Positions 1 to 16,650 of a DNA stretch of 16,650 nt are shown in pieces. A program made the position numbers and the translations under genes. The notes beneath the pieces were generated by a model. That model worked only from the letters and a program-made list of their open reading frames with translations. It was not told the origin of the DNA and did not search any database. The DNA is from a candidate division WOR-3 bacterium (GTDB taxonomy: Bacteria > Hydrothermota > Tepidihabitantia > Tepidihabitantales > DTDR01). Location: the NCBI GenBank assembly GCA_039801885.1, contig JBDRVN010000039.1:1-16650 (forward strand). The letters run 5' to 3'. Numbering within the stretch: the stretch's first letter is position 1; each line of letters opens with the position of its first letter.

Positions 1-82
1 TTCTTACCCAAGCAGTATCAACCTGCGAGAATAAAAAAGCAGGAATAAAAAAAAGATAAGTTAAAAGAAAAATTTTTCTCAT
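1..82 (-). CDS. 5' end of a secreted SBBP-repeat protein paralogue (partial, runs off the window)
   Basis: Manual translation from ATG at 82 gives MRKIFLLTYLFFIPAFLFSQVDTAWVR. This matches the signal peptide and mature start (LFSQVDTVWVR) of the 146..1348 protein. An AGGAGG SD lies just upstream. Confidence 0.85.
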   Translation of the reverse strand, partial: MRKIFLLTYLFFIPAFLFSQVDTAWVR

Positions 83-111
83 CTTCTCCTCCTTTTTTAA
101 AATCATACTTA

Positions 112-139
112 ATTTTAATAAATTTATAAATTATTTCAA
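112..139 (-). promoter_or_regulatory. sigma70-type promoter TTGAAA-N16-TAAAAT for the partial SBBP gene
   Basis: On the - strand, -35 at 139-134 and -10 at 117-112. The surrounding sequence is homologous to the promoter region at 1386-1413. Confidence 0.6.
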
Positions 140-145
140 AGATAA

Positions 146-1348
146 CTATTTTAAAATTATAATCTTTTTATTCTCCTTTTCGGTTCTTAAAAAGTAGATG
201 CCTTTTTTCAGTTTATTTTGTTTCACAAGTTTACCACAAACATCGTAGATTTCGTTTGTTTTTCTTGGGAGTTTATTTTTTATCTTATTTTCTTTCTCTT
301 TATTGATGCTCGGACCTTGTGGAACATACTTAATTGTCGTATAATCGTAGTTGGTGCCGGAGGCATAACTATCACCAGTAATATAGACATTGCCATTACC
401 ATCAACAAAAAGAGCATAAGCATGGTCGTGCGAATTTTCTGTGCCATTATACGTTCTCTCCCATAATAAGTTGCCATCTGTATCATACTTTAAGGTCGCA
501 TAGTCCCAACCGGTACCTGAGCCCCAACTATAACCAGTAACATAGACATTGCCCTGATTATCAACAAAAAGAGATTTAGGTAAATCTTCATCGTTTCCTT
601 GCCCATTATACCTTCTCTCCCATAATAAATTGCCATTCATATCATACTTTAAGGTCGCATAGTCTTTATTAGTGCCTAAACCAACACTATAACCAGTAAC
701 ATAGACATTACCAGCACCATCAACAAAAAGAGCATTAGCACAATCAACCGCATTTCCTTGCCCATTATACCTTCTTGCCCATAACAAGTTGCCATCCGTA
801 TCATACTTCAAGGTCAAATAATCATTCCAACTAACCCCGCCCCAACTACTACCAGTAACATAGACATTGCCAGCACCATCAACAAAAAGAGCATAAGGTG
901 TATCATCAGCGTCTCTTGTAACACCATACCTTCTTGCCCATAACAAATTGCCATACGTATCATACTTCAAGGTCAAATAATCATAAGAAGTGACATTGCT
1001 ATCACTATAACCAGTAACATAGACATTACCAGCACCATCAACAAAAAGAGCATTAGCAACATCCTCACCATTTGATGAACCGTTGTATCTTCTTACCCAT
1101 AACAAGTTGCCAATGCTGTCATACTTCAAAGTCGCATAGTCATAATTAGTGCCTAAGCCAACACTACGACCAGTAACATAGACATTGCCATTGTTATCAA
1201 CAAAAAGAGAAGTAGCAACATCGGCACTATCTCTTGGACCATTATACCTTCTTACCCAAACAGTATCAACCTGCGAGAATAAAAGAGTGGGGATAAAAGA
1301 AAAAAAAATTAAAACTAAAAATAATGAATTAAAAATTCTTTTTTTCAT
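146..1348 (-). CDS. Secreted SBBP-repeat beta-propeller protein (six 53-aa repeats) with a short T9SS type A-like C-terminal tail
   Basis: N-terminal signal peptide; six repeats of W.RRYNG...D.A..LFVD..GNVYVTG.S.......DY.TLKYD..GNLL; C-terminus IYDVCGKLV...KKGIYFLR...KKIIILK. Confidence 0.85.
   Translation of the reverse strand: MKKRIFNSLFLVLIFFSFIPTLLFSQVDTVWVRRYNGPRDSADVATSLFVDNNGNVYVTGRSVGLGTNYDYATLKYDSIGNLLWVRRYNGSSNGEDVANALFVDGAGNVYVTGYSDSNVTSYDYLTLKYDTYGNLLWARRYGVTRDADDTPYALFVDGAGNVYVTGSSWGGVSWNDYLTLKYDTDGNLLWARRYNGQGNAVDCANALFVDGAGNVYVTGYSVGLGTNKDYATLKYDMNGNLLWERRYNGQGNDEDLPKSLFVDNQGNVYVTGYSWGSGTGWDYATLKYDTDGNLLWERTYNGTENSHDHAYALFVDGNGNVYITGDSYASGTNYDYTTIKYVPQGPSINKEKENKIKNKLPRKTNEIYDVCGKLVKQNKLKKGIYFLRTEKENKKIIILK
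326..1260. repeat. Six intragenic tandem repeats with an exact 159-bp period
   Basis: The motif CCAGTAA(C/T)ATAGACATT starts at 375, 534, 693, 852, 1011 and 1170, each 159 bp apart. Array boundaries are approximate. Confidence 0.9.
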
Positions 1349-1385
1349 TTCTTTTCTCCTTTTAAGTTAAGCTTACCATACCCTA

Positions 1386-1413
1386 ATTTTAACAAGTTTA
1401 TAATTTATGTCAA
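1386..1413 (-). promoter_or_regulatory. sigma70-type promoter TTGACA-N16-TAAAAT with extended -10 (TGn)
   Basis: Perfect -35 at 1413-1408 and -10 at 1391-1386 preceded by TGT. It sits about 40 bp upstream of the ATG at 1348, which has an AAGGAG SD. Confidence 0.7.
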
Positions 1414-1455
1414 TCATTTTACAAATTTCCATAATTTATATTTTTCTATTATCTC

Positions 1456-1779
1456 TTACGGCAATTCCCAGTCAACTAAAAAGACTTTGATGAATTGTTT
1501 TCGCTGTAATTCCCGTATCCTCTGCTCCTCATTAGGTGGTGGTTTATCATAAGCCCTGCCATTTAAATCAATTTCTCCCTGTTTTTGGTCGTTTTGACCT
1601 TATTAGATATCTTGATAATATCCTTTGCCATTTCTACGAATTCAGCCAATGGTATCCAATTAAAATCCATTTTTAAATTTCTTCCCGTTATCAAATAAAA
1701 ATTGATAAATTTTAATTATATTAGTTTTTATTTTAATATACCATTTCGTTATTCTTCTATCAGGTGGAACTATTGGCAT
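1456..1779 (-). pseudogene. Possible decayed gene of unknown function (108 codons, four internal stops)
   Basis: GGAG SD then ATG at 1779. One frame reads MPIVPPDRRITKWYIKIKTNIIKIYQFLFDNGKKFKNGF*LDTIG*IRRNGKGYYQDI**GQNDQKQGEIDLNGRAYDKPPPNEEQRIRELQRKQFIKVFLVDWELP*. The last segment looks protein-like, but I recognise no family. Confidence 0.35.
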
Positions 1780-1803
1780 AGAATCTCCATTTTATTTATT
1801 TAT

Positions 1804-1959
1804 TTAAACTGTCCAAGGTCTTAACCTCGCCCGCCCAATTCTAACAAACTTATCATTAAAGTGATTAATAAAAGTATTATTATTACCGCTAATAAAGGCA
1901 TTATTAATAACTTTAATAGAAGTATTATTATTGCCATTAATAAAGGTATTATTATTCAT
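1804..1959 (-). CDS. Small Asn-rich hypothetical protein (51 aa), below the ORF-track cutoff
   Basis: SD AAAAAGGAG 4 nt before the ATG. Translation: MNNNTFINGNNNTSIKVINNAFISGNNNTFINHFNDKFVRIGRARLRPWTV*. It contains an in-frame internal duplication with a 48-bp offset. Confidence 0.5.
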   Translation of the reverse strand: MNNNTFINGNNNTSIKVINNAFISGNNNTFINHFNDKFVRIGRARLRPWTV

Positions 1960-2201
1960 AAAAACTCCTTTTTAAAAACATCATTAATAATATAGCCCAA
2001 AATACCTTGACAAGTAAAGGAACAGAATGCGTCATTTTGGACTAAATGGCGACAGCATATTCTTAAAGCTATCAAATAAACCTGATAACTTCCTTTTTAT
2101 ATTTCCTTCTATATATAACGGAAAACCCTCTTTAAGTTACCACTTTTTTATTATTGACAAAAATATTAAGAGGCTAAGGGCATTGCTCTTATTTTTCAAT
2201 T

Positions 2202-2229
2202 TTGACATTTTTTAAATATTAATTATAAT
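2202..2229 (+). promoter_or_regulatory. Consensus sigma70 promoter TTGACA-N16-TATAAT for the rpmH operon (leaderless)
   Basis: Perfect -35 at 2202-2207 and perfect -10 at 2224-2229. Only 5 nt separate the -10 from the ATG at 2235, and there is no SD. Confidence 0.8.
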
Positions 2230-2234
2230 AATTT

Positions 2235-2372
2235 ATGCCGAAAAGAACTTATCAACCATCAAGAATTAAAAGAAAAAGAACTCACGGCTTTTTGGTGAGA
2301 ATGCGGACACCGGGCGGCCGGAATGTAATTAAAAGAAGAAGAAAGAAGAAAAGATGGCGTCTGGCAGTATAA
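2235..2372 (+). CDS. rpmH: 50S ribosomal protein L34
   Basis: Manual translation: [45 protein letters not shown]. It has the L34 signature KRTYQP...HGF..RM and lies upstream of rnpA. It is missing from the ORF track. Confidence 0.97.
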
Positions 2373-2375
2373 AGA

Positions 2376-2711
2376 GTGAAAAAATTTACTCTAAAAAAAT
2401 GGGAAATAATTAGATATAAGAAAGAGATTAACGAGTTAAAGAAAAAAGGAAAAGTCGTGAATAACGAATATTTAGCCATTATTTATTTACCAAAAGATAA
2501 AAGAAAAATACTTTTCAGTTGTGAGAAGAGCATTAAAAAGGCAACAGAAAGAAATAAATTAAAAAGAAGATTGAGAGAAATTTATCGGACTAATAAAGAA
2601 CATTTCAAAGAGAATTATTATTTCTGGTTAATTGGTAAGGAAAAGGCATTAGGATTAAAATTTGCTTGTCTAAAAGATAACCTATTAAATTTGGTGAAAA
2701 ATGTTGAATAA
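2376..2711 (+). CDS. rnpA: Ribonuclease P protein component
   Basis: RNR-like motif KATERNKLKRRLREIYR; basic 111-aa protein; GTG start; lies between rpmH and yidD. Confidence 0.92.
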   Translation: MKKFTLKKWEIIRYKKEINELKKKGKVVNNEYLAIIYLPKDKRKILFSCEKSIKKATERNKLKRRLREIYRTNKEHFKENYYFWLIGKEKALGLKFACLKDNLLNLVKNVE

Positions 2712-2943
2712 AATTTTTATCTTTTTAATAAGGATTTATCAGAAATTTATCTCGCCCTTGTATGGCAAGGTTTGCCGTTTTTATCCCACTTGTTCAGAAT
2801 ATGCAATTTTGTGTCTGAATCGATACCCAATTTATTTGGCAATAGTTTTAATAATTTTAAGAATTACAAGATGCCAACCTATATTTTCTGGTGGTTATGA
2901 CCCGCCGGAAAAGATGGCTGAAAAATTAAAATGGATGAGATAA
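2701..2943 (+). CDS. yidD: Membrane protein insertion efficiency factor YidD
   Basis: YQKFISP...CRFYPTCSEY...RCQP...GGYDP signature; conserved synteny. Confidence 0.95.
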   Translation: MLNKIFIFLIRIYQKFISPLYGKVCRFYPTCSEYAILCLNRYPIYLAIVLIILRITRCQPIFSGGYDPPEKMAEKLKWMR

Positions 2944-4439
2944 GGAATTTTTTTATTGCCTTTATTTTGATATTTTTGATTTTGGTTGTTTGGCAATATT
3001 TGTTTCTGCCTAAACCCCAACCAAAAATTGAAAAACCAAAAGAAGAAAAAGTTAAAGAAATCCTGCCCCTTGATACCTTAAAAACAATTGAAACAAAAAT
3101 AGATACGATGAAAGAAGAAGAGATTGTTTTGGAAAATAAAAAAATAAAATTAACTTTCTCTAATTTCGGTGGTGTTTTAAAATCGGTTTATTTAAAAGAT
3201 TATGATTGTGAATTGGTTAAGAAAAACAAGAGATATTTTGGTTTAACTATCTTGGAAGGAGATAAAAAATTTAATTTTAATTCCGAAATTTTTCAATACC
3301 AAAAAAGGGATAAGGAAATCCTTTTTGAATCCCGATTAGCAAGCAAGCGGATAGTAAAAAGATACCAATTAAAGCATGACTATCAATTATCGCTGACAGT
3401 TGCTGGTTTAGAAAATAGTGATTATTTATCATTAAATTTTGAAGGGTTTTTGAATTTCACTGAAAAGGATACATCCGATGAGTTAAATTATGCCAATTAC
3501 CAATATTATTTTAATAAACAACTTAAAAAATTTGATTTTAAAAAAATGAAAAAGGACGAGTGGGTTTATGAAAAGGAATTAAAATATCTGACGATGAAAA
3601 GTAAATATTTTCTTTTTGCTCTTTTACCCCTCTTCTCATTGGATTCCTGTCAATTTTTAAAAAGAGAAATAGAAGGTGGGATAATTATTTATTCTTCTAA
3701 CAAAAAGGAAACAGAACTCTCTTTTATCTTTGCACCCTTGGAATATAATCTTTTAAAAAGTTATAAAAAGGATTTAGAAAAGACAATCCCTTTAGGTTGG
3801 CCCAAAAGTTTCAGTTTAGCAATCCTTTTTCTTTTAAAGTTTTTATATAAGCTTTTTCAAAATTATGGTGTCGCAATTGTCTTCTTTGCTTTCTTAATGA
3901 AACTTATTTTCTTCCCCTTTAGTCGGATACAAAACGAACAAATAAGAAAAATGCAACTTCTTCAACCAAAATTAGAAGAGTTAAAAAAGAAATACAAAGA
4001 TGACCCCCAATCTTTAAATCGGGAGACAATGCAATTATACCAATTATATAAAATCAATCCTTTTACTGGTTGTTTGCCCTTAATTATTCAATTACCGGTT
4101 TTTTGGGCTTTATATTCCGTATTTCGCCAAACCATTGATTTAAGAAAGGCAAGTTTTATTTTTTGGATAAAAGATTTATCAATAAAAGACCCAATTTATG
4201 TTTTACCAATTGTGATGGGTGTCTTTTTTCTTTTACAAAATATTTTAACCAATCCGGATAAGAAAAATATCTTTTTGGTTTTTGTTTTCCCAATTTTTTT
4301 AACCCTGATTTTTTTAAATTTTCCTTCAGGGTTACAATTATATTGGCTCACTTTTAATATTCTCTCGATTTTGGAGAGTTTAATTTTCCAAAAAGGAGGT
4401 TTTAAATGGCTGAAAATAAAAATGAAACCAGAACCATAA
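2931..4439 (+). CDS. yidC: Membrane protein insertase YidC (long diderm type with periplasmic domain)
   Basis: N-terminal TM, a periplasmic domain with FSNFGG.L.SVYLK.Y, then NYGVAI, MQLLQPKLEELKKKY, INPFTGCLP..IQLPVF, WIKDLS..DP and PSGLQLYW. Confidence 0.96.
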   Translation: MDEIRNFFIAFILIFLILVVWQYLFLPKPQPKIEKPKEEKVKEILPLDTLKTIETKIDTMKEEEIVLENKKIKLTFSNFGGVLKSVYLKDYDCELVKKNKRYFGLTILEGDKKFNFNSEIFQYQKRDKEILFESRLASKRIVKRYQLKHDYQLSLTVAGLENSDYLSLNFEGFLNFTEKDTSDELNYANYQYYFNKQLKKFDFKKMKKDEWVYEKELKYLTMKSKYFLFALLPLFSLDSCQFLKREIEGGIIIYSSNKKETELSFIFAPLEYNLLKSYKKDLEKTIPLGWPKSFSLAILFLLKFLYKLFQNYGVAIVFFAFLMKLIFFPFSRIQNEQIRKMQLLQPKLEELKKKYKDDPQSLNRETMQLYQLYKINPFTGCLPLIIQLPVFWALYSVFRQTIDLRKASFIFWIKDLSIKDPIYVLPIVMGVFFLLQNILTNPDKKNIFLVFVFPIFLTLIFLNFPSGLQLYWLTFNILSILESLIFQKGGFKWLKIKMKPEP

Positions 4440-4882
4440 ATGAAATTATTCAACAAGTGTTAAAAGAGTTTCTCTCTTATTTTGGAGTAAGAGCTAAAGT
4501 TGATGTGAAAGAGGAAAAAAATGGTTATTATGCCAATATTAAGGCAAAACCTTATGCGGGTTTACTGATTGGCCGAAGAGGAGCAAATTTAAAAGCCTTC
4601 CAGCATCTTGTTCGCTTAATGGTCAAGAAACGGGTTGGCTATTTTGTTCCTTTAATTTTAGATGTGAGTGGTTATCGGATGCGCCGAATTAATTTTCTTA
4701 AAAAGAAGGCGGTAGCGGTTGCGAAAATCGTCTTGGAGACAAAAAAAGAGATGCCCTTAGACCAACTTAATGATAAGGAAATTGCGATTGTGAGCGAAAC
4801 TTTAAATCAAATCGCTGGGATAAAATTTTACACAATCAAAGCCACGGGTAATAAAAAGAATTTAATTATTGCTCCTCAATAA
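4406..4882 (+). CDS. jag: Jag/KhpB/EloR-family RNA-binding protein (KH-II domain plus degenerate R3H domain)
   Basis: KH GxxG loop LIGRRGANL.AFQHL and LDVSGYR..R motifs; lies between yidC and mnmE; AGGAGG SD. Confidence 0.85.
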   Translation: MAENKNETRTINEIIQQVLKEFLSYFGVRAKVDVKEEKNGYYANIKAKPYAGLLIGRRGANLKAFQHLVRLMVKKRVGYFVPLILDVSGYRMRRINFLKKKAVAVAKIVLETKKEMPLDQLNDKEIAIVSETLNQIAGIKFYTIKATGNKKNLIIAPQ

Positions 4883-6231
4883 TGTCCGAAAAGAAAACAA
4901 TTTACGCTTTAGCCACACCTCCGGGCAGAAGCGCTCTGGCGGTAATTCGTGTCTCCGGTCCTTTGACAATTCCCATTCTCAAAAAAATTTTTCATCCGAA
5001 AAAGGAGTATCCACAATTTCCTGACCGCAAAATAATCAAGGGCGAAATTATTGATTGGGAAAATAAAGAATTAATTGATGAGGCAACGATTGTAGTTTAC
5101 TATTCGCCCAATAGTTATACTGGTGAAGATATGGCAGAAATATTTTCTCACGGCGGATTTTATCTTCCGCAAAAAATTTGCGAAATCTTGAAAAAAGCTG
5201 GTGCCTCTTTAGCCGAACCTGGTGAATTTACCAAGAGAAGATTCATTAATGGCAAAATTGATTTAGTCCAAGCCGAAGCATTATTGCCTTTAATATACGC
5301 CCAAACTGAAAAACAGGCAAAAATGGCTTTATCCCAATTACGAGGCGAAACCTCTTTAATTATTAAAAATTTTAGTGAAGAACTGAAAGAACTTTTAGCA
5401 TCAACCGAATACTTAATTGAATTTGCTGATGAAGAAGAAGCCGAAAAAATTGGTGACAATATCAGAGAAAAAATTATATCTTTAAACGAAAGAATAGAGA
5501 AAATCTTTAAAAAAACTAATTTCCAAAAAAAGATTTTCCAAGGAATTAGAACTGTTCTTGCCGGTCGGGCAAATGTTGGCAAATCCTCTCTTTTCAACCA
5601 ATTAATCGGCAAAGAAAGATCCATTGTTACCGACATACCCGGAACCACCCGAGATGTTATTGAAGCAATAATTGATATCAGTGGTTTTCCCTTTATCTTT
5701 TGTGATACAGCAGGAATTGATTTTAATATGAGCTTAATTGATGAATTAAGTGTGAAAAAGACCAAAGAATATTTAGAAAATGCTAATCTTATATTATTAA
5801 TCTTTGACATCTCCGAACCTCCCCAAAAAGCCGATTATGACTTATTAATAATGACGAAAGAAAAACCAAGAATTATTCTTCTTAATAAAAATGATTTGCC
5901 CCATAAATTTCCTTTAGATTTCTTTGGGAAAGAATCCTATTTAACTATTTCGGCAAAATATGGAAAAGGAATTGAAGAGGTAATAAAAAAAATAAGGGGA
6001 TATGTTAAAAATTTTTATTCCGATACCGATACCTTTCTTTTTCTGCCCCGACAGATTGACTGCTTAGAAAATGCTTTAAAGGCTTTTAAGAAAACCCTTG
6101 ATACTCCTTATTGGGAAAGTGTGGCGGAAGAATTGAAAACGGCTTTAAATTATCTAAAAGAACTTTTAGGCGAGACAACCAATGAAGAAATTTTAGACAG
6201 AATATTTTCCCAATTTTGTGTTGGTAAATGA
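4882..6231 (+). CDS. mnmE: tRNA modification GTPase MnmE (TrmE)
   Basis: TIYALATPPG, SYTGED, AEPGEFTKR, G1 GRANVGKSS, GTTRD, DTAG, NKND, ISAK and the C-terminal FSQFCVGK. Confidence 0.97.
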   Translation: MSEKKTIYALATPPGRSALAVIRVSGPLTIPILKKIFHPKKEYPQFPDRKIIKGEIIDWENKELIDEATIVVYYSPNSYTGEDMAEIFSHGGFYLPQKICEILKKAGASLAEPGEFTKRRFINGKIDLVQAEALLPLIYAQTEKQAKMALSQLRGETSLIIKNFSEELKELLASTEYLIEFADEEEAEKIGDNIREKIISLNERIEKIFKKTNFQKKIFQGIRTVLAGRANVGKSSLFNQLIGKERSIVTDIPGTTRDVIEAIIDISGFPFIFCDTAGIDFNMSLIDELSVKKTKEYLENANLILLIFDISEPPQKADYDLLIMTKEKPRIILLNKNDLPHKFPLDFFGKESYLTISAKYGKGIEEVIKKIRGYVKNFYSDTDTFLFLPRQIDCLENALKAFKKTLDTPYWESVAEELKTALNYLKELLGETTNEEILDRIFSQFCVGK

Positions 6232-6596
6232 AAAAAATTTTACTTTATCTTAACGAAGCAAAAGAAGAAAATATCGAATTAGCACTATCTTTAGCAGAAA
6301 AATTTTCTTCCCGGCTTTATGTATTATTCTGTCTCAATTCGGAAGAAATAAAAAATGAAGAATTGAAAGATAAAAAGGAAGATGAAGGTTGGCAAAAATT
6401 GTACGATGTGGAAGAAAAAGCCTTCCAAAAAGAAGTAAAAGTTTCTCTTTTATTTTTTGAAGGCATACCAGAAATACTAATTTCGGAATTAATGAAATCT
6501 TATGAAATTGAAGCCTTAATTTTAAATCCCTTTGCCAACCTAAACTTATCGGAAGTAATTAGTAAAAACAGAGAAAAAATTATAATTTTAAAATGA
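6228..6596 (+). CDS. Universal stress protein (USP)-like protein
   Basis: MKKILL...A.SLA......LYVL and EG.P...I pattern; 122 aa. The C-terminal ATP-binding G-2X-G-9X-G(S/T) motif is absent. Confidence 0.65.
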   Translation: MKKILLYLNEAKEENIELALSLAEKFSSRLYVLFCLNSEEIKNEELKDKKEDEGWQKLYDVEEKAFQKEVKVSLLFFEGIPEILISELMKSYEIEALILNPFANLNLSEVISKNREKIIILK

Positions 6597-6608
6597 GGGA
6601 GGTCAATA

Positions 6609-7067
6609 ATGAAAAAAATTTCTGAAATTTTAGTAAAAGAAGGGATTATTCTTGATTTAACAGAGAAAGAAAAAATTGAAGTAATCAAAAAATTAAGTGA
6701 AAAATTAATTGATTTGGGATACATAACCGATGCCAAAGAATTCTTTTCAGAAATCCTCAAAAGAGAGAACTTAGAAAGCACTGGTATTGGGATGGGAATT
6801 GCTATCCCTCATGCTCGTTCAAAGGCGGTTAAGGATTTGGTAATTGTTTTTGGCCGCTCAAAAGAGGGAGTAGATTTTTCCAGTCTTGATGGCAAACCGG
6901 CACATTTGATTTTTCTCATTGCCGGTCCGGAAAATAAAAAAAGTGAATATCTTTTCACTTTGGCAAAACTTTCCAAATTATTAAGAAAAGACGAAGTGCG
7001 AATTGAATTAAATAAAGCCAAAGATGAAAAGGAAGTGTTAGCAATTATCAATAAGTATGAAATTTAA
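6609..7067 (+). CDS. Stand-alone PTS EIIA component (fructose/mannitol/Ntr family)
   Basis: RE..ESTGIGMGIAIPHAR with the phospho-acceptor His, and GVDFSSLDGKPAHLIFLI. No EIIB or EIIC is adjacent. Confidence 0.92.
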   Translation: MKKISEILVKEGIILDLTEKEKIEVIKKLSEKLIDLGYITDAKEFFSEILKRENLESTGIGMGIAIPHARSKAVKDLVIVFGRSKEGVDFSSLDGKPAHLIFLIAGPENKKSEYLFTLAKLSKLLRKDEVRIELNKAKDEKEVLAIINKYEI

Positions 7068-7971
7068 AAATTTGTCATTTATCTTGCTGTTCTTTTTCTG
7101 TCAGAAAGAGAATTATTTAAGTTTTAAAATCTTTTTTATTGATGTTGGCCACGGAGATGCAATTTTAATAAAAATCCCTGATGATACTCGTTACCAAAAT
7201 ATTTTAATTGATGGAGGCGAAGAAAAATATAGCGAAGATATTCTAATTCCCTTCTTAAAAAAGGAAAAGGTTGATACTTTTAATTACCTTTTTATTACTC
7301 ATAATCATAGCGACCATCTTGGTGGAATATTAAAAGTATTAGATAGTTTTTATGTATTAAATTTAATCACCTCTCAAAAAAAGGGAGATACCAAATTATA
7401 CTTTAGATTTTTAGAAAAATTAAACCAATTAGGATTAACTCCCAAAAAAATTCAGATTGGCGATAGTTTTCTTATTGGGAAGAAGACTAAAATAAAAATT
7501 TTGAATTGTTATAAAAAGGAAGATGATGAGAATAATAGTAGTTTGGTTTTAAGATTGGTCTACGATACTTTTGCTTTTCTTTTTACTGGTGATATTGAAG
7601 GGAAAAAAAGAGAGGAAAATAGCAGAATTTGTCGTTATACTGAAAAATTCCTTGTTGAAAAATTTAATAAAGAACTAAAAGCAAAAGTATTAAAAGTTCC
7701 TCATCATGGAAGCGAGACATCTTTAACGGATACTTTCTTAAAATTGGTTTCTCCGGAGATTGCCATTATTACTGCTGGAAGAAAGAAATTTGGCAATGTA
7801 ATTTTACCTGATACAACAGTAACTTTAAGGCTTTTAGAAAATAATCTCAAAATATTTAGAACTGATAAAGATGATTATTCTTATGAAAATGCTCCCGATG
7901 ATGACCATATTTTAATTGAAATAAAAAATAACAATTTTATATGCAAATATTATTCTTATTTGATTTTTTAA
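7057..7971 (+). CDS. ComEC/Rec2-type metallo-beta-lactamase-fold hydrolase, stand-alone and probably exported
   Basis: DVGHGDA, LIDGG, THNHSDHLGG, ENNSSLVL, FTGD and KVPHHGS motifs. A short hydrophobic N-terminus ends in Cys15. There is no membrane Competence domain. Confidence 0.85.
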   Translation: MKFKNLSFILLFFFCQKENYLSFKIFFIDVGHGDAILIKIPDDTRYQNILIDGGEEKYSEDILIPFLKKEKVDTFNYLFITHNHSDHLGGILKVLDSFYVLNLITSQKKGDTKLYFRFLEKLNQLGLTPKKIQIGDSFLIGKKTKIKILNCYKKEDDENNSSLVLRLVYDTFAFLFTGDIEGKKREENSRICRYTEKFLVEKFNKELKAKVLKVPHHGSETSLTDTFLKLVSPEIAIITAGRKKFGNVILPDTTVTLRLLENNLKIFRTDKDDYSYENAPDDDHILIEIKNNNFICKYYSYLIF

Positions 7972-7987
7972 AAAATATAATTAAAAT
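7960..7987 (+). promoter_or_regulatory. sigma70-type promoter TTGATT-N16-TAAAAT for tRNA-Met and ilvE
   Basis: -35 at 7960-7965 and -10 at 7982-7987, with 7 nt between the -10 and tRNA G1. Confidence 0.6.
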
Positions 7988-7994
7988 TAATATG

Positions 7995-8067
7995 GGCGGC
8001 GTAGCTCAGTTGGCAGAGCAGGAGAATCATAATCTCCGTGTCAGGGGTTCGATTCCCTTCGCCGCCA
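7995..8067 (+). tRNA. tRNA with CAT anticodon, most likely elongator tRNA-Met; CCA not encoded
   Basis: Cloverleaf: acceptor GGCGGCG/CGCCGCC plus A73, D-stem GCTC/GAGC, anticodon arm GGAGA-ATCATAA-TCTCC, T-arm AGGGG-TTCGATT-CCCTT. G1-C72 is paired and the three-GC anticodon stem is absent, so it is not the initiator. G2-C71 and C3-G70 favour Met over Ile2. Confidence 0.93.
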
Positions 8068-8092
8068 TTTTTTTATTTAAAAAGGAGGGAAG

Positions 8093-9013
8093 ATGCCAAT
8101 AAATGAAACAAAATATATCTGGATGGATGGTAAACTTGTTCCTTGGCAAGAAGCAAAAATTCATATTCTTTCCCATGTAATTCATTATGGAACAGGTGTT
8201 TTTGAAGGCTTGCGATGTTATAAAACAAAAAAAGGCTCGGCTATCTTTCGTTTAAAAGAACATACCGAAAGACTTTTTAATTCAGCAAAGATTTATAGAA
8301 TGGAAATTCCTTATTCCCAAGAAGAAATAAATAAAGCGGTCATTGAAACAATTAAAGCCAATGGGTTAGAAGAATGTTATATTAGACCGATTGTTTATCG
8401 GGGTTATAGTGAAATTGGAGTCAATCCTTTTGGCTGTCCGGTTTGTGTGGCGATTGCTACTTTCTATTGGGGAAAATATTTGGGAAGTCAGGCAACCGAA
8501 GAAGGTGTTGATGTAATGGTTTCCTCTTGGAACCGAATGGCACCAAATACTTTTCCGGCAATGGCAAAAGTATGTGCCAATTATATGAACTCCCAATTAA
8601 TAAAAATGGAGGCAATAACTTATGGTTTTGTTGAAGGAATTGCCTTAGATATCTTTGGTTTTGTCAGTGAAGGCTCCGGCGAAAACATATTTTTAGTTAG
8701 AAACGGAAAACTTTATACTCCACCGCTCAATGCTACAATTCTTCCCGGAATTACTCGGGATACCGTAATTAAAATTGCTAAAGATTTGGGTATTGAAGTT
8801 ATCGAAATGATGATTTTAAGAGAATTTTTATATATTGCTGATGAAGTTTTCTTTACCGGTAGTGCCGCGGAAATAACTCCCATCCGCTCAATAGATAGAA
8901 TAAAAATTGGTGATGGTAAAGTAGGTCCAATTACTAAGAAATTACAGCAGGAATTCTTTGCCATTGTTAATGGTGAAAAAGAAGATAAATATGGCTGGTT
9001 AACCTATTTATGA
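8093..9013 (+). CDS. ilvE: Branched-chain amino acid aminotransferase (PLP fold IV)
   Basis: [15 protein letters not shown], catalytic Lys in [22 protein letters not shown] and [23 protein letters not shown]. Confidence 0.97.
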
Positions 9014-9462
9014 AAATTGGTATCGGTGCCGACCATCGGGGATTTCGCTTAAAAGAAGAGTTAAAAAAATTTTTGGAAAAGAATAATTATCAAATAAAAG
9101 ATTTTGGAACCTATTCCGAAGAACCTTGCGATTATCCCGATTTTGCTTTTCCCCTTTGTGAAGATTTAATAAAAAAGAAAATTAATCACGGTATTTTAAT
9201 CTGCGGTTCTGGGTTAGGGATGTCAATTTCCGCCAATAAAGTAAAAGGAATAAGAGCAACTCTTTGTCTAAATAAAGAAATGGCAAAGATGGCAAAAAAT
9301 CACAATAATGCTAATGTCTTGGTATTGGCAGCAAATTTCACTTCTTTAGAAACTGCCAAAAAAATAGTCTTAACTTTCCTTAATGAAAATTTTGAAGGCG
9401 GCAGGCATTTAAGAAGGATAAATAAAATAAGAAAATATGAAAATCGTTCCTCTGGCAAGTGA
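9010..9462 (+). CDS. rpiB: Ribose-5-phosphate isomerase B
   Basis: [39 protein letters not shown] and FEGGRH.RR motifs. Confidence 0.95.
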
Positions 9463-10288
9463 TTCCTTAGGAACAAGAAGTATGGCAACTTATATCGAAA
9501 GTAAAAATATTAATATTCTTATTGATCCGGCGGTTGCTCTATCGCCGTCTCGTTTTAACCTTCCACCCCATCCCTTAGAATTACAAAGAAAAAATGAACA
9601 ATTTAATTTGATAAAAGAAAAGGTAAAAGATAGTCTAATCATAATTATTACCCACTATCACTATGATCACCATAATCCTGACGAAACTTATATCTATCAA
9701 AATAAAATTCTTTTAATAAAAGATCCAGAAAATTATATAAATGAATCGCAAAAAATAAGAGCTCGCTACTTTTTAGAAAAAATAAAGGGAGCACCTAAAA
9801 AAATTGAGATTGCCGACAATAAAGAATGGTTGTTTGGAAATATCAAAATAAAATTTTCTAAACCAGTAAAACACGGAGCAAAGGAATACTTGGGATATGT
9901 CATCCAGATATTAATCAATAATGAGCATGAAAAATTTATCTTTACTTCCGATGTTCAAGGTATTGTTGATGAAGAACAATTAAATTTTATTTTAGAAAAT
10001 AACCCGACAATTTTATATGCCGATGGTCCAATGACCTATATGTTAAACTACCGTTATAGAAAAGAGGATTTAGAAATTTCAATAAATAATATAAAAAGAA
10101 TTATCAATGAAACCAATGTGAAAACAATTATTTTAGACCACCATTTAACCAGAGACGAAAATTTCAAAAATTATTTAAAAGAAATTCTAAACCAAAATAA
10201 AACAAAAATATTAACTGCTGCTGAATATTTAGGGAAAGAAAACGAATTATTAGAAGCAAAAAGAAGAGAATTATATAAGAAATTATAA
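9437..10288 (+). CDS. MBL-fold hydrolase, UPF0282/COG2248-like
   Basis: [58 protein letters not shown] and TAAEYLG....LEA.R.ELY. I recall this pattern as the UPF0282 family. Confidence 0.8.
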   Translation: MKIVPLASDSLGTRSMATYIESKNINILIDPAVALSPSRFNLPPHPLELQRKNEQFNLIKEKVKDSLIIIITHYHYDHHNPDETYIYQNKILLIKDPENYINESQKIRARYFLEKIKGAPKKIEIADNKEWLFGNIKIKFSKPVKHGAKEYLGYVIQILINNEHEKFIFTSDVQGIVDEEQLNFILENNPTILYADGPMTYMLNYRYRKEDLEISINNIKRIINETNVKTIILDHHLTRDENFKNYLKEILNQNKTKILTAAEYLGKENELLEAKRRELYKKL

Positions 10289-10289
10289 A

Positions 10290-11456
10290 TTAAAAAACCT
10301 CCAAGAAGAAGGTTCTTAAATATTCGGTTTCGGGCATGCTTAATAAAATTGGGTGGTCTGGTCCTTGGGTTGTACGGTCAATTATCCGGAAATTTCTTTT
10401 GGCATCTTCCGCAGCAGCATTTAAAGTATCTAAAAAATCTTGCCAATAAAAATGGTGAGAACAGGTAGAAGTGACCAAAATACCACCGGGCTTTAATAGT
10501 TTCATTGCCCACAAATTTATATCTTTATAACCTCTTAAAGCACCGCTTAACTCCTTTCTGCTTTTCAAAAAAGGCGGAGGGTCAAGAATAATTAAATCAA
10601 ATTTCATTTTATTCTTATATAAATTTCTTAATTCATTAAAAGCATTACCGACAATAAAGTGGCAAACTTTATCAACTTTATTTAATTCTGAATTCTTTTT
10701 TGCTAATCCAATCGCTTGCTGGTTACCATCAACTCCTAAAATTTCCTTGGCGCCTCCTAAGGCAGCATTGACTGAAAAACTACCAGTATAACAAAAGACA
10801 TCCAAAACCTTTTTATTTTTTGCCAATTCCCTTACTTTTTTTCTAGTTATTCGATGGTCAAAAAAATATCCAGTCTTCTGACCATTTTTTATATCCACAT
10901 AAAGTTTTACACCATTTTCACTAATCATTACTAAATCTTCTAATTCACCATAAACTAATCTATCATATCTTTCTAATTTTTCTAACTCTCTTAAACGGAA
11001 ATCGTTCTTCTCAAAGATTGATTTTACTGGAAAAATCTCTTTTAATGTTTGAAAAATTCTATCTTTTCTAACTTCCACACCATAAGAATAAATTTGAATA
11101 ACAAAATGATTTTGGTATTTATCAATTACTGTTCCGGTTAATAAATCACTTTCGCCGTAAACCAAACGAAAATCTTCTTCTTCCGGCAAAACAGCTTTCC
11201 GATATTCATAGGCTTTTAAAATTCTTTCTTTTATTAAAGGAGCATCAAAATCTTCGTCTTGAAAAGAGTAAATTCTTACTGCGATATTACTCTCAAAATT
11301 AAAAAGCCCATTACCAATAAACTCATCGTCTTCATAAACTGAGCAAATATCACCTTTATTTAAATTTTTCTCTTTTTTTATTATCTCATTTTTTAAAATC
11401 CAAAGATAATTTTTTATAACTTTTTTTCTTTTAACAAAAACTTTTTTAAAGGGCAT
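10290..11456 (-). CDS. RlmI/RlmK-family class I SAM-dependent rRNA methyltransferase
   Basis: RLVYGESD.L.G..IDKY, GQKTGYFFD.R, VLDVFCYTGSF, LDPPPF, catalytic Cys in TSTCS, and DHPILL..PETEYL. Confidence 0.9.
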   Translation of the reverse strand: MPFKKVFVKRKKVIKNYLWILKNEIIKKEKNLNKGDICSVYEDDEFIGNGLFNFESNIAVRIYSFQDEDFDAPLIKERILKAYEYRKAVLPEEEDFRLVYGESDLLTGTVIDKYQNHFVIQIYSYGVEVRKDRIFQTLKEIFPVKSIFEKNDFRLRELEKLERYDRLVYGELEDLVMISENGVKLYVDIKNGQKTGYFFDHRITRKKVRELAKNKKVLDVFCYTGSFSVNAALGGAKEILGVDGNQQAIGLAKKNSELNKVDKVCHFIVGNAFNELRNLYKNKMKFDLIILDPPPFLKSRKELSGALRGYKDINLWAMKLLKPGGILVTSTCSHHFYWQDFLDTLNAAAEDAKRNFRIIDRTTQGPDHPILLSMPETEYLRTFFLEVF

Positions 11457-12963
11457 CTTTTATAATAATATTATTTTCTTCATCAATTGTATAAATCAAA
11501 TCTTTTCCGTTTTTAGCTTTTGGTGCCAAAAGGATTGGCGGTGGATTACCTTCACCAAAAGGAGGCAATAAAGAAAGTAATTTTTTATTCTCCTCATTAA
11601 TTTCTAAAATTGCTTCATAAAAATTTCTTCTATTGAAATTTTCTTTTAAAGAGAAAATGTTGCTTGCATCTTTAATTACCTTTTCAATAAAATCATTTAA
11701 TTTTTCTTTAGTAATTGAAAAGCCGCAAGCCTTTTTATGCCCACCATAATCAATCAAATATTCTTTATTCAATTTCAAAATTTCTAAAATGCTATTCTTT
11801 TCGTCGCTCCGACATTCTCCAACATACCTTTCATCATTCACTCTGCCGATTACCATAGCCGGTAATTGATATTTCTCAATAAGTTTTCCAGCTACATAAC
11901 CTAAACACCCCAATGTTAACTCATCATCTTTGACAATAATAATTTTATCTGTCATCATCTTTCTCTCTTCAGCAATTTCCAAAGATTTCTTTGCTTCTTC
12001 TTGCCATTTTTTATAACGCCCTTGAAACTCTTGAAAAATCTCTACTGCTTCTTTTTCATTATCGGTAATAAAAAATCTTACTCCCTTATTACCCTCGCTA
12101 CTCGCAAAAATTGGTAAAAGATAAATAATAAAATTACTAACATTAAATTTTTTTCCTTCCAAGATATTTAAAATAGGTGCTTTAAAAATTGGATTAATAC
12201 TCTCAAAACTTTTTAATCCTAAAAAGACTATTGTTCGATTTTCCGAAATCAATGGTACCCGGTCGGCGATTGTTCCTAAAGCAGTGAAAAAAAATAGTTC
12301 TTTTTTACAAGAGTACAATTCTTCCAACGAAATATCCATCAATTCTTTTATTAAACCGATGAGAAATTTAAGAACTACCCCTACCCCTGATAATTCACGA
12401 AAAGGATAGGAAGAATCTTTCCGTTTCGGATTGATTACTGCTTTTGCGGAAGGTAATTTTTCTAATACTTCATGATGATCTATCACTATAACATCGACAT
12501 CAATTTTCTTGGCTTCTTCAATCTCCCAAAAATTGGTTGTTCCGGAATCGACCATAATCACTAAATTTAAACCTTCCTCTTTAAATAATTTTAAATCTTC
12601 TAAATTTAATCCATATTTCTTTTTATGCTTTACTGGAATATAAAAGGAAACCTTGGCTCTTAGATCTTTTAAGATATTATAAAATAAAACAGTCGCCGTA
12701 ATTCCGTCCAAATCTTCATGACCCCATATTAAAATCTTTTCTCCTTCTCTTATGGCTTTTTTTATCCTTTCTATTCCTTTTTCATAATCTGGTAAAATTT
12801 CTGGTGAAAATAACGATTTTAAAGAAGGATAAATAAATTTTTCTACATCTTCTTTTTTCCGATTGTTTCTTAAATAAAGAATTCTTAAAAAACCTTCTGG
12901 TAAACTAATACTTTCTTTTAAAATTCTAAATTCTTCTTCATCTATTGGTATCAATTCCCACAT
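11446..12963 (-). CDS. RecJ-like DHH/DHHA1 phosphoesterase (divergent, C-terminally truncated)
   Basis: GHEDLDG, VDSG, IDHH, INPK...YPF..LSGVGV, LGTIADRVPL..ENR, GGHKKACG and L.PFGEGNP.P. The protein ends about 25 aa after the last motif. Confidence 0.85.
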   Translation of the reverse strand: MWELIPIDEEEFRILKESISLPEGFLRILYLRNNRKKEDVEKFIYPSLKSLFSPEILPDYEKGIERIKKAIREGEKILIWGHEDLDGITATVLFYNILKDLRAKVSFYIPVKHKKKYGLNLEDLKLFKEEGLNLVIMVDSGTTNFWEIEEAKKIDVDVIVIDHHEVLEKLPSAKAVINPKRKDSSYPFRELSGVGVVLKFLIGLIKELMDISLEELYSCKKELFFFTALGTIADRVPLISENRTIVFLGLKSFESINPIFKAPILNILEGKKFNVSNFIIYLLPIFASSEGNKGVRFFITDNEKEAVEIFQEFQGRYKKWQEEAKKSLEIAEERKMMTDKIIIVKDDELTLGCLGYVAGKLIEKYQLPAMVIGRVNDERYVGECRSDEKNSILEILKLNKEYLIDYGGHKKACGFSITKEKLNDFIEKVIKDASNIFSLKENFNRRNFYEAILEINEENKKLLSLLPPFGEGNPPPILLAPKAKNGKDLIYTIDEENNIIIKDAL

Positions 12964-12969
12964 TTTAAT

Positions 12970-12997
12970 ATTATAATTATTTATTAATTTTTGTCAA
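12970..12997 (-). promoter_or_regulatory. Consensus sigma70 promoter TTGACA-N16-TATAAT for the recJ-like/rlmI operon (leaderless)
   Basis: -35 at 12997-12992 and -10 at 12975-12970, then 6 nt (ATTAAA) before the ATG at 12963; no SD. Confidence 0.8.
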
Positions 12998-13139
12998 AAT
13001 ATTTAATATTAAATGCTAAATTTTCAGCAATAGTAATTGAAAAATACAACATTTTTAGGAAAAAGACTATTTTACAATATTTTTAATATTTATAAATCAT
13101 TAAATTTCAATAACTTAGTTAAATAATTTGACAAAAAAT

Positions 13140-13156
13140 TTGGTATAAAAAATGCT
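13140..13156 (+). promoter_or_regulatory. Candidate sigma54 (-24/-12) promoter TTGGTATAAAAAATGCT
   Basis: GG (13142-13143) and GC (13154-13155) are separated by exactly 10 nt, similar to TGGCAC-N5-TTGCW. An IHF-like TTTCAATAACTTA lies at 13105-13117. Confidence 0.55.
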
Positions 13157-13165
13157 AACCCTTAA

Positions 13166-13238
13166 ATGGTCTCTCCGTGCTAATAGGATGCCAATTCTGA
13201 TTGGCGAAAGGGGCGGTTGTGAAAACGCCCCTTTTTTT
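13166..13238 (+). ncRNA. Candidate small RNA (~70 nt) of unknown family
   Basis: A GC-richer island in an AT-rich intergenic region, bounded by the sigma54-like promoter and a + strand terminator. It has an internal hairpin GCCAAT-TCTG-ATTGGC (13190-13205) and a 5' CTCTCC motif. Confidence 0.45.
13207..13238 (+). terminator. Intrinsic terminator, possibly bidirectional
   Basis: Stem GGGGCG (13210-13215)/CGCCCC (13226-13231) followed by T7 on the + strand. On the - strand the stem is followed by only T3, directly after the carboxypeptidase stop. Confidence 0.8.
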
Positions 13239-16209
13239 ATTTTATTATAATTATTTTATATTTTTCTTTTTCAGTTTTTATAAAATAGACACCTTTAGAA
13301 AGTTTGCTTATTATTTTCCCTTTGTTTTTTAATTCGTTTATCCTCTTTCCGCTAATGTCATAAATGGTTATTTTTGGTTGTTGGAAAAGATAAATTGAAT
13401 TGCTCTTTAAAATAGTGGGAAATTCTTTTTTATTATTTAATCTTTTTTGAGAAATTTCATATATTACGCTTGGTAAAGGTGGACCGGTAATAAACTTAAT
13501 TGCCCTTCTTGGTTGAATTTGTGCTGATGCCTGATGATAACTACCATTATATAAAGCACATATTCCAATCGTATTCGTCTGGTCTTCAATACCGACCGTA
13601 TTTGATTGGTAATAATTGGCTGTTAGATATTGGAATTTTATCACATTATCACCAGTGGGAGTTTGAACTGTGGTATCATAGATAATTATCTCCAACTTAT
13701 CCCAAGATGTTCTTGGATTATAATAATGAACACTATCCCATTCTAAAATCATCCGGTGATTTAATGTATCATTATAAAACCAAATGCCATTACCATAAGG
13801 TGGATATAAATCATCCCAATTAACACAGATCATCGCACTCGGATTTGTTGAACTTGGATCAGGCAAAGATTGATTGTTATAACTGGTTAAAGTTGTCCTT
13901 ATCGGACTTATCCACCCATTACCACAAACTGATAAAGAATCTCGATACCTTACTCCATAATAATAAATTGGAAATGGCAAAGGAATCCTAATCGTTTGGT
14001 CATCTTGAGTAATAGATAATCTCATACCAAGATTTCTTATTTCCACCCATTCAAAAGGCTCTGTCTGTTGATAAAAGGTATCAACATCGTCATAGGCATA
14101 ATATAAAGGCTCAGGTTGGCGATTATCAGGTATTGGGTCGGTTATCGTCAATTCACCAATGACTAAATTAAATCTTAAAGAATCGGTATAGTTTGAACCA
14201 TAAAGATAAAGTTGGAAATTAGCAATATGACCTCTGGGTGTTTGAGAAGAAGCATAAATAAGAAATCTGTCATTTTCATTATTTCTTAAAGAATCTGGCG
14301 GAATATCGCCAAAACTTCCGATTGAATCTAAAATAGTAATGTACCGGTCGTTGGTTTTTAATATTCCAATAATGTTATTAGCCGAGGTTCTGCCGATATT
14401 TCTCAGATTAATAATCGAAAAACAAGTCTCTCCGGGATCAATTCTTCCATTATTATTTCCTAAAGAATCATAAATTACAATCTGCTGAATTGTTAATACT
14501 GGCACATTAGATACAATTGCTTCAATAGCATCCAAATCGTAACCACCTGTCGGTCCATTAACACCATATCCTTGGTCAATAATTTTTATATAACGGCAAT
14601 AAGAAACTCCTGCTCTTGATAAATCAAAATAAGAATTTCCGGTATCAACGCCGCAAAAATACCAAGGTCCATTCCAGTTATTACTTACATAAACACTACA
14701 TCCTTCCGGGTCAATAGTATCTTCAATAACTATAAAATCAATACCGGGTCCATTAATAATCGGGTATTGCATATCATAAACAACCCATCCCTTAACTCCT
14801 AAAGACAATCTTTTGTTATTCTCTCTACCTAAAACAAAAGATGGAAAAGTATAGTTGATATAATTGGGCTGATCATTAATTATAGCAAAAACATTTTTGT
14901 AAGCAAAGATTGGTTGGATAGTATCTCTTACTAATGGAATGTCAACAAAAATATAAGTATCGGGAGGAACATAAATATTATCAATTATTTTTTCTTGATA
15001 ACCATTAGCGAAAATTCTTAAAGAATATGTCCCTTCAGAACAATAACGGAAAAAGTATCCGCAGGTATCACTATAAATTGGTGAATAAGGAGGTTGTAGT
15101 TCAATAATTGCTTTTATTGGTTCATTGGTTAATGAATCGTAAACTATTCCTCTTATTCCCCAAGCGGTTCTTTTTAACATTTCCATATTGGCACTTAGAT
15201 TTGCCCGACAAATAGTATCAATCTGAGTTGTATCTGGCACATGGGGAGAACATAATTCAATTGCTAAGCATAAAGCACCTTCGGCACCATAACCAAAATC
15301 AGAAGAAGTTCCTCTTGCTTCATATAAACCCCGAGCAATCTGAAAAGCAGGATAACCGGTATAAAAACTGTATCTTTGGGTTAAAAAGAAATGAAAAATA
15401 CTGTCATAAGTAGCAGCAGTAGTATAAGACCAAGGCCACATTGCTGCTGTTGTTCCGGAATGATAGGTAATATAAAGAACAAAGGGCGCTCTTTGGAAGA
15501 AATTTCTTATTGCCCTAATTTCTGGTTGAGAAAAAGGAGCAGGTGTATCCTGCCACCAAGCAAAACCATAATCTCTATTTAAATCTTCGCCATTCGCATT
15601 ATATCTTGTTCGCGCAACCATTCCATCAGGATTAACAATCGGAATTACCCAGATTTCTCTTGTATTAACCAAATGGGTTACTAATGGGTTGGCTCCATAA
15701 TTAGAAAGTAAATATTTTACTAAATAAAGACAAACTTCGGCACCAATATTCTCATTTCCGTGGGTTGTTCCATCCCAAACAATTCTTGGCCGGTGCTCAT
15801 CACTACCGGCATTTTGAGAAATCTTCATCGCCAAAATTAATCGATTTTGAACCGAATAGCCAATCGTATCTAATCTTACTAAATCAGGATTATTTTGAGC
15901 AATAATATTAAAAGTATCAACTATTTCTTGATAAGAGTGGAATCTACCAAAATTATCACCCGGAGCCATCCTTTGATGATAATCTAACATATCTTCAATT
16001 AGAATTTCATAAGAATATTTATTTTTAATAGGTAAAAATTTCTCTTCGTCAATCGCACCAATAATGTAATTTTCGCTAGCCTCGTAAATATAAAAGCCTT
16101 CTTTTAAAAGAAAAGGAATTTCCTCTTTTGAAACATTACTTATCTTTATCAATATCTCTTTAGAAAAGATTAAAGAAATAAAAAGAATTAAGAAAAGAAA
16201 TTTTTTCAT
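13237..16209 (-). CDS. Secreted multidomain M14 zinc carboxypeptidase with a T9SS-like C-terminal tail
   Basis: Signal peptide and pro-region; Zn ligands HGNE and YHS; NPDG, R.N...DLNRD, GTSSD and catalytic Glu in AIEL. These are followed by a carboxypeptidase-regulatory-like domain (GIRGIVYDSLTNEPI), accessory beta-rich domains (DSLGNNNGRIDPGE; YYAYDD..FEWVEI) and the tail IYDISGK...KGVYFIK...KIIIIK. AGGAGG SD. Confidence 0.9.
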   Translation of the reverse strand: MKKFLFLILFISLIFSKEILIKISNVSKEEIPFLLKEGFYIYEASENYIIGAIDEEKFLPIKNKYSYEILIEDMLDYHQRMAPGDNFGRFHSYQEIVDTFNIIAQNNPDLVRLDTIGYSVQNRLILAMKISQNAGSDEHRPRIVWDGTTHGNENIGAEVCLYLVKYLLSNYGANPLVTHLVNTREIWVIPIVNPDGMVARTRYNANGEDLNRDYGFAWWQDTPAPFSQPEIRAIRNFFQRAPFVLYITYHSGTTAAMWPWSYTTAATYDSIFHFFLTQRYSFYTGYPAFQIARGLYEARGTSSDFGYGAEGALCLAIELCSPHVPDTTQIDTICRANLSANMEMLKRTAWGIRGIVYDSLTNEPIKAIIELQPPYSPIYSDTCGYFFRYCSEGTYSLRIFANGYQEKIIDNIYVPPDTYIFVDIPLVRDTIQPIFAYKNVFAIINDQPNYINYTFPSFVLGRENNKRLSLGVKGWVVYDMQYPIINGPGIDFIVIEDTIDPEGCSVYVSNNWNGPWYFCGVDTGNSYFDLSRAGVSYCRYIKIIDQGYGVNGPTGGYDLDAIEAIVSNVPVLTIQQIVIYDSLGNNNGRIDPGETCFSIINLRNIGRTSANNIIGILKTNDRYITILDSIGSFGDIPPDSLRNNENDRFLIYASSQTPRGHIANFQLYLYGSNYTDSLRFNLVIGELTITDPIPDNRQPEPLYYAYDDVDTFYQQTEPFEWVEIRNLGMRLSITQDDQTIRIPLPFPIYYYGVRYRDSLSVCGNGWISPIRTTLTSYNNQSLPDPSSTNPSAMICVNWDDLYPPYGNGIWFYNDTLNHRMILEWDSVHYYNPRTSWDKLEIIIYDTTVQTPTGDNVIKFQYLTANYYQSNTVGIEDQTNTIGICALYNGSYHQASAQIQPRRAIKFITGPPLPSVIYEISQKRLNNKKEFPTILKSNSIYLFQQPKITIYDISGKRINELKNKGKIISKLSKGVYFIKTEKEKYKIIIIK
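13513..13649. repeat. Direct repeat copy 1 (partner 16514-16650)
   Basis: By manual alignment at offset 3001, 135 of 137 nt are identical. 13533-13649 is identical to 16534-16650. Confidence 0.9.
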
Positions 16210-16219
16210 TTTTCCTCCT

Positions 16220-16650
16220 TTATTTTAAAATAACTATTTTATAATCTTTTTTATCAATTTTCATTAAATAGATTCCCGAAGGCAATTTTTCAATTTTAAA
16301 ATCTTTACTTAACTCTTTTACCTTTTTACCGGTGATATCATAAAGAATAACTTCTTCATCTCTTATTGGTAAAATAATTGAAGAGCCTTTGAGAATTGTT
16401 GGTAATTTTTTTGGTTTACCATATTTATTAATCTCACCTTCTTTCTTGGTAATTTCGAAAATGCCTACTCTTGGCAGTGGTTGACCAGTAATAATCTTTA
16501 TCGCCCTTCCTGCTTGAATTTGTGCTGATGCTCGATGATAACTACCATTATATAAAGCACATATTCCAATCGTATTCGTCTGGTCTTCAATACCGACCGT
16601 ATTTGATTGGTAATAATTGGCTGTTAGATATTGGAATTTTATCACATTAT
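16220..16650 (-). CDS. 3' end of a paralogous secreted protein with a T9SS-like tail (partial, starts beyond the window)
   Basis: Shares IKFQYLTANYYQSNTVGIEDQTNTIGICALYNGSYH.ASAQIQ with the carboxypeptidase; tail ILYDITGKKV...LPSGIYLMK...KIVILK. The 'M' at 16645 is an internal GTG (Val). Confidence 0.88.
   Translation of the reverse strand, partial: NVIKFQYLTANYYQSNTVGIEDQTNTIGICALYNGSYHRASAQIQAGRAIKIITGQPLPRVGIFEITKKEGEINKYGKPKKLPTILKGSSIILPIRDEEVILYDITGKKVKELSKDFKIEKLPSGIYLMKIDKKDYKIVILK
16514..16650. repeat. Direct repeat copy 2 (partner 13513-13649); probably extends past the window edge
   Basis: Same alignment as copy 1; identity continues up to the last base of the window. Confidence 0.9.

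Follow-up and report, generated by a model that had tools for sequence, protein, structure and literature searches.

Several known small RNAs (sRNAs) provide the frame for the locus described here. The Vibrio sRNAs Qrr1–5 are described as short and trans-acting, with sigma-54 promoters that stand under the control of the enhancer-binding protein (bEBP) LuxO (10.1101/2021.07.01.450815). NrsZ from Pseudomonas and GlnZ from Enterobacteriaceae are likewise reported to depend on sigma-54 and an NtrC-type activator, and NrsZ to affect motility (PMC9731577). Two further RNAs act on pilin genes: In Acinetobacter baumannii, the trans-encoded sRNA Arp binds the mRNA of the major pilin (pilA) by base pairing and acts as a repressor of type IV pilus functions, according to an abstract that makes no mention of sigma-54 control (PMC12338739), and in Synechocystis the antisense RNA PilR is reported to lower the expression of the pilin gene pilA11 by base pairing (PMC5924778).

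In the window analyzed here, i.e., the whole stretch of 16,650 nucleotides, we consider it likely that positions 13167..13238 of the + strand encode a trans-acting base-pairing sRNA of ~72 nt, which would be transcribed from a sigma-54 promoter, pair with a pilin mRNA and presumably lower the amount of pilin. The host is an uncultured hot-spring bacterium, in which the sRNA most likely controls pilus production. Like Qrr1–5, the predicted RNA is short, trans-acting and linked to a sigma-54 promoter and a bEBP, and it occurs in one to several copies (two in the related genome G007). Just as qrr1 adjoins luxO in Vibrio, one sRNA copy adjoins the gene of the probable activator in G007 and at loci of family f2. 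Unlike the Qrr RNAs, it has no sequence or structure match in Rfam, its predicted target is a pilin mRNA and not a set of quorum-sensing regulators, and its pairing is bipartite and extends over 26 nt. With Arp it shares the trans-encoded arrangement and a pilin mRNA as partner; unlike Arp, it would bind at the 5′ end of the mRNA and at codons 20–25, with the ribosome-binding site unpaired, and the two RNAs are unrelated in sequence and belong to different lineages. GlnZ is released from the 3′ UTR of an mRNA by processing, and NrsZ is likewise cut from a longer precursor, whereas the present sRNA appears to form an independent unit with a promoter and an intrinsic terminator of its own and no same-strand gene downstream; the targets differ as well. 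PilR is cis-encoded opposite its target, whereas the sRNA gene lies on a different contig from the pilin gene and addresses two separate short sites. MicC of enterobacteria pairs around codons 20–26 of ompD mRNA, which leaves initiation unblocked and triggers decay with Hfq and RNase E: Pairing well downstream of the start codon is a common trait, but here the 5′ end of the mRNA provides a second site, and a search for Hfq found none, the latter being a difference from Qrr, too. Elsewhere, sigma-54 usually controls pilin genes directly, at their promoters; the present locus would add a post-transcriptional control of type IV pilin by a sigma-54-dependent sRNA. To our knowledge, it would be the first proposal of a riboregulator for this lineage, which is uncultured, AT-rich and Hfq-less; searches of prior work turned up neither the RNA nor the lineage.

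The putative sRNA gene is flanked on the left by a gene for a RecJ-like DHH/DHHA1 nuclease (11446..12963, − strand) and on the right by a convergent gene for an M14 carboxypeptidase with a Por_Secre_tail (T9SS sorting tail; 13237..16209, − strand), whose stop codon overlaps the U-tail of the sRNA. A first-pass annotation of the region had proposed a + strand sRNA between two − strand genes, and all sequence features that it listed (inverted repeat, IHF-like box, GG-N10-GC, inner hairpin, stem and U7) are present where it had placed them. Both neighbors indeed lie on the − strand, but the SBBP gene is not adjacent and is located far off at 146..1348. The sRNA would end at an intrinsic terminator (13210..13238, +) composed of a GGGGCG/CGCCCC stem (13210–13231), which encloses a loop of 10 nt, and a U7 tail (13232–13238). 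As originally pointed out, the hairpin is followed by T7 on the + strand and only by TTT on the − strand; in the first six homologs, the T-runs comprise 7, 6, 7, 4, 6, and 7 residues on the + strand versus 3, 3, 3, 4, 4, and 7 on the − strand. At each of the ten loci known for the element, an intrinsic terminator comes after a conserved RNA 5′ end, and in six sequences 60 of 60 cells of the stem pair, with four of its ten pairs changed on both sides. Folding gave z = −3.42 with 0/200 shuffles as good on the + strand and z = −2.55 with 4/200 on the − strand. The hairpin at 13210–13238 was absent from the output of an automated terminator scan, which we take to be a consequence of its 10-nt loop exceeding the loop limit of 3–8 nt in that scan. 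The same terminator probably also ends the convergent carboxypeptidase gene.

The predicted promoter TGGTAT-AAAAA-ATGCT (TGGTATAAAAAATGCT, 13141..13156, +) contains a GG doublet (13142–13143) and a GC doublet (13154–13155) spaced exactly 10 nt apart, and the predicted 5′ end of the RNA lies 12 nt past the C of the −12 GC. Scored against the sigma-54 consensus TGGCAC-N5-TTGCW, it matches at eight of the 11 specified positions and is among the two weakest of ten loci. The pattern TGG[CT]A[CT]-N5-[AT]TGC[AT] occurs 17 times in the host genome (G000; 1,555,453 bases, 91% complete) versus 6–11 times in five Markov simulations. Taken from this genome alone, the motif is weak evidence and barely above background; what is decisive is the comparison across genomes. 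At all ten homologous loci a −24/−12 element is found on the + strand with its GG/GC spacing kept, the −12 doublet being GC in nine and GT in one (G004), and TGG-N9-TG(C/T) precedes GGTCTCT by 11–24 nt in every case. Four loci (G008, G012, G018, and G007a) match the consensus at 11 of 11 positions. This conservation supports the first-pass claim of an undescribed + strand sRNA with a sigma-54 promoter. We also considered an extended −10 sigma-70 promoter (TGgTATAAA); this reading was rejected because G003 and other relatives carry CATAAA or CACG at this position, CATAAA in G003 being a poor sigma-70 −10 element, and yet retain the GG/GC spacing.

These data bear on one alternative, namely that there is no sRNA, the stem-loop serving solely as carboxypeptidase terminator and GG-N10-GC being a chance occurrence in an AT-rich spacer. 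It is in keeping with a hairpin that begins 6 nt past the carboxypeptidase stop codon, with the A-run ahead of it on the + strand and with the roughly twofold excess of promoter-like matches over simulations, but it leaves unexplained that a stretch of ~45 nt from the promoter motif to the terminator hardly varies between relatives whose flanking sequences diverge, that the promoter is kept at ten of ten loci with a perfect consensus in four, that a single mRNA is matched twice by the conserved block and shows compensatory changes (see below), and that the G007 element stands in other contexts. We regard this alternative as hardly credible. Judged by comparison, the element is a real gene, whose promoter class and terminator are established in the same way; that the sRNA is transcribed we infer.

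Upstream of the promoter, two elements without strand assignment complete the predicted control region. An inverted repeat TGCT-N8-AGCA (13014..13029), ~127 nt upstream of the −24 element, constitutes a candidate enhancer (UAS), and an IHF-like box (TTTCAATAACTTA, 13105..13117) is located between this enhancer and the promoter. The IHF consensus is WATCAA-N4-TTR. The exact IHF-like sequence AATAACTT is found 22–32 nt upstream of −24 at six of ten loci, and one-mismatch variants occur at two more, AATAATTT in G005 and AACAACTT in G007b; in G007a the box is inverted, and G018 carries AATGATTT. The left half of the enhancer repeat (ATTAAATGCYRAATTT) is conserved across the genus, the right half being degenerate in G003 and G005, and at the corresponding position homologs of family f4 contain two clear dyads GCCAAAAAWWTTGGCA in tandem at a distance of 21 bp. 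Of the upstream layout suggested initially, the IHF-like box is conserved and an upstream enhancer is a candidate, whereas TGCT-N8-AGCA as such is intact in only some congeners. A search for further members of an enhancer regulon in G000 with the palindromes TGCCAA-N-TTGGCA and TGCYAAA...TTTRGCA showed no enrichment upstream of genes, and the G000 ortholog of a second f4 regulon member, a 286-aa membrane protein, has no sigma-54 promoter. The machinery that the first-pass annotation had proposed to look for is encoded in G000: rpoN (174 bits), two bEBPs with the loop motifs GAFTGA and GSFTGA, and two proteins of the HU/IHF family, whose best-scoring models are those of IHF alpha and beta, albeit below the NCBIfam cut-offs. 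Hfq (PF17209) was not found in this 91% complete genome.

The element is present at ten loci in nine related genomes from three families. BLAST matched it in G003, G004, and G005. A covariance model (R1) scored 72–100 bits in five genomes of the genus, and its application to 66 genomes of the order added G002 (72.5 bits) and G018 (27.3 bits). The pattern GGTCTCTC-N1-2-GTGCTRA was detected in eight of 272 genomes of the phylum, all belonging to f1 or f4, as compared with two for the reversed-pattern control, and a promoter-plus-seed pattern added the two G007 loci (family f3). A metagenome scan yielded three further contigs, all G002-like with the same promoter, which add no independent lineage. 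Rfam searches of the whole window at gathering score and of 12900–13350 at E up to 10 returned only tRNA and sub-threshold matches, mostly over the terminator, the Qrr covariance model not being among the matches for the latter interval; ten related loci gave nothing at E up to 0.1. No known family matches, in agreement with the first-pass view that the RNA is undescribed; it is a new sRNA family of a known sort.

Within the RNA, two conserved blocks precede the terminator. Block 1 (UGGUCUCUCC, nt 1–10, 13167..13176, +) is followed directly by block 2 (GUGCUAAUAGGAUGCC, nt 11–26, 13177..13192, +), and block 2 overlaps a hairpin (hairpin 1) whose long form spans 13179..13205 (+). In this long form 89% of cells pair, and its G-U pairs exist only on the + strand. 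The hairpin GCCAAU-UCUG-AUUGGC (13190–13205) of the first-pass annotation represents an alternative short form. The loop motif AAUUCUG is conserved, and f4 homologs keep a hairpin at the same place with other arms (GUGCC/GGCAC). In the MFE fold, nt 4–8 are open (probability of being unpaired at least 0.97), and nt 2–3 and 9–10 form a weak 2-bp helix. Between blocks 1 and 2, relatives differ by an indel of 0–2 nt, and there is therefore no conserved open reading frame; likewise, a small ORF in G000, ATG-GTC-TCT-CCG-TGC-TAA, was rejected on account of indels and absent start codons in relatives.

Both blocks are complementary to one and the same mRNA. The target gene, G000:C2:63515-64150 on contig C2, is monocistronic and encodes a type IV pilin-like protein; its N_methyl domain, strong promoter and own terminator, together with the presence of PilB/PilT-type ATPases, point to the major pilin gene. 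Block 1 is perfectly complementary to nt 1–10 of the pilin 5′ UTR (GGAGAGACCA, G000:C2:63468-63477), a site that begins 7 nt past the −10 element of the pilin promoter TTGACT-16-TATAAT. Block 2 pairs at 16 of 16 positions with pilin codons 20–25 (GGTATCCTATTAGCAC, G000:C2:63572-63587), and no other non-self site exists for it when all 16-mers on both strands of G000 (~3.1 million) are compared. The two blocks are kept in six of six cognate sRNA/pilin pairs, with duplex energies of −18.2 to −22.0 kcal/mol for block 1 and −27.5 to −30.1 kcal/mol for block 2. Moreover, changes on the two sides compensate each other: In block 1, a U-A pair is replaced by G-C, and a C-G pair of the host's own genus by A-U in f4 and U-A in f3; in block 2, G-C becomes A-U in G002 via the synonymous change of CTA to TTA, and U-A becomes G-C in f4 via CTA to CTC. 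In genomes without a detected sRNA, the N-terminal peptide of the pilin is identical, yet other synonymous codons are used. Co-variation of an sRNA with synonymous codons of an unchanged protein cleanly shows that selection acts on RNA pairing, and complementarity to the pilin mRNA is, on comparative grounds, established. In G007 (f3), block 1 alone matches the pilin examined; a pilin ortholog was not found in G012, and in G003 and G015 the ortholog is truncated where the contig stops.

The first-pass annotation had interpreted the CU-rich 5′ end differently, as an anti-Shine-Dalgarno seed that would block several mRNAs, for instance those of the SBBP genes. UCUCC can pair with Shine-Dalgarno sequences of the GGAGA type, and by eye GGUCUCUC in a longer related RNA of f2 could pair with 6 nt overlapping the pilin Shine-Dalgarno sequence (AAAGAGAGGAGG). 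Against this, when the 26-nt 5′ end was scanned for duplexes with 1369 translation start regions, neither its best energy nor its 1% tail surpassed those of five shuffled seeds; the assignment to SBBP genes is not supported. The 9-mer GGAGAGACC has five copies in G000, of which only the start of the pilin 5′ UTR is both intergenic and sense, and a seed scan with this length across regions −120 to +30 retrieved the pilin 5′ UTR alone (the corresponding scan with GAGAGACCM in G012, G015, G011, G003, and G001 gave matches too numerous to be useful). In addition, the bases flanking the seed co-vary with the pilin UTR and not with Shine-Dalgarno sequences. A general anti-Shine-Dalgarno function consequently appears very improbable to us, and the seed is better assigned to the start of the pilin 5′ UTR, with the next 16 nt directed against codons 20–25.

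The same codons account for a second signal in the conserved core. On the − strand, TGGCAT-CCTAT-TAGCA (13193..13178) resembles a sigma-54 promoter that could drive the RecJ-like gene, so that the core would be conserved as a promoter and not as part of an RNA gene. The motif agrees with the consensus at nine of 11 positions, has the correct GG-N10-GC spacing and, as read from the sequences, retains this spacing in seven of ten homologs including G008 and G018. However, the spacing is N9 in G012, the motif is absent from both G007 copies, and its −12 element reads TAGCA at all loci. The RecJ-like gene, moreover, possesses a sigma-70 type promoter of its own, TTGACA-16-TATAAT (12970..12997, −), which matches at 12 of 12 positions and lies outside the sRNA gene. 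Sigma-54 promoters are not known to be conserved between −12 and +1, which is where the invariant GGAGAGACC would have to sit. The resemblance arises because block 2 must match the pilin codons GGC-ATC-CTA-TTA-GCA, of which the − strand motif is the mirror image. This promoter reading likewise appears very improbable to us, and it illustrates that promoter scans can mislead.

For the sRNA directed against the pilin mRNA, we propose the following sequence of events. An enhancer-binding protein bound upstream would activate sigma-54 RNA polymerase, assisted by a bend at the IHF-like box, and transcription would start from the promoter at 13141–13156 and stop at the terminator at 13210–13238. The first 26 nt of the transcript would then act as two adjacent antisense blocks on a single pilin mRNA. 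Because blocks 1 and 2 adjoin each other on the sRNA, pairing would bring both mRNA sites together in one nicked helix of ~26 bp and leave the ribosome-binding site in the intervening loop. Since block 2 overlaps hairpin 1, pairing with the pilin mRNA requires opening of this hairpin. The most likely outcome of an active activator would be reduced pilin synthesis, either by mRNA decay or by blocked translation, and we favor repression as the direction of regulation by some margin over other outcomes. A search for RNase III (PF14622) came up empty in six of six f1 and four of four f4 genomes, but it also missed the Thermus and Deinococcus controls, and the RNase III signature, used as a sequence pattern, gave no match.

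The same sRNA and target might instead have a positive effect, in that pairing would shield the 5′ end of the pilin mRNA from 5′-end-dependent nucleases and thereby raise pilin levels. The predicted first nucleotides of this mRNA lie within the block 1 site, the genome encodes an RNase E/G homolog, and sigma-54 commonly acts positively on pilin genes elsewhere. The longer and stronger block 2, by contrast, lies inside the coding sequence, where known sRNAs such as MicC on ompD promote decay, and in f4 the block 1 site seems, by eye, to lie ~9 nt inside the UTR and not at its end. Stabilization, to which we assign an appreciable minority chance, is thus a less likely outcome than repression.

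The activator of the sRNA is probably the bEBP G000:C48:5471-7042, to judge from its orthologs: In G007, one sRNA copy is located 185 nt downstream of the orthologous gene. The N-terminal domain of this bEBP was not found in family f5 (0/10), which is also without the sRNA; 39 of the 44 genomes of f2 encode an ortholog and are without this form of the sRNA. The long RNAs of f2 performed no better than shuffles in two of three duplex scans against pilin mRNAs. With an activator, a sigma-54 promoter, an sRNA and a single specific target, the circuit would be unusually complete. More tentatively, and with rather less than even confidence, we suggest an order-wide module of three parts, comprising the bEBP, an adjacent sigma-54 sRNA and the major pilin mRNA, in which the sRNA acts as a split antisense clamp that forms one nicked helix of 26–29 bp, closes the ribosome-binding site into a loop and constrains the synonymous codons of the pilin; in the genus of the host, its gene would have moved away from the activator and shrunk, leaving the seed 5′-terminal. 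If true, this module would make visible how an sRNA shapes the choice of codons for the invariant N-terminal helix of a pilin.

The promoter layout proposed in the first-pass annotation is present in the window, with an inverted repeat TGCT-N8-AGCA (13014-13029), an IHF-like box TTTCAATAACTTA (13105-13117) and a -24/-12 motif TGGTATAAAAAATGCT (13141-13156) in which GG and GC are 10 nt apart. Likewise found were the short hairpin GCCAAT-TCTG-ATTGGC (13190-13205) and a terminator stem GGGGCG/CGCCCC (13210-13231), whose tail is T7 on the + strand but only T3 on the - strand. Both flanking genes lie on the - strand as described, but their identities differ from those assumed: The left neighbor encodes a RecJ-like DHH/DHHA1 nuclease and is preceded by a perfectly matching sigma-70 promoter (12997..12970, - strand), and the right neighbor encodes an M14 carboxypeptidase with a T9SS tail. 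Within this genome (G000; 1.56 Mb, 70 contigs, 91% complete, 30.9% G+C; the window is contig C39) the strict promoter pattern occurs 17 times compared with 6-11 times in simulations, and taken alone the motif points only weakly to an sRNA. Relative to shuffled sequences, the + strand folds better (z -3.42) than the - strand (z -2.55). No Rfam family matches the element; the sole Rfam/ARAGORN match in the window is a tRNA-Met (CAT) gene at 7995-8067 (+ strand).

BLAST identified the element in three congeners, and a covariance model derived from four sequences added a fifth genome of the same genus as well as a divergent copy in G018, which belongs to another family (f4). The pattern GGTCTCTC-N1-2-GTGCTRA matched 8 of 272 genomes of the phylum (reversed-pattern control: two matches), namely G000, four of its five congeners and three of the four f4 genomes; the congener lacking it is represented by a genome that is 68% complete. 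A promoter-plus-seed pattern, for which controls gave three matches in the phylum search, yielded two extra loci, both in G007 of family f3 (copies G007a and G007b), and its remaining matches (G011, G015, G187, G225, G235 and many in GC-rich f2 genomes) came without the rest of the element. A G002-like copy is also found on three metagenome contigs. In the alignment, about 45 nt downstream of the promoter are nearly invariant, and the spacer from the promoter 16-mer to GGTCTCT is variable in sequence and 11 to 24 nt long. The paralogous sigma-54 sRNA candidates of G007, L097 (contig C1, - strand) and L125/L230 (contig C69, + strand), have a common GGGUCUCUCU seed and different bodies, and one of them adjoins an ortholog of a sigma-54 enhancer-binding protein (bEBP). 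In four congeners (L002, L004, L003, L026) the contig ends about 100-580 nt past the sRNA, probably within the gene with the T9SS tail, whose C-terminal domain is, we would guess, repeated and therefore breaks assemblies.

Upstream of the element, TGG-N9-TG(C/T) is present on the same strand at 10 of 10 loci; G008, G012, G018 and G007a carry an exact TGGCAC-N5-TTGCW, and a GT doublet at -12 occurs only in G004. An extended -10 sigma-70 promoter was considered and rejected, since G003 has CATAAA at the -10 position. The box AATAACTT is exact at six of the ten loci, 22-32 nt 5' of the -24 element, and has one-mismatch variants in G005 and G007b, so that exact and variant boxes (eight loci) lie 17-32 nt upstream; in G007a its orientation is inverted. 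The f4 loci possess two GCCAAAAAWWTTGGCA dyads, 21 bp apart. G000 encodes rpoN and two bEBPs, one on contig C19 with GAF-AAA+-HTH architecture and one on contig C48 (5471-7042), in which an unassigned N-terminal domain that is REC-like by eye precedes AAA+-HTH. For the postulated IHF, two HU/IHF-family proteins have IHF alpha and beta as their best models, but with scores below the cut-off. All 60 cells of the terminator stem are paired, and 4 of its 10 base pairs are altered on both sides. U-runs are longer on the + strand, wobble pairs of hairpin 1 (13179..13205) exist on this strand only, and the downstream gene is convergent in the genus of G000 and in G018. An indel between both conserved blocks excludes a conserved ORF. 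Taken together, the conserved promoter, the terminator covariation, the strand asymmetry, the convergent neighbors and the missing ORF indicate a putative stand-alone RNA gene on the + strand (predicted RNA 13167..13238, about 72 nt).

As for its target, the anti-SD seed suggested by the first-pass annotation gave no signal in our scan. The exact complement of the sRNA 5' end, GGAGAGACC, occurs five times in G000: once as its own antisense, three times within ORFs and once in an intergenic region in sense orientation. The intergenic copy starts 7 nt past the -10 of a TTGACT-16-TATAAT promoter (11/12 match), a distance that puts its first base at the predicted transcription start of a monocistronic gene (C2:63515-64150). 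The 211-aa product of this gene carries a prepilin N-terminal methylation domain, and the genome also encodes ATPases of the PilB and PilT types. This site for block 1 (sRNA nt 1-10) is retained in the pilin orthologs of G002, G004, G005 and a further species (L156). Judged by the pairings UGGUCUCUCC with GGAGAGACCA in the genus of G000, UAGGGUCUCUCA with UGAGAGACCCUA in f4 and GGGUCUCUCU with AGAGAGACCC in f3, the predicted pilin 5' UTR site varies in step with the sRNA. In family f5 the sRNA was not found, and the pilin ortholog examined there has no block 1 site. Three pilin orthologs of other families (L158-L160), from genomes without the sRNA, have 5' UTRs of about 120 nt, among which another motif, AGCAGAGAA(A/G)(A)TGCGAT, is conserved; some other regulator might act there.

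Block 2 (sRNA nt 11-26) pairs with codons 20-25 of the same pilin gene. When all of the roughly 3.1 million 16-mers of the genome (1,555,453 bases, both strands) were scanned, 16/16 pairing was found only for its own antisense and for the pilin site; hence two independent, genome-wide searches converge on one mRNA. The pairing is kept in six of six cognate pairs (-27.5 to -30.1 kcal/mol): In G002 a G to A change in the sRNA is matched by a synonymous CTA to TTA change in the mRNA, in f4 a U to G change is matched by CTA to CTC, and the other differences are wobble-compatible. Genomes in which the sRNA was not found encode the identical peptide, FTLIELLVVILIIGILLAL, but with other codons. A reading that looked serious attributes the conserved core to a sigma-54-like GG-N10-GC site inside the sRNA gene, TGGCAT-CCTAT-TAGCA (13193..13178, - strand). 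Against it, the spacing is N9 in G012, neither G007 copy has the site, all loci read TAGCA at its -12 element, the RecJ-like gene already has its own promoter, and the motif is the mirror image of the pilin codons GGC-ATC-CTA-TTA-GCA. Nor can a terminator stem-loop without any sRNA gene explain the conserved core, the promoter and the complementarity. At the level of sequence, comparison shows an sRNA gene, its promoter class, its terminator and its bipartite complementarity.

Blocks 1 and 2 adjoin each other on the sRNA (0-1 nt apart), so that pairing would bring the two mRNA sites into one nicked helix of 26-29 bp and leave the SD and the start codon within a loop of about 100 nt; as block 2 overlaps hairpin 1, the latter would have to open. 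Pairing deep in the coding region is reportedly linked to induced decay in MicC-ompD, which is why we favor repression as the likely outcome for pilin; alternatively, the sRNA may shield the 5' end of the pilin mRNA. G000 encodes a homolog of RNase E/G and a protein resembling RNase Y; RNase J and Hfq were not found in this 91% complete genome, nor was RNase III (PF14622), in a search that also missed the Thermus and Deinococcus controls. Across 25 genomes of the order, PF14622 was detected only in two f3 genomes, in short proteins of 157-175 aa, and not in the other 23, near-complete ones included.

Orthologs of the N-terminal domain of the C48 bEBP occur in f1, the family of G000 (5/5), f3 (2/2), f4 (4/4) and f2 (39/44), and in none of ten f5 genomes. 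In G007 one sRNA copy begins 185 nt downstream of the ortholog. Thirteen f2 loci were fetched, and all ten with a recovered bEBP ORF (L231-L238, L242, L243) have a sigma-54-like promoter about 120-225 nt downstream of it, with a CTGCCGTATTTTGC-like UAS repeat and a near-perfect -24/-12. Motif-based extraction on five of these ten loci recovered, from four, a terminator-bearing RNA of about 170 nt, in which GAGGU(U)CUCUC is followed 8-9 nt further on by AGGAUGUCG and for which Rfam has no match. Two congeneric f2 genomes show matches of 9-10 nt between this RNA and pilin codons at +54 and +97, which hints weakly at pairing. Since it has GGUCUCUC and AGGAUG(U/C)C in common with the window sRNA, the f2 RNA is probably an ancestral form of the family. 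Its distribution and its adjacency to one G007 sRNA copy and to the f2 RNA make the C48 ortholog, by association only, the best candidate activator.

Passages of published reports describe Qrr (10.1101/2021.07.01.450815) as well as NrsZ and GlnZ (PMC9731577) as sigma-54 dependent sRNAs, and Arp (PMC12338739) and a PilR antisense RNA (PMC5924778) as RNAs controlling pilin. The window sRNA would combine both properties; in the literature searched, supplements aside, we found neither an sRNA with this combination nor one from this lineage. As the element neither matches Rfam Qrr nor fits Hfq dependence, the only family memberships that could be assessed, we filed it as a new family, and its predicted two-site pairing and visible co-evolution with synonymous codons are unusual.

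In G008 and G018, tandem GCCAAAAAWWTTGGCA dyads also lie upstream of another sigma-54 promoter (L217 on C19, L226 on C3), after which come a structured leader (about 110 nt) and a gene for a 286-aa membrane protein of no Pfam family; in G000, the orthologous gene (C1:44536-45348) lacks a promoter of this type. G000 itself holds two further good sigma-54 promoter candidates. TGGCACAAAAAATGCT (C19:5928, + strand) immediately follows a Ser/Thr kinase (PEGA) gene, with the GAF-type bEBP upstream and a Kelch-repeat gene downstream, and TGGCAAAGTTTTTGCA (C18:4821, + strand) precedes a PAS histidine kinase and comes with a TAAGTCATTGAAATT box resembling the one upstream of the sRNA.
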